DNA of 64,000 nucleotides from a bacterium (GTDB lineage Bacteria > Hinthialibacterota > Hinthialibacteria > Hinthialibacterales > Hinthialibacteraceae): positions 256,001 to 320,000 of the forward strand of contig CAXXMV010000002.1 of assembly GCA_963662285.2 (NCBI GenBank), in the 5' to 3' direction. The notes beneath the pieces were generated by a model, which was not told where the DNA came from, did no database searches, and worked only from the letters and a program-made list of their open reading frames with translations. Made by a program: the position numbers and the translations under genes. Positions 1-64,000 of the stretch are shown piece after piece (the stretch's first letter is position 1; every line of letters begins with the position of its first letter).

Positions 1-641
1 TATATCTGTTTATATCTCACCCTTGGAAGACGGCTCTTCGTCTTGGATCAGCGCTTATGATCCCGTTTATTATTATTTGCGTGGGGTGGGGATTTCGCAA
101 TCATGCGCTTACTGGCTATTTCTTTCTTTTTGATAGCAGAGGCGGCAAGGAATTCTGGTTGGGCAATAATCAGGAAGTTGATGGTTGCTGGGAAGGCCCT
201 AAACAGGCGCAATGGATGGCGCAATGGCGTGAATATCAGCGCATTGCCAGAGAGACCAGCGATCATCCACTGGCTGCGAACAAATTGCTTTTCCGCAAAG
301 GCATAGAGCAAATAATGGCCAATCCAGGTGGAGCGGTAATACTGTTTGCCAAAAAATTCATCCGTTTTTGGTATGTTCCCGCTTCTGGTCGATTGCTTAA
401 TATTACATTTCCTTTACAAAGTCTCTATTTACTCTTCGCGCTTTTTGGATTATACAAAGCTGGTGTGCGATATCGTGGAGCTGGATTGCCCTTATTTGTA
501 ATCTTTTATTACTGCGCAATCTATACTCTGTCTTATTCATGCATTAGATTTAGTCTTCCAATCATGCCTTGGATTTGCGCCTTGGGTGGGATTGGTTTGA
601 GTCATATATGGAATATTTGGGGAGTGAGTCCAGATGAGTGA
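1..641 (+). CDS. Polytopic membrane protein, C-terminal part (probable ArnT/GT-C family glycosyltransferase); 5'-truncated by window edge
   Basis: Frame is open from base 3 (YLFISHPWKTALRLGSALMIPF...). 'W..RN' and 'GG..FWLGNN' periplasmic loop plus C-terminal 'RFSLPIMP' are typical of GT-C-like proteins. Confidence 0.6.
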   Translation, partial: YLFISHPWKTALRLGSALMIPFIIICVGWGFRNHALTGYFFLFDSRGGKEFWLGNNQEVDGCWEGPKQAQWMAQWREYQRIARETSDHPLAANKLLFRKGIEQIMANPGGAVILFAKKFIRFWYVPASGRLLNITFPLQSLYLLFALFGLYKAGVRYRGAGLPLFVIFYYCAIYTLSYSCIRFSLPIMPWICALGGIGLSHIWNIWGVSPDE

Positions 642-915
642 GAAGAAACAAATTCATGTTCTTGTGAGCGGCAGAGTCCAGGGCGTTGGTTTCCGCTATT
701 TTGTTCAACGCATAGCCCGCTCAATGGATTTAACAGGTCAAGTACGCAATATGGGAGATGGGCGGGTCGAGATTTTTGCTGAGGGAGAAGAATCCACGCT
801 GCTGGCATTTATCAAAAAAGTCGAACAAGGGCCTGCTTTATCTCATGTATCATCGGTTAATGTGAATTGGTCTCCCGCCATTGGGGCGCATAAAGATTTT
901 AATACTACATATTGA
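634..915 (+). CDS. acyP: Acylphosphatase
   Basis: VSGRVQGVGFR signature and G.VRN..DGRVE motif, 93 aa. Confidence 0.95.
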   Translation: MSEKKQIHVLVSGRVQGVGFRYFVQRIARSMDLTGQVRNMGDGRVEIFAEGEESTLLAFIKKVEQGPALSHVSSVNVNWSPAIGAHKDFNTTY

Positions 916-932
916 ATTATCAGGAGTTATTT

Positions 933-1352
933 ATGGAAATTAGAACAGATCATATTAGCGTTTCAACCAAAGCCAACACAGATATCGTTGATTTAACTCC
1001 TGGAATAGTACAAATTCTCAATCGCAGTGGATTAAAAGAAGGGCAAGTGACCGTTTTTGCTCCGGGAGCGACGGCGGGTATTAGTACTATTGAATTTGAA
1101 CCGGGGTTGCTTAAAGATATTCCTGAGAGGTTAGAGGCTATCGCGCCTTCCGGCGATACATATCATCATGATTTAACATGGCATGATGGCAATGGTCATT
1201 CCCATGTCCGGGCGACTTTCATCGGCCCTTCTCTTACGATTCCATTTGTTGATGGAAAAATGACGCTTGGTACATGGCAGCAGGTAATATTGATAGATTG
1301 CGACGTCCCATCCCGCCAACGCGATATTGTCGTCCAAGTTATGGGACAATAA
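933..1352 (+). CDS. yjbQ: YjbQ/UPF0047 family protein
   Basis: Y.HD...HDGNGHSH and LGTWQ motifs. Start moved to ATG 933, downstream of AGGAG. Confidence 0.9.
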   Translation: MEIRTDHISVSTKANTDIVDLTPGIVQILNRSGLKEGQVTVFAPGATAGISTIEFEPGLLKDIPERLEAIAPSGDTYHHDLTWHDGNGHSHVRATFIGPSLTIPFVDGKMTLGTWQQVILIDCDVPSRQRDIVVQVMGQ

Positions 1353-1431
1353 GAATCGTTCTATAATTAGGCTGGTTGGTATAATAACGTTCTTCATAGA
1401 ACGATTGTCGAGATAAAGTTGGTTTATAATT

Positions 1432-2460
1432 ATGAAAATTGGAGTATTTGGCGCAGGTTCGTGGGGCGCCGCCCTCTCTATGGTATTATGCGGTAAAGGC
1501 CATGAGGTCTTTATGTGGTCTAATGATGAGGATGAAGCCGATAAAATAGCAAAAACCCGTCGTTTAATTCATAAATTACCGGATATTACCATTCCCAAGG
1601 AGATCACCGTTACAACTGACGCCAGTTCTTTTATGTCTGATGCTGAAATTTTGGTGGTGGCGGTTCCTTCAAAATTCCTGCGAAATTTCGCGCAATCCAT
1701 GGCCGATAGAATAGTCGGTAAACCTAAAATTGTGGTTAATGCGACCAAAGGTCTTGAAACCGGTTCATTATTGACGATGAGCGAGATACTGCAATCTATC
1801 TGGATGAAACCGGATTCTCAGGTTAAGGCTGTGGCTGCCTTGTCTGGTCCGAGCCATGCGGAAGAAGTCGCACGGGGATTGCCGACCGCCATAGTTACGG
1901 CGAATGATGAAGAATCCATTGCTGAGAAAGTGCAAGATGCTTTCCAGACGCCGCGATTCCGGGTTTATACCAATAATGACCGGCTAGGCGTGGAAATCGG
2001 CGCCGCCATGAAGAACATAATGGCTGTGGCGGTAGGTATTTCTGATGGGTTGGGATTTGGCGACAATGCCAGAGCCGCGTTGATATCTCGCGGTCTTTAT
2101 GAAATGAGCATCGCCGGTCGTTGCCTGGGCGCCAAATTAGAGACATTCAGCGGTCTTTCGGGATTGGGCGACCTGGTAGTTACCTGTACAAGCCAGCATA
2201 GCCGGAACCGCAAATTTGGAGAGTTGCTCGCGAAAGGTTACAGCACTGAAGATGCAGAAGAAGAAGTCGGTATGGTTGTCGAAGGGCGAACCGCCGTTCG
2301 GGCGATGCCGGACCTCAAGAATAGAATAAAACAGGACCTTCCAATATCTGAGGAAGTTTATTCTATCGTATGGGAAAATGGCGATCCGAAAGAAGCTGTG
2401 GAGCGCCTGATGATGCGCGAGTTGAAATCAGAACGCTTACCCGGCGACAGTTCCTGTTGA
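1432..2460 (+). CDS. gpsA: NAD(P)H-dependent glycerol-3-phosphate dehydrogenase
   Basis: GAGSWG Rossmann motif, SGPSHA.EV, GLSGLGDL..TCTS..SRN. Confidence 0.96.
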   Translation: MKIGVFGAGSWGAALSMVLCGKGHEVFMWSNDEDEADKIAKTRRLIHKLPDITIPKEITVTTDASSFMSDAEILVVAVPSKFLRNFAQSMADRIVGKPKIVVNATKGLETGSLLTMSEILQSIWMKPDSQVKAVAALSGPSHAEEVARGLPTAIVTANDEESIAEKVQDAFQTPRFRVYTNNDRLGVEIGAAMKNIMAVAVGISDGLGFGDNARAALISRGLYEMSIAGRCLGAKLETFSGLSGLGDLVVTCTSQHSRNRKFGELLAKGYSTEDAEEEVGMVVEGRTAVRAMPDLKNRIKQDLPISEEVYSIVWENGDPKEAVERLMMRELKSERLPGDSSC

Positions 2461-2488
2461 TATCCAGTTTAAACACAAACCTGCATAT

Positions 2489-2516
2489 AAAAAGCCCACA
2501 TTAAGTGGGCTTTTTT
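2489..2516. terminator. Bidirectional intrinsic terminator
   Basis: AAAAAGCCCAC-ATTAA-GTGGGCTTTTTT between convergent gpsA and aldolase genes. Confidence 0.9.
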
Positions 2517-2559
2517 AGTAGAACCTGAACAGTCAGAATTATAAATAAATCTAGAAATA

Positions 2560-3288
2560 TTAGTCGTTTATGTCTCTAACAGAGCCAGTTTTAGCTTGAC
2601 CTGGAATGGTTGTGTTGTGAATATTGCATCCTCCCACTCCATTTGATATGCCATAGTAGCCTCTCATTGATTCCAGGCGTTCGACCTGATCTTGTGAGAA
2701 GAGATTTATTTGACCCAGTTGGACTGACGCCAGTAAAATCTTGGCGAAATGCTCCATAGTTTCCATGCGGTAATATGCTTGAGTAATACTGTTTCCCCAG
2801 GAGAGAGCGCCGTGGTTTGCTAGCAGCACTGCGGTGCTATCTTTGAGGTGCGGGGCTATGGATTGTGGGATTTCATCAGTGGATGGCAAGCCATAAGGCA
2901 CGCATGGAATCTGGCCCATGGCCAGCACTACTTCAGGTAAAAGGCATTGATCCAATGATATTCCCGCTACCGAAAAGGCTGTAGCAATAGGGGGATGCGC
3001 ATGACAAACCGCATTAACTTCAGGACACTCATTATAAACAAATAAGTGCATTTTCATCTCAGAAGAAGGATTCAACGGGCCGCCGGATCGTTTGCGGCCT
3101 TCTCTATCTACTATGATTAAATCGCTTACTTCCATGAATCCTTTGCTGACGCCGGTAGGAGTGCAGACAAACTCATTATCGGAAATTCTGCATGATATGT
3201 TGCCATCGTTGGCGGCGACCCATTCTTTGGTCCACATGCGGCGACCGATTTCGACGATCTGGTTCTTGGCTTCAAAAATATTTGTCAT
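2560..3288 (-). CDS. Class II aldolase/adducin family protein (FucA-like)
   Basis: ANDGNIS, TPTGVSKG, PSSE..MH, HAHP and NHG Zn-binding motifs. Confidence 0.9.
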   Translation of the reverse strand: MTNIFEAKNQIVEIGRRMWTKEWVAANDGNISCRISDNEFVCTPTGVSKGFMEVSDLIIVDREGRKRSGGPLNPSSEMKMHLFVYNECPEVNAVCHAHPPIATAFSVAGISLDQCLLPEVVLAMGQIPCVPYGLPSTDEIPQSIAPHLKDSTAVLLANHGALSWGNSITQAYYRMETMEHFAKILLASVQLGQINLFSQDQVERLESMRGYYGISNGVGGCNIHNTTIPGQAKTGSVRDIND

Positions 3289-3629
3289 TTATTTGTCTCT
3301 TTAGATTTATCTGGGATGGGAGTTGAAGAAATATCCACTTTTTTTGATTTTTTACCAAAATCAAGAGGTGAAATGGGATTTTTCTTCATAAATTCTTCTA
3401 TTGAAGTGTTGCCAGTTTTGGGATCAGCGCTTATCACATTCTCCCATTCAGGGAACTCTGCTAATTTATAATAACGATATTTAGCTAGAGGTCCCCGCGT
3501 ACGATCAGGGAATGGGCCCCCGCAACTGCGTATAAATAAATGGCAGGAAAACCAGACCAAAAATAGTATTGATAGTCCGCTGCACAAGAATTTCAATTTA
3601 GCGAAGTGTTTAATAATCTTTGAATACAT
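3285..3629 (-). CDS. Hypothetical membrane-anchored protein
   Basis: 114 aa ORF with N-terminal hydrophobic segment; stop overlaps the aldolase start. Confidence 0.6.
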   Translation of the reverse strand: MYSKIIKHFAKLKFLCSGLSILFLVWFSCHLFIRSCGGPFPDRTRGPLAKYRYYKLAEFPEWENVISADPKTGNTSIEEFMKKNPISPLDFGKKSKKVDISSTPIPDKSKETNK

Positions 3630-3947
3630 AGATACGATCCGTTTCTAGTTGCCATCTTTTTCGTTTACTATGCAACGATTAGGATGGCTATAAGTGACGC
3701 TAAAATCAAGGAGCTGAAGATTTTTGAATAATATTATTCTACTGGAAAATACAATTTGGTTCTATATGTAAAAAGCGGTAGTAAAAGAACTCCAGGCTTT
3801 TTTCTAATAGTTAACGACTGGGGATGGGTATGAAAGAGGTATAGGAAAAGGTATAGTAATCCAACTTATACAGTGGTTTTATAAAAAAACATGAACGTTA
3901 TAATATAAACCTATCTAAAGGATTATGTTCAGATTGTTTGATTATTT

Positions 3948-4493
3948 ATGATGAATATTCCGAACCTGCTCACCATGTCCCGCCTTCTTTTAGTCCCCAC
4001 TTTTTTTCTGGTGATGTATTATCATCTGGCGGGTTTGTCTGGGATGCTAACGTGGACGCGTGTTATCCTGATTTTTATTGTTGCCAGTGATTTTCTAGAC
4101 GGTTATCTGGCGCGAAGAAGGTGTGAAGTTACGTCCTTGGGCAGCGTTCTAGATCCAATGGCGGATAAATTATTCGTTACGGCTTCATTTATTCTTCTTA
4201 CTGTTTATGATCAAATTCCTGTTTGGCTGACTATAATCGTTGTAACCAAGGATATTTTGGTAAGCATTGGTTGGTGTATGCTCGCCATGTTATATCATAA
4301 AGTAGAAGTAAATACTTCGGTTTTCGGTAAACTGGCTACTGTACTTCAGTATGGAACAGTCTGTCTTATCGTGTTGATTCCGAGTAATTTTACTTTAATC
4401 GGATTTAATTATCTGACGGCGATCACTACAATTCTGGCGCTAGTGCATTATGGCTATCAGGCGGCCCAGCAAACGAATGGTTCTTCAACATAA
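3948..4493 (+). CDS. CDP-alcohol phosphatidyltransferase
   Basis: NIPNLLT..R and DFLDGYLARR...G..LDPMADK motif. Confidence 0.9.
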   Translation: MMNIPNLLTMSRLLLVPTFFLVMYYHLAGLSGMLTWTRVILIFIVASDFLDGYLARRRCEVTSLGSVLDPMADKLFVTASFILLTVYDQIPVWLTIIVVTKDILVSIGWCMLAMLYHKVEVNTSVFGKLATVLQYGTVCLIVLIPSNFTLIGFNYLTAITTILALVHYGYQAAQQTNGSST

Positions 4494-4527
4494 CCTGTTG
4501 AGAGCAATGAGTGGAGATTATTGATAA

Positions 4528-5106
4528 ATGATGAATTTACCAAACTTTCTAACATCAATACGTTTGGTTTTAACCCCTGTTCTTGCGATTCTCTTTCTCA
4601 ATGATGGGGAATTATCGCGTTACTTTGTACTGTTAATTGTTATAATTTCAGAATTAACCGATTTATTCGATGGTTATATGGCCCGTAAAAGAGGCCAGGT
4701 AACGGATTTCGGGAAAATTCTAGATCCCATGGCGGATAGCATCTACCGCGATACGATTTTTCTTTGCCTGGCTGTAGAACAGCAAGTAACCTTATTATTG
4801 GTTTTGCCCATCCTCTATAGAGATTCAATTATTGCCACGCTTCGCACCGTTAGCGCTTATAAAGGCATTGTTGTAGCCGCGCGTACCAGCGGTAAAATTA
4901 AAGCCATAATTCAGGCTACAGTAATAATAATAATACTTTTATTAAGAATTATCGCGATTCATTTTCCTATCGTTGAGCAATATTTGTATTTAATTGCTAA
5001 TATTCTTATGGGCGTCGCCTGTACCGTAACGCTTATATCCGCTTATGATTATCTGAGTACTTTGATACCCAAAATCCGCGAAATAGATGCGATGAAAAAA
5101 GAATAA
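4528..5106 (+). CDS. pgsA: CDP-diacylglycerol--glycerol-3-phosphate 3-phosphatidyltransferase (PgsA-like)
   Basis: NLPNFLT..R, DLFDGYMARK.GQVTDFGKILDPMAD, AA..SGKIKA..Q. Confidence 0.82.
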   Translation: MMNLPNFLTSIRLVLTPVLAILFLNDGELSRYFVLLIVIISELTDLFDGYMARKRGQVTDFGKILDPMADSIYRDTIFLCLAVEQQVTLLLVLPILYRDSIIATLRTVSAYKGIVVAARTSGKIKAIIQATVIIIILLLRIIAIHFPIVEQYLYLIANILMGVACTVTLISAYDYLSTLIPKIREIDAMKKE

Positions 5107-5474
5107 TATTCCTGCGCTAGTCCTTATTTATAAATACAAGGCTTTGTATAATGACCTATCATGATTTTGAGTCGGCTTGATTTTTTTTGGGAAAAAATCG
5201 GATAAGCAAAAGTTTATTTATAATTATGATAATATAGTATTTGTATATTATATTATGCATATATACTATCTATACTTTAAATTGTGTGATGTCTGATGCT
5301 TACAGCAAAAGTCGGTTAATAGAATAAATCTGTTGATTCTGTTAGATTAAATATTATTTTATTGGTTTTTCTGGCAGTTGTTTTTAACTTATTTGTTGGG
5401 AATTGGAGATAGTTATTTTTCACATCTCTTTTTTTATAACCCAGCATTATATGCCTTGTTAGGGATGGGCTATT

Positions 5475-6548
5475 ATGCCGGATTTATTTGAACGTTTGCC
5501 GAAGTATGTCCAGATAAAAGAATCGTTGCGTGAAGAGATTAATGAAGGCTATATAAAAGAAGGTCAAAAGCTTCCTTCTGAAGAAACGTTAATTGATCGC
5601 TTTGGCGCAAGCAAGATGACCGTTATTCGCGCTCTGCAAGAATTAGTGCAGGAGGGATATTTAAAGCGCATCCAAGGTAAAGGTACATTTGTAACTCATC
5701 CTATCCCCCAATTGCCAATAATAGGAGTAATGCTGCCATATACCGACAGAGGCGTTTTCCATGTAATTCTTCATGCGATAGAAGATCAAGCGCGTTCTTT
5801 AGGTTATGGTATTTTGTTATGCAATGTCTACGATAATGATGAAAAAGCCTATTCTTTTGTAAAACGTATTGTTTCTTTCAAGGCCGCTGGATTGATTATT
5901 GCTCCATCAGGAAATCTAGAGAACTCTAGCCGCCATAAGGACTGCTTTAAATTATTAAAACAGTATTCTATTCCAACGGTATGCATTGGAAATTCAATGG
6001 TTGGGATGGAAGAAGCGCCAACCATTAAGTCGAATATATCTGAGGGTATGTCAGATTTAACAAATGTTGTCATTCGGTGGGGTCATCGTAGAATTATTCT
6101 GATTTGCAAAGATGAAGACCTTATAACCTCCGTCGATGCGATAGAAGGGTTTAAGAATGCCATAGCGCAAAATAACATTGATGTTGCTGAGATAATTTCT
6201 TTATCAGAGAAGCAAAGTTTTGATGATTTGGTTCAACATCTCAAGATCATTATCAATCATTATAAACCTACAGTTTTTATGACTTTACACGACAATTTCG
6301 CTTTGCATCTTATCGGGCTTTTAAGAAATATACCGTCTGCCACAGCTGAAAAAATCTCAGTTACGGGCGTTGATGATCTTCCGTATGTTGAACATTCAGG
6401 TTTAACGACATTGCGGAGACCGTTATATGAAACAGGCCGTAAAGCGATTACTTTATTGCATGAAATTATTAATCATAATCAATCCCAATCATTATCTTTA
6501 CCCTGTGAAGTGATTATCCGTTCATCATTGTCTATCTTAAGTAATTGA
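5475..6548 (+). CDS. GntR-HTH / LacI-type sugar-binding transcriptional regulator (AraR-like)
   Basis: LPSE..L...FG.S..TV.RAL..L..EG....QGKGTFV wHTH followed by periplasmic-binding-protein-like domain (SVTGVDD, LTT). Confidence 0.9.
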   Translation: MPDLFERLPKYVQIKESLREEINEGYIKEGQKLPSEETLIDRFGASKMTVIRALQELVQEGYLKRIQGKGTFVTHPIPQLPIIGVMLPYTDRGVFHVILHAIEDQARSLGYGILLCNVYDNDEKAYSFVKRIVSFKAAGLIIAPSGNLENSSRHKDCFKLLKQYSIPTVCIGNSMVGMEEAPTIKSNISEGMSDLTNVVIRWGHRRIILICKDEDLITSVDAIEGFKNAIAQNNIDVAEIISLSEKQSFDDLVQHLKIIINHYKPTVFMTLHDNFALHLIGLLRNIPSATAEKISVTGVDDLPYVEHSGLTTLRRPLYETGRKAITLLHEIINHNQSQSLSLPCEVIIRSSLSILSN

Positions 6549-6574
6549 TTTTATCTTCAATTGGGTAAAGCGTT

Positions 6575-7570
6575 TCATCTTTGTTGGAAATGATCAAAGC
6601 CTGAATTTTGAATATCTCCTCTTCCGATTAATTGAATTGAATCGCTGGTGGATGTGATTAAACCGATATTTGTTATTTGGCAATCTTCTTTATCCCATGT
6701 TTCTAGAAGTTGTTTGGCTTGATCTTCGGGCAATGTAAATAAAAGTTCGTAATCTTCGCCCCCTTTCCAGGCATAAGAAATGGGATCACAGGCGTATTCT
6801 CTTAACTCTTTACTGCAAGGAATGCTGGCGGCAATTATCGCTGCTCCGGTTCCACTTGCTTTACATATCTTGGGAAGGTCTCTGGCTAAACCATCGCTGA
6901 TATCGGTCATGGATGACGGGATGGCTAGTTTAATTAATTGGAGCGCCTCTTTTAAGCGGGGCGTCGGTCGTAGTAAACGTTGGATTAGAAAGGCGTCTTC
7001 TAAATCTTTTTCTGATTTGTTCTGGTCTTGTAGAATTTCAAGCCCGGCGGCGGCGTCTCCTACCGTTCCTGTAATAAATATCCAGTCGCCTGGCTGAGCT
7101 GTATTAATGCGGATGGGTTTCTGGATTTGTTGATAACCTATTGCTGTAATTGATATCATTAATTGAGGTGATTGGATGGTGTCTCCCCCGATAATCTCCA
7201 AACCCCATACATTTTTCTGTTTGGCCAGGGTTTGGTAGAACTCTTCGATCCAGCGAATTTCCGTATTGCCGGGAAGACCTAAGGCGATTAATCCAAATGC
7301 CGGTTGTGCGCCTTTGGCGGCCAAATCACTGATATTGGACGCCAAGGATTTATAGGCCAGATCCGCCGCTGTAGTCCATTGGGATAAAAAATGCACTCCC
7401 TCAACCATTGCGTCTTTGGTCAGCACCATAGGACTATGCAGTGGTTGAATTACTGCGGCGTCATCGCCAATGCCAACCAGGATGTTTTTTGAAGAATTAG
7501 GCAGAATATCCTTAATTATCTGATGTAGTTTGAATTCTCCGATATCATTTATAGTTGGATGGTCTGACAT
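6575..7570 (-). CDS. thiL: Thiamine-monophosphate kinase
   Basis: GEF..., GIGDDAA, D.MVEGVHF, NISDLAA.GA, GGD, DISDGL, GGEDYELLFT. ATG 7570 preferred over TTG 7636. Confidence 0.95.
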   Translation of the reverse strand: MSDHPTINDIGEFKLHQIIKDILPNSSKNILVGIGDDAAVIQPLHSPMVLTKDAMVEGVHFLSQWTTAADLAYKSLASNISDLAAKGAQPAFGLIALGLPGNTEIRWIEEFYQTLAKQKNVWGLEIIGGDTIQSPQLMISITAIGYQQIQKPIRINTAQPGDWIFITGTVGDAAAGLEILQDQNKSEKDLEDAFLIQRLLRPTPRLKEALQLIKLAIPSSMTDISDGLARDLPKICKASGTGAAIIAASIPCSKELREYACDPISYAWKGGEDYELLFTLPEDQAKQLLETWDKEDCQITNIGLITSTSDSIQLIGRGDIQNSGFDHFQQR

Positions 7571-7666
7571 TATTATGGTTCCTTTTGTGGTAATTCTATA
7601 CTTATGTGCTTTAATACTTTCTAGAGCGAGTATCAAAATTATGTTCGTTTATTATCACCTTTAGTC

Positions 7667-7700
7667 TTCGAAAAAGCCATTCTTTTCTGGCTTTTTCGAA
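7667..7700. repeat. Perfect 13-bp inverted repeat in divergent intergenic region
   Basis: TTCGAAAAAGCCA-N8-TGGCTTTTTCGAA. Confidence 0.75.
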
Positions 7701-7936
7701 TCTCCAATCAGAACATTATTATGAAAACTACTCTAAATGCTTTGCGTTAAACGAATTTTATGATTGGTAAGAGTATTAGTAGAAATAATAGTCATTTATT
7801 GAGTATAATATATCCGATTAAACTATATTTATCGGATCACAGATTTTATCATGGAAATTTGAGTCATATTTGGCGCTTGGCAAATTCCAGAAGACTCTAC
7901 TGCCGGGTGGTAGAGAATATGAAAAGGAGCAGGATT

Positions 7937-8545
7937 ATGTGCACGATCAAATGGAACAGAGTTTCATGTTTTATGTGTGGATTATGTTTATTATGCGCTT
8001 TTGCGGTTTCAGATTCTTATGCTCAAGAAGAACTTCCCTTTACGATTAATGCATATGCTTTTTATATGCCTCTCTCTGATGTTAAGGAATACCTGAAAGA
8101 TGGTTTAACGGGCGAGGAATTGACGAAAATGCAGGTAGAGCATTTCAAAGCTACCGCTATCCTTCCAGAAGATAAGCCGTTGAAACTATCTGAAGGCGAC
8201 AATGTTATAATCCTCCCGGAGGATATGAGGGCGCTGCTTTTTGATGATGTCACGGATAAATCCGTCGTTTTCATCTTCGAAATAATAAAACATAAGGATA
8301 TCGCAGATGAGATTTTAAGTATAAACCGGAATTCTTATGCGGCGTCAGTCGATGCCAATGGCGAAGAAAAATTGATACGTCCAAAAAAGGGCGAGTGGAG
8401 AATTCCGGCAAATGCCCTGCGATACCGATTCCTTGATTTTCGGCATGTAGTTACTTTTCAGCATAAAAAATTCGTTTATGAATTAGAAATTGGAGAAGGC
8501 GAAACTCCTATCCAATTTAAATTAATCTTGAAGACAAATGAATAA
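7937..8545 (+). CDS. Hypothetical secreted protein
   Basis: AAGGAG before ATG 7937; Cys-containing signal peptide ending SYA|QEE. Confidence 0.65.
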   Translation: MCTIKWNRVSCFMCGLCLLCAFAVSDSYAQEELPFTINAYAFYMPLSDVKEYLKDGLTGEELTKMQVEHFKATAILPEDKPLKLSEGDNVIILPEDMRALLFDDVTDKSVVFIFEIIKHKDIADEILSINRNSYAASVDANGEEKLIRPKKGEWRIPANALRYRFLDFRHVVTFQHKKFVYELEIGEGETPIQFKLILKTNE

Positions 8546-8765
8546 ACGAAACAAATCTTGATGTAAAACGTTATTAGATAGATTGCGTTATGATGATATT
8601 TATAAAATTTAGAACCGGTTTTCTGGAAACCGGGATCAGTAAACCATTCGAATAACTTATGTTATCCGTTGTAAAGTCATTATTTAGCGTGTATTTGAAT
8701 GGCTCACAACCGCATGCAATTTTCTAGTAATTGTTACATCAACCTTTATTTCTGGAGATAAGCCG

Positions 8766-10391
8766 ATGACGCAAGAAAAAGCGTATAAAAACCTATATAT
8801 CCGAGTGAGAAATGCCCATATCCGCCACTGTGGTCTATCCTTTTATTTTTATCTGATGAGGGCGCTCTTTATTGCGCTAGTCTTATCCTGCATTAGCGTT
8901 GGCGTAATAAAATTTCTACCCTATTCTTTAGACAAGTATTTATACATAATTCCCGCTTCTTTAATTGGTTTAGCGCTTCCCTGCGCCATGCTAATTGCGT
9001 GGCTGCGCAGAAGTGACCTGAAAACAACGGCGATGTTGGCGGATAAACATCTTCATTTGAAAGAAAAAATTTCTTCAGCTTTGGAATTATCTAAAAATGA
9101 TGAAAGTTCTGCAGGAGCATCTGAATGGAATGACGCCATATTGAATGATGCATTATACGCTGCGGATCGTTTAAAATTGACCAAAGCCTTTCCTCTCACC
9201 AATCCTGGTGAATTCCGGTGGATTTGGATTCCGGTTCTGGTTTTGATCCTGACCATTTTTGTAATTCCACAGTGGAATTACCTTACCTATGGCGGTAAGC
9301 AAGCCATAGCGCAAGACCTTGAACACAAAGCAGTTAAGAAGCATCTGCAAAAACTCATGCAGCGTCGGTTGATCCTTGATAAAAAAGTGAAGGATAAAGA
9401 GACCAAAATCGCATCGGAATTGTCAAAAGAGATAAAGAATCTTTCCGCCGACCTTTCAAAAGGGAAAATCGAAAAAAGAGACGCTTTGGCGAAACTGTCT
9501 TCTCTCGAAAAAGAATGGGAAAAACGTAAAGAGCAACTTGAAGGCATGAAACCCAATATGAGCGAACCGCTTAATTCAGGTTTAAAGCCCAAAATGACCA
9601 ATGATCTGGCTGAAGCTATGAAAGAGAATGATTTTGAGAAGGCGGCTAAAGCTCTCAATAAACTGCAAAAACAGATCAAACTGGGTAATATCGATCCCAA
9701 AGGTTTGAAACAACTCTCAAGCGAACTCAGTAAAATGGCTTCACTCATGAATATGGATTTACCTATGGTGAAAGCGTTGGACAACGCAGGACAAATGTTA
9801 TTATCCAGCGATTTGGATGGCGCCCTTAAACCTCTGCAAATTGCTGAAATGAGTATGCAGGACATGAAAGACCTGATGGAGCAGATGAAACTGCTCGAAG
9901 ATTCATTAAAAGACCTGAAAGACTGCAAATTTGCTTTGGCGGGCAAATTCGGCGAAAAGTGTGAAAAATGCGGTAAATGCTTTGGTGAGGGAGAAGGCTG
10001 TTGCAATGGAAACTGTTCAGGTAATGGCAAGGGCTTTGGCAAGGGAGGGACGAATCCCTGGAAACCTGGATTCAGCAGAAATCAAGGCAATGGAATGGGA
10101 GGACCCGGGATCGGGCGTGGAGGAAAAGCGCCATTCGCAGAAACAACTACCCAGATGTCTCCGGATAAACTTAAAAGTATGTTCGGCAATGCGCCGATAC
10201 AAGCCATTCTTCCGGTTGATGGCGCCGCAGTGAAGGGACAATCGACCATTATGGTTAATGATTCAGCTATTTTTGAATACAACCAGGAATCAGAAGAAGC
10301 TTTAACCAAAGAACGCGTTCCTTTGCCCATTCGCAACCAGGTGCGGTCTTATTTTGAAACCGGCGCTGATTCGAAATCAAGTGAAGAATAA
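8766..10391 (+). CDS. Membrane-anchored coiled-coil protein with Cys/Gly-rich segment
   Basis: N-terminal TM helices, D..L.LKE.ISSALE motif, long coiled coil, CEKCGKC..CC..C, Gly-rich region, C-terminal VP...RNQVRSYF. Confidence 0.8.
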   Translation: MTQEKAYKNLYIRVRNAHIRHCGLSFYFYLMRALFIALVLSCISVGVIKFLPYSLDKYLYIIPASLIGLALPCAMLIAWLRRSDLKTTAMLADKHLHLKEKISSALELSKNDESSAGASEWNDAILNDALYAADRLKLTKAFPLTNPGEFRWIWIPVLVLILTIFVIPQWNYLTYGGKQAIAQDLEHKAVKKHLQKLMQRRLILDKKVKDKETKIASELSKEIKNLSADLSKGKIEKRDALAKLSSLEKEWEKRKEQLEGMKPNMSEPLNSGLKPKMTNDLAEAMKENDFEKAAKALNKLQKQIKLGNIDPKGLKQLSSELSKMASLMNMDLPMVKALDNAGQMLLSSDLDGALKPLQIAEMSMQDMKDLMEQMKLLEDSLKDLKDCKFALAGKFGEKCEKCGKCFGEGEGCCNGNCSGNGKGFGKGGTNPWKPGFSRNQGNGMGGPGIGRGGKAPFAETTTQMSPDKLKSMFGNAPIQAILPVDGAAVKGQSTIMVNDSAIFEYNQESEEALTKERVPLPIRNQVRSYFETGADSKSSEE

Positions 10392-10530
10392 TTTGAAATG
10401 TCATTCGGTTTTTTACTGTGGAATTAATATCTTAAGGCATTTGTTTTATTAGATTTGTGTCGTAGTAAATATGTTTTAAGCCGAGTGAATATTTATTGTA
10501 TTCTGCCATAAAAGTTTGATAGAACAAAAC

Positions 10531-10570
10531 AAAAACATGGATTCTAATTAATTGAATCCATGTTTTTTTT
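10531..10570 (+). terminator. Intrinsic terminator
   Basis: AAAAACATGGATTC-N9-GAATCCATGTTTTT followed by T run. Confidence 0.75.
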
Positions 10571-10604
10571 ATAGCAAATGCTGGTTCAAATTGATTAAAA
10601 ACTG

Positions 10605-10637
10605 TTGACAAATCTAGAGTTCTTATGGCATATTATT
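10605..10637 (+). promoter_or_regulatory. Sigma70-type promoter of first surface-protein paralog
   Basis: TTGACA-N18-CATATT; same layout as 12519-12551. Confidence 0.7.
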
Positions 10638-10675
10638 GAATGGATTATTCTATTATATTTTTGGAGGTTGTGATT

Positions 10676-12361
10676 ATGAAGAAAAGCTTTGTTTTACTAG
10701 CCGGACTTTTGCTATGCATAAGTCCACTCTGCTTTGGGCAAGTAGGGATATTTGAAAACCAAGGGGACATAGGCGCAGTTGACGCTGCTGGCTCTGTTGA
10801 ATTTGACGAAGCCGAGGATATGTATGTAGTTCAAGCCAGCGGCGCCGATATTTGGAATACTGCTGATGAGTTCTTTTTCGTTTATAACGAAATGACTGGT
10901 CCTTTTACGATCAAAGCCAATGTTTACTGTTTACCTGAAGCTGGTGAACCAACATGGGCGAAAGCTGGTCTGATGGTTCGCAACAACCTCACCGCCGGCT
11001 CATCTCATGGATTCGCCATGATTCGTGCGCAAGGCAATGATTTAGGTCCGCAGTGGCGAGCCACTCAGGGCGGCAGCGGCGCTTCGGATGATTCGAAAAT
11101 CATTGGTGGTATTGAAGGCGAATATATCCAGGGAGGCGATATCGAACTGGAACGTTTTGGGAAAACCCTCAATTTCTACTACATTGATGATGAGACGACT
11201 GAGAGGGTATTTCTTCATAGCATAAACATTCCCGATTTCGAAGATCCTGTATATGTTGGTTTGGCCACAACTTCTCATAGTGACGGCCTCTACAGCATTG
11301 GCGAGTACAAAAACGTCGAAATCATTGAATATCCTTATGGCGTTTCCCGCTCAATTTCGGCTACAGCGGTTGGACCGGGACAAGCCAGTCTTGTTGTCCT
11401 AGAAGCCGAAATCCGTGATAGCGTGACTGACGAGTTAACCTTCGTTGAAGATTATCCCGAAGGTTCAACAGTTGCGAATATCAATGCCAGCGCAGGTCAA
11501 GCCACAGATGATGGCGACAAGATCACCTGGAAGATTTCAGGAGCTCCTGGCATCCAGACGCTTAAGTACGATCTGAATGTTTCCGCCACGGCGCCGGAAT
11601 CCGGAGTTCTTTCCGGAACTTATGATGGCGGCGGTCGCTCAGGTTCCATAGGTGACGTGGTATTGACATTCATGGATATGGATCCAGATGATTTGGGGAT
11701 TTTCCAAGGTCATCAGGATATCGGCGCCCCGGGCGCTGATGGCGGCGTCATTAGAGAAGGAGACACCTGGAAAGTTATCGGAAGCGGTCATGATATTTGG
11801 GACGCCGCGGATGATTTCCATTACCTATGGCTCAAGACCGAAGGCGACTTCACCATGAGCATCGAAGAACCTTACATCGGCTCTTGGGGTCCTAAACCCA
11901 GTTCCAATACATGGCAGAAAATCGGGGTCATGGTTCGTCAGGATCTGACGGCGCCTTCCGCGTTTGCATCTGCCGCTCTTCGTAGTTCCGACCAGGCATT
12001 TATGATACAGTGGCGTGAATCAAATGGCGCCGGCGCTGCTTGGGATGAGCTGACTGCCGCTCCAGTTGTATGGAATCCCAATTGGGATGCAGCAGCAGAC
12101 GGTATAGAAAATCCCACATACGAAGAAGTGTCACATGGTGGAAAGATCATGATCCAGCGCGAAGGCGACTACTTCATGGCCTCTTATGAATATGATGGCG
12201 AAATCTGGGTTCACTCTGAGTATGAAGTAATCATGAACGATCCAGTTTACGTTGGCGTTGCGGTTACTTCTCACGAAGCCGGTTCAACTTCGCAGGGCGT
12301 CTTCAAAAATCCACAATTGGAAGGAAGCATTGTTGGAGTGAAGGACTGGATGCTTCATTAG
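10676..12361 (+). CDS. Secreted acidic protein: two repeated beta-sandwich (ConA-lectin-like) domains around an Ig-like domain; paralog 1
   Basis: GGAGG RBS, signal peptide MKKSFVLL..., two copies of G.DIW..AD / WxKxGxMVR / VYVGxAxTSH, C-terminus VKDWMLH. Confidence 0.85.
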   Translation: MKKSFVLLAGLLLCISPLCFGQVGIFENQGDIGAVDAAGSVEFDEAEDMYVVQASGADIWNTADEFFFVYNEMTGPFTIKANVYCLPEAGEPTWAKAGLMVRNNLTAGSSHGFAMIRAQGNDLGPQWRATQGGSGASDDSKIIGGIEGEYIQGGDIELERFGKTLNFYYIDDETTERVFLHSINIPDFEDPVYVGLATTSHSDGLYSIGEYKNVEIIEYPYGVSRSISATAVGPGQASLVVLEAEIRDSVTDELTFVEDYPEGSTVANINASAGQATDDGDKITWKISGAPGIQTLKYDLNVSATAPESGVLSGTYDGGGRSGSIGDVVLTFMDMDPDDLGIFQGHQDIGAPGADGGVIREGDTWKVIGSGHDIWDAADDFHYLWLKTEGDFTMSIEEPYIGSWGPKPSSNTWQKIGVMVRQDLTAPSAFASAALRSSDQAFMIQWRESNGAGAAWDELTAAPVVWNPNWDAAADGIENPTYEEVSHGGKIMIQREGDYFMASYEYDGEIWVHSEYEVIMNDPVYVGVAVTSHEAGSTSQGVFKNPQLEGSIVGVKDWMLH

Positions 12362-12407
12362 GATTTAGATTAATGTATTAATCTTTTAGTCTTTTAAAGA
12401 CTGAAAT

Positions 12408-12454
12408 ATAGGGGTTTTTGCGCCGCTTCGGCGACGTGGAAACCCCTAATTTTG
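12408..12454 (+). terminator. Intrinsic terminator between the paralogs
   Basis: TAGGGG(G)TTT...CGCCG-CTT-CGGCG...AAACCCCTA followed by ATTTT. Confidence 0.65.
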
Positions 12455-12518
12455 TGCAAAAATTTATTTTATTTGAAGGGCAAAATGCAACGATTTGTTA
12501 AATACTAAATTATACGTA

Positions 12519-12551
12519 TTGACAAATACCTACTTAAGGCGTCATATTATT
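12519..12551 (+). promoter_or_regulatory. Sigma70-type promoter of second paralog
   Basis: TTGACAAAT-N15-CATATTATT, identical layout to 10605-10637. Confidence 0.7.
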
Positions 12552-12589
12552 CTTGGTTTAAGGATATTTAATTTTTGGAGGTTGTTAGT

Positions 12590-14299
12590 ATGAAAAAAAG
12601 TTTTGTTCTTGTATTCGGTCTTATGCTATGCGTAAGTCCAATGAGTTTTAGCCAGTATATTTTCGAAGATGCACCTTTGGGTGATTTCACCAATCAAGCC
12701 TCGTATGGAAATGATTGGGCCGATCCAGAATACAATAGTTATGCTGATGGCGCTTATGAAGTGCTTGGTTCCGGTTCTGATATTTGGGATGCAGCCGATA
12801 ATTTCTTCTTTGTTTACAAAGAAGTTGAAGGCTCTTTCATTATGACCGCTGATGTTGCGTGGGGTGATCAGGAAATTCCCGGCGGCGGCCCGGTAGATGG
12901 AAATGAATGGAAAAAAATGGGTCTCATGGCTCGCGAAGATGCTGAGAGTAATGGTTCACGTCATGCTTTCGCTCTGTTGCGAAGAGACCTACTAGGCGTT
13001 TTGGATTATCGCGCAGAAGCAGACGCCGCTTCCCTGGATGTTAGCCAGATTGCAAAAGCCGCTGGTCAAACAGATACAATTCAGCTGGTTCGATCTGGTG
13101 ACACTTTCTCCATGTTCCGTGGTACGGAAACAGGTGAATTCGTCAGTTTGGGTTCAACAACGATTGTTGATATGGCTGATACCCTTTTTGTGGGTCTTGC
13201 CGTTACGGCTCACGACACCGCAAATCTTGAACGCGCTTTTTTTAGCAACGTAACAATCGAAGCCATTTCGGTTGGCGCTACTATCACACGCAAAACCGAT
13301 AATATAGCGATTGATATTGGCGACTCAGTTGCGGTTGAAGTTGCGGTTGAGATTGAAAAAGGTAAAACCGCTGATGTAACAGTTAAAGAAGTTGTTCCTG
13401 AAGGCTGGCCATTGTCTAACCTATCAGTAAGCCCGGGCGCAGCTGAATTAGTAGGTAATGTAATCACTTGGTCGATTCCTGGCGCGACTGGCGCTGAAGC
13501 TAAAATGACCTATGATCTCGCATCGCCAGCTGGTTTTATCGGGGCAGGAGCTTTTGTCGGTTCGGTTGATACTGGTTCGGATGTATTTCCGACTGGTGGA
13601 CCGATCAGTGTTTCTACTATTCCTCCGGCTGGTTCTGATTTGGGTCTCTTTGATGCTCACGAAGATATCTTTGATACCGAAGAAAATCTGGGCGTCGAAG
13701 GTGATGCGCGTTATGATGCTGTTTCTGGTACTTATGTTGTTATGGGTAGTGGAAGAGATATCTGGGATGCGGCGGATAGTTGTCATTTCTTATACAAAGA
13801 AGTTTCTGCAGATGAAGATGCTTATTTGAAAGCCAATGTTGTTCTAGAGAATGGTTCATCCAGTTCTACCTGGGCTAAAGCCGGTCTTATGGTTCGCGAT
13901 GAACTATGGACGGACGCAGCCATGGGCTTTGCCATGATTCGATCTGATGGCCGTGATTATTCGCCTCAATGGCGTAATGAGAATGGCGCTGCCGCAGCCT
14001 GGGGTGAAGATGCAACTTTGGTCTATGGTGGAACTGACGAAGGTCAGCAGAATGGCGTAATTGAAATTGCTAAAGTTGGCGATTCGGTAATCTTCTCCTA
14101 TTATGATGCTTCTACTGGTGAAAAGGTTGAAGCTCTTAATACCCAAGACATCATCTTAGGAAATGCGGATAACAAATATCTCATTGGCTGCGTAGTTACA
14201 GCTCATGAAGCTGGTTCCGTTAGTATAGGAACCTTTACTGATGTTCAGCTTACAATTGGCGCTCCGCCAGTTGCAGTATCCGAATGGTCACTGTTTTAA
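12590..14299 (+). CDS. Secreted acidic protein, paralog 2 (same architecture)
   Basis: Signal peptide MKKSFVLV..., GSG.DIWDAAD twice, WxKxGLM.R twice, C-terminus VSEWSLF. Confidence 0.85.
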   Translation: MKKSFVLVFGLMLCVSPMSFSQYIFEDAPLGDFTNQASYGNDWADPEYNSYADGAYEVLGSGSDIWDAADNFFFVYKEVEGSFIMTADVAWGDQEIPGGGPVDGNEWKKMGLMAREDAESNGSRHAFALLRRDLLGVLDYRAEADAASLDVSQIAKAAGQTDTIQLVRSGDTFSMFRGTETGEFVSLGSTTIVDMADTLFVGLAVTAHDTANLERAFFSNVTIEAISVGATITRKTDNIAIDIGDSVAVEVAVEIEKGKTADVTVKEVVPEGWPLSNLSVSPGAAELVGNVITWSIPGATGAEAKMTYDLASPAGFIGAGAFVGSVDTGSDVFPTGGPISVSTIPPAGSDLGLFDAHEDIFDTEENLGVEGDARYDAVSGTYVVMGSGRDIWDAADSCHFLYKEVSADEDAYLKANVVLENGSSSSTWAKAGLMVRDELWTDAAMGFAMIRSDGRDYSPQWRNENGAAAAWGEDATLVYGGTDEGQQNGVIEIAKVGDSVIFSYYDASTGEKVEALNTQDIILGNADNKYLIGCVVTAHEAGSVSIGTFTDVQLTIGAPPVAVSEWSLF

Positions 14300-14332
14300 T
14301 TAATTTAATATACTGAATATGTAGTAATAAAT

Positions 14333-14364
14333 CGGGCGGTGGATTAATTTCCACCGCCCATTTT
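14333..14364. terminator. Intrinsic terminator between convergent genes
   Basis: GGGCGGTGGA-TTAAT-TTCCACCGCCC followed by ATTTT. Confidence 0.85.
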
Positions 14365-14400
14365 CAATTTATACAGACAATAATGCTATGCAATAAAAGG

Positions 14401-15798
14401 TTACCATCTAGTTAATAAAACATAAACAAAGTAGGCGATAAGCGCCCCTTGGACTAAAATTGAAATCCAGAAATTCCGTCTCTTTTTTCTGGAAGTATTC
14501 CGGTGATTATCAGGAGAGGCGCAGGACACTATCATGGCGTCAATATTCTTTTGATAGCGTTGTTTAATTTGACTTATGGCTGTTCTGATTTCGGGGTAAA
14601 TGCCTTTATTCTTTATATCAGTAGAGAGCATTTCTAATTCAGGCAAAGCTTCGATAGAAGAAAAACGGCCTAAGAAAGAGACGCATTTTCTTCTGATTTC
14701 GATATGATTATCCTGCAAGCCGCTTCTCATCTGGTTTAAGTATTTGGGATTGCCCAGTTTCGAAAAATATTCAAAAACAGCGTCTCTGACAAAATCAGTC
14801 CCATCACACAGCAAAGGCAGCAAATCATTAGGGATGTTGTAACCATATTGAGTTTGGTATCTTATCACGCCTTCTCTTACCAAAGCGGAACTGGATCGAA
14901 CCATGGCTATTAATGCTTTCGAAACGCGTTCGTCTCCGACTTCGCTTAAAGCGTGAATTCTGTAAAGCAGTTTATCTTCTTCGCCCTCGAAGAGTCCGGG
15001 AAGCATTTCTTCGATTTCTTTTTCCAGGGAACGAATGTCTTCTAATCGAAGTCTCGCAATAAGAAATTCTTCATGAGCTATGGCGATTTTTTCAAAGATT
15101 TTTCTGGCGAGGTCAAGGCATCTGCATTCAATAAATGCTTCTCCTAAATTATATATGATTTTGTAATCGGAGACTTTTTTTCTAAGCATTTGCTCGGTAA
15201 TTTTTCTTGCTTCCGCCATTCTGCCCAGGCGGATGTTGCCCAGAGTTTGCCAATAGCGCGCTCCGATCTTAATGGAATTTTGTTTTTCGTTATTGATGAG
15301 AAGTTGAAAAGCTTCGATAGATTCTTCATATCTTTTCTGTTCAAAAAGAGCTCTTCCCCACAGACCGATGCTCAATGGTTGGATCATGCCGATCATTGAT
15401 GCTCTTTTGAACAGTTTATCTGCTTCAGAATATTCCAGATTTTCAAAGTTCAATCGCGCTAAATGTTCAATAAAGTAAGGGCAGGAGGGTTCGATTTCAA
15501 TAGCTCTTTGATAATGCTCCTGGGCTTGTTCATATTGGCCGTCTTCATGGTAGGCGTAACCGAGGTTGAATTGACTGATGCCGCACGAAGGATCGAGGTC
15601 TACAGCTGCTGAATATTCTTCAATAGCCTCCTCAACCATCCCGCTTTCCAAACGTCTCTTCCCCTCTTCCAGTTTGTGTTTGACGGTGCGTTTTACTAAA
15701 AAAGTTATTTTATCCGGGGAGGAATTTGATATGGTTATTTTGGGCTTATCATTAAATAAGCCATTAATTAATTTTTTACATGAATCTACAAATTCCAC
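14401..15798 (-). CDS. TPR + HEAT-repeat protein with C-terminal membrane anchor
   Basis: TPR repeats (FNLGYAY...G.YEQA..HYQRA), HEAT-like repeats, hydrophobic C-terminal helix. Confidence 0.8.
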   Translation of the reverse strand: MEFVDSCKKLINGLFNDKPKITISNSSPDKITFLVKRTVKHKLEEGKRRLESGMVEEAIEEYSAAVDLDPSCGISQFNLGYAYHEDGQYEQAQEHYQRAIEIEPSCPYFIEHLARLNFENLEYSEADKLFKRASMIGMIQPLSIGLWGRALFEQKRYEESIEAFQLLINNEKQNSIKIGARYWQTLGNIRLGRMAEARKITEQMLRKKVSDYKIIYNLGEAFIECRCLDLARKIFEKIAIAHEEFLIARLRLEDIRSLEKEIEEMLPGLFEGEEDKLLYRIHALSEVGDERVSKALIAMVRSSSALVREGVIRYQTQYGYNIPNDLLPLLCDGTDFVRDAVFEYFSKLGNPKYLNQMRSGLQDNHIEIRRKCVSFLGRFSSIEALPELEMLSTDIKNKGIYPEIRTAISQIKQRYQKNIDAMIVSCASPDNHRNTSRKKRRNFWISILVQGALIAYFVYVLLTRW

Positions 15799-15819
15799 AA
15801 TTTCCTCTTTAATTGAGAA

Positions 15820-15939
15820 CTAGTAGTACGACCAGTTTCTTTTGTCAGGTGATTTTCTGTAATTCACCCTTACCCTTGCCCTCACCCGGCGGGAGAGGGG
15901 ACAAGGTCGCCCGACATAATGAGTTGATCAGAGTACTAG
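15820..15939. mobile_element. MITE-like element with imperfect terminal inverted repeats and internal REP-like hairpin
   Basis: CTAGTA...TGTCAGGTGA / TCGCCCGACA...TACTAG termini enclose CCCTTACCCTTGCCCTCACCCGGCGGGAGAGGGG. Confidence 0.55.
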
Positions 15940-16049
15940 AGCGCTTTTAATAATAGCAATTTCAATCAGAACATCCGCCCAAATACTGCCTTTGCATTGA
16001 TTCTATTTTAACTATAAATGGGATTCTTGCAATAATACAATAAAAAAAT

Positions 16050-17333
16050 TTATTCATGAATTTTCAAATCAGACATAATCCTTCTAAGCTGATCCATAGC
16101 GTAGATACAAGTCTGGTTTCTTACGGCTTCTCTATTACCAAATAATTTTAATTGGACGGAATGTGTTTTCCCCGCATTTCGCCCGATAGATAACCAAACT
16201 GTACCTACTGGTTTCTCAGGCGTTCCACCATCCGGCCCGGCGATGCCTGTTATGGCAATTCCCCAGGTGCTTCCGAATTTTGATAAGACGCCCGCAACCA
16301 TTTTTTCAGCAGTTTCCCGGCTAACGGCGCCGTGTTGCTCTATTATCTTATTATCGATTCCTAAGATTTTTTCTTTAATTAGATTGCAATAAACTATAGC
16401 TCCACCGTAAAAAAAAGTTGAAGAACCAGGCGCCGAGGTGAGTTGAGCGCCTAGCAGCCCTCCTGTGCAGGATTCTGCTACGGCAAGAGTTTCATTTTTT
16501 TCTCTTAAAAGAAGCCCAACGGTTTCTGGAAGCGTCCTATCTCCTTCACTGTAAATAAATTCACCTAAGGCATTTTTAATTTGATCGATGCAATGATCCA
16601 GTTCTTGTTTATCGGCCTCATTTTCCGGAATTATGGAGAGGGTTAAATCGACGTTGCCCGGTTGAGATAAAGAGGAGACGCTAATCTTTGATTCTTCAGA
16701 TAAGGTTTTTCTGACAATTCTATCGATATTTGATTCACCAGCGCAGCAAAAGCGCAGTTTGGTGGATAAACAGGTTTGACGTAAATCGAAACGATTTTGT
16801 AGCAAAGGGATTAACTGGTTTATTATCATCGGCTTAAGTTCCCTGGGCGGACCAGGAAGCGCGGCGATGATTTTATCTTCAAGATCAAAGATCAATCCAG
16901 GCGCAGTACCGTTGGGATTAGATAGATATGTTCCTTTAGTGGGAACTAGCGCCTGTAGGAGGTTATTTTGGCTCATAGGCCTGCCGATGGACTGAAAGCG
17001 CTGTTCCAGTTCCTTACGGGCGTCTGGGTGCTCTGCGAGTGGGATTCCCGTAGCATTGGAGATGGCGTCTCTGGTGATATCATCGAGAGTTGGCCCAAGT
17101 CCTCCGGTAATGATGACCAGGGATGCTTGATTTATGGCATTCTTGATAATAGTGGATAGATCGGAATCATTGTCTCCGGCGATAATGCACTGGGTGCATT
17201 TAAGACCTAAAACGGATAGTTTTCCTGTAATAAATTGCAGATGGCTGTCTTGCCTTTTTCCACAAAGCATTTCGTCGCCAGTAATGATTACGGTGAAAGT
17301 CAAAGGATTGAGGCGTGAAGATTGGTTTAACAT
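16050..17333 (-). CDS. cinA: Competence/damage-inducible protein CinA (MoCF-like + NMN deamidase PncC)
   Basis: GDE.L.G...D, TGGLGPT.DD.T, GTAPG, LPGPPREL, AESCTGG, GAVS, TGIAGP.GG. Confidence 0.95.
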   Translation of the reverse strand: MLNQSSRLNPLTFTVIITGDEMLCGKRQDSHLQFITGKLSVLGLKCTQCIIAGDNDSDLSTIIKNAINQASLVIITGGLGPTLDDITRDAISNATGIPLAEHPDARKELEQRFQSIGRPMSQNNLLQALVPTKGTYLSNPNGTAPGLIFDLEDKIIAALPGPPRELKPMIINQLIPLLQNRFDLRQTCLSTKLRFCCAGESNIDRIVRKTLSEESKISVSSLSQPGNVDLTLSIIPENEADKQELDHCIDQIKNALGEFIYSEGDRTLPETVGLLLREKNETLAVAESCTGGLLGAQLTSAPGSSTFFYGGAIVYCNLIKEKILGIDNKIIEQHGAVSRETAEKMVAGVLSKFGSTWGIAITGIAGPDGGTPEKPVGTVWLSIGRNAGKTHSVQLKLFGNREAVRNQTCIYAMDQLRRIMSDLKIHE

Positions 17334-17375
17334 AGTATTTTAGATGGATTCTCGAGATCAAGATTTTTGATATTT

Positions 17376-18143
17376 TCAATTCGTAGGCATATCTATAGTT
17401 AATGCAAGGGTTAAGGCGAAAACTTTTGCGGCGCCCCTGTCTTTGAATGTTTTAGCCAAGGCATTTATTGTTGCTCCGGTAGTCATTACATCGTCGATAA
17501 TCAAAACAGTAAAACCTTCGACGCTGACCTTTGGACTTATAGTGAAGGCATTGGCTAAATTCTTCATTCGACTTTTGGTATCTAAAGAAGACTGTGCGGG
17601 CGTCGGGCGAATGCGTTGGGCCAGGTCATTCCTCAAGGGTATCTCGGTTTTCAGCGCAATTTCCCGGCTCAGTAATAAGGATTGGTTAAACTCTCTATCC
17701 AGTAATCTTTTTTTATGAAGAGGAACAGGAATAAGAGCGTCAATCTTGTTTATATCTTTATCATAATACTTTTTGAAACCAAGATACAGCATACGAGATA
17801 AAGGGGTGGCTAAGTTTTGTTGATAATTGAATTTCAGCGCATGAATAAGGTTTTTGATGGTTTTGTCTTTGTAAGAATAGACGGATCTGGCTCTATTAAA
17901 ATAAAGTTTGCCGGGGGGGCAAAATTTGCATTTAAGGGATTTTGGATCAGCAGGCGCTGCTAATGGCGCCCCGCATAAGGGGCAGACTGGTTTTTCTATC
18001 ATTTGTAAATGGTGCATGCAGTTAGAGCAGATTGGATTTTTTTCACCAGATATACTGTTTCCACATCCAGCGCAGGTTGGAGGATAGATTAATTCAAAAA
18101 AAGAACTGGCGATATCCCCGATTTCAGATAGAGTGGTTTTCAT
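17376..18143 (-). CDS. comF: ComF family protein (double zinc ribbon + PRTase)
   Basis: CxxC pairs, IPVPLH..R...R.FNQS, IIDDVMTTGAT. Confidence 0.92.
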   Translation of the reverse strand: MKTTLSEIGDIASSFFELIYPPTCAGCGNSISGEKNPICSNCMHHLQMIEKPVCPLCGAPLAAPADPKSLKCKFCPPGKLYFNRARSVYSYKDKTIKNLIHALKFNYQQNLATPLSRMLYLGFKKYYDKDINKIDALIPVPLHKKRLLDREFNQSLLLSREIALKTEIPLRNDLAQRIRPTPAQSSLDTKSRMKNLANAFTISPKVSVEGFTVLIIDDVMTTGATINALAKTFKDRGAAKVFALTLALTIDMPTN

Positions 18144-18148
18144 GATAA

Positions 18149-18186
18149 AAGACCCCTTTGTAATGTATCATATCACAAAGGGGTTA
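18149..18186 (-). terminator. Hairpin/terminator downstream of rny
   Basis: ACCCCTTTGT...ACAAAGGGGT inverted repeat with T-tract on the minus strand. Confidence 0.65.
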
Positions 18187-18217
18187 ATTGATTTATATTT
18201 GAATTAAAAACTAATGA

Positions 18218-19777
18218 TTATTTGGCATAAGATACAGCTCTCGTTTCACGAATAACAGTAACTTTGATGTGTCCGGGATATTGCATCTCTTCTTCGATCT
18301 TCTTCGAGATATCATAAGCGAGTTTGATGGAAGTCTGGTCGTCAACTTCCTCGGGCAGGACCATAATGCGAATTTCTCGACCGGCTTGGATAGCGAAGCA
18401 TTTTTCTACTCCGCCAAAAGATTCGGCTAAATTTTCTAATTGCTGCAAGCGTTTAACATAAGTTTCAATCGTTTCACGTCTGGCGCCAGGGCGAGCAGCG
18501 GAAATTGCGTCTGCGATAAATACGATAACAGCTTCAACAGTCTCCATCTCAACATCTTCATGGTGAGCAGCAATGGCATTTTCGACTTCAGGTTTTTCAC
18601 CTAATTTGCGGGCAATATCGGCGCCGATAGAAGCGTGCGTCCCATCGCGCTCGAAATCGACGGCTTTGCCAAGATCGTGGAGTAAGGCGCCGCGTTTGCA
18701 AAGTTCTACATCTGCGCCAATTTCAGCGGCGATTGCTCCAGCGAGGAAAGCAACTTCTCTAGCATGGTAAAGTTGGTTTTGTCCGTAAGAATATCTGTAT
18801 TTCAAGCGACCGAGAATTTTAATCAACTCAGGATTCATATCGACGATTCCTAAGTCGAAGACGACTCCCTCAGCCTCTTCGCGCATTTCTTCATCCATCT
18901 CTTTGCATATCTTCTGATAAACTTCTTCAATACGGCCAGGATGGATGCGTCCATCCTGAATAAGCCGCTCTAAGGTTTGGCGGGCGGCTTCACGTCTTAC
19001 TGGATCAAAGCAGGAGATTACAACCGTGTCTGGAGTGTCATCGATAATAAGATTCACTCCGGTTAATGCTTCGAAGGAGCGAATATTACGTCCTTCACGC
19101 CCGATAATTCTTCCTTTGATTTCATCAGTGGGTAGTGCGACAGTTGAAACAGTGGATTCATTGACGATTTCAGTGCAACCGCGCTGCATGGTTGTGGTCA
19201 CGATTCGGCGGGCTTCCCGTTGAGCATTTTCCTTGGCATTGTCGGTTATCTGTTTAATGATTTTAGCAGATTCGCGTTTTACGTCTTTTTCTACAGATTG
19301 TAAAAGAAGTTGTTTAGCTTCTTCAGTTGTTAAACCGGATATTTTTTCAAGTTTGCCACGCTCTTCTTGAATTAATCCATCCAGTTCGATATCTTTCTTT
19401 TCCAAATCCTTAGATTGTTTATCTAATTTCTTGGCTAAGGCTTGATTTTCTTTTTCAGCTTTTTCGATTTCTTCGAGATGCTTCTCGATCGTTTCTTCTT
19501 TACGATCAAGTTTCTTTTCAATTGCAGAAAGTTCAGACCTCCTCTCTTTTACTTCTTCTTCGAATTTGTTCTTTTCTTGCAGTACTTGCTCCTTCGCTTC
19601 TATACCGGCTTCTTTACGAAGGGTTTCGGCTTCTTTTCTGGCTTCTTCACGAATCTTGTTTGCCAGTTCCTGGACGCTGCCCATTTGATTCTCCAGGATA
19701 TTTTTTCTGACAATGAAACCAATAAAAAATCCGATAGCAAGACCTGCACCGGGCAAAACATAATAAAGTATATCCAT
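18218..19777 (-). CDS. rny: Ribonuclease Y
   Basis: N-terminal TM, coiled coil, KGRIIGREGRNIR KH domain, LLHDLGK HD domain, AIQAGREIR, YPG.IKVTVIRE. Confidence 0.98.
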   Translation of the reverse strand: MDILYYVLPGAGLAIGFFIGFIVRKNILENQMGSVQELANKIREEARKEAETLRKEAGIEAKEQVLQEKNKFEEEVKERRSELSAIEKKLDRKEETIEKHLEEIEKAEKENQALAKKLDKQSKDLEKKDIELDGLIQEERGKLEKISGLTTEEAKQLLLQSVEKDVKRESAKIIKQITDNAKENAQREARRIVTTTMQRGCTEIVNESTVSTVALPTDEIKGRIIGREGRNIRSFEALTGVNLIIDDTPDTVVISCFDPVRREAARQTLERLIQDGRIHPGRIEEVYQKICKEMDEEMREEAEGVVFDLGIVDMNPELIKILGRLKYRYSYGQNQLYHAREVAFLAGAIAAEIGADVELCKRGALLHDLGKAVDFERDGTHASIGADIARKLGEKPEVENAIAAHHEDVEMETVEAVIVFIADAISAARPGARRETIETYVKRLQQLENLAESFGGVEKCFAIQAGREIRIMVLPEEVDDQTSIKLAYDISKKIEEEMQYPGHIKVTVIRETRAVSYAK

Positions 19778-19881
19778 TTGTAAAACCTCTCTTTATATAA
19801 TCATCCCCGGGGCCAGTTAAATTATTCAAAAAACTGCTATATAAAGAATTGCTCCAGGGGTGTTTTCCAAACTTGAAATAA

Positions 19882-21480
19882 TCAAGTCCATTTTCTTAAA
19901 ATACTGATAGCCAATTGAATATTTTCGATTACCTGGGTTGCGGTAACGGATTCAAAACCATGTTCCTGTTCAATTAATTCAGCTGATAAACCATGAATAT
20001 AGGCGCCGCAAGCGGCGGCTTTCGATGAATCAATCTTTTTTGACAGAAGAGCTCCAATGATTCCAGACAATACATCACCCATGCCGCCGGAGGCCATCGC
20101 TGGCGATCCGGTCGGATTTACCATAATTTTCCCTCTTGAGTGCGCAATAACTGTTTTGGGTCCTTTAAGTAATGCCGCGCCGTAATCGTTGTCGACTAAT
20201 TTTTTTGCATAACCAAAGCGGTCTGCTTGAATGGAGGCCGAATCTGTATTAAAAAGCCGGGCCATTTCTCCCGGATGGGGAGTAACAACCCAAGGCGCCT
20301 GTCGCATTTGTAATATGTCCGGTGAAACCGCAAATAATCCATCTCCATCTATAAGGAGCGGTAATTCGATCTTTTTCACGATGCGCCGTACCAACTCCTG
20401 TGATGATGGATGGCGACCTAAACCCGGTCCAATTACCACAGCGGACCATCTGGCATCATCGGTGAATATCTCTTCAAATGCTCTTTGGTCGATGGCGCCA
20501 TCCGCTGTTTCATGCACGGGCAGCGTCATCATTTCCCATACGCTTGAAGCGTAAATCGGCAACAATGATTCCGGGCATACAGTTGTAACTAAACCGGCGC
20601 CAGTATGAATCGCGGCTTTGGCGCACATCAACGCGGCGCCAGTCATGCCTCGCGATCCAGCAATAACCAACAAATGGCCTTCTCTTCCCTTATGAGAAGA
20701 AACAGGCCTTTGAGGAAACCACTCATTTATATTTTTGGCGGATAATAATTTACCGAACGATTCGCAATCTGAAAGCAAATCACGGGGAAAACCAATATCC
20801 AAAACCACTAAATTTTTACAATAATCCGATCCGGGAAGCAGTAAATGACCAATTTTGGGCAATCCCATAGTGTAAACTATGTCTGAGATTACAGCACTAC
20901 CTTCAACGCGGCCCGTATCTGCATCGACGCCAGATGCGATATCAACGGCAATCGTGCTGTGCTTTTTCGGTTGTTCGTTTAATCGATAGATTGCTTCCGC
21001 GATTAAACCTCTGGGTGCGCCTCGTGCGCCGGTGCCTAGCATGGCATCCACCCAAATACTGGCGCTCTGTGTTTTAGCAAAGAATGCATCCAAAAGGATG
21101 GAATTATGACATTCCCGGATTGGAAGGCCTAATTCATGCAGACGCAAATAATTCGTCCGTGCATCGCCCGTAAGTTGATCTGCTTTTCCAAGAAGCGCAA
21201 CATCAGGGGAATACCCGTTTTGCACCATATGACGAGCGATGACAAATCCATCGCCGCCATTGTTGCCTTTGCCGCAAAGAATAACTATTCTTTGAAGGTT
21301 TTCGTGGGAATTATCAGCAAGAATGCCTTGAGCTGTTAGCGCGCCGGCATTTTCCATAAGGAAAAGACCGGGCGTCCCACGAGTTTCAATGGCAATCCGG
21401 TCAATTTCCGCCATTGTACGACCGGATACAATATTCAAATCGTATGAAGGAAATTGAAAATACTCTCTCATTTGGAACAT
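19882..21480 (-). CDS. nnr: Bifunctional NAD(P)H-hydrate epimerase/dehydratase
   Basis: LMENAG, GKGNNGGDG, DAMLGTG, HKG..G, GPGLG, TPHPGEMARL, GGMGDVLSG. Confidence 0.95.
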   Translation of the reverse strand: MFQMREYFQFPSYDLNIVSGRTMAEIDRIAIETRGTPGLFLMENAGALTAQGILADNSHENLQRIVILCGKGNNGGDGFVIARHMVQNGYSPDVALLGKADQLTGDARTNYLRLHELGLPIRECHNSILLDAFFAKTQSASIWVDAMLGTGARGAPRGLIAEAIYRLNEQPKKHSTIAVDIASGVDADTGRVEGSAVISDIVYTMGLPKIGHLLLPGSDYCKNLVVLDIGFPRDLLSDCESFGKLLSAKNINEWFPQRPVSSHKGREGHLLVIAGSRGMTGAALMCAKAAIHTGAGLVTTVCPESLLPIYASSVWEMMTLPVHETADGAIDQRAFEEIFTDDARWSAVVIGPGLGRHPSSQELVRRIVKKIELPLLIDGDGLFAVSPDILQMRQAPWVVTPHPGEMARLFNTDSASIQADRFGYAKKLVDNDYGAALLKGPKTVIAHSRGKIMVNPTGSPAMASGGMGDVLSGIIGALLSKKIDSSKAAACGAYIHGLSAELIEQEHGFESVTATQVIENIQLAISILRKWT

Positions 21481-21532
21481 ACGTTCCTGGTTAGGAAAGG
21501 GGTGAGAAGGTTAGTTGATTGTATCTGAGAAT

Positions 21533-21892
21533 CTAAGCGGTATCTTCCTCTTCAGGTTCTTTATAAAAGAAATCGTGTAACCATGCCAGAAGAGCAACAA
21601 TAACAAAGCCCTTCCACATAGTATCGAAAAAGAATTGCAAGGAAATACCTTCAATACTCGGCTCAACAGATTCAACGCCAAACCACGTTAGCGCCACAAA
21701 TTTTTGTAAGTAGCAAAAAGCAATAAAAAAAACACAGACGATCGCGTAATCCAAGAAGGAGAAATTATGCTTAAAACTCTTCGAACCATTAGATTGCAGT
21801 TCGGACGCGCGAATTTGCGCGCCAGTTGATAGCGAGTCACTCTGTGTTTGAGTGGGTAAATCTGATTTGCGGCTTTGCTTTCCTCGTGCCAT
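21533..21892 (-). CDS. Hypothetical two-TM membrane protein
   Basis: AGGA RBS before ATG 21892; two hydrophobic helices. Confidence 0.65.
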   Translation of the reverse strand: MARGKQSRKSDLPTQTQSDSLSTGAQIRASELQSNGSKSFKHNFSFLDYAIVCVFFIAFCYLQKFVALTWFGVESVEPSIEGISLQFFFDTMWKGFVIVALLAWLHDFFYKEPEEEDTA

Positions 21893-22349
21893 GAACACTT
21901 TCCTATAATATCATTACAAGTAGATTTATTAATTTAACACAATTATGGTATATTTTAGAAGGGCTAATAAATATTTGTCCCTGTAACCTGTAATTGTTTT
22001 AAATCTTGTGAATGATAAATTTTGATATAATAATAAATGTCTATGTAAATCTTCCTTTAATAATTGATCGTAAACACTTGTAAATATGGTGGTTACGAAA
22101 TAATTAGCAATTTAACTGATGAAAAAGACGCCTTTTATTGCAGTATGGAGCGCCTTGAAAATAGTTCGATAAAATCCGGTTCAAAGTCCTCAAAAAAGGT
22201 GACTTAATAACAGATGAAATTCTAAAGACACATATATAACGAACTTCATATAAAAAGGGAACGGAGAGAAAGCGTATTTTTTTTAAGAGAATGGAAAAAA
22301 TTACTTAAAATTTTACACTCAGTTTAGATTCCCGAAGGCTCGTAACCAT

Positions 22350-24491
22350 CTATTTCAGTTTCATGTATTTAATGGTCGTTGCGCCTGGTTTATCAGGTAT
22401 CTCTACACTAAGGCCTTTTTCCATCAGTTCCTGGCCTGAAAAGCGTATCTGATCGGGCGTATCATAATTTTTCAATAGATATACCGCTTGTGCATCCAAT
22501 CCCCGCAATGTCAATTGCGCTTTTGTGTAAATGGATTGATCATGGCGGAAAGCTTGTACAAAACCTTCTCCCGTATCCGGACTATAAAACTGCCACGCCA
22601 GCCATTCAGTAGAAGACAAATTATAGTCGGTCAATGGATAATAATCACCGAAATAGTTTTGACCAATCTCGATCCATTCCCGATACAATTTCATAAGCAA
22701 TTCGTCATTAACTTCCACCCGGAAATCAAAACATGCAATATTGCTGGGACACATATTGCTGCGGCGCGTATAAGGATCATAGGATTTTTCTCCGGTTCCC
22801 CAACCCCAGCCGGAGGTGTTTGCCGGGCAATAGGCTGTTCCATGGAAAGGCAGCCAGAATGAAAGTCCATAGGTCTGCCCCTGTTGGCCAACCGGTTCGA
22901 ACAGATAATCGCTGCGCAGCAAGGGAACTGCGCGGCGCATGGTTTCCAGATCGTTGCGATGCCCTCCTGAAGCGCATGAATCAATTACCATACCCGGATG
23001 ACGCTTCAGCAACTCATCCCAATAGGCCAGATAACCTATTACATACTTATTTTCAGTGATTCCTTGTCTATCCGGGGCATCGTTTTTCTCCCAAAACGGC
23101 CATGGATCGATATTGTAATCCTGCCGGTACAAGTCTATTCCTTCGTCATTGATGATCTTATCAATATGATTTACCAGCCATTTCCATGCTTCCTTGTTGC
23201 CCATATTCAACAGGCGGGTTTTTGCATCACCTAGAAGCCATTCCGGGTGAGTGGACGCCAGCCATGTCCCCTCTACCACACGCTCCGGCTCGAACCAGAC
23301 GATAGTATCAATCCCTTTGCTATGGGCATGATCGCTGATGGCTCGTAATCCGTTGGGGAAGCGGTTTTCACTGCGGTCCACTTCCCATGTTCCGGTCCAG
23401 GGCCAGCCATTTTCTGCGGCGCCTACATACCAGCCTGCGTCCATCCACCAGTGATCAAGTTTAAAGCCTTTTTCCAGATAAGAGTCTATAAACTCGATTT
23501 GATTCTGTTCGTTGGCTTTAGTCATCTCTGCAAACTGATGAGAGCTGCATCCGTTCAACATCGGCAGCGGCAGCTGCTGGCCCTTACGGCGGGGGATGTT
23601 GTGCTTGATCATCCATTGCCGCCACGTGTTCTGGGCGTCGATCCAATCACCGCCTTTCCAGAACTGCATAACGATCAAAGGGGTTCGGACCTTTTCCCCC
23701 GGTTGTAAGGTGAAATGCGTAACATCTTGTCCTGCTGTAACTTGTAACCCTGTTTTGCTGTCACGTTCGAAATTGATAGCCCAACGCCCCGGCCAACCGA
23801 CCACGATGATAATCCCCTCGTCACCGGCATCGATATTGTAGTAGGGCCACTCACCGGCGGTTCCTGTCTTACGACCGCCATTTGGACTGAGAGTCAACTT
23901 TTTGTCCGCATTCAGCACAGTGTTTTGGGGAGCGAAATCTCCCGCATTGACATCTGTGCCCTTCCAATGCCGCAGCACGTATTCCTTATCCTTATTTTTG
24001 AGTAGGTCAACGTTTAAGGCCTTGATATCTTTGATGATCGGAGTATTTGCGTCTCCGGTATTCTGTAAATAAATGGTCCATTCGATGCTTTTGAAATCGA
24101 TGAACTCTATACCTTCCCAGCGAACTTCCAGGCCGGTTTTTGGATCAAGCCAGGTTAGCGAATGGGAAATCCGGTTATCATCCAGTGGCTTATGTTCTGC
24201 GTCGAACTTCCAATCTTTCAGAAATCCGGTTGAAGGCTGCTCGTTATAAATAAATGAGAAGGGCGGCGTAACGTTGGTTGCATCGTATTTAGCGCTCCAT
24301 GCTTCGTTTTGATTGTTTGGAGCGATCTTCATACCGCCAACTGTTGCAGACCAAAGCAACCAGCCGGGAGGGGTAGAATCAGCGGCGTCGCAGCCCAATA
24401 TCGTCATCGCTCCAATCTCCAATCCATAACTCGCTGGAGCGACGCTTAGTAAAATTAACAATACTAGTATTGATATAACGTTCTTTATCAT
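22350..24491 (-). CDS. Secreted alpha-galactosidase, GH36 family
   Basis: Signal peptide, WWMDAGWY, RFPNGL, WFEPERV, YRQDYN, IDSCASGG.R.DLE, RSD. Confidence 0.9.
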   Translation of the reverse strand: MIKNVISILVLLILLSVAPASYGLEIGAMTILGCDAADSTPPGWLLWSATVGGMKIAPNNQNEAWSAKYDATNVTPPFSFIYNEQPSTGFLKDWKFDAEHKPLDDNRISHSLTWLDPKTGLEVRWEGIEFIDFKSIEWTIYLQNTGDANTPIIKDIKALNVDLLKNKDKEYVLRHWKGTDVNAGDFAPQNTVLNADKKLTLSPNGGRKTGTAGEWPYYNIDAGDEGIIIVVGWPGRWAINFERDSKTGLQVTAGQDVTHFTLQPGEKVRTPLIVMQFWKGGDWIDAQNTWRQWMIKHNIPRRKGQQLPLPMLNGCSSHQFAEMTKANEQNQIEFIDSYLEKGFKLDHWWMDAGWYVGAAENGWPWTGTWEVDRSENRFPNGLRAISDHAHSKGIDTIVWFEPERVVEGTWLASTHPEWLLGDAKTRLLNMGNKEAWKWLVNHIDKIINDEGIDLYRQDYNIDPWPFWEKNDAPDRQGITENKYVIGYLAYWDELLKRHPGMVIDSCASGGHRNDLETMRRAVPLLRSDYLFEPVGQQGQTYGLSFWLPFHGTAYCPANTSGWGWGTGEKSYDPYTRRSNMCPSNIACFDFRVEVNDELLMKLYREWIEIGQNYFGDYYPLTDYNLSSTEWLAWQFYSPDTGEGFVQAFRHDQSIYTKAQLTLRGLDAQAVYLLKNYDTPDQIRFSGQELMEKGLSVEIPDKPGATTIKYMKLK

Positions 24492-24535
24492 TTCTGATCC
24501 TTGTATTACTTGAATTTAATGCAAACGTTCAATAA

Positions 24536-25126
24536 TTAAATAGAATCAAGTTTATTAATATATTTTTTAAAACGTATTGCCATTGGATGAAAGGGCTTGT
24601 TATTCTGAAGTACTGTTTTCATCCGGAGTTCTGTAACAATTTTTAAGCCTTGGAGGGGATTTTTACATGCTTTTTGCAAAGCTTTTTCGCGGTTTTCCAT
24701 ATTTGTGCGTCCAGGCTCAAGATAATCGGCGATATATACAATCCATCCAATAGGAGAAAGGTCAGGATGTCCGGTTGGATGATATGCTACCGCCATCAAG
24801 ATATCTTTATTTTTGATGCCGTAATTATCATGCAGTAATTTGGCGCCAATTGGAGCATGATTCAGTTTTGTGATATCAATTAATTCTTTTCCTAAGGATA
24901 GAGAGTTTTTGGAGCAGATTCTGGCGCGGTCATCTTTGGGGATTTCTTTGCCACAGTCGTGGAATAGTGACGCCCAGGCCAAATCAGTTCGATCAATAGA
25001 ATAATTTTTCCAGGAATCGGCCAGCACAAAAGCGGTTTCCATTACGCCAACACTATGATTGTATCGCTTGGTGGATAAATTATCTTTAAGTTCTTTTACT
25101 GCACTAGATGGTAATAATTCGATCAC
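24536..25126 (-). CDS. yqeK: YqeK-like HD-domain hydrolase (Ap4A hydrolase)
   Basis: RY.HS.GV, LFHDCGK, HA..GA, YH.TG, YIADYLEPGR. Confidence 0.85.
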   Translation of the reverse strand: MIELLPSSAVKELKDNLSTKRYNHSVGVMETAFVLADSWKNYSIDRTDLAWASLFHDCGKEIPKDDRARICSKNSLSLGKELIDITKLNHAPIGAKLLHDNYGIKNKDILMAVAYHPTGHPDLSPIGWIVYIADYLEPGRTNMENREKALQKACKNPLQGLKIVTELRMKTVLQNNKPFHPMAIRFKKYINKLDSI

Positions 25127-25127
25127 G

Positions 25128-27308
25128 TTATTGCTTCTCTTTTGTATTATAGATTTTTCTGGTTAATTCATCTTTGAATTCGGGAGTGAAATCAAAAGGA
25201 TAGTCTGGTCCGGATTCCAATGATTTTTGCCAATATTTTTTAGCCGTAGAATATTCGCCCTTTTTAAGGTATGCGTCGCCGAGGTGATTAAGAATAACTG
25301 GATGATTATCATCTTTTGCGATAGCTTTTTCCAGATATCCGATAGATTCTTCAATCCGCCCCATTCGATAATACACCCAACCTATGCTATCCAGGATATT
25401 TCCGTCATCCGGATTTAGTTTCAGAGCTTTTTGAATGAGGGCTAATGCTTCATCCAAGCGAATATTATTATCGGCGTATGTGTATCCCAGGAAATTATAA
25501 GCTTCTGAGTCATCGGGGTATATCTCTATTGCTTCTTGCATTAATGATTCTATGTCAGCCAACCGGGACATTTTCTCGTAGACAACCGCCAGCTGAAACA
25601 AGCAGTCCTTATAACCAGGCCCATCACTACTATATGCATTTTTACTTTGAAGCAGCCATGTTTCCGAATCAGACCATTGATGGTTATCCATATAAACCAA
25701 GCCAAGGGTATGGGTTAGAAACGGGTCAGAAGGAGGATCGGTGATTGATTTATGAAGAGATGCAAGCAGCTGGTCGAGCAGGTCGCCTTTGAATGATATA
25801 CGCACCTTAAACCAGGTTTGGAGTTCAAAAGCTATGAGCGAAAGCCATTCCTGGTTGTTTTCTAATTGAGACTTATTTAAATCCTCCAGAATTTTTTTGA
25901 GACGTAACTGCGTGGATATTTGATCTTTACAAACAATAGATATTTGAGTGGATGCAAAAAGGGCGCGGGGCTTTTGGGGATATTTATCGATGCTTTTTTC
26001 TAGTAACTGCTGCAAGTATGGCAATTGGCCGTATTCTTGAATTCGGTTTAATGTTTCTTTTCTGGTTAATTCGAGTAGATATCTTTGGTTATCATCCCAG
26101 TTTCCATTTTCCAGGGAATAATCGAAACCGTCCAAGAAACTTTGATAGCCTTCTGCGCCGCGTTGCAATTCTTCTAATGTACGTCTCTTAAGAATTTGCA
26201 AATAAAAGGCGCCCGGTTCATTTTTAATAAGGTTGGGCAGTTCATCCAATGCCTTTTGATAGTTTTTCAGCTCGAAGAAAATTGCTGCCAGGCGGTATTG
26301 AGAAGATAAATCATCTGGTTCGATTTCTTTCACTCTTGAATATTGATGAATGGCTTCCAGCAACGAATTCCGTTCGTAGTAAAGAGGCCCCAGCGCTTTG
26401 CGTATGCTCAACTCATCATTGGAGTTACGAATATACTGTAAAGCCGAAAGGTAGGTAGTTATCGCTTCGTCTGGTTGATCTAATATTTCGTATAATTTGC
26501 CAATCCTGAGATAAACATCGAAATTACCGGGGATATTTTTCAGCACAGTTTGGTATTCTTGAAGGGCGTCTTGATATCGACCCATCTGGGTAAGAATCAA
26601 GGCAATTCTGAATTCATACATAAACGATCGGTTGCTATCGATTTGGGCCATTTTGCGATAAACGTGTATTGCTTCTTGAAAATGCTGAGTGCGAACATAT
26701 AGAGAGACCAGTTCGCTTAAAATATCCATTGAAAGTGGTTTGATCTCTAATAATTTCTCGTACTGTTCAATGGCTTTATCGTATTGTTTCTTATTGAGAT
26801 AAGCTATAGCTAGAACTTTGTAGGCTTCTTCTTCGGTGGTATTATTTTTTATAGCCTGTGTCGCTGCGTTTATGGCTTCATCCACACGACCGCTTTGGAG
26901 TAAGGCTTTACCTGTTACTGCGCCTAAGAAGGAAGAATCGGGCACAATTTCCAGCGCCTTGGCGTAGGCTTTCCCGGCATCTTCATATTGATTGCGTTCT
27001 TCCAGTAATGCTCCTTCTAGAAATTGGTTGAACAACTTTTCGCGTTTTTCCAGAGATATTTCTGCTTTTTCAGATTGGGGGGATTTTACTTCCGGCTCAG
27101 GGTCGTGATTATTCCGGGAAGTATCATTTTCAAGAGGTGTTTTTTCAGCATCGTCAACCGGGGGAGTATCTGTTTGCTGTTCTTTTGGAATAGAAACATC
27201 AATGGCTTCGTGAGGCGCGGCGTCTCCATTATTCTGTTGCGGAGAAGAAGCGCAACCGCCTAACATAACTAATATGAATCCGGAAAAGACGATTGATTTT
27301 ATATTCAT
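25128..27308 (-). CDS. TPR-repeat lipoprotein
   Basis: Lipobox LGGC, many TPRs, C-terminal AYNFLGY.YAD...LDSIGWVYYR..HLGDAY. Confidence 0.88.
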   Translation of the reverse strand: MNIKSIVFSGFILVMLGGCASSPQQNNGDAAPHEAIDVSIPKEQQTDTPPVDDAEKTPLENDTSRNNHDPEPEVKSPQSEKAEISLEKREKLFNQFLEGALLEERNQYEDAGKAYAKALEIVPDSSFLGAVTGKALLQSGRVDEAINAATQAIKNNTTEEEAYKVLAIAYLNKKQYDKAIEQYEKLLEIKPLSMDILSELVSLYVRTQHFQEAIHVYRKMAQIDSNRSFMYEFRIALILTQMGRYQDALQEYQTVLKNIPGNFDVYLRIGKLYEILDQPDEAITTYLSALQYIRNSNDELSIRKALGPLYYERNSLLEAIHQYSRVKEIEPDDLSSQYRLAAIFFELKNYQKALDELPNLIKNEPGAFYLQILKRRTLEELQRGAEGYQSFLDGFDYSLENGNWDDNQRYLLELTRKETLNRIQEYGQLPYLQQLLEKSIDKYPQKPRALFASTQISIVCKDQISTQLRLKKILEDLNKSQLENNQEWLSLIAFELQTWFKVRISFKGDLLDQLLASLHKSITDPPSDPFLTHTLGLVYMDNHQWSDSETWLLQSKNAYSSDGPGYKDCLFQLAVVYEKMSRLADIESLMQEAIEIYPDDSEAYNFLGYTYADNNIRLDEALALIQKALKLNPDDGNILDSIGWVYYRMGRIEESIGYLEKAIAKDDNHPVILNHLGDAYLKKGEYSTAKKYWQKSLESGPDYPFDFTPEFKDELTRKIYNTKEKQ

Positions 27309-27383
27309 TTAGGACCTATTCTCAAATAGGTTACAGGAAAACCTTTTAATTAACACGATTATTAATGAGTAATAATACCGAAA

Positions 27384-27734
27384 TCAACCGGGAGGCCACT
27401 TCATAAAACGTCCACCCAATACATGTACATGAAGATGGTATACTGTTTGGCCGCCATTGTCTCCTGAATTAATAACAAGCCGGTAGCCATCTTGATCTAT
27501 GTTAAATTTTTGCGCTACCTGGTTAGCCCCGTTGATCAGATGCTGAAGAATATCTGCATTTTCTGCATTGATATGGTTGATTTTCTCAATATGTATTCTG
27601 GGGATAACCAGTAAATGAACCGGCGCCTGGGGATTCATATCCTTAAAAGCAACTACATGTTCGTCTTCATATTCCAGAGTTGCTGGAATCTCTCCTGCTG
27701 CAATTTTGCAAAAAATACAGTCTTCCGCAGCCAT
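27384..27734 (-). CDS. hinT: Histidine triad nucleotide-binding protein
   Basis: DCIFCKI, PQAPVH.LVIP, GQTV.HLHVHVLGGR, WPPG. Confidence 0.95.
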   Translation of the reverse strand: MAAEDCIFCKIAAGEIPATLEYEDEHVVAFKDMNPQAPVHLLVIPRIHIEKINHINAENADILQHLINGANQVAQKFNIDQDGYRLVINSGDNGGQTVYHLHVHVLGGRFMKWPPG

Positions 27735-28015
27735 TGGTTTGATCTCCTGATTGTTTTACTTGTCTTTACAGATGGCGGTTTTTCATGTTGCATACCGCCC
27801 AAGCGTCCATATTAAAATTGAATATCCTATAATACATTATATAACGATTAATAATTCTTTATTGCTTAAAAAGAATCGTTATTGATAATATATTATATTG
27901 ATTATCTACTTAAAATTATCAAGCGCCCTGGATGAGATAATGCAATTGTCAAGCATATTTGGCGCCTAAAGGCGTTTTGTTTGGTGATATCTATTGGAAG
28001 AAAAGGATAATCCGA

Positions 28016-28834
28016 ATGTATTGGTGGCATCTCCCCAATGAGTTTTTTGTAATTATTGCTGGAATATTCGGCGCATCGATTGGCAGTTTTTTGCATGTTT
28101 GCATCTGGCGCATTCCCCGTGAAGAATCGATAGTCTTTCCTGCTTCGCGTTGTCCTGAGTGCAAGACGCACATTGCCTGGTATGATAACCTGCCCTTGAT
28201 TTCATGGTTGATCCTGTGCGGCGCCTGCCGACACTGTAAAACCAGAATCCCGGTCAGGTATCCAATTTATGAAATGTTGACCGCCTTGTTTTTCATGGGC
28301 GTCGTGCATATCTATGGGATATCATCCGCCACGTTTTTGTATATTTTCCTGGTTTGCGATTTGATTGTGGCGTCTGGCATCGATTGGGATCATCAATACA
28401 TACCTGATATTCTTTCTTTGCCCTTGATTCCCGCATCTCTGGTCATCGCCGCTATAGCGCAGTGGTTGGAGTATTTCCCTACAGCGCTGGTACAGGGCAT
28501 ATATCCGGCATTATGGGGAATAATTGTGGGGGGCGGCGTGATCTGGGCGATTCGCATTGTGGGAACCTGGGTGTTTAAGCAGGAGGCGATGGGATTCGGC
28601 GATGTCAAATTAATGGCGTTTTTAGGAGGATTTATCGGCTGGCAAGAGGCTTTGTTGTGTATCTTTTTAGCGGCGTTTATCGGTTCAGTAGTTGGCGTAA
28701 GTCTTAAATATTCAGGTAGAATAGGGAAATATGGTCATATTCCGTTTGGTCCCTATCTCGCTTTAGGGGCGTATATCTGTTTTTTGTATGGCAATGATAT
28801 TATTCTTTGGTATACGGCGCCTTTTGGTAGGTGA
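28016..28834 (+). CDS. pilD: Prepilin peptidase (A24)
   Basis: GSFL.VCI.R.P, S.CP.C, C..C, D..H..IPD, MGFGDVKL, IPFGPYL. Confidence 0.93.
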   Translation: MYWWHLPNEFFVIIAGIFGASIGSFLHVCIWRIPREESIVFPASRCPECKTHIAWYDNLPLISWLILCGACRHCKTRIPVRYPIYEMLTALFFMGVVHIYGISSATFLYIFLVCDLIVASGIDWDHQYIPDILSLPLIPASLVIAAIAQWLEYFPTALVQGIYPALWGIIVGGGVIWAIRIVGTWVFKQEAMGFGDVKLMAFLGGFIGWQEALLCIFLAAFIGSVVGVSLKYSGRIGKYGHIPFGPYLALGAYICFLYGNDIILWYTAPFGR

Positions 28835-28845
28835 AGTATACCGGG

Positions 28846-28909
28846 GGTGATTTTAGATTTCCACTCATCCTAACCCTCCCGTGGTTGAGAGGGGACATGT
28901 CTCTCGACA
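28846..28909. repeat. Degenerate copy of the 15820-15939 repeat core
   Basis: GGTGATTTT...CCACTCATCCTAACCCTCCCG...GAGAGGGGACA...CGACA, colinear with 15848-15916. Confidence 0.55.
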
Positions 28910-29040
28910 GGATTTGTTTATATTTAGTTTCTGAAGCCAGTCTTAAAATAATACCCTATTTATCCCCCGTGTTCTTGACCTTTCCCCCTCTCCTTTTTTA
29001 TAGTGTGGAGTGCAGACTATAAAATTTGAAGGAGACTATA

Positions 29041-29820
29041 ATGAAAAAAATATTTGTTTTGGCATTCATTGCTATATTCGTTTCTGTTGGTTTATTCGCA
29101 GGAGCGCAGGAAAAACCAGACGCTATTAAGGTTTTGCTGATTACTGGCGACGATGTCGCGCCTTATCATGATTGGCGTGAAATCGCCGAATGCACAAGAG
29201 ATGCTCTTGAAAGTTGTGCAATGATCAAGGTTAAAATCTGTGCGGATGAATTTATTCTGGAATCAAAAACCGCGTTGGATAAGTATAATGTTATCTTTTT
29301 AACGGGTTATTTTTCCAAGGAACCGAAACTATCTGATTTGGCCAAAAAGAATTTAATTGAATTTGTTAAGGGCGGCAAAGGCTTTGTGGCGACTCATCTA
29401 GCCAGCGCTTCTTTCAAAGAGTGGGATGAATTCAGAAATCTTTGCGCTGGACGAGTATGGGTGATGGGTAAATCCGGCCATGGTCCACGAGGCGTTTTTG
29501 AGTGTAATGTCGTGAACAAAGATCATGTTATAACCAAAGGTCTGTCGGATTTCAAAATTTTTGATGAACTCTATGCCAGACTGCAAGGCGATGCGGAAAT
29601 GGAAGTCTTGGTTTCAGCCAAATCAGACTTCACTGGAAATGTTGAACCACTGGTTTTCGTTAAGAATTATGGCAAAGGCCGCGTGGTTCATAATGCATTG
29701 GGGCATGATTTCAAAGCGATTAAAGATGTGAATAATCAGAAACTTCTGGTGCGCAGCTGCTTCTGGGCTGCGAATGTTGAATTGCCTCAAGGCTGTAATA
29801 TGTGCTGCAAGATGAAATAA
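29041..29820 (+). CDS. Secreted ThuA-like (class I GATase-like) domain protein
   Basis: AAGGAG RBS, signal peptide, LLITG...HDW, GGKG.V..H, DELY, YGKGRV...LGHD. Confidence 0.85.
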   Translation: MKKIFVLAFIAIFVSVGLFAGAQEKPDAIKVLLITGDDVAPYHDWREIAECTRDALESCAMIKVKICADEFILESKTALDKYNVIFLTGYFSKEPKLSDLAKKNLIEFVKGGKGFVATHLASASFKEWDEFRNLCAGRVWVMGKSGHGPRGVFECNVVNKDHVITKGLSDFKIFDELYARLQGDAEMEVLVSAKSDFTGNVEPLVFVKNYGKGRVVHNALGHDFKAIKDVNNQKLLVRSCFWAANVELPQGCNMCCKMK

Positions 29821-29957
29821 TTTTTAAAAACTTGTGTTATTAGTATTTCCCTCCCTGATAGGTGAGGGATTAATGGGGGATTGGTCAATAAAGAGCAATC
29901 CTCTTTTAATAGGTCTGATCTTATAAATCAGGCTTAAATCTTCCGGGGAGAAGAAAA

Positions 29958-32042
29958 ATGAAAAAAATTATGGGTTTGATGATTTCTTTATTGTTTTTGT
30001 TGAATTGCGTAAACGTGATGGGTGACGTGATTACAACCGGAACTTTGATTCGCGAAATGGTTGATTTACAGCGGTTGGGCGATTTTCCCGATCCTTCATA
30101 TAAGACGGTTCAGTTCTCATCTTATGATCATAGAAGCACTCTCCCCGGAGGTCCGGAATGGTTCGCCAATAGCGATGGATTCGGTAAGGAACCGAAAGCG
30201 AATTTTGATGCGGTGATCAAAGAACCCGGATCAGGCGATAAGGGCGAATATCTGATCTGCGATGTTGAGGGGCCGGGCGCCATTGTTCGAGTATGGACTG
30301 CTGCGATAAAAGGCGATATCCGGATGTATTTGGATAATTCCAGGTATCCAGTCTATGATGCTTCGGCGCAGGATTTCTTGCAAAAAACCTATAACCCATA
30401 TCTAGATAAGGCCGGTTTGGATGATAAGCGGTTTGATGGCGCTTTCTTCCAATTAAATGCTGGTTATTATCCGATTCCATTCGCGAAGAAATGCCGCATC
30501 GTCTGGATTGGCAATAAGAAGGATATTCACTTTTATCAGATTCAAATCAGGCTTTATGAGAAAAACGCTGAAGTAAGAACCTTTGCGCCAGAGGATTTAT
30601 CTACTTATAAAAAAGATATCGAAGAAACAATAGATGTCTTGAAGAATCCTGATTTGAATTGGGATTATAAATCGACTGATAAGCCATTCTCTATTTCAAC
30701 AATTGTTAAATCCGGAGAAAATCAAGAGGTTTTGTTTCAGGATGGTCCTAAAGCCATAGAGCGTTTGGCGTTACGCGTAAAAGCCGGAAATATCGATAAG
30801 GCCTTGAGACAGACCATTTTACATATACATTTTGATGAATATCCCTGGGGGCAGGTGCAATCTCCAATCGGTGATTTTTTCGGCGTTGCTCCGGGTATCA
30901 ATCCTTATGATTCCGTTCCCTTTAGCGTAAAAAACGATGGCGAGATGATCTGCCGGTTTGTAATGCCTTTTAAGAGTAATGTCCGGATTATGTTGGAGAA
31001 CAAGGGTAAACAGCCCGTCTCGGTTTCGGGATCAGTGCAATTGATGGATTATGATTGGGACGATGATGCTTCCATGCATTTCCGTGCGCGGTGGCGGGTG
31101 GATCATGATCTGGTAGCATCGAATGACCGGGTTCAGGACCTTCCGTTTCTGATTGCGAATGGAAAAGGGGTATATGTCGGAACAGCTTCTTATCTTCTGA
31201 ATCCTAACGATGTGCCATCATCTTATGGCAACTGGTGGGGTGAAGGCGACGAGAAGATTTTTGTGGATGATGATTTCAGGCCATCGACATTCGGGACCGG
31301 TTCAGAAGATTATTATAATTACGCCTGGTCATCAGGTGATATTTTTACTTATCCCTACTTCGCTCAACCGAGAAATGATGGGCCCGCCAATCGCGGTTTC
31401 GTTACCAATAACCGGTGGCATATTGTTGATCCTCTGCCATTTCAATACCGCTTGAGTTTCTATATGGAACTTTTTAGCCACGAAACCACTCCAGGCGTGT
31501 CATACGCCAGGATGTCATATCATTATGGAAAACCGGGGATGATGGATGATCATCTTCCTATCACAGGCGAAGACGTGCGTCATTTGATTCTGCCCGAAAA
31601 TTGGGCGCCTGCATCCCGTATGGGAGCGGGAAACTCGGTCTTCTATGCAGCAGAGACTTTGTTGAAATCCTCCAAAGATATTGATTTTGTATATGATAAC
31701 CTTTGGCAAGGCGGAGCTTTGATGGTTTGGCGGCCTGGGGAGAAAGGCCAAGTGTTGGATATGAAATTTTCAGTTGAAGAAGATGGGAATTATACTATCC
31801 GGCTGGTCTGCGCCCGTACGCCAAAATCGGGGCTATTCTCGGTCAAACTTGATGATGCATCGCTTGATTTAGGGGGTAATGTCGATCTTTTTGATCCTTA
31901 TCGCATTCTTCTGCGACCAATAAGATCAAAAAAGGTTGAACTCAATAAAGGTGATCATACGCTAAGCCTTCAATTTGAAGGGAAAAACGGTTCAAGTCAT
32001 GGTAATGAGATTGGCATCGACTTTCTGTGGCTGCAGAAATAG
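29958..32042 (+). CDS. Secreted GH172/DUF2961 glycoside hydrolase, long form with C-terminal beta-sandwich
   Basis: QFSSYD, GPGAI.R.W, P.GDFFG, WWGEGDE, FGTGSEDYY. Confidence 0.88.
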   Translation: MKKIMGLMISLLFLLNCVNVMGDVITTGTLIREMVDLQRLGDFPDPSYKTVQFSSYDHRSTLPGGPEWFANSDGFGKEPKANFDAVIKEPGSGDKGEYLICDVEGPGAIVRVWTAAIKGDIRMYLDNSRYPVYDASAQDFLQKTYNPYLDKAGLDDKRFDGAFFQLNAGYYPIPFAKKCRIVWIGNKKDIHFYQIQIRLYEKNAEVRTFAPEDLSTYKKDIEETIDVLKNPDLNWDYKSTDKPFSISTIVKSGENQEVLFQDGPKAIERLALRVKAGNIDKALRQTILHIHFDEYPWGQVQSPIGDFFGVAPGINPYDSVPFSVKNDGEMICRFVMPFKSNVRIMLENKGKQPVSVSGSVQLMDYDWDDDASMHFRARWRVDHDLVASNDRVQDLPFLIANGKGVYVGTASYLLNPNDVPSSYGNWWGEGDEKIFVDDDFRPSTFGTGSEDYYNYAWSSGDIFTYPYFAQPRNDGPANRGFVTNNRWHIVDPLPFQYRLSFYMELFSHETTPGVSYARMSYHYGKPGMMDDHLPITGEDVRHLILPENWAPASRMGAGNSVFYAAETLLKSSKDIDFVYDNLWQGGALMVWRPGEKGQVLDMKFSVEEDGNYTIRLVCARTPKSGLFSVKLDDASLDLGGNVDLFDPYRILLRPIRSKKVELNKGDHTLSLQFEGKNGSSHGNEIGIDFLWLQK

Positions 32043-32835
32043 CGGTGGATTGTTGCGAATGATTTTTAAAAGCACTTGATTTTTGATGGAGCGCGGTGTT
32101 ATCATTACTGTAATTTTAGATATCTTGTGAATGCTATTTTGGGTGGTTCGGGAGTTTTTGTTTAAGGTAAGATTGTTTCATAAAGTGAAATAATTAAGCG
32201 TACTATGGTTGATTTTCCTCACTAGTCGAGATGATTTTCGATAATATTGTTTTGTGTATATTTCCCGAAAAGGAGATTATTCCACTTTGAATTAAATAAT
32301 CCGATAGTTAGACTATATTTTGTGTTTTAACATAAGGCGTATAAATATATTCTGCATAAGTGATTGTAATTCAATACTTTTTTAGCAGTATTTAATTATT
32401 TTTCCTTTGACTAAAGGATATTTAACATTTTTCGTAGTTGTGATAATGATGATTGGAATCAGATCAAAAAGCAAAATAGGTCATTGATTTTTTTAGGAAT
32501 ATATGGTTCAATGTTTTGTAGTTATGCAGATTAACATAAAACAAATGCTCTAAGGTTTGGAATTTTTATAAATTATTAATTTGAATTCGGTTGCGGTTGA
32601 GGGAAGTTTTTGAAATCAGCTAAGCATTGCATCTCGTGGAGAAAATTGAATTTTTCTTCTGCTAGGATTGATTGGTATATCATAGCAGCAAGCGAAGTTG
32701 CTCGATTATAGTATGAGCCTTTTCGATAATGAATTCCTTTCTCCCGCCGCATTCCATATCGGGATCCAAATCAGGTTTTCCGTGAAAAGCGGTCGTACGA
32801 TTTGGGATGGTAAAGGATAAGGGAGAAAACCACCG

Positions 32836-33639
32836 ATGAATCAAGTGGCTGCACCTACAAATACAACGGCGATGATATTAGAAACTGCCAAAAAAGAAGA
32901 CAAGGGTTTCATTCATCCTTCAGTGTGCATTGATCCAAGCGTACAACTTGGAGAAGGCGTGATATTGCACGCGAATGTAGTCATTGAACGAGCTGTACGT
33001 ATTGGCGCCAATGCAGAGATTCATGTTGGTTGTTATATTGGAGAAGATTGCGTAATAGGTGAGAATACTGTTTTGTATACGTCAGTAACCTTGCGTGAAA
33101 AGACCAGGATTGGCGCACGGGTAAAGATTGCTGCGGGAGCGGTTATAGGCAGCGATGGTTTCGGGTATGTGAAGCAGGAAGATGGCGTTAATTTTAAGGT
33201 TCCCCAAGTTGGTTATGTAATTATAGAGGATGATGTTTGCATTGGTTCAAACACAACAATTGATAGAGCTACGTTAGGTAAAACGACTATAAGCAAAGGC
33301 GCTATAATCGGAAATCTGGTTCAAGTCGGTCATAATGTATGCGTCGGTGAGAATTCGAGGATTGGAGACAGCGTCGGTGTTTGCGGGAGTTGTAAGATAG
33401 GGAGTCATGTTTCAATCGGGCAAGGCGTAGGCATGGTTGGTCATATTCGTATTGGCGATCATGCGGAAGTGGCGAGCGGTTCAGGCATCAGCAAAGATGT
33501 TGCGGATGGCGTGAAGATGCAAGGCGTACCTGCAATGGATGAAGAGACCTATGAAAAGTTTTATTCATACCTGTCAAAAATGCCGGAATTCGTTTCCCGC
33601 CTTAAGGATATAGAAGACAAAATTAAGTCTAAAGGATAG
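32836..33639 (+). CDS. lpxD: UDP-3-O-acylglucosamine N-acyltransferase-like hexapeptide protein (N-terminally short LpxD)
   Basis: Hexapeptide repeats, [34 protein letters not shown]; in-frame TAA at 32818 prevents extension. Confidence 0.8.
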
Positions 33640-33853
33640 GTTTTTATTATTATTAGATTTTTTTATGAAACCTGAAAAAGAATTTATTCATAACTTATTT
33701 TTTGCTTCCTTCCGCTTTATCTCTTTAAACCTTTACAATATCTATATAAAAGGCTTTATTCAAATTTACTAACAATAAATCGAATTATGATTAGATTTCA
33801 GATAGATTATCAGTTTTACCTTTAATTAAAAAATATTTCACTAGAGGAGTATT

Positions 33854-34993
33854 ATGGTTCAGGAACGTATTGTAACGTCAGAATCCGTAACGGAAGGACA
33901 TCCAGACAAAATCGCAGATCAGATATCAGATGGAATTCTGGATGCTATCTATGAACAAGACCCGAATGGCCGCGTCGCCTGTGAAACTTTGGTGACGACA
34001 GGTTTGATCCTAATCGCAGGAGAAATAACTACTACTGCCAATATTGAATATTCGAAAATCGCTCGTTCTGTGGTAAATGATATTGGTTATAACAATGCTG
34101 ATTATGGCTTCGATTGCAATACCTGCGCTGTAATGGTTACGCTTGACCGCCAGTCGCCTGATATCTCGCAAGGCGTTGATGAAGGCGAAGGGCACGAACA
34201 AGGCGCTGGCGATCAGGGTATGATGTATGGCTATGCGACCAATGAAAATGATTCTTATATGCCAATGCCAATTACTTTGGCGCATAAATTGACCATGCGT
34301 TTATCTGAAGTGCGTAAATCCGGCGTCTTGCCTTGGGTTCGCTCGGATGGAAAATCGCAAGTCAGCGTTGTTTATGAGGATGGCAAAGTCAAACAAGTTG
34401 ATGCGGTTGTAATTTCAACGCAACATGCTCCGGAAATTTCTCAACAAGAGATTACCGATTCGATTACTGAAGAAGTTATCAAAAAAATCATTCCAGAAAA
34501 TCTTATGCATAGCGGAACCAAGCTGCATATTAATCCAACCGGGCGTTTTGTGGTTGGCGGCCCGATGGGCGACTGTGGTTTGACTGGCCGTAAGATTATC
34601 GTTGATACATATGGCGGCGTTGGACGTCATGGCGGGGGCGCTTTCTCAGGTAAAGATCCATCCAAAGTAGACCGTAGCGCTGCTTATGCTGCGCGTCATG
34701 TTGCTAAGAATGTAGTTGCAGCAGGTTTGGCTGATCGTTGTGAAGTTCAATTGGCCTATGCCATTGGCGTGGCTAATCCGGTGTCGATTGACGTGGATAC
34801 TTTTGGCACGGCCAAAATTCCGGAAGAGCAGATTTCTCAGAAAGTTAAAGATGTTTTCGACCTGCGTCCTTCAGCCATTATCCAGCGCTTGGATCTGCGT
34901 CGCCCGATTTATCGCGCAACGGCTGCTTATGGTCATTTCGGTCGTCCCGAATTCCCGTGGGAAAAATTGGATTATGTTGATAAACTAAAATAA
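33854..34993 (+). CDS. metK: S-adenosylmethionine synthetase
   Basis: [39 protein letters not shown]. Confidence 0.99.
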
Positions 34994-35041
34994 TGGATTC
35001 ATTTATGTTTTTGATGAATCTATCAAATTGATACTATTATT

Positions 35042-35069
35042 ACAAAGCCCCTGCTCAGGGGCTTTGTTT
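35042..35069 (+). terminator. Intrinsic terminator after metK
   Basis: ACAAAGCCCCTG-CT-CAGGGGCTTTGT followed by TT. Confidence 0.85.
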
Positions 35070-35218
35070 GTATTGAAAATCAGGGAATTTTTGTCTGGAT
35101 TACTTGCATAATATTTTTATATACGAAATTTCTACATCTACGTTATTTGATTCAACGACTCCTTTATTGAATTAAATGCAATAAGAGATAACCTTTTAAT
35201 ATAATCAAAGGTGAGGCT

Positions 35219-35944
35219 ATGCGTCTCCAGGAACTTGGTAAGAGAATTCGTACGCAACGTGAAAAGTTAGGACTGAAACAGATTGATCTGGCGCATGCGC
35301 TCCAAGTCAGTCCTCAAGCGGTCTCTAAATGGGAGCGTGCGGAAAATGGACCGGATATAACCATTCTTGGTGAACTAGCTAAATTGCTGGGCGTTTCAAC
35401 CGATTGGCTGTTGGGGCTTCATGCCGAAGATAAAGAAGTATTTGAAGCGACTGTTTTTGCCTCCAGTATTAGAGGCGCCTATAAAAAATCCCGGAAAATG
35501 GAACCGGGTGGTTTTGCGTTGTGGGCTAATGGCTTATTTTTTTCTATTACGGAATCTGTTTTGCGATTTGATGCAGTGCCCATCAAATGTATGGGAGATC
35601 AGTTTCTATGCTTTTTTTCCGGTTCAATGCATCAGGAACGGGCAATTCAAGCCACCCGTTTAACCAAAGAAATGATCGCTGAAGATTTGATAGTGGGATT
35701 GAGCTGCGGAGAGATTTTTCTCGGTTCAGTGGGACATCCTGATTATGCTCATCCAGACATTATGGGAGAAATAGTAAATCTTGCTTTTCTAACCATGGGA
35801 TGGGCTGAAACCAATACGCAAACGCATGTCGCTGTTACCAAGGATGTTATCAGCAGTATTGAGGATGTAGAAATAGGCGAAACGGAATCAGCCATATTCA
35901 AAGGCATTGAAAGTTCTGTTGAAGTGTGTGAGCTTTTGTTCTAG
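35219..35944 (+). CDS. XRE-family HTH regulator fused to a degenerate class III nucleotide-cyclase-like domain
   Basis: R..LGLKQ.DLA..L.VSPQAVSKWE...PDI..L..LA.LLGVS.D.LLG, then IK.MGD..LC.F, GLSCGE...G.VG, DIMGE.VNLA. Confidence 0.8.
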   Translation: MRLQELGKRIRTQREKLGLKQIDLAHALQVSPQAVSKWERAENGPDITILGELAKLLGVSTDWLLGLHAEDKEVFEATVFASSIRGAYKKSRKMEPGGFALWANGLFFSITESVLRFDAVPIKCMGDQFLCFFSGSMHQERAIQATRLTKEMIAEDLIVGLSCGEIFLGSVGHPDYAHPDIMGEIVNLAFLTMGWAETNTQTHVAVTKDVISSIEDVEIGETESAIFKGIESSVEVCELLF

Positions 35945-36005
35945 AAATATTCCATAAATTTGATTACAAAATTATATTAATTAACTTATGAAAGAGGTAA
36001 ATGTA

Positions 36006-37466
36006 ATGAGTCAAGATGCAAAGAAAACAGGGATTGATTTATCCACGATTAAATTACCCGATTATTCAGGTCTACCATATAAGGTTGCTGATTTGGAACT
36101 GGCTGATTTCGGGCGTAGAGAATTAGATATTGCTGAAGAAGAAATGCCGGGTTTGGTGTCATCGAGAAAAAAATATGGCGTTGAGAAGCCTTTATCCGGG
36201 GCGCGGATTACGGGTTCGCTCCACATGACCATTCAAACGGCTGTTTTGATTGAAACATTGAAAGAACTGGGCGCTGATGTTCGCTGGGCGACATGCAATA
36301 TCTTCTCAACTCAGGATCACGCCGCTGCGGCGATTGCCAAAACTGGAACGCCGGTATACGCCTGGAAAGGTGAATCGCTGGAAGACTATTGGGAATGCAC
36401 CTTGCAAGCGCTGTCTTTTCCCGGTGGGAAAGGGCCTGAGATGATAGTCGATGATGGCGGCGATGCTACGTTGCTGATTCACCGGGGATATCAGGCTGAA
36501 GAGGATTCTTCTATTCTGGATGTACCTACCGATGTACGTGAACTAGCTATAATCAACGCTCTTCTGAAACGTGAATTGCAGAAGAATCCTAATCGCTGGC
36601 ATGATGTTGTTAAAGAAATGCGCGGCGTGTCGGAAGAAACCACTACCGGCGTTCATCGTCTCTATGAGATGATGGAGAACAAGAAACTTCTCTTCCCTGC
36701 TATTAATGTTAATGATTCGGTTACTAAATCGAAATTTGATAACCTATATGGATGCCGTGAATCTCTGGCTGATGGAATTAAAAGAGCCACAGATGTCATG
36801 GTTGCGGGCAAGATTGTCTGCGTATGCGGTTATGGAGATGTCGGTAAGGGCTGCGCTCAGTCAATGCGTGGATTCGGCGCCCGTGTCTTGGTTACCGAAA
36901 TTGATCCGATATGCGCTCTGCAAGCCGCAATGGAAGGTTTTGAAGTTACTACTTTGGAAGATGCGCTTAGCGAAGCCAATATTTTCGTCACCACTACCGG
37001 CAACTGCGATATCATCCGAGTCGAGCATATGGAGAAGATGCTGGATCAGGCCATTGTCTGCAACATCGGTCACTTTGATAATGAAATCCAGGTTGATAAG
37101 CTGAATAATTATCCCGGCATAAAAATGTTGACTATCAAACCTCAGGTGGATAAATATACTTTCCCGACGGGGAATTCCATCTTCATGCTGGCGGAAGGCC
37201 GTCTGGTAAACCTTGGTTGCGCTACGGGGCATCCATCATTCGTTATGTCTAACTCATTCACCAATCAGGTATTAGCGCAGATCGATCTATGGAAAGATCC
37301 CAAAGAGATCGGCGTTTACCGTTTATCCAAGAAATTGGATGAAGAAGTCGCCCGTCTACACCTGGCGAAATTGGGCGTTAAAATGACGAAATTAACCCAG
37401 GCTCAGGCCGATTATATCGGAGTCCCGGTTGAAGGTCCCTACAAGCCAGAGCATTACCGGTATTAA
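36006..37466 (+). CDS. ahcY: Adenosylhomocysteinase
   Basis: [61 protein letters not shown]. Confidence 0.99.
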
Positions 37467-37499
37467 TTTTGTTGCGGAATAGATAATTGAGTGATTATC

Positions 37500-37533
37500 A
37501 AGGGGCTGCGCTTAACCGTGCAGCCTCTTTTTT
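37500..37533 (+). terminator. Intrinsic terminator after ahcY, overlapping the stop of the convergent gene
   Basis: AAGGGGCTGCG...TGCAGCCTCTT followed by T run. Confidence 0.7.
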
Positions 37534-38288
37534 GTTGGATCAGTGAAGGTGCATGGGACGCCGACCAGGCATTTTCCGCATACGTCCGTGGTTCCGAATT
37601 GCGTCAATCGCGCATTGTTATCAAGGCACATTTCATGACAGCGGAAGCGGTCGAATTGCATATCAGTGAAGGCGTGGTTGACGCATCTCTCCATACATTT
37701 TTTACATGACTGGTCGAATTTATAGAGACAATGTTCATGATCCGGCCTGGATGACGGGCTGATCTCTGCGGTTGTTATCATGCTACCCAGTCTTCCACCG
37801 CACCCTTCTTCTGTGATCAACATATTATTCATGCCGAAAGTTCCTAGGCCAGAGATATAGGCGATATGTCTATGTGACCAGTCGCTGATCAACTTTTCCT
37901 CATCAAAATTATGGGTTGCCGGAATGACCTTTGATTGATGGCCGTGTTGGAGCATAAAATTATTCAGATGGTTGCTTAAATCCATAATTAACTGATTCGT
38001 AATAATATACGATTCGGCCCATAGGTCAGAGCAATCCTTATTTTTGATATTGCTACTGGTAATTTCTTTAATAAATGGAATAAAGAATGCGATAACGGTT
38101 TTTGCGTTTTGCAGAAGGTCATTTGGATGAGCATGGGATGGAGAGACTACGGTTTTCAATTCATTGAAGAGTGGATCGTTGGCATCGGCGTAGCCGACTA
38201 ATGGAGTTCTCCAATAATTTTCTATTCCATTTTGTATGGAGTAATTACTAATATATTTTTGAATTTCTTCGGTTATTAATGTCTTCAT
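37512..38288 (-). CDS. Epoxyqueuosine reductase (QueG)-like Fe-S protein
   Basis: WSHRH.A...GLG.FG.NN.LIT..G..GRLGS, C..C...C.V and CGKC..GVPC clusters. Confidence 0.8.
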   Translation of the reverse strand: MKTLITEEIQKYISNYSIQNGIENYWRTPLVGYADANDPLFNELKTVVSPSHAHPNDLLQNAKTVIAFFIPFIKEITSSNIKNKDCSDLWAESYIITNQLIMDLSNHLNNFMLQHGHQSKVIPATHNFDEEKLISDWSHRHIAYISGLGTFGMNNMLITEEGCGGRLGSMITTAEISPSSRPDHEHCLYKFDQSCKKCMERCVNHAFTDMQFDRFRCHEMCLDNNARLTQFGTTDVCGKCLVGVPCTFTDPTKKRLHG

Positions 38289-38471
38289 GGTTATAGATTC
38301 ATATTAGATTATTAATTTTCACATAGTTTATCTTTTAAGAAGAGAAAGTTGAACCTATAGATAGAACTGAATTACCTCTCTGCACTTGATTTTATAAGGT
38401 AGTCTATGTCATTGTTTAGGCGTCTTTTAATTTGCATTCAAGATAATAATTCCAATGGAGGAAGATTCTCG

Positions 38472-39677
38472 ATGAATATTAAAAAAATAGTATTTCGAAT
38501 GAAATATCGAATATTAGCAGCTCTAACTGTTTGTTGTTTTTCATCTACGGTAATTGCCGAGAGTCCGGCGGGAATGCTGGATAGCCTCTCGAAGAAACGG
38601 GACGCCGTTACCAAGCGCATTTCCAGCTTCGACCAGACGGGCGGCAATAGCGATAGGATTGGCATCGAACCGGGCGCCACGGCGGTTATCGCTCAAATTG
38701 ATAAGCCCGGCATCATTAAACATATCTGGATGACAATAGCTCATTCAGATAAAAACTACCGCCGTATGATGGTTTTACGCATGTACTGGGATGATGAAAA
38801 AGAACCGAGCGTCGAAGCGCCGATAGGCGACTTTTTTGGTCAGGGATGGGGAGAAGAGTATCTCTATAATACGCTGCCATTGGCTGCTGGACCTACCAAT
38901 GGCCGTGGATTGAACTGTTATTTTCCTATGCCTTTTTCCAAACGGGCGCGGATCGAAGTCGTTAATCAATCAGAGAAAAAATGCAACTCGCTCTATTTTT
39001 ATATTGATTATGAGGAACATAAAAAAATATCGAAGGATCAATTACGCTTTCATGCCTGGTATAATCAGGAACTTACTGAACCAATGAAAGGCGATGAGAA
39101 CGAATGGAACGCTCTGCGCAGCCCGGCTGATGAGAATCCTACTGATGAAGATAATTACCTGATAATCGACGCTGAGGGCGAGGGGCATTATGTCGGCGTG
39201 AATTATTACGTCAGTTGCCCTTCTCCGATGTGGTATGGCGAGGGCGATGATATGTGGAATATTGATGGCGAGAAATGGCCCTTTTCGCTGCATGGAACAG
39301 GGACGGAGGATTATTTCAATTCATCCTGGTGTCCCAAGGAAGTATTTATGCATCCATTTTTCGGGTATCCCCGCGTGAATCATCAAGAGGGATGGATGGG
39401 GCGGACTCACTGTTACCGCTTCCATATTCAAGAACCCATTATATTCAAGAAATCATTACGCGGCTCCATAGAACATGGCCATGCCAATAGCATGACTGAA
39501 GAAATCGCCACGGTGGCTTATTGGTATCAGAAAGAACCGCATAAAACGTTTCCTGCTCTGGCGGCAGCAAAGGACCGGCTGCCCCGTTCAGGGATTGGCG
39601 TTTCTGAGATTCATCGCTGGAGAGACGCCTGGAGAGAAAAACAAGGCGGAGGCGTTTTGTGGGGGAATGAGCGGTAA
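38472..39677 (+). CDS. Secreted GH172/DUF2961 glycoside hydrolase, short form
   Basis: SSFD.TGGN.D, PG.I.HIW.T, LRMYWD.E..PSVE.P.GDFFG, WYGEGDD, GTGTEDYFN, IEHGHAN. Confidence 0.9.
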   Translation: MNIKKIVFRMKYRILAALTVCCFSSTVIAESPAGMLDSLSKKRDAVTKRISSFDQTGGNSDRIGIEPGATAVIAQIDKPGIIKHIWMTIAHSDKNYRRMMVLRMYWDDEKEPSVEAPIGDFFGQGWGEEYLYNTLPLAAGPTNGRGLNCYFPMPFSKRARIEVVNQSEKKCNSLYFYIDYEEHKKISKDQLRFHAWYNQELTEPMKGDENEWNALRSPADENPTDEDNYLIIDAEGEGHYVGVNYYVSCPSPMWYGEGDDMWNIDGEKWPFSLHGTGTEDYFNSSWCPKEVFMHPFFGYPRVNHQEGWMGRTHCYRFHIQEPIIFKKSLRGSIEHGHANSMTEEIATVAYWYQKEPHKTFPALAAAKDRLPRSGIGVSEIHRWRDAWREKQGGGVLWGNER

Positions 39678-39837
39678 AACATTATCGGATTTGGTTTCAT
39701 TGTTGCATTGTTACATAAAAATAGAGAGTAAATAATGAATAGGGATTAGCGTAAGTGATTGTTTTTATGTTGTTTAAGGCATGGCCTGATTATTAAGTAT
39801 TGGATAAATCAATTGCTGAGTTACATAACCGTTACAT

Positions 39838-39886
39838 AAGATGTACGCTCTAATGAACAAATACTATGCGTTAGAGCGTACATCTT
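39838..39886. terminator. Perfect 16-bp inverted repeat between convergent genes
   Basis: AAGATGTACGCTCTAA-N17-TTAGAGCGTACATCTT. Confidence 0.65.
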
Positions 39887-39896
39887 TTAATATCTC

Positions 39897-41360
39897 TTAA
39901 GCCCAAAAGGGCACGTATTTTGAGTGTTTCTTTGATGTGTTATCTGGATCGTGAGGTTTGATGAGATTTGCTTTTATTGTTTCCGCTATAATTCTTGAGG
40001 CCATAGGGTAGTTGTTGGATTTAATGGAAAAACGTTCTCTAAGGGAAGTATTAGTCATTTGTTCATTTGAAACGTATTTTAAGACAGCGTGTTGGTAGCA
40101 TGCTCTTATTTTCTCTTTTTTATCCATTTGACAAACTTTTTTATAAGCGAAAAGAATTACTTTTGTGTTCTGCTCTGTAACAATAAATTCGGGAGCAGGT
40201 AATTGATAGAATTCTACTTCAGAGATTACTTTGTCTATTCCGCTTCCTCTTTCCTCACAAATATTAATACGCCTCATGAATGAAGCCAGTGATTCGTTTC
40301 TTGATTGGGGCGGCTCATCAATGAAGCGTAACGTGTCTATTAAAGGTGTGCCCGGATTTGTGAATTCTATTCGATCATCGAATATTTCAACAATTGGTCC
40401 TGTTCCATTGATAGTGAAATCCTGATGAATTAAAGCATTTGCGAGGAGTTCCCGAATTGCAATTTCTGGATACATTCGTTCACTTTTCCGCAATGCTTTC
40501 TCAATAATTTCGTTCTGAGGTAATAAATTATTAATGAAATTAATGGCTCCTTCAAATCCTATCGCATAACCATATTTTCCTATTTGTTCCCGGATTGTCT
40601 TTACGCGGTTTTTACCATTATATACAATTACGCGTATTGCTTTTCGTCTTAATGCGTCAATTTGATCAATATCTTTGGCAAATAAAATTCCTCCCAAACA
40701 AGTGATGTCATAATATCCTCCCTCTTTTTCATTTATTAAGTTTTCGGATTTGAGTTTTCCTAATATTCCATTACTGTTTTCAGGAAGAGGCTGGTTTGTT
40801 AAATCGAAATATGTGGGATAATCGATGTATTTAAGGACTTCATCTTTCGATATATTCTTAATAGTAATTTGTTTCTCATATGGTTCTTTATCGAATATTT
40901 TCCATAATGCGCGTTCTTTTTCTGGGAAATCTTGCAGTTTTCGTTTATAACTACCACACCGGATGTATTCAATACCTATGAAAGAAACTGGTTGATGTAT
41001 TGCACGTGGTATTTCAAAAACAACTATATGAAATTTCTTAAATGTAGTATCAATAATTTTAAAATCTATACGAGGTTGAATTCTATTAGATAACCAATTT
41101 TCTAATTCTTCTTGTCCTATCTTATATACACTTGGCTTAAAAGATGTACCAACAATTTCTTTGGACTTATCATCAATACCCCAGATAAGATAACCTTTGT
41201 CTTTTCCACAAAGAGAAGCCGAATTTGATAAAGCCGAAATATATTCTCCAATCTGGTTGTGCTCGGCCTTATTCCTCTTAAACTCAATCCACTCATTCTC
41301 TTTCTGAAGTCCAATAAATTCAGTTAATAATCTATTTATGTATTCGTTTTCTATATTCAT
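39897..41360 (-). CDS. Schlafen/AlbA_2 domain + RecG-C-like ATP-binding (HATPase_c_4) + wHTH protein
   Basis: ENEWIEFK, ISALSN...GYLIWGIDD, YP..AIRELLANALIHQD, EI..DRIE.TNPG, RN..LA..MR....EERGSG; noticeably AT-rich. Confidence 0.85.
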   Translation of the reverse strand: MNIENEYINRLLTEFIGLQKENEWIEFKRNKAEHNQIGEYISALSNSASLCGKDKGYLIWGIDDKSKEIVGTSFKPSVYKIGQEELENWLSNRIQPRIDFKIIDTTFKKFHIVVFEIPRAIHQPVSFIGIEYIRCGSYKRKLQDFPEKERALWKIFDKEPYEKQITIKNISKDEVLKYIDYPTYFDLTNQPLPENSNGILGKLKSENLINEKEGGYYDITCLGGILFAKDIDQIDALRRKAIRVIVYNGKNRVKTIREQIGKYGYAIGFEGAINFINNLLPQNEIIEKALRKSERMYPEIAIRELLANALIHQDFTINGTGPIVEIFDDRIEFTNPGTPLIDTLRFIDEPPQSRNESLASFMRRINICEERGSGIDKVISEVEFYQLPAPEFIVTEQNTKVILFAYKKVCQMDKKEKIRACYQHAVLKYVSNEQMTNTSLRERFSIKSNNYPMASRIIAETIKANLIKPHDPDNTSKKHSKYVPFWA

Positions 41361-41473
41361 CGGGCTTTTTTCCTTACAAGGGAAGAATACAACAATTTTG
41401 TAAATTATTTATTTTATAATAGCATGAAAACACATAATTTATTTAGTTTATGAAAGGCGTATTCATAATCTTT

Positions 41474-41502
41474 CTAAAGTTTACGTAATAATGAGTCGAT
41501 AT
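41474..41502 (+). promoter_or_regulatory. Sigma28/SigD-type promoter
   Basis: CTAAA(GTTT)-N16-GTCGATAT versus consensus TAAA-N15/16-GCCGATAW. Confidence 0.55.
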
Positions 41503-41541
41503 AATATAGTACAGCGCCCCAGCTCAAGGAGGTGCGGGACT

Positions 41542-41745
41542 ATGTTTAACTCGTTCGATGTTCTAAATCGTGATACGGTAGTCAGCATAGCACAACCGAG
41601 TACGCAGGTTGGCGACACGCAAAAATATGAGGGAAAAGATAATCCCGGCAACCTGTGGTATTATAAACGGCAAGAGCGAAAAAAGGACGGAAAAGAGAAG
41701 AAGAACCGTCCTAAGGGCGACCATAAAGTTGATTTCGTAGCATAG
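41542..41745 (+). CDS. Small basic hypothetical protein (67 aa)
   Basis: Strong AAGGAGGT RBS, own terminator, C-terminus HKVDFVA. Confidence 0.7.
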   Translation: MFNSFDVLNRDTVVSIAQPSTQVGDTQKYEGKDNPGNLWYYKRQERKKDGKEKKNRPKGDHKVDFVA

Positions 41746-41766
41746 AATTACATAAGATATTTCATA

Positions 41767-41815
41767 ACAACGGCTCGCGGGGAATGATTTCTACCTTGCA
41801 AGCCGTTTTGTTTTT
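41767..41815 (+). terminator. Intrinsic terminator
   Basis: AACGGCT(C)GC...GCAAGCCGTT followed by TTGTTTTT. Confidence 0.7.
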
Positions 41816-41844
41816 AGGATTATGGGAAAATAAGAGGTGAACTC

Positions 41845-41879
41845 ATCAAGGGTAGAAAATACACTACCCTTGGCACCCA
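41845..41879 (-). repeat. REP-like palindromic repeat, family A, short copy
   Basis: Minus strand reads TGGGTGCCAAGGGTAG-TGTATTTT-CTACCCTTGAT. Confidence 0.55.
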
Positions 41880-41941
41880 ATATTGTTCTCTTCATGACTA
41901 ATAATATCCCACATTAATATTAATATTTGCATAGATAGGTT

Positions 41942-42460
41942 TTATTGCTTGAATTCATTCTCTAGTACAGACATGATGATGATATCGTGATATTGGTTTT
42001 GTGAGAAAAAGGCTTCTCTTTTTCTTCCTTCCGTTTTGAAACCCATTTTTTCGTACATCTGACAGGCTTTTTCATTGAAGGAGAAAACTTCGAGGTATAT
42101 GCGGTGCAGGTTTAATTCGTGGAAGCCGTATTTCATAATGGTTAGGAAAGCGTCTTTGCCGTATCCTTTACCTTGTTGCGTCGGATCGAGATATAAGCCA
42201 ATTTCGGCCTGGCGGTTTTTATGGTCTAGGTGTTTGAGGATGGTGTATCCTGCTGGATTCTGATCTTCTGTTTCGATGATGAATACAATGGTTCCTGAGT
42301 CTCCGGAATAATTTTGATACCAACGCCGTTGACCCGCCTCAGAAACGGGGAGATCGGAGAAGTGAAATTTCATTAAATCGGGATGGTTGCGCCAACCGCG
42401 CAGTAATTCAATATCCTTATCTTCCAGCGCCCGTAAGGTGACAATTTTACCCTTTATCAT
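41942..42460 (-). CDS. GNAT N-acetyltransferase (RimJ/PseH-like)
   Basis: LR.LE..D...L..WRN, QGKGYG, L.LHRI.LEV..FN..A...YEK.GF..EG. Confidence 0.88.
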   Translation of the reverse strand: MIKGKIVTLRALEDKDIELLRGWRNHPDLMKFHFSDLPVSEAGQRRWYQNYSGDSGTIVFIIETEDQNPAGYTILKHLDHKNRQAEIGLYLDPTQQGKGYGKDAFLTIMKYGFHELNLHRIYLEVFSFNEKACQMYEKMGFKTEGRKREAFFSQNQYHDIIIMSVLENEFKQ

Positions 42461-42484
42461 GAGAATATCCTTTGAAATTTCTTT

Positions 42485-42569
42485 TATAACCAGTGTTCTT
42501 TAGCACTGGTTTTATATTGGGTGGTTTGATCAAGGGCTGACCGCATTGCGGTCTTGCCCTTGGCGCCCA
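42485..42569 (-). repeat. REP-like palindromic repeat, family A
   Basis: 40-bp core 42529-42568 is the exact reverse complement of 48119-48158; similarity extends into a second AT-rich hairpin. Confidence 0.9.
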
Positions 42570-42625
42570 TTACCTTATGTTTTCTCTTAGTCTAGGTGGT
42601 GTTCAGCAGTATTGCTTGTAACTCA

Positions 42626-42661
42626 ACCCCCCTCTAACTCCCCCCATACTTGGGGGGAGAA
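42626..42661. repeat. REP-like GC-rich hairpin
   Basis: ACCCCCCTCTAACTCCCCCA-TACT-TGGGGGGAG, immediately downstream of the aminotransferase stop. Confidence 0.55.
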
Positions 42662-42674
42662 TTTGTTCGTCTGT

Positions 42675-43847
42675 TTATATCGTTTCTCCAAAAGCAATGA
42701 CGGCATCTATTACCCGTTCGATCTCTTCTTCGGTCATATCGGGGTACATGGGAAGGCTTAGTATGCGTTTCCAGATTTCCTCCGCTATGGGGCATTGGGC
42801 GTCGAGCGAGGCGTAGTATGGGTGCATGTGCAGGGGATAGTAATGAACCCCCGGAGCGATGCCGCGACGTTTAAGGTGCGCGATGAGGCGGTCGCGTTCG
42901 GGCACTTTTAGATGATAAATATGCCATGACGACTGGACGTCTTCATGTTCGGGCGGCGTTTCGATCCATGATGGCGCGTCGAAAGCCTGGTTGTATTGTT
43001 CCATGATGGCGCGTCTTTTCTGGTTATTCTCATTGAGGCGTTTCAGTTGAACGATGCCCAGGGCCGCTGATATATCATGCATGTGATATTTGTAGCCCAA
43101 TTCATTGACCCAGTACTGCCAGGCGTACACTCTTTCCTTGGCTGAGCGGGTGAACGTGTCTTTGGAGATTCCCATCCAGCGCATTTCGCGTAGTTTTCTC
43201 GCCCAGGCGGAGTTGTTGGTGAATACGGCGCCTCCCTCTCCACAGGTGAGGTTTTTTACGGCGTGAAAAGAGAAGCAGGTTAACGGAGAGATGCCGCCGA
43301 TCAGTTTTTCTTTGTATTTGGCGCCGCAGGCGTGGGCGGCGTCTTCGATGATGGTGATTTGGCGGTCGCCGATCACTTCGCTCAAGCCGTCTAAATCGCA
43401 GGGGTGGCCGCTGTAATGAACTGGAATAATGGCGCGGGTGTTAGATGTGATTTTTCGTCTTACATCGTCAACATTGATGCAGAGGGTCTCTTCGTCGACA
43501 TCGGCGAAAACTACTTTGGCGTTGCAATAGTGAACTACATGAGCGGTTGAGATGAAGGTTATAGTCGGGATAATAACCTCATCATCCGGTTTAAGGTTCA
43601 ATAATTGCAAGGCCAGATGAAGGGCGGCGGTGCCGGAGTTAAGCGCTGATACGTGCTTGACGCCGAAATGCTTTGCCAGCGCGATCTCGAATTTCTCCGT
43701 CACCGGACCGAGTCCCAGCCAACCGGAGCGTAAGACTTCTGTAACGGCATTGATCTCTTCATCGGTTATAGAAGGACGGAAAACCGGGATTTGTGTTTTA
43801 GGCGTCTTTTTGGTAAGTTTTGGTTTTGAAACGGATTTTCGAGGCAT
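42675..43847 (-). CDS. DegT/DnrJ/EryC1/StrS family PLP-dependent sugar aminotransferase
   Basis: NSGTAALHLA, IEDAAHA.G, FSFHAVKNLT.GEGG, GYKY.M.DI.AALG, LSLP. Confidence 0.95.
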   Translation of the reverse strand: MPRKSVSKPKLTKKTPKTQIPVFRPSITDEEINAVTEVLRSGWLGLGPVTEKFEIALAKHFGVKHVSALNSGTAALHLALQLLNLKPDDEVIIPTITFISTAHVVHYCNAKVVFADVDEETLCINVDDVRRKITSNTRAIIPVHYSGHPCDLDGLSEVIGDRQITIIEDAAHACGAKYKEKLIGGISPLTCFSFHAVKNLTCGEGGAVFTNNSAWARKLREMRWMGISKDTFTRSAKERVYAWQYWVNELGYKYHMHDISAALGIVQLKRLNENNQKRRAIMEQYNQAFDAPSWIETPPEHEDVQSSWHIYHLKVPERDRLIAHLKRRGIAPGVHYYPLHMHPYYASLDAQCPIAEEIWKRILSLPMYPDMTEEEIERVIDAVIAFGETI

Positions 43848-44066
43848 AAGTAACTCTCTTTTATTAAGATATCGATACTTCTTTACCTATTGTGATCGGT
43901 CAAAACAGAAATAGGTTGAGTTTAAAATAACATATTATTGGTATTCTGTATATATTCTTTTGATGGGGACGTTTATTTGTGAAATTCTTACTCTGCTGGT
44001 TTTGCAGAGCGAGAAAAATACCTACAATCATTTGAGTTACTTTCTATTGGGTGATGAAAAAAAACC

Positions 44067-44819
44067 ATGCAGCAAGAATATTACGCCGAATATTATGAGT
44101 ATGAGAATTATAACTGGTGGTTCGTCAGCCGCCGGAGGATTCTTAGCGCTCTATTGAAGAAATTTCTGCCTCTGACAGATAAAAACAGGTTGATTCTTGA
44201 CGCCGGATGCGGAACCGGGATCAATCTGGCTATGCTGGCTGAATTCGGCCGTGTCACAGGCGCTGATAGTTCAGAGGAAGCGATAAAGTTCTGCGCCATG
44301 CGCAACGAAAAAGAGGTTCGTCTGGCGCAATTGCAAGAATTGCCTTTTGACAGCGGCTCTTTCGATCTGGTCACGGCGCTGGATGTCTTGGAGCATATTG
44401 AAGACGACGATAAAGCCGTTTCGGAATTGGCGCGGGTTTGTAAGAGCGGGGGTAATGTTTTAATTACGGTTCCTGTCTTTCCCTGGTTGTGGTGCGAGCA
44501 TGATGAGATCAACCACCATGTCCGGCGCTATGAGCCGAAACGCATTCATGCGCTTTTAGAGCAGAATAATTTAAGCGTTGTGCACCGTTCATACATGAAT
44601 TCCTTCCTTTTGCCGATAGCCTTGATTTGGCGTTGGCGCAAGCAGTTGATGCGCCTTTTTTCCAGCGATCCAGATATCGCGAGAGCAGATAATATGCATC
44701 ATAATCCCTGGATTAATGCGCTGCTAACCGCAATTTTTACCTGTGAGAAACCATTCGTAAAAAGCGTTGGATTGCCAATCGGCTTATCCCTGGTGATTCT
44801 GGCGCGAAAAGAGACGTAA
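44067..44819 (+). CDS. Class I SAM-dependent methyltransferase
   Basis: WWF..RR, ILDAGCGTG, LPF..GSFDLV..LDVLEH, HD...HH.RRY. Confidence 0.9.
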   Translation: MQQEYYAEYYEYENYNWWFVSRRRILSALLKKFLPLTDKNRLILDAGCGTGINLAMLAEFGRVTGADSSEEAIKFCAMRNEKEVRLAQLQELPFDSGSFDLVTALDVLEHIEDDDKAVSELARVCKSGGNVLITVPVFPWLWCEHDEINHHVRRYEPKRIHALLEQNNLSVVHRSYMNSFLLPIALIWRWRKQLMRLFSSDPDIARADNMHHNPWINALLTAIFTCEKPFVKSVGLPIGLSLVILARKET

Positions 44820-44888
44820 TTTTTCGTAACTGTATTTCCTTCCACACGTTTTACTATCAATACAAATATATTTTCCCAGGATTGGATT

Positions 44889-45758
44889 ATGAAAAAAGCC
44901 TGTTGTCTTTTGATAATTCTTTTACTGCCTGTTGCGCTATTGAATAGTGATTCCTCTACTACTCCATCAGAAAATCAACGTCCAAGTGATTGCGTGATCG
45001 CCGGTTATAAAGGGCCGGTGCGATTGGTGAAATGGTGGATTCAGGAACTGTATGGAAATAGAGGCGTCAACGCTTGGTCAGATAAAACCCTGTGGAAAAA
45101 GGAACATTATGATAATCGCGGCAACCTGGTTTTAAGAGAGCAATTTAATGATGGCGTGCTAACTTCATCTAACAGTTTTGAAACGAATAGCCAAGGAAAG
45201 ATGTCTATCACTAAATATTTTGATATGACTGGTAAGACAGGCGAGAAATCGCGGTTTTTTAGACAATATAACCATCAAGGGAAAATCATTGATGAAAAAA
45301 GCGTCTCTTCAGATGGAGACTTGCTGAGAACATGGGTCTTTAAATGGGATGGTGATGAGAAGAAAGATACGGTCTCGGTGTATGATGCGGATGGATCATT
45401 AACCGGTGTTGCAGAATGGTTTTATGATGATCTGTTTCGAGTGATAAAGAAGATAGATCCCAAAATAATGGAAGTTCTTTTTGAATATGATGAGCAATGG
45501 AGAATTAAGCGGAAAGAAAAAATCGATTATCTTAATAAAGAGAAGTTAGTGATGATTTTTGAGGATGGCCGACAAGTGAAAGACGAATTTTTTCCCCTTG
45601 ATGGAGAATTAAAAATGTTATGTGTTTATAAGCATGAATTCGATGATCAGGGGAATTGGATCAAACAAATCCAAATAATTCAACCGCTGGCTGGAGATGA
45701 TTGGCCGAAACAAGAGTGTAAGAAAATCTACCGGGAAATTAGTTATTATCAAGATTAA
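44889..45758 (+). CDS. Secreted YD/RHS-like beta-strand repeat protein
   Basis: Signal peptide, KGPV, repeated YD..G, FDDQGNWIK, C-terminal REISYY. Confidence 0.75.
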   Translation: MKKACCLLIILLLPVALLNSDSSTTPSENQRPSDCVIAGYKGPVRLVKWWIQELYGNRGVNAWSDKTLWKKEHYDNRGNLVLREQFNDGVLTSSNSFETNSQGKMSITKYFDMTGKTGEKSRFFRQYNHQGKIIDEKSVSSDGDLLRTWVFKWDGDEKKDTVSVYDADGSLTGVAEWFYDDLFRVIKKIDPKIMEVLFEYDEQWRIKRKEKIDYLNKEKLVMIFEDGRQVKDEFFPLDGELKMLCVYKHEFDDQGNWIKQIQIIQPLAGDDWPKQECKKIYREISYYQD

Positions 45759-46045
45759 TAAAACGGGGGAATTCAATAGAAATCTGAACTTCCCTGGTAT
45801 TTTCGACTCCTGCATTAGTATGATTTGCGTATTCCACAGGAATATTTTAAAAACCCCTCTAAAAAAATATATTCTTGCCTAAAATATTATCTCTATAGAA
45901 GATGCCTTTTATAAAATTTAGGTATAATACGGTATGTAACTTCATATTTGTTAAATTTTAATAAAGTTTATGATTTAGATTAAGCATTTTCAATGCGGGA
46001 AATCTTTGATTAAAAGATATAACATGAAATAGAGTAATAACTGAA

Positions 46046-46432
46046 ATGATAAAAATTCCTAAACAAATTCACCTTTTGACTAATGCCATAACCAAGAATT
46101 ATCAATTATTGTATTTCCAATCATCCGGCGGTAATCCTACGCCGATGATAATTGCCTTCAGTTCCGAAGAGAAAGCGAAGCTGTGGATTGCCCAATTTGA
46201 AATGGAATTTGACACGCTACATATAAGAACAGTTTTCGCAATATTTCTGATTCAAAAAATGACGGACATAAATTTCATGATTCTTGATCCGAAACCAGGA
46301 CAGGTGGAATTCACCGCAACCCAGGTTATATCTCTATCACGAGCGAAGAAAAAGGAAAATACCTATCAATTCGCTAATTTTTCCCCATTGGGATGGACGT
46401 TGACTTATTCAGAAGATAAAAGCGATTCTTGA
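46046..46432 (+). CDS. Hypothetical protein
   Basis: 128 aa ORF filling the gap between genes; no family recognised. Confidence 0.55.
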   Translation: MIKIPKQIHLLTNAITKNYQLLYFQSSGGNPTPMIIAFSSEEKAKLWIAQFEMEFDTLHIRTVFAIFLIQKMTDINFMILDPKPGQVEFTATQVISLSRAKKKENTYQFANFSPLGWTLTYSEDKSDS

Positions 46433-46575
46433 AACCCTCTCATAGATCATGATAATATAAACAGACACTGCAAATTTGTGAAATTTGTTTTGCCCTTTGC
46501 CCTGCCAGGATTGTTCCTCATGCCTCATTTGTGGTAAAGTATGTCATACTTAAACCACATGGGAGCAAAGGGCTT

Positions 46576-48108
46576 ATGGCTTATTTAATAGGTATTGATG
46601 TTGGAACTTCCGGAACGAAAACCGTTCTTTTCGATGAAGCTGGTAAAGCGATCGCCAGCGCTACGGTTGAGTATCCCCTGCTTACCCCCAATCCAGGCTG
46701 GACTGAACAGAATCCTGAGGACTGGTGGAATGCCACGGTAGATACGATCAAAGATGTTTTAGGCCAGAGCCAGGTTGACGCCACGGACATCAAAGGCATC
46801 GGGTTATCCGGCCAAATGCATGGCTCGGTTTTCATGGACGAGAACAACCAGGTTATCCGTCCGGCGATACTATGGAACGACAGTCGCACGGCCGATGCTT
46901 GCGACGAAATCACTCAAACAATCGGCGCCGATAAACTGATTGAATTGGCTTCCAACCCGGCATTAACCGGATTTACCGCCCCCAAAGCGGTCTGGATGAA
47001 AAACAACGAACCCGATAATTTCAAGCGCACCCGCACCCTGTTTCTACCCAAAGATTACGTCCGCTTCCGCCTGACTGGCGAAATCGCTATGGAAGTATCT
47101 GACGGCGCGGGAACCCTGCTTTGCAACGTCAAAAACCGCAACTGGTCTAATGAAATCCTTGACGGACTTGGCATTCCCCGCGAATGGATGCCTAAACTGT
47201 ACGAATCAACCGATGTCTGCGGAACCATAACTGGAGAGATAGCAGCCCTGACCGGACTGAAAGAGGGAACCCCGGTAGTGGGCGGCGGCGCTGATAACGC
47301 TTGCGGCGCTACCGGAACCGGCGTGGTGGTTGAAGGCCGGGTGCTCTCTTCTTTGGGAACCAGCGGCGTTATTCTGGCGCCTTCCAGCAGACCCGATACC
47401 GATCCACAGGGACGCGCTCATACCTTCTGTCATTCAGTCGCCAACATGTGGTACTTGATGGGAGTCGTGTTGTCAGCAGGCATGTCTTTACGCTGGTATC
47501 GAGACGTCATCGCCGACAGCGAACGCGCTCAAGGTCAAAAAGAAGGACGCGACCCTTATGATGTACTGACTGCTCTGGCCAACGAAGCGCCAGTAGGCAG
47601 CGAAGGCTTAATATTCCTGCCCTACCTCACCGGAGAGCGCACTCCATTGAAAGACCCATACGCCCGCGGCGGCTTCGTCGGTTTGACCATACGCCATCAG
47701 CGCAGTCACCTGATCCGCTCTGTACTGGAAGGCATCACCTTCGCTATGCGCGATTCAATTGAAATTTTCCGCTCGCTGGGCGTAGAGATCAAAGAGATTC
47801 GCGCTACTGGTGGAGGCGCCAAGAGTCCATTCTGGAAACAGTTGCAGGCTGATATCTACGGCTGCGAAATCGCCACAATCGGTTCTGATCAGGGCCCGGC
47901 ATTCGGCGCGGCGATTATGGCTGGCGTCGGTTCCGGCGTGTACAACTCCATTCCAGAGGCCTGCGACGCTATCATTGAGGTAGTGGAACGCACCGAACCA
48001 AATGCAGCCAGAGCCAAAGAATACGATGATTACTATGAGGTTTATCATTCTCTCTATCCCGGAATCAAAGATGCATGTCACACTCTATCAAAGAAAGTGG
48101 CGTCGTAA
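46576..48108 (+). CDS. xylB: Xylulokinase (FGGY family)
   Basis: GIDVGTSGTK, GLSGQMHG, PAILWND.R, GGGADNA, LPYL.GER.P, GGGAKS..W.Q..AD. Confidence 0.92.
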   Translation: MAYLIGIDVGTSGTKTVLFDEAGKAIASATVEYPLLTPNPGWTEQNPEDWWNATVDTIKDVLGQSQVDATDIKGIGLSGQMHGSVFMDENNQVIRPAILWNDSRTADACDEITQTIGADKLIELASNPALTGFTAPKAVWMKNNEPDNFKRTRTLFLPKDYVRFRLTGEIAMEVSDGAGTLLCNVKNRNWSNEILDGLGIPREWMPKLYESTDVCGTITGEIAALTGLKEGTPVVGGGADNACGATGTGVVVEGRVLSSLGTSGVILAPSSRPDTDPQGRAHTFCHSVANMWYLMGVVLSAGMSLRWYRDVIADSERAQGQKEGRDPYDVLTALANEAPVGSEGLIFLPYLTGERTPLKDPYARGGFVGLTIRHQRSHLIRSVLEGITFAMRDSIEIFRSLGVEIKEIRATGGGAKSPFWKQLQADIYGCEIATIGSDQGPAFGAAIMAGVGSGVYNSIPEACDAIIEVVERTEPNAARAKEYDDYYEVYHSLYPGIKDACHTLSKKVAS

Positions 48109-48117
48109 GGCCTTTGA

Positions 48118-48196
48118 CGGGCGCCAAGGGCAAGACCGCAATGCGGTCAGCCCTTGATTAAACTACTTAATATAACCGGATAGAGAACTTGTTATA
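48118..48196 (+). repeat. REP-like palindromic repeat, family A
   Basis: GGGCGCCAAGGGCAAGACCGCAATGCGGTCAGCCCTTGAT starts 10 nt after the xylB stop. Confidence 0.9.
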
Positions 48197-48237
48197 TTTA
48201 CAATTTGATTTAAAAATAAAATTAAAACAAAATTTTT

Positions 48238-49404
48238 ATGGACGCACTTTTTAATATTCTATTTTGGGGATGCTTCGGCATCCTCATTTATATTTATGCG
48301 GGATACATCCTGGCCCTGCTTGTGCTGGTACGCATCCGTCCGGTGCGGCATGAGGTGGATGAATCATACATGCCTATGGTCTCCATCATTTTCTCAGCCA
48401 GAAATGAACACGATTCACTCCCCGCAAAAATGGATAGCATCCGCCAGCTGAATTATCCCAAAGATAAATTGCAGGTGCTAATCGCCTCAGACGCCTCCAC
48501 CGATGGAACCAACCAATACCTCGCCGTGCAGGATGATATTCATTACGTTGAAATGCAGGAGCATGGCGGAAAAAACGCGGCCTTGAACATCCTCATGCCC
48601 CAAGCCAAGGGCGATGTGCTCTTCTTCACCGACGCCAATACCATCTTTCACCCGGATTGCATTAAAAACGCAGCGCGTCATTTCAGCGATCCCAAAACCG
48701 GAGCTGTAGTCGGCGAGTTGACCTTCACCCAAGGCGAAGACTGGAACGCGGTGGGAAGCGGAGCAGGGTTGTATTGGAAATATGAGAATATAATCAAACG
48801 CTGTGAAAGCCAATTAGGTTCATTGCTGGTAGGCGGCGGCGCCCTGTTGGCCGCCCGTAGCGACCTGGTAAACCAGTTAGACCCCCGCATCGCCAATGAT
48901 CTGGAAATCCCCACCCGCGCAGGCGCCCAGGGATTCAATGTTCTCTATGAACCAGACTGCCTGGGATACGAAAAAGCCCATACCAGCATTTTCGATGAAA
49001 TCGGTCGCACATCCCGCATTGTGGCGCGTGGATTAAGGGGATTCGTCGTCCTGCTGCCCGTGCTGCTGGCGGCGCCCATGCGCTTGTGGCAATTCATCTC
49101 GCATAAGTTTCTGCGCTGGTTCACCCTGGCCTTCGCAGTAGGGACGCTGATCGGCGCATGGGGATTGCGCAGCCAGACCTTTCCAGCAGTGGTGTTCTAC
49201 CTGGGGATTATAATATTACTATCATCTATAGCAGGATTATTGGTTTTACTATTAGCGCCGTCATCGCGCAAGATGAGGCCATTCACCCTACTAGCTCACA
49301 TGCTGATAATGCACCTCGCAGCTCTATGGGGAATCTGCAAAACCATCCTGGGACGCACCCCGGCCACCTGGAGCATCCCCGAATCAACCCGCAAGAATTC
49401 TTGA
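48238..49404 (+). CDS. Glycosyltransferase family 2, membrane-bound
   Basis: ARNE, SDASTDGT, GKNAALN, FTDAN, YWKYE..IK..ES, R..RI..RG, SHKFLRW. Confidence 0.9.
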   Translation: MDALFNILFWGCFGILIYIYAGYILALLVLVRIRPVRHEVDESYMPMVSIIFSARNEHDSLPAKMDSIRQLNYPKDKLQVLIASDASTDGTNQYLAVQDDIHYVEMQEHGGKNAALNILMPQAKGDVLFFTDANTIFHPDCIKNAARHFSDPKTGAVVGELTFTQGEDWNAVGSGAGLYWKYENIIKRCESQLGSLLVGGGALLAARSDLVNQLDPRIANDLEIPTRAGAQGFNVLYEPDCLGYEKAHTSIFDEIGRTSRIVARGLRGFVVLLPVLLAAPMRLWQFISHKFLRWFTLAFAVGTLIGAWGLRSQTFPAVVFYLGIIILLSSIAGLLVLLLAPSSRKMRPFTLLAHMLIMHLAALWGICKTILGRTPATWSIPESTRKNS

Positions 49405-49430
49405 GTGGATTGTTCAGCATATCCTTCATA

Positions 49431-49886
49431 CTACCCAATTGATGTTTTAATTTTACAAATGCTTCCACGCTCATTTTTTTTCTTCTTTTTCAATTTTTTC
49501 TTACGCTTCTTGCTTTCCCGGTACTCATCGTATTCTTCGGGAGATTCGATTTCTATATATTCTTTTTCCCAATCACTAAATTCAGAATGATAATCGCAGT
49601 TCTCAGTTGAATAGTCGCGGCATGTTTTTGGTCGTTTTTCATAGATGCCGCACCGGTTTTCAGGACTCAATTCACGGCACGGGGTGGGCGCTTTTATCAT
49701 ATAACGGTCTTTTTCTATCAAAAGCGTGATGCCTTTGTGGAGCAGATACCAGCGAATATCATCATGCTGCCGTTTACCGCTTGGTTTATCGATTTCTATA
49801 GTAATATAATGACAGCAGATCGCCGGACATTTATCACAAATACTTTCACACCCAGAACTCATATTCATCTCCTGCGTAGTTTGCAT
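49431..49886 (-). CDS. YkgJ family cysteine-cluster (CxxCxxxCC) protein
   Basis: CDKCPAICC, C..L...NRC.IYE.RP..CR.Y....C; Lys-rich tail. Confidence 0.85.
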   Translation of the reverse strand: MQTTQEMNMSSGCESICDKCPAICCHYITIEIDKPSGKRQHDDIRWYLLHKGITLLIEKDRYMIKAPTPCRELSPENRCGIYEKRPKTCRDYSTENCDYHSEFSDWEKEYIEIESPEEYDEYRESKKRKKKLKKKKKNERGSICKIKTSIG

Positions 49887-50123
49887 TTATCTTCAACCAA
49901 CCTTCTAGTAAATTGAAATCCATTTTAATATTAAAAGAGTCAGAAAGAGTCAGAATTTCTAGACGATAATGATTGAGTTAATCTGTACCGGATAATCAGG
50001 ATAATATTATTTTTACATAAATGCGCCTCTTGCATGAGGTCTGCATATAAAACTAAACAAATATTTACGTCATGCTAGTAATCACTAAATAATATCCGAT
50101 ATAATTTATAGGAGATCAAAAAG

Positions 50124-50534
50124 TTGAATACAACCAGAAAAACCATCTATTTATGCGGTCCAATAATGGGCGAAGTACAGGGTGAGGCCAGCCAGTGGCG
50201 TGAAAAAGCCAAACAGATGTTGAATCAGCAATTCGATCTGCTCGATCCCATGCGCAGGGATTTCAAAGACAACGAAGTTGACAGCGCTAATGAAATTGTA
50301 GAATTCGACCTGCAGGACATACGTGATTCAGACATAATCCTGGTCAATTATTGCAAGCCCAGCATTGGTACGGCGATGGAAGTATTCTACGCCGCACATG
50401 ATCAAAGAAAATTTGTAGTAGGTTTTTCTCAATTTAAGTTTGCGGATTGCAACCCCTGGATGGTAAAATTCTGCACCAAGATTCTTCCGTCATTAGAAGA
50501 ATCCGTTGAATATATCAAACGGCATTTCGAGTAG
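50124..50534 (+). CDS. Nucleoside 2-deoxyribosyltransferase-like protein
   Basis: IYLCGP, WR, DP.RR, DL.DI..SD..LV, SIGT.MEV; TTG start after AGGAG. Confidence 0.82.
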   Translation: MNTTRKTIYLCGPIMGEVQGEASQWREKAKQMLNQQFDLLDPMRRDFKDNEVDSANEIVEFDLQDIRDSDIILVNYCKPSIGTAMEVFYAAHDQRKFVVGFSQFKFADCNPWMVKFCTKILPSLEESVEYIKRHFE

Positions 50535-50679
50535 GTATTCATCAATGAAATCGGTGCAATATTTCCCGAAATGCAATAATCTATAACTTTTTTCGCCCTA
50601 TTAAGCAATTTTTGGAGCATCTTTACCGTATAAGTTATTATGGAGCGATTCTAACAATATTATAAATTCTTAATATTTG

Positions 50680-53124
50680 ATGGAGAGCAAAGTGATAAAA
50701 CCCCGCTATGCCAAAATCGATCTTCATTGTCACTCGTGGGCGTCTGACCGTCCTTCACTATGGTTAATGCAGAGGCTGGGTTGTCCGGAAAGTTTCATTT
50801 CCCCCGACCATGTGCGTGAATCGGCCATGCAAAGGGATATGGATTTTGTCACTATCACCGATCACAATACTATTGATGGCGTCGTAAAATTACAAAAATA
50901 CGACAATGTCATCATCGGTGAAGAGGTGACGACCTACTTTCCCGACGATGTTAAAGTACATGTGATTTGCCTGGATATAACGGAACAACAGCACCATGAA
51001 ATTGATAATGTACGAGGCGATATTTTCGAACTGGTTCGTTATTTAAACCAGCATGATATCTTCCATTACTGCGCCCATCCGCTTCATAAAGTTAATGGAC
51101 GCTTGACCTGGGAATTATTCGAGCAGTTAATTCTGCTATTCAAAAACTTTGAGATACTAAATGGAACCCGCTTACGCCGGTTGAATCATGCCGTCCAAAA
51201 GGTTCTGGAAAGTTTAACGCCCGAAGAGATCCAGCGCTTGTCGCATAAACACGGTATCGAGCCAGTCGGTCAACGCCCTTGGGAGAAGAATACCTACGCC
51301 GGAACGGATGACCATAGCGGACTCTTCGTCGGTTCCTGTTTCACCGAAGTAGAGACCGAATCCATGACCCGCGAAGGCGTTATGGAGGGATTGCGTCAGG
51401 GCAAAACGCGCATCAATGGCGACAGCGATGGAATATTGACCTTAGCCCATCAGGTTAACAGCATCGCCTATCAATATTACCGCAGCAAAATCGGTCCGGA
51501 TTCCAGTGAATTGCTGCATCTTCTGGGAAGGATATTTGAACGCAACAAGCCTTTCAAAATGCCCTCCCGGCTAAGGCTGCGCAAAGGATTAAAAAAACTC
51601 CTTAAATATTTCTGGAAGCCCAAAGGCTCTAAAATCAACCTTATCGAAGAGATCAGAGAGGTTGTGCGCAACAGCATCTCTTTCCGGTCGCTTTTCGAAG
51701 AAGGATTGATGACGCGGGAAGAATATAATACCCATGTCTTCAATCTCTCCTCGGAAGTGTTCGACCAGATGATTATCAATGTCTCAGAGAAGCCTCAACT
51801 GCTGCACTATTTCATCCTGTTGGCGCCTACCGTGTTGGCTTCATACATGATGGTTTGTCAAAACCTTCATTCTGAACGTGATATTATTGAAGATGCGGAA
51901 CACTATCTTGGCATTGTGCGCAAACCCAAGGTAGCCTGGTTCACCGATTCTTTCGCCAATATGGATGGCGTATCCAAAACTTGCCGCATGTTCATGGATG
52001 CTTCCCGAAAAAGGGATAAAGACCTGACCATTATCACCAGCCACTCAGAGGAACTTGAAGGCGCCAATGTAATTAATTTCCAGCCTATACGCGAATTCCC
52101 CACTCCGGGCTACGAAAAAGTCAAACTCTACATCCCCTCCATACTCAAGGTTTTTCATTACATCGAGCAACAGGATTTTGATTCTATAGTTGTCAGTACG
52201 CCAGGACCGATTGGTTTGATCGGATTGTTATGCGCCAAACTGATGCATCTTCCGGTTCACGGCATTTACCATACGGACTTGCCGCGAATCGCCCTGCAAG
52301 TATCGAACGACGCCATGTTTGGTAAGTTGGCGCTGGTTATAACCCGTATGTTCTACACCCATACCGATCACGTCATGTCTCCTTCTAAATGGTATCAGGA
52401 AGATATATGCAATCTCGGGATTCCATTGGAGCGCACTAGCATAATGGAGCGATGGATTGATACGAATACGTTTAATCCCGGTTTGCGGGATGAGAACTAT
52501 TGGAATAATAAAGCCGACTGCAACCTGCTTTTCGTCGGTCGCATCTCCAAAGACAAGAACCTAGATTTATTGATCGAACTATATGAAAATCTCGCGCCGC
52601 AATACCATAATTTCGTCATACACTGCGTAGGCGATGGACCATATCTAAAAGAGATGCAACGTAAAACAGCTTCCATGCCGCGTTTTATCATGACTGGCGC
52701 CAAGTTCAAAGATGATCTCGCCGCCGCTTATGCTTCTTCAGATATGTTTGTCTACCCAGGATTATTAGACACTTTCGGTAACGTAATTGTGGAAGCGCAG
52801 GCTTCAGGGCTTCCCTGCGTGGTGATGAATGAAGGCGGTCCGCAAGAACTTATTCAAGCGCAAAAAACCGGATTCGTGGCGCGTACCAACATGGAATTCA
52901 TCAATGCAGCTTCAGAACTGATCAACAACCGACAACGGAGAAAAGAGATGGGGCGGTGCGCCGCTGAATATGCTGGACATCGTTTCGCCGAAGAGGCTAT
53001 CTTTACAAAATTCTGGCAAACAGTTACAAGTCCCATGCCCGAAGATATCGCAAATCACGAGTTCAGGTTCTCTTTTAACCGCAAACATGAATCCCGTGTC
53101 GTGGTTCCCCTGCGTTCCGCGTAA
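50680..53124 (+). CDS. PHP-domain / GT4 glycosyltransferase fusion
   Basis: DLHCHS..SD, ITDHN, AHP, GTDDH (PHP); FTDS...DGVS, YHTD.P, FVGRISKDKN, DTFGNVIVEAQASG.P (GT4). Start may be GTG 50692. Confidence 0.88.
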   Translation: MESKVIKPRYAKIDLHCHSWASDRPSLWLMQRLGCPESFISPDHVRESAMQRDMDFVTITDHNTIDGVVKLQKYDNVIIGEEVTTYFPDDVKVHVICLDITEQQHHEIDNVRGDIFELVRYLNQHDIFHYCAHPLHKVNGRLTWELFEQLILLFKNFEILNGTRLRRLNHAVQKVLESLTPEEIQRLSHKHGIEPVGQRPWEKNTYAGTDDHSGLFVGSCFTEVETESMTREGVMEGLRQGKTRINGDSDGILTLAHQVNSIAYQYYRSKIGPDSSELLHLLGRIFERNKPFKMPSRLRLRKGLKKLLKYFWKPKGSKINLIEEIREVVRNSISFRSLFEEGLMTREEYNTHVFNLSSEVFDQMIINVSEKPQLLHYFILLAPTVLASYMMVCQNLHSERDIIEDAEHYLGIVRKPKVAWFTDSFANMDGVSKTCRMFMDASRKRDKDLTIITSHSEELEGANVINFQPIREFPTPGYEKVKLYIPSILKVFHYIEQQDFDSIVVSTPGPIGLIGLLCAKLMHLPVHGIYHTDLPRIALQVSNDAMFGKLALVITRMFYTHTDHVMSPSKWYQEDICNLGIPLERTSIMERWIDTNTFNPGLRDENYWNNKADCNLLFVGRISKDKNLDLLIELYENLAPQYHNFVIHCVGDGPYLKEMQRKTASMPRFIMTGAKFKDDLAAAYASSDMFVYPGLLDTFGNVIVEAQASGLPCVVMNEGGPQELIQAQKTGFVARTNMEFINAASELINNRQRRKEMGRCAAEYAGHRFAEEAIFTKFWQTVTSPMPEDIANHEFRFSFNRKHESRVVVPLRSA

Positions 53125-53147
53125 TAAGGGAAGCGAAGCGGTTTGAA

Positions 53148-54074
53148 CTATGCGAGTTTTTGATGCAAACCCGCATAGGTTGCAGGCGTAAACTTATTCT
53201 TACGTATATAAGAGAATGTAAGGTCGAGCATCTTCATTTCAGGATCAAACTGATGCAATGACCAGGGATGCCAAATTAAGGAAATATAAGTTTTCTTTTG
53301 GCTGAGAGTTTTCTCGAAAAAGATTTTATTGATGGCAAACTCTTCTTGTGGAGTCGTAATATAGCCTTTTGGTATGGCCTCTGGCATAGCGGGAGGCCAG
53401 AGAGTGATCCGTTTAGGCCCCATTTTGTTGTTATTCTTCAATAGGTTTTCATGCCAGCCATGGCCGGGTAGTTCCCATAGGTCAGGAAAACCATTTTCCG
53501 CATAAGTAAACGGCATGTTCAATAACGTGGGCAGTGAATAATCCGGCCCCCAGAGCATACTGCTGGTATATAGGTAACCCGCCTCTTCACAAAAACCTAA
53601 AACATCTTTGGCGTTCTTAAATCCATGTTCAAATCCACATCCCGGACGCATTCCCAGACAGGGGCGCTCAAATACATCTTCAATAATTTTCTTCCCCTTA
53701 AATATTTCAATTCTTTTGTCTTCAAGAGAAATAGCGGATCCGCAAAAGGGGTTATCTCTTAACATTCGGTGCGAGTAGGTATGCGAAGCGATTTCAAAAA
53801 GTGGGTCATCTAATAATTTGCGATATTCAACAGGATTGGCTTGCAGCGTCTTGCCAACGATAAAGAAAGTCGCGGGCATTTCATGCCGCTTATGCATTTC
53901 GACGATTTTCTTACAAGCATCCAGGCATGACGGAGATTCTGTATCATAAGCAGCAATATATAAAGGATTACCTGGATTGGTTTGTTGTGCGCTGGATGAC
54001 CGGGCAAGAGCCGCCGCCCCTACTCCACTGGCTAATGTCGTCTGCAAAAACCGTCTTCTTAGCATAGATGCCAT
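53148..54074 (-). CDS. Tat-exported polysaccharide deacetylase family protein
   Basis: RRRFL twin-arginine signal, YDTE, PATFF.VG, EIASHTYSH, G.RP, HPW. Confidence 0.82.
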   Translation of the reverse strand: MASMLRRRFLQTTLASGVGAAALARSSSAQQTNPGNPLYIAAYDTESPSCLDACKKIVEMHKRHEMPATFFIVGKTLQANPVEYRKLLDDPLFEIASHTYSHRMLRDNPFCGSAISLEDKRIEIFKGKKIIEDVFERPCLGMRPGCGFEHGFKNAKDVLGFCEEAGYLYTSSMLWGPDYSLPTLLNMPFTYAENGFPDLWELPGHGWHENLLKNNNKMGPKRITLWPPAMPEAIPKGYITTPQEEFAINKIFFEKTLSQKKTYISLIWHPWSLHQFDPEMKMLDLTFSYIRKNKFTPATYAGLHQKLA

Positions 54075-54252
54075 GGCTGGTTCCTTTCGATGATTAATAA
54101 TTTGTAATGCAAACGATAATTCTAGACTTTCAATATTTCTAGTGAATCTATCATCTATCTACAGCATTTCTTAGACCTTTCTTGCTTATTAGGCAATTTT
54201 ATGGTGAAATTAATTAGATTCACAATCCATCTTCAGATCAAGGCGGTGGTGA

Positions 54253-54363
54253 ATGTACGTAAAAATCTATTCCAGTACGACAATGGGGATTGAAGCCTAC
54301 ATCATGGAGATCATGAACATGAACTTAATTGTAATAGAGGGGGAGCAGGTTAGACCCAATTAG
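54253..54363 (+). pseudogene. Truncated duplicate of the comM/yifB 5' end (36-codon mini-ORF)
   Basis: MYVKIYSSTTMGIEAYIMEI.. versus MYVKIFSSATMGIEAYIMEV..; 51/56 nt identical to 55117-55172. Confidence 0.88.
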
Positions 54364-54449
54364 GGAAATTGCTACAATGACAGTAATACAATGTTCAGTA
54401 TATGCTTAAAATCCAATATATTCTCACTGCTTGCCAGAGAGATTAAACA

Positions 54450-54956
54450 ATGGGACAAATCAGCAACAATTTCGCTTTCATTGATAGCCAGAATCTTTAT
54501 AAGGGGATAAATGATTGTGGTTGGAAATTAGATTTTAACCGTTTTCGAGTTTACCTTAGGGATAAATACAGAGTAACAAAAGCATTTCTTTTTATTGGAT
54601 ATATTGCCGGAAATGAAACGCTCTATACTTCATTGCAGCAGTATGGCTATCTGCTTATTTTCAAACCTACTCTTGAATATAAAAAAAATGGAAAAAGATA
54701 TACCAAAGGCAATGTTGATGCGGAGTTAGTATTACACGCCATCCTTGAGTTTTCAAATTATGACAAAGCAATTCTAGTGTCAGGGGATGGTGATTTTCAC
54801 TGTTTGATTGAGTATTTAGTAAAACATAATAAACTCGGAAAAATATTGATTCCTAACAGGAAAAGATATTCCGCCCTTCTGAGGAAATTCAGGCCATACT
54901 TCGCGTTTCTGGATAATCTTAATATCAAGATTGGGATTGGAGATGAACAAAAATAA
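54450..54956 (+). CDS. NYN domain (LabA/DUF88, PIN-like) ribonuclease
   Basis: FIDSQNL, KGNVDAELV, LVSGDGDF acidic PIN/NYN motifs; AT-rich. Confidence 0.9.
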   Translation: MGQISNNFAFIDSQNLYKGINDCGWKLDFNRFRVYLRDKYRVTKAFLFIGYIAGNETLYTSLQQYGYLLIFKPTLEYKKNGKRYTKGNVDAELVLHAILEFSNYDKAILVSGDGDFHCLIEYLVKHNKLGKILIPNRKRYSALLRKFRPYFAFLDNLNIKIGIGDEQK

Positions 54957-55009
54957 AAGAGGGAGAGTAACCTTCGGACGAAACCTTAGGTGTGCCCCCT
55001 CATCGTGAT
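54951..55009 (-). ncRNA. Predicted ~59-nt small RNA convergent to the NYN gene
   Basis: Upstream minus-strand promoter; GAGGGGG/CUCCCUC stem enclosing ACCU..GG-UUUCGU-CC..AGGU; ends in UUUUAUUUUU. Confidence 0.55.
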
Positions 55010-55015
55010 ATCTAG

Positions 55016-55043
55016 AGTATACCAAGATAAAAGAATTCGTCAA
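55016..55043 (-). promoter_or_regulatory. Sigma70 promoter with extended -10 driving the predicted sRNA
   Basis: Minus strand TTGACG-N16-TATACT with TGG immediately before the -10. Confidence 0.65.
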
Positions 55044-55116
55044 TATATTGTTTCACGTTGTGAGTTCATCTTTTCCCGACATATCTAATCTATGCTAAAT
55101 GGGGGCGCTTAATCCA

Positions 55117-56652
55117 ATGTACGTCAAAATCTTTTCCAGCGCGACAATGGGGATCGAAGCCTACATCATGGAAGTCGAGATGGACATGACTTCCGGTCAG
55201 CCGGGGTTGACTATTGTCGGTCTGCCGGACGCCGCTGTTAAAGAGAGCAAGGAACGGGTTCGCTCGGCATTAGTCAATTGCGGCTTTGCTTATCCGCCCA
55301 AGCGCATGACTCTCAATCTGGCGCCGGCTGATGTCCCCAAAGAAGGCTCGGCGCTTGATCTGCCTATCGCTATCGCCATTCTGGCTGCTAATGGATTGAT
55401 TCCCCTTGAGCGTTTGGAAGATTCCCTATTGTTGGGCGAGTTAGCCCTGGATGGAACATTGCGCCCTATCCGCGGCGCCTTGCCCGTGGCTATGGCGGCG
55501 CAGAAAAGGAACTTTAAACGTTTCCTGCTTCCATCCATGAATGCCAGCGAAGCGGCGGTTGTTGAAAATTTAGATATATATCCAGTCAAGACGCTTCCTG
55601 AGGCTTTTAATATTCTTAACGGTAATGGAGATATCAAACCGTTTACGATCAACGTCGAACATTTATTCAGCCAGGCGGCGCATTACGAAATAGATTTCGC
55701 TGACGTCAAAGGTCAGGAACACGCCAAACGGACGTTGGAAGTGGCGGCGGCTGGAGGACACAATCTGATTATGGTCGGGCCGCCGGGATCAGGAAAAACC
55801 ATGCTGGCTAAACGGCTGCCGACTATTCTGCCGCCCATGAGTTTCGAGGAAGCCCTGGAGACCACCAAAATCCATAGCATCCACGGTTCTCTGCCGCCTA
55901 AGCGGGCTATGATCGCCACGCGCCCCTTCCGCTCGCCGCATCACTCGGTTTCTGACGCGGGATTGATTGGCGGCGGCATCCATCCCCGTCCGGGAGAAGT
56001 GAGCCTGTCGCATCACGGAGTGCTCTTTTTAGATGAACTGCCCGAATTTACCCGCAATGTGCTGGAGAATCTTCGTCAACCGTTGGAAGACGGAAGGGTG
56101 ACCATCTCGAGGGCTTCGGGTTCGCTTACTTTCCCCAGCCGGTTCATGCTGGTCGCCGCAGCTAATCCCTGCCCTTGCGGTTATTTTGGCGACTTACAGC
56201 ACACTTGCCAATGTACGCCAAATAAGATTCAAGCCTATATGTCAAAACTATCCGGTCCACTGCTTGACCGGATAGATATTCACGTCGAGGTTCCCAGCGT
56301 CTCTTTTGATGAGCTGCACTCGCCGCCAACCGGGGATAAATCGTCTGTTATCCGCAAACGGGTTCGACAAGCCAGAGACAAACAACTGGAGCGTTTTGTC
56401 AATCACAAAATCTATTGCAACGCCCACATGAGTTCAAAAGACCTGAAAGATTTCTGTCCCATGGATGAGGCTACCCGCGACATGCTGCGCTCCGGCCTGG
56501 AGCGTCTCGGGCTTTCAGCCCGCGCCTACGACCGGGTAATAAAGGTAGCCCGCACTATCGCCGATTTGGCTCACAGCGAAGACATCCGCCCCGAACATAT
56601 TTGCGAAGCAGTGCAATACCGCACCCTGGATCGGAAACTGTGGCTGCGGTGA
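55117..56652 (+). CDS. comM: YifB/ComM Mg-chelatase-like AAA+ ATPase
   Basis: IVGLPD.AVKES.ERV, NLAPAD..KEG...DLPIA, GPPGSGKT, RPFRSPHH, LFLDELPEF, NPCPCG, SGPLLDRID, SARAY.R. Confidence 0.95.
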   Translation: MYVKIFSSATMGIEAYIMEVEMDMTSGQPGLTIVGLPDAAVKESKERVRSALVNCGFAYPPKRMTLNLAPADVPKEGSALDLPIAIAILAANGLIPLERLEDSLLLGELALDGTLRPIRGALPVAMAAQKRNFKRFLLPSMNASEAAVVENLDIYPVKTLPEAFNILNGNGDIKPFTINVEHLFSQAAHYEIDFADVKGQEHAKRTLEVAAAGGHNLIMVGPPGSGKTMLAKRLPTILPPMSFEEALETTKIHSIHGSLPPKRAMIATRPFRSPHHSVSDAGLIGGGIHPRPGEVSLSHHGVLFLDELPEFTRNVLENLRQPLEDGRVTISRASGSLTFPSRFMLVAAANPCPCGYFGDLQHTCQCTPNKIQAYMSKLSGPLLDRIDIHVEVPSVSFDELHSPPTGDKSSVIRKRVRQARDKQLERFVNHKIYCNAHMSSKDLKDFCPMDEATRDMLRSGLERLGLSARAYDRVIKVARTIADLAHSEDIRPEHICEAVQYRTLDRKLWLR

Positions 56653-56683
56653 TTGTTGAGTTCCAGAAACGATTGTTCTGTTT

Positions 56684-58381
56684 TTACTTTCTTTTAAGTC
56701 TATTTTCTTCTAGTTGAACAACTCCCAGTGAGCGGGGTTGGAGTTTGAAAGTTATTGAATTCTGGTTGTTCTCAATTTCGACAGATTCTTTTCGGGGTAG
56801 AGCCAGCGCTTTGTTTTTGATGCTCGAAAGTTCTGATACAGAGAGCGGCCTATCAAACTTAACGCTGAATGTAACTGCTGTATCGTTAAAATTTTCCACC
56901 GCCATTACGCCATTGTCATAAAGATAAAGAGAGACGCAGGTCGGTCCACTGATCTCCATTCCTAACGCTTTTAATAAAGGCTTTCTGATCTCCTCTAGTT
57001 GCTTGCTGTCTAGTTTATATAAATCACGTGGTTCCTGGGGAATCTGAATAACTTTTACTGACTTGGGTATTTCAAGGTGTTTGCTCTGGAGCAGATCTTT
57101 CATATTATGGGTTAGCAAAACTGGTTTGCCGTCAGTGATGAATTTATTGAATTGTCTGGGGAAAACGCCTTGCTTCCAACTCTGCGTTGCGAATAATGCG
57201 CAGGGAAAAGCGGCGTCTATCGTACTTAATGGCGCCATGGGGATGCCCAACATGCCCAGGAAATCATAGATGTACATCTCTTTCGGTGCATCGCTGTTAG
57301 GAATCTTTACCGCCAAAACACCGGTAGGTTTTGCGCCATGAATCAGTTTTGCTAATTCAAATAGCAGGGGCAATTCTTTTCTTAATTCAACCACATTGTC
57401 TGCATGTTCGTCTGACAATAGGGTTTTGTAATTAAACAACAATGCATCTCTCGCTCCTCCAAGGATGGTTTGGCGCGCTTGCTCAACATAAGTCTTGGGA
57501 TTTGTTCCATAAGGATCAAACCAGCCGCCTCCGGTTTTGGCGCCGCCGACGTCGGTTAACCATTGCATAATGAAGAAGGCTTCATATTGCGCTTTGCGTC
57601 CCCATTGCTTACTATCGGGATCACGCGTTTCAGTACCCACCCAGATGATATCAAAATCCCTGGTCTGCGCATCAACGTCATATCCTCGATTATGGAAATT
57701 GTCATACCACTGGGGATATTTTATAATGACTTTAACATTGGGATTCACTTCCCGCGCCGGTTTAAGGATTCGCTCATGACTAGCGCGAAGCATCAGGTCG
57801 CATCGATAGTCAGCCCAGCTGCGTTCGCCACGGGCTTTTTCAGAAATTTCAGTAGTATCATCGGTAAACAGAAAATCATCGATCATAATAACGTCAAACA
57901 AAGACGCAGTGAAACGGAATATTTTCTCACACTCTTCCAGGGTTTTTGGCATCTCGTAATTTGATACCAATTTCCATCCGTTTGATTCAACTCCAATTCC
58001 AGTAGTTGTGACGCATCCGTCGGTTATAAAGCCTGCTTTCTTAAAAGCGTCGCGTCCCCTTATCATGTCTTCTTCTTTAGCCATATATCCATTGCGGAAA
58101 GTTTCGATAAAAACCCGCGTCACGCCGGTTTCTTTACACCATTGAATAGCCTTGTCGACTCCTTCATCAGTAGAGAAATCATCGCGAACGGTTTGCGCAG
58201 TGATTAGAGTTGAAAACTGAAATGTTTTTTCATATATCTTTGCCAAGAACGAAAGTTTCGATTCATCACTGGAGACGGTGATTGCAGGCAATAATAAAAA
58301 GGTTATAAACATTATTACTGGAACCAATGATCTGTAATTCTGATGAGTATTAATGAAAAGATGTTTTAGATAAATCTTCAT
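56684..58381 (-). CDS. Secreted putative glycoside hydrolase-like protein (TIM-barrel type, unclassified)
   Basis: Signal peptide; ETFR, MIDDF.F, IIKYPQWYD, WVGTETRD, GGWFD, EQARQT.L.G motifs. Confidence 0.6.
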   Translation of the reverse strand: MKIYLKHLFINTHQNYRSLVPVIMFITFLLLPAITVSSDESKLSFLAKIYEKTFQFSTLITAQTVRDDFSTDEGVDKAIQWCKETGVTRVFIETFRNGYMAKEEDMIRGRDAFKKAGFITDGCVTTTGIGVESNGWKLVSNYEMPKTLEECEKIFRFTASLFDVIMIDDFLFTDDTTEISEKARGERSWADYRCDLMLRASHERILKPAREVNPNVKVIIKYPQWYDNFHNRGYDVDAQTRDFDIIWVGTETRDPDSKQWGRKAQYEAFFIMQWLTDVGGAKTGGGWFDPYGTNPKTYVEQARQTILGGARDALLFNYKTLLSDEHADNVVELRKELPLLFELAKLIHGAKPTGVLAVKIPNSDAPKEMYIYDFLGMLGIPMAPLSTIDAAFPCALFATQSWKQGVFPRQFNKFITDGKPVLLTHNMKDLLQSKHLEIPKSVKVIQIPQEPRDLYKLDSKQLEEIRKPLLKALGMEISGPTCVSLYLYDNGVMAVENFNDTAVTFSVKFDRPLSVSELSSIKNKALALPRKESVEIENNQNSITFKLQPRSLGVVQLEENRLKRK

Positions 58382-58651
58382 TGTTTAATCCCTCGCTTTT
58401 GGTGATAGCAGGTCAATCAATCTTAGATAGTACGACATTCGAATATCAATATAGTACTATATTGAAAGAATAATCGACAGGTAACTTGAATATAAAGACT
58501 AAGTCTCTTGCAAATAAATATTTGTCGGTTTATTTTACTTTTATCGCGTGAAAATCCTATTATACTCCTTTAGTAGACAATATAACTGAAGCGATCCCTG
58601 ATACTTTGTTTAGGGACATTTCACCAAAGATTGTACAGGACATGTGGGATC

Positions 58652-59095
58652 ATGCGTTTTTCAAAAACTACTGATTATGCACTGAGAGTAATGATGGCTT
58701 TAGCGCTCGCTGATAACAAGCGCCTTAGTCTCAAGAATCTTGCGACTAACGAACAAATTCCACGCAAATTCCTGGAACATGTGGTTCGCACTCTCAAAGA
58801 AAGCGATTTGGTTCATAGCACTCCCGGACCGAAGGGCGGATATAGTTTAAACTCCCCTGCTTCGATGATCTCAGTGGCTAGTATAATCAAATCAGTAAAT
58901 GGACCCTTAATGCCGGATAATATGCTGGAACCGGAATGTCACCCCCAACATCAGCAAGAATCAATCCGCCGATTGCAAGCCGTGGTTAAGGATATTAGAG
59001 TTTTTGCGCGACAACGGCTCGAATCAATCACGCTTGCTGATTTAGCGGAAGTTCGAGATATCGGCGCTCATGAAGGCTTAATGTATTACATCTAG
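58652..59095 (+). CDS. Rrf2 family transcriptional regulator (CymR-like)
   Basis: DYALR....LA, IP..FLE....L, S..G..GGY.L, TLADL, C-terminal MYYI; no Fe-S Cys triad. Confidence 0.88.
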   Translation: MRFSKTTDYALRVMMALALADNKRLSLKNLATNEQIPRKFLEHVVRTLKESDLVHSTPGPKGGYSLNSPASMISVASIIKSVNGPLMPDNMLEPECHPQHQQESIRRLQAVVKDIRVFARQRLESITLADLAEVRDIGAHEGLMYYI

Positions 59096-59204
59096 AAAAT
59101 CACACAAAAATAAACCTGCAATCGAACACCCTGGTAACAGGGAAATGAATATTCTTTTATAATATTGCCCGTCTTCAAATCCAAAACAACAAGTTTAATT
59201 AACT

Positions 59205-59747
59205 GTGAATATTTATCAAATCATTTTTATTTCCATCGCGCTGGGTTGCGACGCATTTTCAATTGCTTTATGCATTGGAGCATTTAAGCGTTATCCAGGG
59301 CAGAAATTCCGCCTGGGATTCCATTTTGGCCTATTCCAATCGCTGATGTTTATAGTGGGATTTGGGCTGGGACATGTGCTTCTGGGTTGGATCAGCATTT
59401 ATGGCAAATGGATTGCGTGCGTTATTGTGGGATGCGTGGCGCTGCACATGATTGCTGAATCATTTAAGAAGCATGAAGAGCAAATCGCGACTGATTTGTC
59501 TCGTGGATGGTTCTTGATAACCTTTTCCATAGCGACTAGTATCGATGCTCTTGCGGTAGGTTTCTCATTTGGTTTGCTGGGAGGTTCTCCCTGGTTGTCC
59601 TGCTTAATAATTGGCTTAATTGCAGCGATTATGACCCTGACAGGATTATTCATTGGCCGGCGTCTTCGAGCATCATTCGGCAAAATTGCGGAATTCGGCG
59701 GTGGGATAGTATTACTTTGCGTCGCGCTTGGATTATTGAGAATGTGA
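59205..59747 (+). CDS. mntP: Manganese efflux pump MntP family
   Basis: AL..DAF.., FGLFQ..M, ATSIDALAVG, AE..GG..L; GTG start. Confidence 0.88.
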   Translation: MNIYQIIFISIALGCDAFSIALCIGAFKRYPGQKFRLGFHFGLFQSLMFIVGFGLGHVLLGWISIYGKWIACVIVGCVALHMIAESFKKHEEQIATDLSRGWFLITFSIATSIDALAVGFSFGLLGGSPWLSCLIIGLIAAIMTLTGLFIGRRLRASFGKIAEFGGGIVLLCVALGLLRM

Positions 59748-59770
59748 GAGTAGAGAGGTTTGATTGATCA

Positions 59771-60280
59771 ATGACTACTCAAGCCTATATCGCATTGGGA
59801 TCAAACCTGGGTGACCGATCCGTAAATATACAAAGCGCTTTGCAACAGCTGACTTTGGAAAAGGGCGTCTCCTTGCTGCGCGTCTCCCCTGTTTATCAAA
59901 CCAAAGCAATAGGTTTCACCGAAGATGTTCCACCTTTCTATAATGGCGCCGCTGAGATTGAGGTTGGATGTTCCGCACAAGAACTATTAGATATTCTGAT
60001 GCGTATAGAAAATCAAATGGGACGCACCCGTGAAGCAAGCCAGGGCTACCTATCCCGCACCATCGATCTTGATATTCTTCTTTTCGACGAAAAAATCATT
60101 GATCAGCCGAACCTGCAAATTCCACATCCTCGTATGCTTCAGCGTTGGTTCGTCTTGAAGCCGCTGGTTGATCTAAATCCAGAACTGGTGATTCCCGGAA
60201 ATGTTATTACCGCCGCAGAGGCTTTAGCGCAGTTATCTCCACAATCTGCGTTATCAGAATCCATTGTCATAACGCTATGA
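59771..60280 (+). CDS. folK: 2-amino-4-hydroxy-6-hydroxymethyldihydropteridine diphosphokinase
   Basis: YIALGSNLGD, IE..MGR, RTIDLDILL, IPHPR...R.FVL.PL. Confidence 0.95.
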   Translation: MTTQAYIALGSNLGDRSVNIQSALQQLTLEKGVSLLRVSPVYQTKAIGFTEDVPPFYNGAAEIEVGCSAQELLDILMRIENQMGRTREASQGYLSRTIDLDILLFDEKIIDQPNLQIPHPRMLQRWFVLKPLVDLNPELVIPGNVITAAEALAQLSPQSALSESIVITL

Positions 60281-61746
60281 TCGGAAATCAAAACGAAAAT
60301 CTCAGAAAGTATTCAAATTCATCAACCAATCCGTTAAGCGGATCATGGCGCGTAATCGTTTTGGGAATTTTCAGCGCTATCGGTTATCTGATGATTGCGG
60401 CATGGTCTGGGGATGACCTTCGTCATGGGCAGGTGGATGCCGCAGCTATTACGAAATTCCTTCAAGCATTCGGCCTGCTCTTTATATGTTACTGGCTGCT
60501 AATTTCCCCCCTGGTCAGAGGAAAACGGATGGATCCCCGTCATCTATGGTTTGCGATCGCCTTCGGGCTGCTATTCCGGGCCATACTTCTGCCCACCGAT
60601 TTGATCCTTGAAAATGATATCTACCGCTACATGTGGGATGGTCATACCTCCCGGCAGGGCGTCAATCCTTTCCGCTATGCTCCCTCGGATAACGAAATGG
60701 TTCCCTATCGAACTGAGTATTGGTCTAAGATCAATTATCCCCATATCCCGACTATCTATCCGCCAACCCTTCAATATATCTTCATATCTTCAGACACCAT
60801 CTATCCCGGCAGCGTAACCGGGATGAAATTTTTCCTGCTGGTTTTTGACGTCGGAACCATCTTTATTTTACTGGCCTTATTGGAAGCGCTAAAAAAGCCG
60901 CCGGAGTGGTGCCTGATCTACGCCTGGTCGCCGCTGGTCATCAAGGAGATCGCCAACTCAGGTCACGCGGATGTAGTCAGCGCATTTTGCTTAGCAGCCC
61001 TAATGCTGCTGATAGTGAAAAAGAAACCGATCCGTTCAAGTTTCACATTGGCGGCGTTGTTTTTAACCAAATTCTTCGGAGTTTTGTTTTTACCCCTTTT
61101 TTATCTGACCTGGCGCGTCCGGCATTATGCACTGTTTGGCCTGTTTGTTTTCCTGCTATATCTTCCATTCCTATCTTTGGACGTAAATCCCTTCAAAGGT
61201 TTTCTGACTTATTCAAAGGAATGGCAGTTTAACGCAGGGCTTTATGAGGTATTGCTGAATTTATTTAACCGCGTAGGAGGAAAAGCGGCGGAAAATTCCA
61301 GTATTCTGGCCAGACTCTTTATGTTATCAGTCATTCAAATTACTGTGCTGTGGCAAACCAGCGCTCTTTTATGGCGCAAAAATCAGGTCGATCTTTTTTG
61401 GGCCATGTTTGTGATAACTGCAACCCTTCTACTCTGCTCTCCGGTAATCAATACCTGGTATCTGGTATGGTTGGTTCCCTTTTTCTGCCTGTTCCCCAGC
61501 CGCGCCTGGATCATGTTTAGCGGATTGGCGTTTCTTTCATATACTTATTACTACAACCATTATTTTCCATCATGGGTAAAACTGACCGAATTCGGGATAT
61601 TCTTCTACCTGCTATTTATAGAGGCGGTTCTTCCCAAATTACGATGGGGCGTCATCGGCCCCTGGCCCTCGATTGAAAACGAAACTGAAGCATTAATCGA
61701 AGAGATGACAGAAGCAACAGAACAGAATGATGCTGCGGTGAAATAA
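60277..61746 (+). CDS. GT-C fold membrane glycosyltransferase (DUF2029/GT87-like)
   Basis: DIYRY.WDG....G.NPF.Y.P, TIYPP, YAW.PL..KE..NSGH.D, WY..W. Confidence 0.82.
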   Translation: MIGNQNENLRKYSNSSTNPLSGSWRVIVLGIFSAIGYLMIAAWSGDDLRHGQVDAAAITKFLQAFGLLFICYWLLISPLVRGKRMDPRHLWFAIAFGLLFRAILLPTDLILENDIYRYMWDGHTSRQGVNPFRYAPSDNEMVPYRTEYWSKINYPHIPTIYPPTLQYIFISSDTIYPGSVTGMKFFLLVFDVGTIFILLALLEALKKPPEWCLIYAWSPLVIKEIANSGHADVVSAFCLAALMLLIVKKKPIRSSFTLAALFLTKFFGVLFLPLFYLTWRVRHYALFGLFVFLLYLPFLSLDVNPFKGFLTYSKEWQFNAGLYEVLLNLFNRVGGKAAENSSILARLFMLSVIQITVLWQTSALLWRKNQVDLFWAMFVITATLLLCSPVINTWYLVWLVPFFCLFPSRAWIMFSGLAFLSYTYYYNHYFPSWVKLTEFGIFFYLLFIEAVLPKLRWGVIGPWPSIENETEALIEEMTEATEQNDAAVK

Positions 61747-61750
61747 CCTA

Positions 61751-61927
61751 TCAATCCAGCTGATCCCAAGTGAAATAGCGTGAACTGGCTACATAGCGGT
61801 CTTTGCTTTTCTTAACCACAACCTTCTTAACCATAAATTTCTTGAATCGTTCGGCGAACCAACCCCAGCGCCCCAGGGTTATCATCACCAGCCGTAATGC
61901 TATAAGTTTGATTGACGTCATGCGCAT
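61751..61927 (-). CDS. Possible small basic protein (58 aa), not in ORF track
   Basis: MRMTSIKLIALRLVMITLGRWGWFAERFKKFMVKKVVVKKSKDRYVASSRYFTWDQLD; fills the gap and converges on the GT-C stop. Confidence 0.45.
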   Translation of the reverse strand: MRMTSIKLIALRLVMITLGRWGWFAERFKKFMVKKVVVKKSKDRYVASSRYFTWDQLD

Positions 61928-61950
61928 AATTCATATCTCAACATATCTGT

Positions 61951-61989
61951 TATAAATAAATGGCGCGAAAGTTTATCTCACGCGCCATC
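61951..61989 (-). terminator. Intrinsic terminator of the 62037-62717 gene
   Basis: Minus strand ATGGCGCG...CGCGCCAT followed by TTATTTAT. Confidence 0.65.
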
Positions 61990-62036
61990 ATCTTAATTCA
62001 AATTCCACAACAAACTACCTCAAAAACCACTAAATC

Positions 62037-62717
62037 CTATTTCTTCTTTTCATTGGTATGTGATTTTAATGTGCTGACGCCTTTGAATGACTTTGTGCGG
62101 TTGGGGTCTTGCCCAGGAGGCGAGAAACGAAATTCCTCTTTAACGAATCCATTCACATCGGGGTGATACCAATACAAATATTTCATTACGATGCTGAATT
62201 CAGGGGGGATTGATACGGTTACGGTTGCATCGACTTTAACGCAATCCTTGAATTTTCCGGCGGGAACTTCAATTGTCTCTTTGTTAATACATTTGACATT
62301 CCAATTAAAATGGTAGGATTTGCCGTTATCAGAAATTTCAGATTTGTAGTTTTTCTCTTCTCCCGGTTTCAAATCCATATAATCCAATTTCACCGGAGGG
62401 GTGAATTCCAGCATTTGAGGACCGGCATCCACCTGATGGATCAACCGTTTGGCGCAGATGAACATTTTAGAAGTTGCGCTATCGTCGGCGCCCCATTTTT
62501 CTGACAATATCCACCGCGTTTCGCCTTTTTCCTTAGTGGTTGAGAGGATTTCACGGGTCCGGTCTCCGTTTACTGGTTGGCCGATACTTCCGGAAGAGCG
62601 GCTTCCAACATGTTTATAGACCCATTTCTCACCTACGGTGAATTCATCCGCCATAGCACAGTTCATAAAAATAATGCAGCATACAATCGCAAGCAAAACG
62701 CTGAATCCTCTTGGCAT
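62037..62717 (-). CDS. Hypothetical secreted beta-rich protein
   Basis: AGGAG RBS, signal peptide, GEKWVY, E.I.VPAG.F.DC.KV, WY.P.V.G.VK. Confidence 0.75.
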   Translation of the reverse strand: MPRGFSVLLAIVCCIIFMNCAMADEFTVGEKWVYKHVGSRSSGSIGQPVNGDRTREILSTTKEKGETRWILSEKWGADDSATSKMFICAKRLIHQVDAGPQMLEFTPPVKLDYMDLKPGEEKNYKSEISDNGKSYHFNWNVKCINKETIEVPAGKFKDCVKVDATVTVSIPPEFSIVMKYLYWYHPDVNGFVKEEFRFSPPGQDPNRTKSFKGVSTLKSHTNEKKK

Positions 62718-62846
62718 TGTTCTCTCCTCTAAATATTGTGTTTATAATTAAAGTACAACATACTCTTTCTTTTATTTGCTTCTTAAGTCATTATTACCAT
62801 AATTATTAGAACCATAATAATCATAAAAAACTAGAGGAATGATGAC

Positions 62847-64000
62847 ATGACTATTCAAAATTTGTCTCCTGAAGAACAACAATGGGTGGATGCTACCCTT
62901 GCCGGACTAACTCTGGAACAAAAAGTGGGACAAGTTTTTTGCCCATATATGATGAATGAACGCTTAAATCTTGAGGAGCAGATTGATGAATACGCTAATA
63001 GGGTGAAGCAAGAAACCGAGACTTTCGCTCCTGGCGGCTATTACATAAATCGTCACTACATACCAACTACAACCGCAATTTTGAATAATATCAAAAAAAT
63101 ATCGCCTGTCCCTCCTATGATCTGCTCTGATATGGAATCAGGCGCCGGAGGCGGTTTGGGTGGGGTTGTGGCGCCCGACCTGGTTACCTTTCCTCCCGCT
63201 ATGGGCATCGGCGCAACCGGTTCAGAACAATACGCTTATCAAGCCGGGCGTTGTACTGGTTGGCAGGCGCGTATGATCGGGGTGCATTTCGTATTCGCTC
63301 CAAGCCTGGACGTTAATATTAATCCCGATAATCCAATCATAAACATCCGCTCGTTCGGTGAAGACCCTGAATTGGTCTCGCGTCTGGGCAGCGCCTTTAT
63401 CCGTGGATTGCAGGATGGCGGCGTGGCGGCGTCGGCCAAGCATTTCCCCGGGCATGGAGACGCCGCAGAAGATTCGCATCTTCTACTGAGCACTATTACC
63501 GCAGACCGTGACCGTTTGAATAAAGTAGAACTATACCCCTACCTCCGTGCTATTAATAATGCGGATGTGTATTCTATCATGACTGCTCATCTGGCTGTTC
63601 CGGCTTTGGAATCAAATCCAAAATTACCGGCCACCTTATCTTCCATAATTTTACATGACCTCTTACGCGAGGAGATGGGTTTCACTGGTCTTATCGTAAC
63701 CGATGCAATGCTGATGGGCGGCGTAACCACCTTGTATGAAGCTGGAGAAGCGGCTGTGCGGGCGTTTCAAGCCGGGGCTGATTGGATCCTAATGTCTCCT
63801 GATATGAAGAGCGCTTATTCTGCGGTTCTAAAAGCAGTTCAGTCTAATGAAATTTCAGAAGAACGTCTCCATGAATCGGTTGTCAGAGTCTTGTCTCTCA
63901 AAGCTAAACTGGGTCTGCATGAAGAAGAGAACATCGATCTAAATGGATTGAGCGAGTTGCATGATTTGAACCATTATCCTACCAAGGTCAGTTACGCCAT
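62847..64000 (+). CDS. GH3 beta-N-acetylhexosaminidase (NagZ-like), 3'-truncated by window edge; missing from ORF track
   Basis: GAGG RBS; LTLEQKVGQ, D.E.G, FAP.LDVN.NP.NPIINIRSFGEDP, KHFPGHG....DSH, IMTAH, GLIVTDAM.MG. Confidence 0.92.
   Translation, partial: MTIQNLSPEEQQWVDATLAGLTLEQKVGQVFCPYMMNERLNLEEQIDEYANRVKQETETFAPGGYYINRHYIPTTTAILNNIKKISPVPPMICSDMESGAGGGLGGVVAPDLVTFPPAMGIGATGSEQYAYQAGRCTGWQARMIGVHFVFAPSLDVNINPDNPIINIRSFGEDPELVSRLGSAFIRGLQDGGVAASAKHFPGHGDAAEDSHLLLSTITADRDRLNKVELYPYLRAINNADVYSIMTAHLAVPALESNPKLPATLSSIILHDLLREEMGFTGLIVTDAMLMGGVTTLYEAGEAAVRAFQAGADWILMSPDMKSAYSAVLKAVQSNEISEERLHESVVRVLSLKAKLGLHEEENIDLNGLSELHDLNHYPTKVSYA

Follow-up and report, generated by a model that had tools for sequence, protein, structure and literature searches.

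The window analysed here, a stretch of 64,000 nucleotides, carries between the genes for SAM synthetase (metK) and SAH hydrolase (ahcY) an ORF whose predicted product joins an XRE-type HTH domain to a domain resembling class III nucleotide cyclases, and the question it raises is what such a protein does between two genes of the methyl cycle. A preliminary description of this DNA had suggested that a catalytically dead cyclase fold may have been repurposed to sense an adenosyl ligand, which would make the protein, hereafter the regulator, a new type of methyl-cycle regulator. The features of the locus are as follows, with operator scores given in bits by the position weight matrix (PWM) described below.

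33854 to 34993, plus strand: metK, SAM synthetase (TIGR01034, 609 bits); a neighbour of the regulator, not a predicted target
35042 to 35067, plus strand: terminator-like hairpin after metK (11-pair stem with 6 G-C pairs, 4-nt loop, T-rich tail)
35131 to 35145, plus strand: distal operator-like site TCTACATCTACGTTA (7.0 bits), 21 bp upstream of the proximal site
35152 to 35166, plus strand: proximal operator-like site TCAACGACTCCTTTA (13.8 bits), abutting the -35 box
35167 to 35194, plus strand: putative promoter (-35 TTGAAT at 35167-35172, 16-nt spacer, -10 TAACCT at 35189-35194)
35219 to 35944, plus strand: regulator gene, a 241 aa ORF encoding an XRE HTH (about residues 5-65), a linker (66-73), and a degenerate class III cyclase-homology domain (CHD, about 74-240)
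35988 to 37466, plus strand: ahcY, SAH hydrolase (TIGR00936, 614.8 bits)
37500 to 37529, plus strand: terminator-like hairpin after ahcY (12 pairs, 7 of them G-C, then TTTTTGTT)

Domains and active-site positions of the regulator

In Pfam searches, the regulator matched HTH_3 at residues 10-64 with an E-value of 3.4e-16 (59.4 bits against a cut-off of 23), while the match of the single sequence to Guanylate_cyc at residues 76-219 scored 19.1 bits, under the cut-off of 21.9 bits. A profile built from 36 members of the regulator family retrieved class III cyclases from the PDB (2w01 Cya2, E 9.6e-15; 3r5g CyaB, 7.6e-13; 4p2f Rv1625c, 1.1e-9; 1wc0 CyaC, 4.7e-9), and an AlphaFold2 model of the regulator (mean pLDDT 92.4) retrieved 2w01, 1wc1, and 3r5g in Foldseek searches (E 3e-12 to 3e-11, probability 1.00). 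Because the family profile and the model both lead to these structures, the predicted class III cyclase fold of the CHD can be considered secure despite the sub-threshold Pfam score. The best PDB profile matches of the HTH domain were 1adr (P22 C2, E 2e-13), 7t8i (1.3e-12), and 1per (6e-8). The NCBIfam matches of the regulator, all in its HTH and all sub-threshold, were to phage repressor and antitoxin families, and neither Pfam nor NCBIfam scans assigned it to an ArsR or methyltransferase family. The Pfam, PDB profile, and Foldseek results confirm the XRE HTH and class III cyclase-like C-terminal domain that the preliminary description had read at 35219-35944, and the cyclase landmarks it quoted are present verbatim (FASSIRG, IKCMGD, GLSCGEIFLGSVG, and DIMGEIVNLAFL).

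Catalytic positions were mapped through an alignment to Cya2 and the residue spacings of Rv1625c (D256/K296/D300/D365/N372/R376), with the roles of the Rv1625c active-site residues taken from the accessible text of PMC4174876, and residue frequencies were counted over 134 aligned members of the regulator family.

First metal Asp: D256 in Rv1625c, S83 in the regulator; in the family S 77, T 37, G 9, A 4, D 2
Substrate-specifying Lys: K296 in Rv1625c, K123 in the regulator; in the family K 122/134
Second metal Asp: D300 in Rv1625c, D127 in the regulator; in the family D 132/134
Second substrate-specifying residue: D365 in Rv1625c, D180 in the regulator; in the family D 134/134
Ribose Asn (transition-state Asn): N372 in Rv1625c, N187 in the regulator; in the family N 132/134
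Phosphate/transition-state Arg: R376 in Rv1625c, L191 in the regulator; in the family L 124, R 0/134

Competent class III cyclases carry two metal-binding Asp residues, a transition-state Asn and Arg, and a Lys/Asp pair that specifies ATP. In the regulator, the metal pair is reduced to D127 with S83 at the other position, and the transition-state pair to N187 with L191 in place of the Arg; the Lys/Asp pair is complete (K123 and D180). By these canonical residue rules, the regulator is a predicted pseudo-cyclase. The absence of the first metal Asp and of the catalytic Arg, already pointed out in the preliminary description, is borne out by S83, L191, and the lack of Arg in all 134 members, and given this mapping and the family counts we consider its account of the motifs accurate. 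Five further residues, N104, T111, R141, H173, and Y176, are specific to the family and invariant among the 134 members.

Gene neighbours and candidate operator sites

The preliminary description had placed the regulator directly after metK, and 61 nt before ahcY with no terminator between. The adjacency to metK stands, with the qualification that the hairpin at 35042-35067, which that description did not mention, lies in between; an inverted-repeat search finds its arms to be 12 nt long and 100% complementary. On the other side, the gap measures 43 nt to the first ATG of ahcY, the figure of 61 nt applying only to a second ATG at 36006, and neither a terminator-like site nor an operator was found in this gap in the window. 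It is probable from this arrangement that ahcY is co-transcribed with the regulator, and the terminator-like hairpin at 37500-37529 would then be the end of a regulator-ahcY operon. Over positions 31500-38500, no Rfam riboswitch family reached its gathering score, which bears out the claim that no SAM or SAH riboswitch precedes metK, the regulator, or ahcY; the sole Rfam match at E<=1 in this region was an unrelated one to 2dG-II (19.4 bits) on the minus strand inside metK. The regulator gene is present in a single copy in the 7.3-Mb source genome, and a Pfam scan detected no mobile-element genes among its neighbours in the window.

A word-indexed protein search retrieved 946 homologues of the regulator at E<=0.001, the best 120 of which all have at least 55% identity and at least 84% coverage, and the source names include Omnitrophica, Hydrogenedentes, Sumerlaeota, and Latescibacterota. 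The family is thus, by these matches, large, strongly conserved, and found in many phyla. The preliminary description had looked to linkage with metK, ahcY, and metH among homologues, and the first of these is not supported: in tblastn searches, metK was seen beside the regulator in none of 85 full-length loci from reference genomes and metagenomes. The link to ahcY does hold, with ahcY directly downstream on the same strand in 28 of the 85 (13/34 from reference genomes and 15/51 from metagenomes, where one more locus has ahcY directly upstream), in loci labelled Latescibacterota, Hydrogenedentota, Nitrospiraceae, or unnamed metagenome contigs, and a divergent metH adjoins the regulator in one locus (L121).

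Pfam and NCBIfam scans of 111, 67, and 8 ORFs identified the other neighbours. In Latescibacterota regulator loci, ahcY is followed by metF. Same-orientation neighbours elsewhere are metE (L110, L121, and L123, with metE upstream of the regulator in L027/L117, L027 being a locus of the cultured Syntrophorhabdus aromaticivorans UI), adenosine deaminase (L013), the adenylosuccinate synthase gene purA (L095, L097, L108, L109, and L119), and the threonine synthase gene thrC (L012 and L030; TIGR00260, 221.9 bits). In Syntrophorhabdia-type loci the regulator is followed by a small ORF, which has no Pfam or NCBIfam match, and then by thyX, QueF, or a pterin-binding methyltransferase gene. About ten Verrucomicrobia-type loci have neither methyl-cycle neighbours nor the operator motif; there, a phospholipase D gene precedes the regulator and a class II aldolase gene follows it in convergent orientation. 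Taken over the family, a linkage of regulator homologues to SAM-cycle genes far beyond chance is supported.

Comparison of the regions upstream of the regulator revealed a candidate operator with the consensus TCAAC-N5-(C/G)(G/T)TNA, common across phyla and across very different G+C contents. In its usual layout, the site is followed directly by TTGnnn, 16-17 bases, and TAnnnT, with a second copy of the site 21 bp upstream. Loci of the Syntrophorhabdia type have it as a perfect palindrome, TCAAC-N5-GTTGA (11 loci, against at most two for any palindrome in shuffled sequences), likewise accompanied by a second site and a TTGA-type -35, while in the ahcY-linked group the right half-site is degenerate, reading CGTCA instead of GTTGA. 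A PWM of about 12 bits, refined on the regulator upstream regions, finds a site of at least 9 bits in 49 of 70 non-redundant upstream regions (50 shuffles: mean 3.4, maximum 7) and two sites 20-22 bp apart in 28 of 70 (shuffles: mean 0.04, maximum 1; opposite strand: 0), counts that are descriptive only, because the matrix was trained on these same regions. The remaining 21 of the 70 have no site of at least 9 bits. No second operator of weight was found in the regulator-ahcY spacer of 25 loci, where three scores above 9 fall in or near the ahcY start. In the adenosine deaminase locus L013, the upstream region of the regulator lacks a good site, and a site of 16.1 bits lies between the regulator and the deaminase gene.

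In the window, the proximal and distal sites take the places described above, and a distal element of the form TC(T/C)AC-N5-CGTNA occupies the matching place in four relatives of the source genome (G010, G015, G022, and G025). The putative promoter at 35167-35194 was read by eye from the sequence and is absent from the output of a consensus promoter scan; its hexamers are fixed in place in four relatives and in orthologous loci, where the spacer sequence diverges, and the start codon of the regulator at 35219 lies downstream of TAACCT. We would like to note that for operator discovery only the comparison across loci was informative. An inverted-repeat search of the AT-rich spacers of the window by itself yielded several palindromes that were indistinguishable from chance and were discarded.

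Outside the training set, the evidence centres on metH. The 7.3-Mb source genome has 20 copies of the perfect palindrome TCAAC-N5-GTTGA, and the only one of these outside long open frames (C8:1324579) lies 125 nt upstream of the metH start, on a different contig from the window, with a second, half-conserved site 20-21 bp downstream. In a Latescibacterota carrier of the regulator, metH is preceded by TCAACGACCTGTTGA, TTGGTC, 17 bases, and TATCTT. Among 31 genomes surveyed (the source genome and 30 relatives), six have the regulator. A metH site of at least 13.5 bits at -123 to -134 is present in four of the five carriers in which metH was found, the operator being absent at metH in the carrier G022, whereas only one of 17 non-carriers has a metH site of at least 13 bits, located at -280. 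In the source genome (G000), G010, and G015, the metH sites lie about 15 nt upstream of the -35.

In five carriers other than the source genome, a scan gave 40 matches to the pattern TCAACNNNNNSKYNATTG, five of them the regulators' own sites, and 7 to the reversed control; ORF and Pfam checks of the matches added only one methyl-cycle target, metH in G001. The other candidates from this pattern lay in coding sequence or beside genes for a peptidase M16, GmrSD, an SNF2 helicase, a solute-binding protein, or unnamed products, and were set aside. A PWM scan of the whole source genome gave 317 single matches of at least 14 bits and nine pairs, nearly all of them coding; such an unfiltered scan is uninformative because a 12-bit motif is too weak for it. 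On the comparative evidence, a tie of the regulator through a conserved operator to its own ahcY operon and to metH is supported.

The same evidence does not extend to metK. A terminator-like hairpin separates it from the regulator, no TCAAC site was found upstream of metK in G000, G022, or G015, and the adjacency of the two genes was seen only in the window and three same-family relatives (G010, G015, and G022). The PWM scored at best 2.9 on the plus strand and 6.5 on the minus strand upstream of metK in the window, and metK was rejected as a candidate target. In same-family relatives without the regulator, metK and ahcY are adjacent, and the carriers G010, G015, and G022 resemble the window in having the regulator after metK and before ahcY; its position between the two genes is thus a feature of the clade.

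Between TTGCAT and TATAAT, non-carriers have another palindrome, TATATCCG-N6-CGGATATA, which was found upstream of metH in 11 of 17 non-carriers against none of five carriers and which also occurs at the metK-ahcY promoter of non-carriers. As the palindromes differ with the presence of the regulator, two control systems for the same genes appear to alternate among close relatives, as would be expected were the XRE-cyclase protein to regulate the methyl cycle in the genomes that carry it. The proposal of a new type of methyl-cycle regulator is therefore one that comparative genomics supports well, by the synteny with ahcY and by predicted operators at its own operon and at metH, and without the link to metK that had formed part of it.

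Possible effector and mode of control

We consider it probable that the regulator is an autoregulated one-component regulator of the methyl cycle, similar to SahR in function and responding to an adenosyl effector. In the mechanism that we propose, the XRE HTH, which we infer to be the reader of this motif, would bind the 15-bp site TCAAC-N5-(C/G)(G/T)TNA, and pairs of such sites, spaced by 21 bp and either touching the -35 box or lying upstream of it, would serve as the operator. The CHD would form the head-to-tail dimer typical of class III cyclases; it would be unable to cyclise a nucleotide, since the first metal Asp and the phosphate/transition-state Arg are lost. Two degenerate pockets at the dimer interface may instead hold a phosphate-free adenine nucleoside derivative through the Lys/Asp pair and the ribose Asn, and occupancy by the ligand would alter DNA binding or contact with RNA polymerase. 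The outcome would be control of the regulator-ahcY operon and, in the source genome, of metH, with metE, metF, adenosine deaminase, purA, and thrC among the possible targets in other lineages.

Class III cyclases typically form head-to-tail dimers with the active site at the dimer interface. To examine the CHD in this respect, residues 70-241 were predicted by ESMFold2 as two copies with SAH alongside, the SAH itself being unscored. The homodimer received a median score of 0.91 against 0.01 for the best control, a mark reached by 20 of 30 proteins solved as same-chain pairs and by one of 23 solved as single chains; as solved cyclase dimers exist, the score may mirror likeness to known structures. 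The runs had at least 92% of contacts in common and a partner pLDDT of at least 90. The predicted interface includes K123, D180, N187, and L191 together with the invariant N104, T111, H173, and Y176, and the list of contacts (contacts, not coordinates) fits an interface across the canonical active-site region.

The retention of the adenine-specifying pair and the ribose Asn, along with the loss of the phosphate-holding residue and of one metal ligand, would suit a pocket that takes an adenine nucleoside derivative free of phosphate. From this residue conservation and the types of neighbouring gene, we infer that the CHD pocket binds an adenosyl ligand. SAH is the most plausible candidate, since it is the one metabolite to link ahcY, metH, metE, and metF, on the side of homocysteine removal, with adenosine deaminase, on that of adenosine removal; adenosine or SAM would come next. 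The linkage of purA and thrC to SAH is less direct. As neighbours, purA, thyX, and QueF fit SAH loosely and would fit an adenine or one-carbon signal equally. We would like to note that D127 is kept in 132 of 134 members and that a pure nucleoside sensor has no obvious need for a metal Asp, which counts against such a sensor.

In the carriers and other loci compared, the operator sites lie at or upstream of the -35 and never over the -10 or the start, and the regulator's own promoter has weak hexamers. This arrangement favours activation, with repression as the less probable alternative. The full version of the proposal, in which the CHD was turned into a sensor of SAH or adenosine by way of the Lys/Asp pair and the liganded protein activates transcription from tandem sites near the -35, is put forward tentatively, as somewhat less than an even prospect.

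The predicted interface also bears on a different account of the CHD, namely that the protein is a methyl-cycle regulator in which this domain is only a dimerisation scaffold and control comes from the regulator's own level, a partner protein, or a modification. Since N104, T111, H173, and Y176 lie at predicted subunit contacts, their invariance could serve dimerisation alone. Nevertheless, we think this account unlikely, as a scaffold does not explain why K123 (122/134), D180 (134/134), and N187 (132/134), which in active cyclases touch the purine and the ribose, are kept while the catalytic Arg is never present, and metabolic operons such as those of ahcY and metH normally respond to metabolites.

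Alternatively, the regulator may respond to a ligand without an adenosyl group, such as homocysteine, methionine, folate, or bicarbonate. Bicarbonate acts on some soluble cyclases, and the neighbours thyX, metF, metE, and the pterin-binding methyltransferase gene share folate one-carbon units. Homocysteine control of the MetR type is known for metE and metH, according to the accessible text of PMC4239095. The retained adenine-specifying Lys/Asp pair, on the other hand, together with adenosine deaminase, purA, and the dominant neighbour ahcY, points to the adenosine half of SAH, and we regard an effector of this other kind as improbable.

An active nucleotide cyclase of non-canonical mechanism, coupling the synthesis of cAMP or cGMP to DNA binding, could draw on the intact fold, one metal Asp, the Lys/Asp pair, and the Asn. 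It is, even so, a very improbable reading, as 127 of 134 members have S, T, G, or A in place of the first metal Asp and none of the 134 has the Arg, while the established two-metal mechanism needs both residues (PMC4174876, accessible text). That the protein is an ordinary XRE regulator of the phage or toxin-antitoxin type and lies beside ahcY by chance, as the sub-threshold NCBIfam matches might suggest, can scarcely be entertained given the synteny with ahcY across several differently labelled lineages (28/85 loci), an operator shared with metH that depends on the presence of the regulator, the single copy of the gene, and window neighbours free of mobile-element genes in the Pfam scan.

Comparison with known systems

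SahR, whose effector domain is SAM-methyltransferase-like, is the closest known system to the regulator in function, and by domain content the two are unrelated: SahR reads DNA through an ArsR HTH, in contrast to the XRE HTH and degenerate cyclase domain of the regulator, and they have no domain in common. The parallel, which is drawn from sequence, is functional, in that the regulator too has a predicted operator at its own ahcY operon and at metH. As described in the accessible text of PMC4239095, SahR is an SAH-responsive repressor of the ArsR family that acts on SAM-cycle genes of Alpha-, Delta-, and some Gammaproteobacteria; it is autoregulated, has ahcY, metH, metF, and metK as core targets and metE in some genomes, binds a palindromic operator, has a patchy distribution inside lineages, and is found together with SAH recycling by the AhcY route. 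The regulator differs from it in that metK, a SahR target, has no operator here, and in that its operator abuts or precedes the -35. The gene sets under SAH riboswitch, MetR, and MetJ control overlap with those linked to the regulator (ahcY, metH, metE, and metF; PMC4239095, accessible text); in contrast to the riboswitch systems, no Rfam riboswitch is found at the regulator locus (31500-38500), and the MetR motif ATGAA-N5-TTCAT and the MetJ box AGACGTCT, as given in the same text, differ from TCAAC-N5-GTTGA.

The best sequence matches of the HTH are to phage XRE repressors (P22 C2, the 434 repressor, and an Xre-family regulator of ICEBs1), which resemble the predicted behaviour of the regulator in being dimers that read short inverted repeats. 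Tandem operators permit cooperative binding by such repressors, and lambda cI activates PRM from a site near the -35. Unlike them, the regulator has a cyclase fold at its C-terminus and no phage dimerisation or cleavage domain, and its predicted targets are chromosomal metabolic genes.

With class III cyclases, the regulator has in common the predicted fold, the Lys/Asp pair, the Asn, and the second metal Asp, and possibly, going by the predicted homodimer, the head-to-tail arrangement. It differs in that its family lacks the first metal Asp and the Arg, in the fusion to a DNA-binding domain, and in the family-specific invariant residues R141, H173, Y176, N104, and T111; compared with Rv1625c, the segment from metal Asp 2 to the second specifying Asp is 12 residues shorter by residue offsets. 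The interface of C1 and C2 in mammalian adenylyl cyclase contains a degenerate second site that binds forskolin and not substrate (PMC4174876, accessible text), and the degenerate interface pocket for a regulatory small molecule proposed here would be similar to it. In that enzyme one of the sites is catalytic, whereas the proposed homodimer would have two degenerate sites and would act on transcription.

Pseudo-enzymes are well known as sensor domains for some folds. A full-text literature search, with subscription journals and supplements outside its coverage, retrieved neither a published account of the regulator family nor a DNA-binding regulator that has a class III cyclase fold for its effector domain. 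Architectures that combine an HTH with a cyclase domain are mentioned in general terms in the accessible text of PMC4886424, for other proteins and without a function in the methyl cycle.

With a defined operator and a small predicted regulon, the idea is open to direct testing. If it is true, SahR and the SAH riboswitch would be joined by a third, unrelated means of regulating the methyl cycle in response to SAH, one that is spread through many mostly uncultured phyla and that, inside one bacterial family, has traded places with another regulator. Should SAH or adenosine be the effector, few substitutions, with one Asp and one Arg lost, would have converted a cyclase active site into a ligand pocket, and the protein could serve as a natural biosensor, compact in size, of an adenosyl metabolite. 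The control of the methyl cycle in Latescibacterota, Hydrogenedentota, Planctomycetota, Syntrophorhabdia, and other groups without the known regulators and riboswitches would then be accounted for as well.

Architecture of the metK-regulator-ahcY locus

Upstream of metK, the genome under study (G000) and two relatives that also carry the regulator, G022 and G015, have in common the element AAAC(A)CCTTTAC(A/C)A, located roughly 115-140 nt ahead of the metK start codon (window 33720-33745; also loci L271 and L272). This element probably represents the -35 region of a promoter that belongs to metK itself. A gene for a HigA-like XRE antitoxin (108 aa) sits between metK and the regulator gene in G015 (L236:860-1460), and the double operator with its -35 box (paired TCAAC-N5-(C/G)(G/T)TNA sites) was found in two copies at this locus:

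L236, site at 900: copy 1, before the inserted antitoxin gene
L236, site at 1426: copy 2, before the regulator gene

In another relative, G032 (L261/L270, C5:17206-18599), the match to the ahcY that follows the regulator gene is split into two parts that lie in different frames (query 21-306 and 304-486), the result of either a frameshift or an assembly error.

Other genes around regulator loci

Two DUF2961 genes lie on either side of the locus in the window, and a Cys-rich ORF is convergent with ahcY:

29958-32042, +: DUF2961 protein, 694 aa, on one side
38406-39677, +: DUF2961 protein, 423 aa, on the other side
37512-38288, -: Cys-rich ORF, 258 aa

A further DUF2961 gene adjoins the regulator in the metagenome locus L103. 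The Cys-rich ORF had no Pfam match, and its similarity to the epoxyqueuosine reductase QueG is weak and far below threshold (30 bits, cut-off 200).

Directly 3' of Syntrophorhabdia-type regulators, ahead of thyX, metE or QueF, a protein of 122-135 aa is encoded (L021:6781-7149, L027:6710-7114 and 11 further loci). This protein is highly conserved (mean column identity 74%, alignment A2), retrieved no match in Pfam or NCBIfam and, read by eye, contains two hydrophobic segments and a four-Cys motif at its C-terminal end.

Motif-bearing elements at other loci

In the Latescibacterota genome G001, an element that bears the motif (TCAAC-N5-CGTCATTGCGGCATGC...) occurs twice in nearly identical form, at a distance of 931 bp (L185:1501 and about 2432, i.e. 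C1:1783632 and 1784563). Both copies fall within a single region of ~1.1 kb that has no long ORFs.

Relatives without the regulator (among G006-G023) have a palindrome of ~22 bp, TATATCCG-N6-CGGATATA, placed between TTGCAT and TATAAT, which precedes both metH and the metK-ahcY pair:

L216-L226, L233, L234: upstream of metH
L246, L247, L249-L252, L255: upstream of metK

This palindrome looks like a candidate operator of another methyl-cycle repressor.

What the first reader, a model, noticed from the sequence alone, without database searches (positions are those of the whole stretch)
54450..55043. NYN RNase paired with a convergent, self-contained small RNA: candidate RNA-antitoxin system
Seen: just past the NYN stop, the minus strand has a near-consensus sigma70 promoter (TTGACG 55043-55038, 16-nt spacer, TGG-TATACT 55024-55016) that leads into no plausible CDS. 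From a predicted +1 near 55009 the transcript reads AUCACGAU-GAGGGGG-CAC-ACCU-AA-GG-UUUCGU-CC-GA-AGGU-UACU-CUCCCUC-UUUUAUUUUU. The outer stem pairs fully only on this strand (a G-U that would be A-C on +). The U-tract overlaps the NYN stop codon. Established: NYN/PIN domains are RNases, often toxins, and type III TA systems use structured RNA antitoxins. Inference: there is no protein antitoxin gene next to NYN, so this ~59-nt RNA may be a protein-binding or antisense antitoxin in an undescribed TA/defence module.
Basis: partly seen in the sequence, partly recalled or inferred. Interest (0 to 1): 0.85.

Follow-up and report, generated by a model that had tools for sequence, protein, structure and literature searches.

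The report
Nuclease gene with conserved convergent small RNA
A small nuclease gene and a roughly 60-base RNA gene that faces it travel together as one compact, horizontally spread unit in many bacterial phyla, and the RNA most likely keeps the nuclease in check.

Summary
Past the NYN stop, the minus strand carries a near-consensus promoter, a branched hairpin and a U-tract.

The single copy is not statistically remarkable. Comparison with homologs makes the case. All 159 NYN-homolog loci that could be tested carry one copy, always convergent with NYN. This covers 79 genome loci and 80 metagenome loci from many phyla. The stems covary: 172 double-change cells against 52 in shuffles. The promoter matches at least 10 of 12 consensus positions in 68 of 80 loci. 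The 5' tail and the apical loop are nearly invariant.

NYN keeps four invariant acidic residues and has no conserved promoter of its own.

In a sample of 151 Patescibacteria genomes, 23 carry the RNA. Four of 25 new RNA hits have lost NYN. The reverse, NYN without the RNA, was never seen.

The cassette is AT-rich, single-copy and absent from 40 relatives. Diverged copies of the comM start flank it, and 16 of 69 cassettes show such host-specific flanking repeats.

Best reading (confidence about 0.5): a selfish nuclease/RNA-antitoxin-like pair spread by recombination.

I found no Rfam family and no paper describing it. Expression and toxicity are untested. The scan met NYN cassettes on other DNA before.

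The parts
54252..54308 (+). Left copy of the direct repeat. It is a degenerate duplicate of the comM start. The pseudo-ORF 54253-54363 has 36 codons, and a comM-type promoter-like region lies upstream of it.
   Evidence: family D1: 57 nt, 91% identical to 55116-55172, spacing 864; the translation is MYVKIYSSTTMGIEAYIMEIMNMN, against MYVKIFSSATMGIEAYIMEVEMDM for the real gene. Relatives resemble the right copy more.
54351..54406 (+). Two weak promoter-like sites upstream of NYN. They are lineage-specific and not conserved in homologs.
   Evidence: both sites match 9 of 12 positions; 9 of 78 homolog loci have a site of at least 10 of 12 within 145 nt upstream of NYN, against 4% of 1500 control stretches.
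54450..54956 (+). NYN (LabA/COG1432-type) nuclease gene, 168 aa.
   Evidence: Pfam PF01936, E=2.5e-14. PDB 2qip, E=1.4e-7. D12, D90, D113 and D115 are invariant in 34 homologs.
54947..55009 (-). Predicted small RNA of about 60 nt. It has a conserved single-stranded 5' tail (AUCACGA...), a two-helix hairpin and a U-tract that overlaps the NYN stop codon. The 5' and 3' ends are inferred, not mapped.
   Evidence: fold. (covariation); model R1 scores 80.7 bits at 54942-55011 on the minus strand.
54959..55001 (-). Hairpin. The outer helix has 7 bp and the inner helix has 4+2 bp around a tandem mismatch. The apical loop is UUUCGU, closed by two G-C pairs that are (nearly) invariant across homologs (80 and 77 of 80 loci).
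55016..55043 (-). Sigma-70-type promoter of the small RNA: -35 TTGACG, 16-nt spacer, TG-extended -10 TATACT. The -35 box is the last conserved base block of the cassette.
   Evidence: TTG of the -35 box is invariant in 80 of 80 loci, and 68 of 80 loci match at least 10 of 12 positions, against 15 of 2000 control stretches.
55044..55115 (+). Non-conserved right spacer of the insertion. It contains a comM-type -10-like motif (TATGCTAAAT at about 55091-55100), similar to the motif upstream of comM in relatives.
   Evidence: upstream regions of comM in L100 and L104, compared by eye.
55116..55172 (+). Right copy of the direct repeat. It is the true start of comM/yifB (likely CDS 55117-56652).

Best explanation
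The locus is a compact two-gene selfish cassette. One gene is a catalytically competent NYN nuclease. The other is a convergent small RNA of about 60 nt, made from its own strong constitutive promoter and ended by its own hairpin and U-tract at or inside the 3' end of the NYN gene.

I propose that the RNA is the negative partner of the nuclease, that is, antitoxin-like. NYN is made at a low level from host read-through or weak local promoters. The abundant RNA neutralises it in one of two ways. It may pair with the complementary 3' end of the NYN mRNA, as in type I systems. Or it may be bound by the protein through its invariant 5' tail and apical loop, as in type III systems. I favour the second because those parts are conserved without any coding or pairing reason.

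The pair has been spread across phyla. It enters genomes by host recombination, either homology-facilitated illegitimate recombination or Campbell-type integration. This leaves a duplicated piece of the neighbouring host gene on either side. In this window that piece is the comM start.

Shown here: the RNA gene is conserved, covaries and is obligately linked to NYN; the cassette is an insertion. Inferred: transcription, toxicity, the direction of regulation, binding, and the recombination route.
For: 1. Obligate, oriented linkage. Model R1 finds exactly one hit, on the strand opposite NYN, in 80 of 81 sources (L079 ends at a contig edge). It finds the same in 80 of 80 metagenome loci that were not used to build it.

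2. Covariation. 14 of 15 pairs show double changes. There are 172 double-change cells against 52.4 +/- 5.5 in 500 shuffles, with 0 of 500 shuffles reaching the observed value. Sliding the 3' partners by 1-3 columns gives at most 46.

3. The promoter and terminator point into NYN. 68 of 80 loci match at least 10 of 12 promoter positions, against 15 of 2000 controls. The -10 box ends 5-9 nt before the conserved tail in 78 of 80. There are at least 6 U in the 9 nt after the stem in 68 of 80.

4. The RNA 3' end overlaps the NYN CDS in 70 of 80 loci, with modes near 5, 20 and 39 nt.

5. The tail (columns 3-9 at 90% identity or more) and the loop-closing pairs (G-C in 80 of 80 and 77 of 80 loci) are conserved outside any CDS.

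6. Asymmetry. Among 25 new RNA hits in a 151-genome phylum sample, 4 have no NYN and 2 have a split NYN. No intact close NYN homolog lacks the RNA.

7. NYN has four invariant acidic residues and no conserved promoter.

8. It is an insertion:
- GC is 0.32-0.38 inside the cassette against 0.54-0.58 in comM.
- It is single-copy in the window's genome.
- It was not found in 40 relatives.
- 16 relatives' comM loci lack the cassette upstream.
- Host-specific flanking repeats occur in 16 of 69 cassettes, against a control maximum of 15 score units.
- In L056 the repeat differs mostly at synonymous sites: 31 of 37 residues are identical at about 67% nucleotide identity.
Against: - No transcript evidence exists. 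No RNA run holds the locus.
- There are no toxicity or binding data.
- The hairpin folds about equally on both strands. The minus strand is more stable in 47 of 80 loci and the plus strand in 31. The window copy is not significant alone.
- NYN/COG1432 proteins are not established toxins. Passages of Matelska 2017 (PMC5499597) call their function unknown.
- The layout fits neither textbook type I (small peptide toxins) nor type III (tandem repeats upstream on the same strand).
- Neighbours are mostly housekeeping genes, not defence islands.
- Three of 80 loci (L020, L071, L092) have an apparently intact NYN but only 7-8 of 12 promoter matches.
- The orphan RNAs may simply be deletion remnants.
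Confidence: 0.5

Rival explanations
1. The RNA is a cofactor, substrate or targeting partner of NYN. The two would form a ribonucleoprotein, or NYN would process the RNA, and the RNA would be needed for NYN's cellular function rather than to inhibit it.
For: The linkage is obligate. The 5' tail and loop are invariant without a pairing partner. The protein is very highly conserved: mean column identity is 72% across phyla. This suggests a fixed macromolecular partner.
Against: The tail is constant, so it is not a programmable guide. A cofactor would not need to be encoded antisense and overlapping the 3' end of the gene. Orphan RNAs without NYN are easier to explain as leftover antidotes or remnants.
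Confidence: 0.17
2. The element is a plain cis-antisense or transcription-interference control of a non-toxic accessory RNase. The convergent promoter and terminator would only damp NYN expression and insulate the host operon. No addiction or toxin logic would be involved.
For: The geometry is convergent and overlaps the CDS end. The cassette usually sits co-directionally inside host gene strings: both neighbours are co-directional in 53 of 73 loci. The plus-strand hairpin lacks a U-tract, so host read-through can continue.
Against: Pure interference or antisense action does not need conserved primary sequence in the tail and loop. It also does not explain how a single-copy cassette has spread across phyla at 60-70% identity.
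Confidence: 0.2
3. The element acts at the DNA level. The hairpin and adjacent conserved bases would be a recombination or insertion site, or a portable terminator-plus-promoter module, and the promoter would be incidental.
For: The cassette is mobile and flanked by repeats. The hairpin folds on both strands. Earlier notes of this scan describe portable terminator-promoter modules in similar genomes (item 6).
Against: The flanking repeats lie 40-290 nt away from the conserved core, separated by unrelated spacers, so the hairpin is not at the junctions. The element is single-copy in 6 of 6 genomes checked. It never occurs apart from NYN in the NYN-centred loci. Promoter spacing and the U-tract are conserved as expected for a transcribed unit.
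Confidence: 0.08
4. The feature is an ordinary chance promoter next to an ordinary terminator.
For: The single-sequence statistics are weak.
Against: 159 of 159 testable homolog loci share it, with covariation.
Confidence: 0.01

Closest known systems
Type I toxin-antitoxin pairs with convergent, 3'-overlapping antisense RNAs (Bacillus subtilis txpA/RatA and bsrG/SR4; recalled, not read here). Also nuclease-type type I toxins SymE/SymR (PMC1891008) and RalR/RalA (PMC4041452), of which I saw only the search-listing abstracts.
   Same: A small RNA gene with its own promoter lies convergent to the toxin gene, and the transcripts are complementary at the 3' end. No protein antitoxin is present. SymE and RalR show that nuclease-like proteins can be RNA-controlled toxins.
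   Different: The protein is a 168-aa NYN nuclease, not a small membrane peptide. The RNA has deeply conserved unpaired sequence (tail and loop), which a purely antisense antitoxin does not need. The pair is spread across many phyla as one family.
Type III toxin-antitoxin systems (ToxIN, CptIN, TenpIN; recalled).
   Same: The toxin would be an endoribonuclease-type protein, with a structured RNA as direct protein-binding inhibitor and no protein antitoxin. The conserved RNA primary sequence is consistent with protein recognition.
   Different: Known antitoxin RNAs are tandem repeats upstream of the toxin on the same strand, separated by a terminator, and are processed by the toxin. Here the RNA is one hairpin, downstream, on the opposite strand. 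The toxin fold also differs: NYN/PIN-like here, Kid/MazF-like (as I recall it) in ToxN.
Antisense control of selfish nuclease or transposase genes (IS10 RNA-OUT/RNA-IN, recalled). Also the antisense cassettes on phage homing-endonuclease genes noted earlier in this scan (unchecked AI notes).
   Same: A mobile, selfish enzyme gene carries its own small antisense RNA gene as part of the mobile unit.
   Different: Those RNAs cover the 5' end and start codon of the gene. This one sits at the 3' end. NYN is not known to catalyse mobility. I found no conserved element ends.
LabA/COG1432 NYN proteins (PDB 2qip VPA0982; group NYN.COG1432 of Matelska et al. 2017, PMC5499597; passages read).
   Same: The domain family is the same (Pfam E=2.5e-14; 2qip E=1.4e-7), and the acidic active-site residues are conserved.
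   Different: The passages I read (a term search for 'LabA', '2qip' and 'antisense') describe no associated small RNA and give the function as unknown; 'antisense' did not occur in the main text. This subfamily is defined by the linked RNA gene.

Membership tests
NYN domain (Pfam PF01936, LabA/COG1432 type) | Significant match to the family profile above the curated cut-off. | tested here: met
   54.4 bits against a cut-off of 24.2, E=2.5e-14, covering residues 10-139.
NYN domain (Pfam PF01936, LabA/COG1432 type) | Four conserved acidic active-site residues. | tested here: met
   D12, D90, D113 and D115 are invariant in 34 homologs. Their assignment as catalytic rests on Matelska 2017 and on the alignment to 2qip.
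Type I toxin-antitoxin system | The antitoxin is an RNA complementary to the toxin mRNA. | tested here: met
   The RNA gene is cis-encoded on the opposite strand. The predicted RNA overlaps the NYN CDS in 70 of 80 loci. Complementarity follows from the geometry. Transcription has not been shown.
Type I toxin-antitoxin system | The toxin is a small (usually under 60 aa) hydrophobic peptide. | tested here: not met
   The protein is a 168-aa soluble NYN nuclease. Nuclease-type exceptions exist (SymE, RalR).
Type I toxin-antitoxin system | The RNA represses toxin translation or destabilises its mRNA, and the toxin is growth-inhibitory. | not testable with these tools
   No expression or growth data are available. 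No RNA run holds the locus.
Type III toxin-antitoxin system (ToxIN/CptIN/TenpIN) | The antitoxin gene is a tandem array of short repeats upstream of the toxin on the same strand. | tested here: not met
   There is a single hairpin, downstream, on the opposite strand. One genome has two RNA copies 128 nt apart (L205 and L220).
Type III toxin-antitoxin system (ToxIN/CptIN/TenpIN) | The RNA binds and inhibits the toxin protein directly, and the toxin processes the RNA. | not testable with these tools
   The only indirect hint is conserved unpaired sequence in the tail and loop.
Any Rfam 15 RNA family | Match to a curated covariance model. | tested here: not met
   There is no match to the element at E up to 10 in the window or at E up to 1 in five loci of different RNA subtypes. 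The whole window has 0 matches at gathering score.
Autonomous transposable element or insertion sequence | Conserved element ends, short fixed-length target duplication, and multiple copies per genome. | tested here: not met
   Sequence upstream of NYN and beyond the -35 box is not conserved. Flanking repeats are 24-139 nt long and of variable length. There is 1 copy in 6 of 6 genomes. In the phylum sample, 4 of 23 carrier genomes have 2 copies.

The most novel reading that the evidence does not exclude
This would be a new, very widespread class of RNA-controlled selfish nuclease module. A single-hairpin small RNA is encoded antisense at the 3' end of an NYN nuclease gene. The nuclease specifically binds the RNA through its invariant 5' tail and loop, and the RNA holds the nuclease inactive. 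In logic this is a type III-like antitoxin with a completely different architecture.

The pair would ride between phyla on host recombination, duplicating the end of whichever conserved host gene it lands beside.
Probability: 0.3. Interest if true: 0.85.

Novelty: new variant of a known kind. Interest (0 to 1): 0.74.

Why it matters
Bacterial NYN/COG1432 proteins number in the thousands and have no assigned function. This subfamily comes with a built-in, strongly promoted partner RNA. That gives a direct experimental handle: express the nuclease with and without the RNA.

If the RNA is an antitoxin, this adds a new architecture to RNA-antitoxin systems. That architecture would be common in candidate-phyla-radiation (Patescibacteria) bacteria, where 23 of 151 sampled genomes carry it, and present in Omnitrophota, Elusimicrobiota, Planctomycetota and others (record titles).

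The RNA motif is not in Rfam. It is easy to model: R1 scores 32-85 bits on 160 loci.

The flanking duplicated host-gene ends also give a clean natural record of how small cassettes enter genomes by homology-assisted recombination.

Tried and rejected
1. Tail-loop pseudoknot (ACGA with UCGU). In 136 distinct RNAs both parts are simply conserved. Seven tails with G-to-C have no compensating loop change. Rejected for lack of support.

2. Strand assignment by folding energy or G-U counts. This was weak. The minus strand is more stable in 47 of 80 loci and the plus strand in 31. G-U pairs in the MFE folds are 52 on each strand. The raw G-U against A-C count of 62 to 41 is distorted by one misregistered subclass and one internal loop. 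Strand assignment therefore rests on the direction of the promoter and U-tract.

3. Small ORF in the RNA (AUG-AGA-GGG-CAC-ACC-UAA). The AUG is missing in several RNA subclasses. Rejected.

4. Multi-copy transposon. Rejected.

5. Phage-borne element. Only 1 locus was found in viral contigs. PHROGs gave no hit.

6. Named protein family. NCBIfam gave no hit.

7. Defence system. PADLOC gave only a generic NYN model at 7.6e-10 and HEC-09 at 5.5e-5. The neighbours are mixed.

8. RNA-seq. No RNA holder is listed. Read laying was not run because only contigs of DNA or unknown kind were on offer.

9. Closest relative. The 92%-identical homolog P0002 was not among the loci returned, so its context is unknown.

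10. Literature. Five searches found no paper pairing NYN with a small RNA or a homing role: 'NYN domain/antisense/antitoxin/small RNA', 'NYN/candidate phyla radiation/mobile', 'LabA/NYN/toxin-antitoxin/RNA antitoxin', 'NYN/RNA motif/candidate structured/intergenic regions' and 'NYN domain/homing endonuclease'. The main text of Weinberg 2017 (PMC5737381) holds none of the terms NYN, LabA, DUF88 or PF01936. Its supplements were not read.

Full report
**What is in the window**

An ORF at 54450-54956 (+) encodes a 168-aa protein. It matches Pfam NYN with E=2.5e-14. It also matches the solved LabA-like protein VPA0982 (2qip) with E=1.4e-7.

Directly after its TAA stop, the minus strand carries three features in order:
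- a sigma-70-type promoter: TTGACG at 55043-55038, a 16-nt spacer, TG, then TATACT ending at 55016. It is the best of 8 promoter-like sites in 53900-55400, matching 10 of 12 positions. Shuffles of that region gave 4.2 +/- 2.0 sites;
- a 43-nt two-helix hairpin at 55001-54959, folding at -18.6 kcal/mol;
- a U-tract that covers the stop codon.

Taken alone, this copy proves nothing:
- Its fold is not better than shuffles. The z-score is -1.69, and 12 of 200 shuffles fold as well.
- The plus strand folds about as well.
- The simple terminator scan reported no site.

**Conservation of the RNA gene**

The protein has a very large family. All 8000 scored candidates had E at or below 0.001. The best 120 are 64-92% identical. 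Source names include Omnitrophica, Patescibacteria, Uhrbacteria, Parcubacteria, Gottesmanbacteria and Scalindua.

In one genome per GTDB species, 489 of 597 candidate stretches encode a relative. I took the best 80 loci. Their record titles name at least ten phylum-level groups.

Reading the 120 nt after each stop codon showed the same unit in nearly every locus. On the strand opposite NYN it consists of:
- a TTGACA-type box, then 16-18 nt, then a TATAAT-type box;
- 5-9 nt of spacer;
- a conserved tail beginning AUCACGA;
- a hairpin;
- a run of U.

Alignment A1 holds the window copy plus 79 loci. It has nearly invariant tail columns and (nearly) invariant G-C pairs closing the apical loop.

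Counting a 15-pair structure on A1 gave the following:
- 81% of cells are paired, against 67% in shuffles.
- 14 of 15 pairs show changes on both sides.
- 172 cells have double changes, against 52.4 +/- 5.5 in shuffles. None of 500 shuffles reached the observed value.
- Sliding the 3' partners by 1-3 columns gives at most 46 such cells.

The sequences are related, so the shuffle figure is not a probability. The slid controls keep relatedness and are still far lower.

Covariance model R1 was built from A1. Its results:
- One hit in 80 of 81 sources, always on the minus strand next to NYN. The miss, L079, ends 5 bases after NYN.
- One hit in each of 80 metagenome loci that were not used to build it. 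At least three of those are the same contigs as genome loci, judged by length.
- One hit in the window's own 7.3-Mb genome.
- One hit in each of five other carrier genomes.

**Promoter, terminator and overlap**

Figures below are unless another call is cited.
- In the 50 nt upstream of the tail, 68 of 80 loci match TTGACA/TATAAT at 10 or more of 12 positions. Only 15 of 2000 random 50-nt stretches from the same loci do so.
- TTG of the -35 box is invariant.
- 68 of 80 loci have at least 6 U in the 9 nt after the stem.
- Three loci (L020, L071, L092) have only 7-8 promoter matches.
- The predicted RNA 3' end overlaps the NYN coding sequence in 70 of 80 loci, at three preferred depths of about 5, 20 and 39 nt. 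As a result, the variable C-terminal tail of some NYN proteins is simply the reverse reading of the hairpin.
- NYN itself has no conserved upstream sequence. Only 9 of 78 loci have a promoter-like site of at least 10 of 12 within 145 nt, against 4% of controls.

Strand tests based on energy or G-U pairs were weak. The claim that the minus strand is the functional one rests on the direction of the promoter and the U-tract.

**The protein**

In 34 homologs, 60 columns are invariant. They include D12, D90, D113 and D115, the acidic residues of the NYN active site (role taken from passages of Matelska 2017 read). The same paper lists bacterial NYN.COG1432 as of unknown function.

PADLOC gives only a generic NYN model at 7.6e-10. 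NCBIfam and PHROGs give nothing.

**Asymmetry of loss**

I searched an even sample of 151 genomes from the phylum of locus L015. Its record title names a Gottesmanbacteria genome, which belongs to the Patescibacteria. R1 found the RNA in 23 genomes, 4 of them with two hits.

Of the 25 hits that were new:
- 21 have a convergent NYN match beside them. Two of these NYN genes are split (L203, L216). Two of the hits lie 128 nt apart next to one NYN (L205, L220).
- 4 have no NYN (L200, L206, L211, L218). In at least two of these the promoter also looks decayed.

The reverse case, an intact close NYN homolog without the RNA, was never seen in 159 testable loci. This pattern is expected if the nuclease is tolerated only with the RNA. 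It is also compatible with simple deletion remnants.

**The cassette is an insertion**

- GC is 0.32-0.38 across 54100-55099. It is 0.54-0.58 in the adjoining comM gene.
- A 57-nt direct repeat, 91% identical, brackets the cassette at 54252-54308 and 55116-55172. The right copy is the true start of comM/yifB (Mg-chelatase-like). The left copy is a degenerate 36-codon fragment.
- No close NYN homolog and no match to 54940-55116 was found in 40 relatives. The best NYN match there is 36% identical.
- 16 relatives have comM without the cassette upstream.

The same signature recurs elsewhere. I could score 69 cassettes. Twelve of the 81 were dropped because my script could not place the element or the flank was too short.
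- 16 of the 69 have a host-specific direct repeat scoring 24-139. The highest cross-locus control score was 15.
- In L047 the repeat is 139 identical bases. It includes the 5' part of a tRNA-Gly(UCC) gene.
- In L056 the repeat is the last 37 codons of a QueF-like gene. The two copies share 31 of 37 residues at about 67% nucleotide identity. They therefore come from two different lineages of the gene, not from an in-place duplication.

The repeats lie 40-290 nt away from the conserved core, and unrelated spacers separate them from it. I found no conserved element ends.

My inference is that the cassette has no transposition machinery of its own. It enters by host recombination after DNA uptake, using one homologous flank. 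The route would be homology-facilitated illegitimate recombination or Campbell-type integration of a circle. Either route leaves the displaced host gene end as a repeat. This route is inferred, not shown.

Further context:
- The cassette usually sits co-directionally between host genes. The upstream neighbour is co-directional in 65 of 76 loci and the downstream neighbour in 59 of 74. Both are co-directional in 53 of 73.
- Many neighbours are housekeeping genes: tRNA synthetases, DnaK, SHMT, enolase, SecA and FtsZ. Some are restriction-modification, Cas, Abi or toxin genes.
- The cassette is rare in viral contigs, with 1 locus found.

**Interpretation**

I rank the antitoxin-like reading first, at about 0.5. 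It accounts for the following together:
- the obligate linkage;
- the strong RNA promoter set against the absence of a conserved NYN promoter;
- the intact active site;
- the asymmetry of loss;
- the cross-phylum success of a single-copy cassette.

Within that reading I lean towards protein binding (type III-like logic) over pure antisense action (type I-like). The reason is that the tail and loop are conserved without any coding or pairing reason. A tail-loop pseudoknot was tested and not supported.

The pair is not a member of the known type III families, because the repeat-array feature is not met. It is also atypical for type I, because the toxin is not a small peptide.

The rival readings remain open, because nothing here shows transcription, toxicity or binding. 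They are an RNA cofactor or RNP, plain antisense or interference control of a harmless RNase, and a DNA-level module. No RNA run holds the locus.

**Novelty**

- No Rfam 15 family matches the element in the window or in five loci of different RNA subtypes.
- Five literature searches found no description of an NYN-linked small RNA.
- The main text of Weinberg 2017 does not mention NYN, LabA or DUF88. Its supplements were not read.
- Earlier notes of this scan had already met NYN cassettes on other DNA, between duplicated gene starts and in colonised operons. None of them described the convergent RNA gene as such.

Noticed in passing
window 54075-54251 and 55075-55115: Both copies of the comM start are preceded by a comM-type -10-like motif: TATGGTGAAAT on the left and TATGCTAAAT on the right. 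Similar motifs lie upstream of comM in relatives (L100, L104). The duplication may therefore extend, in diverged form, into the promoter region.
   Followed up: partly
L047:2716-2930 and 3718-3902; L047:3978-5024 (-): The displaced copy of tRNA-Gly(UCC) left of the NYN cassette carries an extra hairpin-rich insert of about 66 nt in its anticodon loop. A phage-type integrase gene lies just downstream of the intact tRNA-Gly. Two different kinds of insertion have therefore used this tRNA locus.
   Followed up: partly
L069:295-4281: Here the NYN-RNA cassette sits between a cas3 gene and a cas5 gene of a type I CRISPR-Cas operon (Pfam Cas3_HD/Cas3-like_C_2 and Cas_Cas5d).
   Followed up: no
L025:3614-4195 and L043:1867-2409: A second, more distant NYN-domain gene lies directly next to the cassette in two loci. 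Model R1 finds only one RNA per locus. In L025 the two NYN genes share their first codons, which accounts for the flanking repeat there.
   Followed up: no
G181:C4:32184-32385 (L205, L220): Two copies of the small-RNA element lie 128 nt apart next to a single NYN gene.
   Followed up: no
L075:1844-2224: In another lineage the cassette lies just downstream of a comM/Mg-chelatase gene (Mg_chelatase_C domain). comM adjacency therefore occurs twice, on opposite sides of the gene.
   Followed up: no
G000:C6:207508-207714: The window's own genome has a second, distant NYN-like frame: 37% identity over residues 56-123, in a 293-aa open frame. No R1 hit lies beside it.
   Followed up: no
window 56684-58381 (-): A 565-aa ORF convergent with comM has no Pfam match at E up to 0.01.
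   Followed up: no
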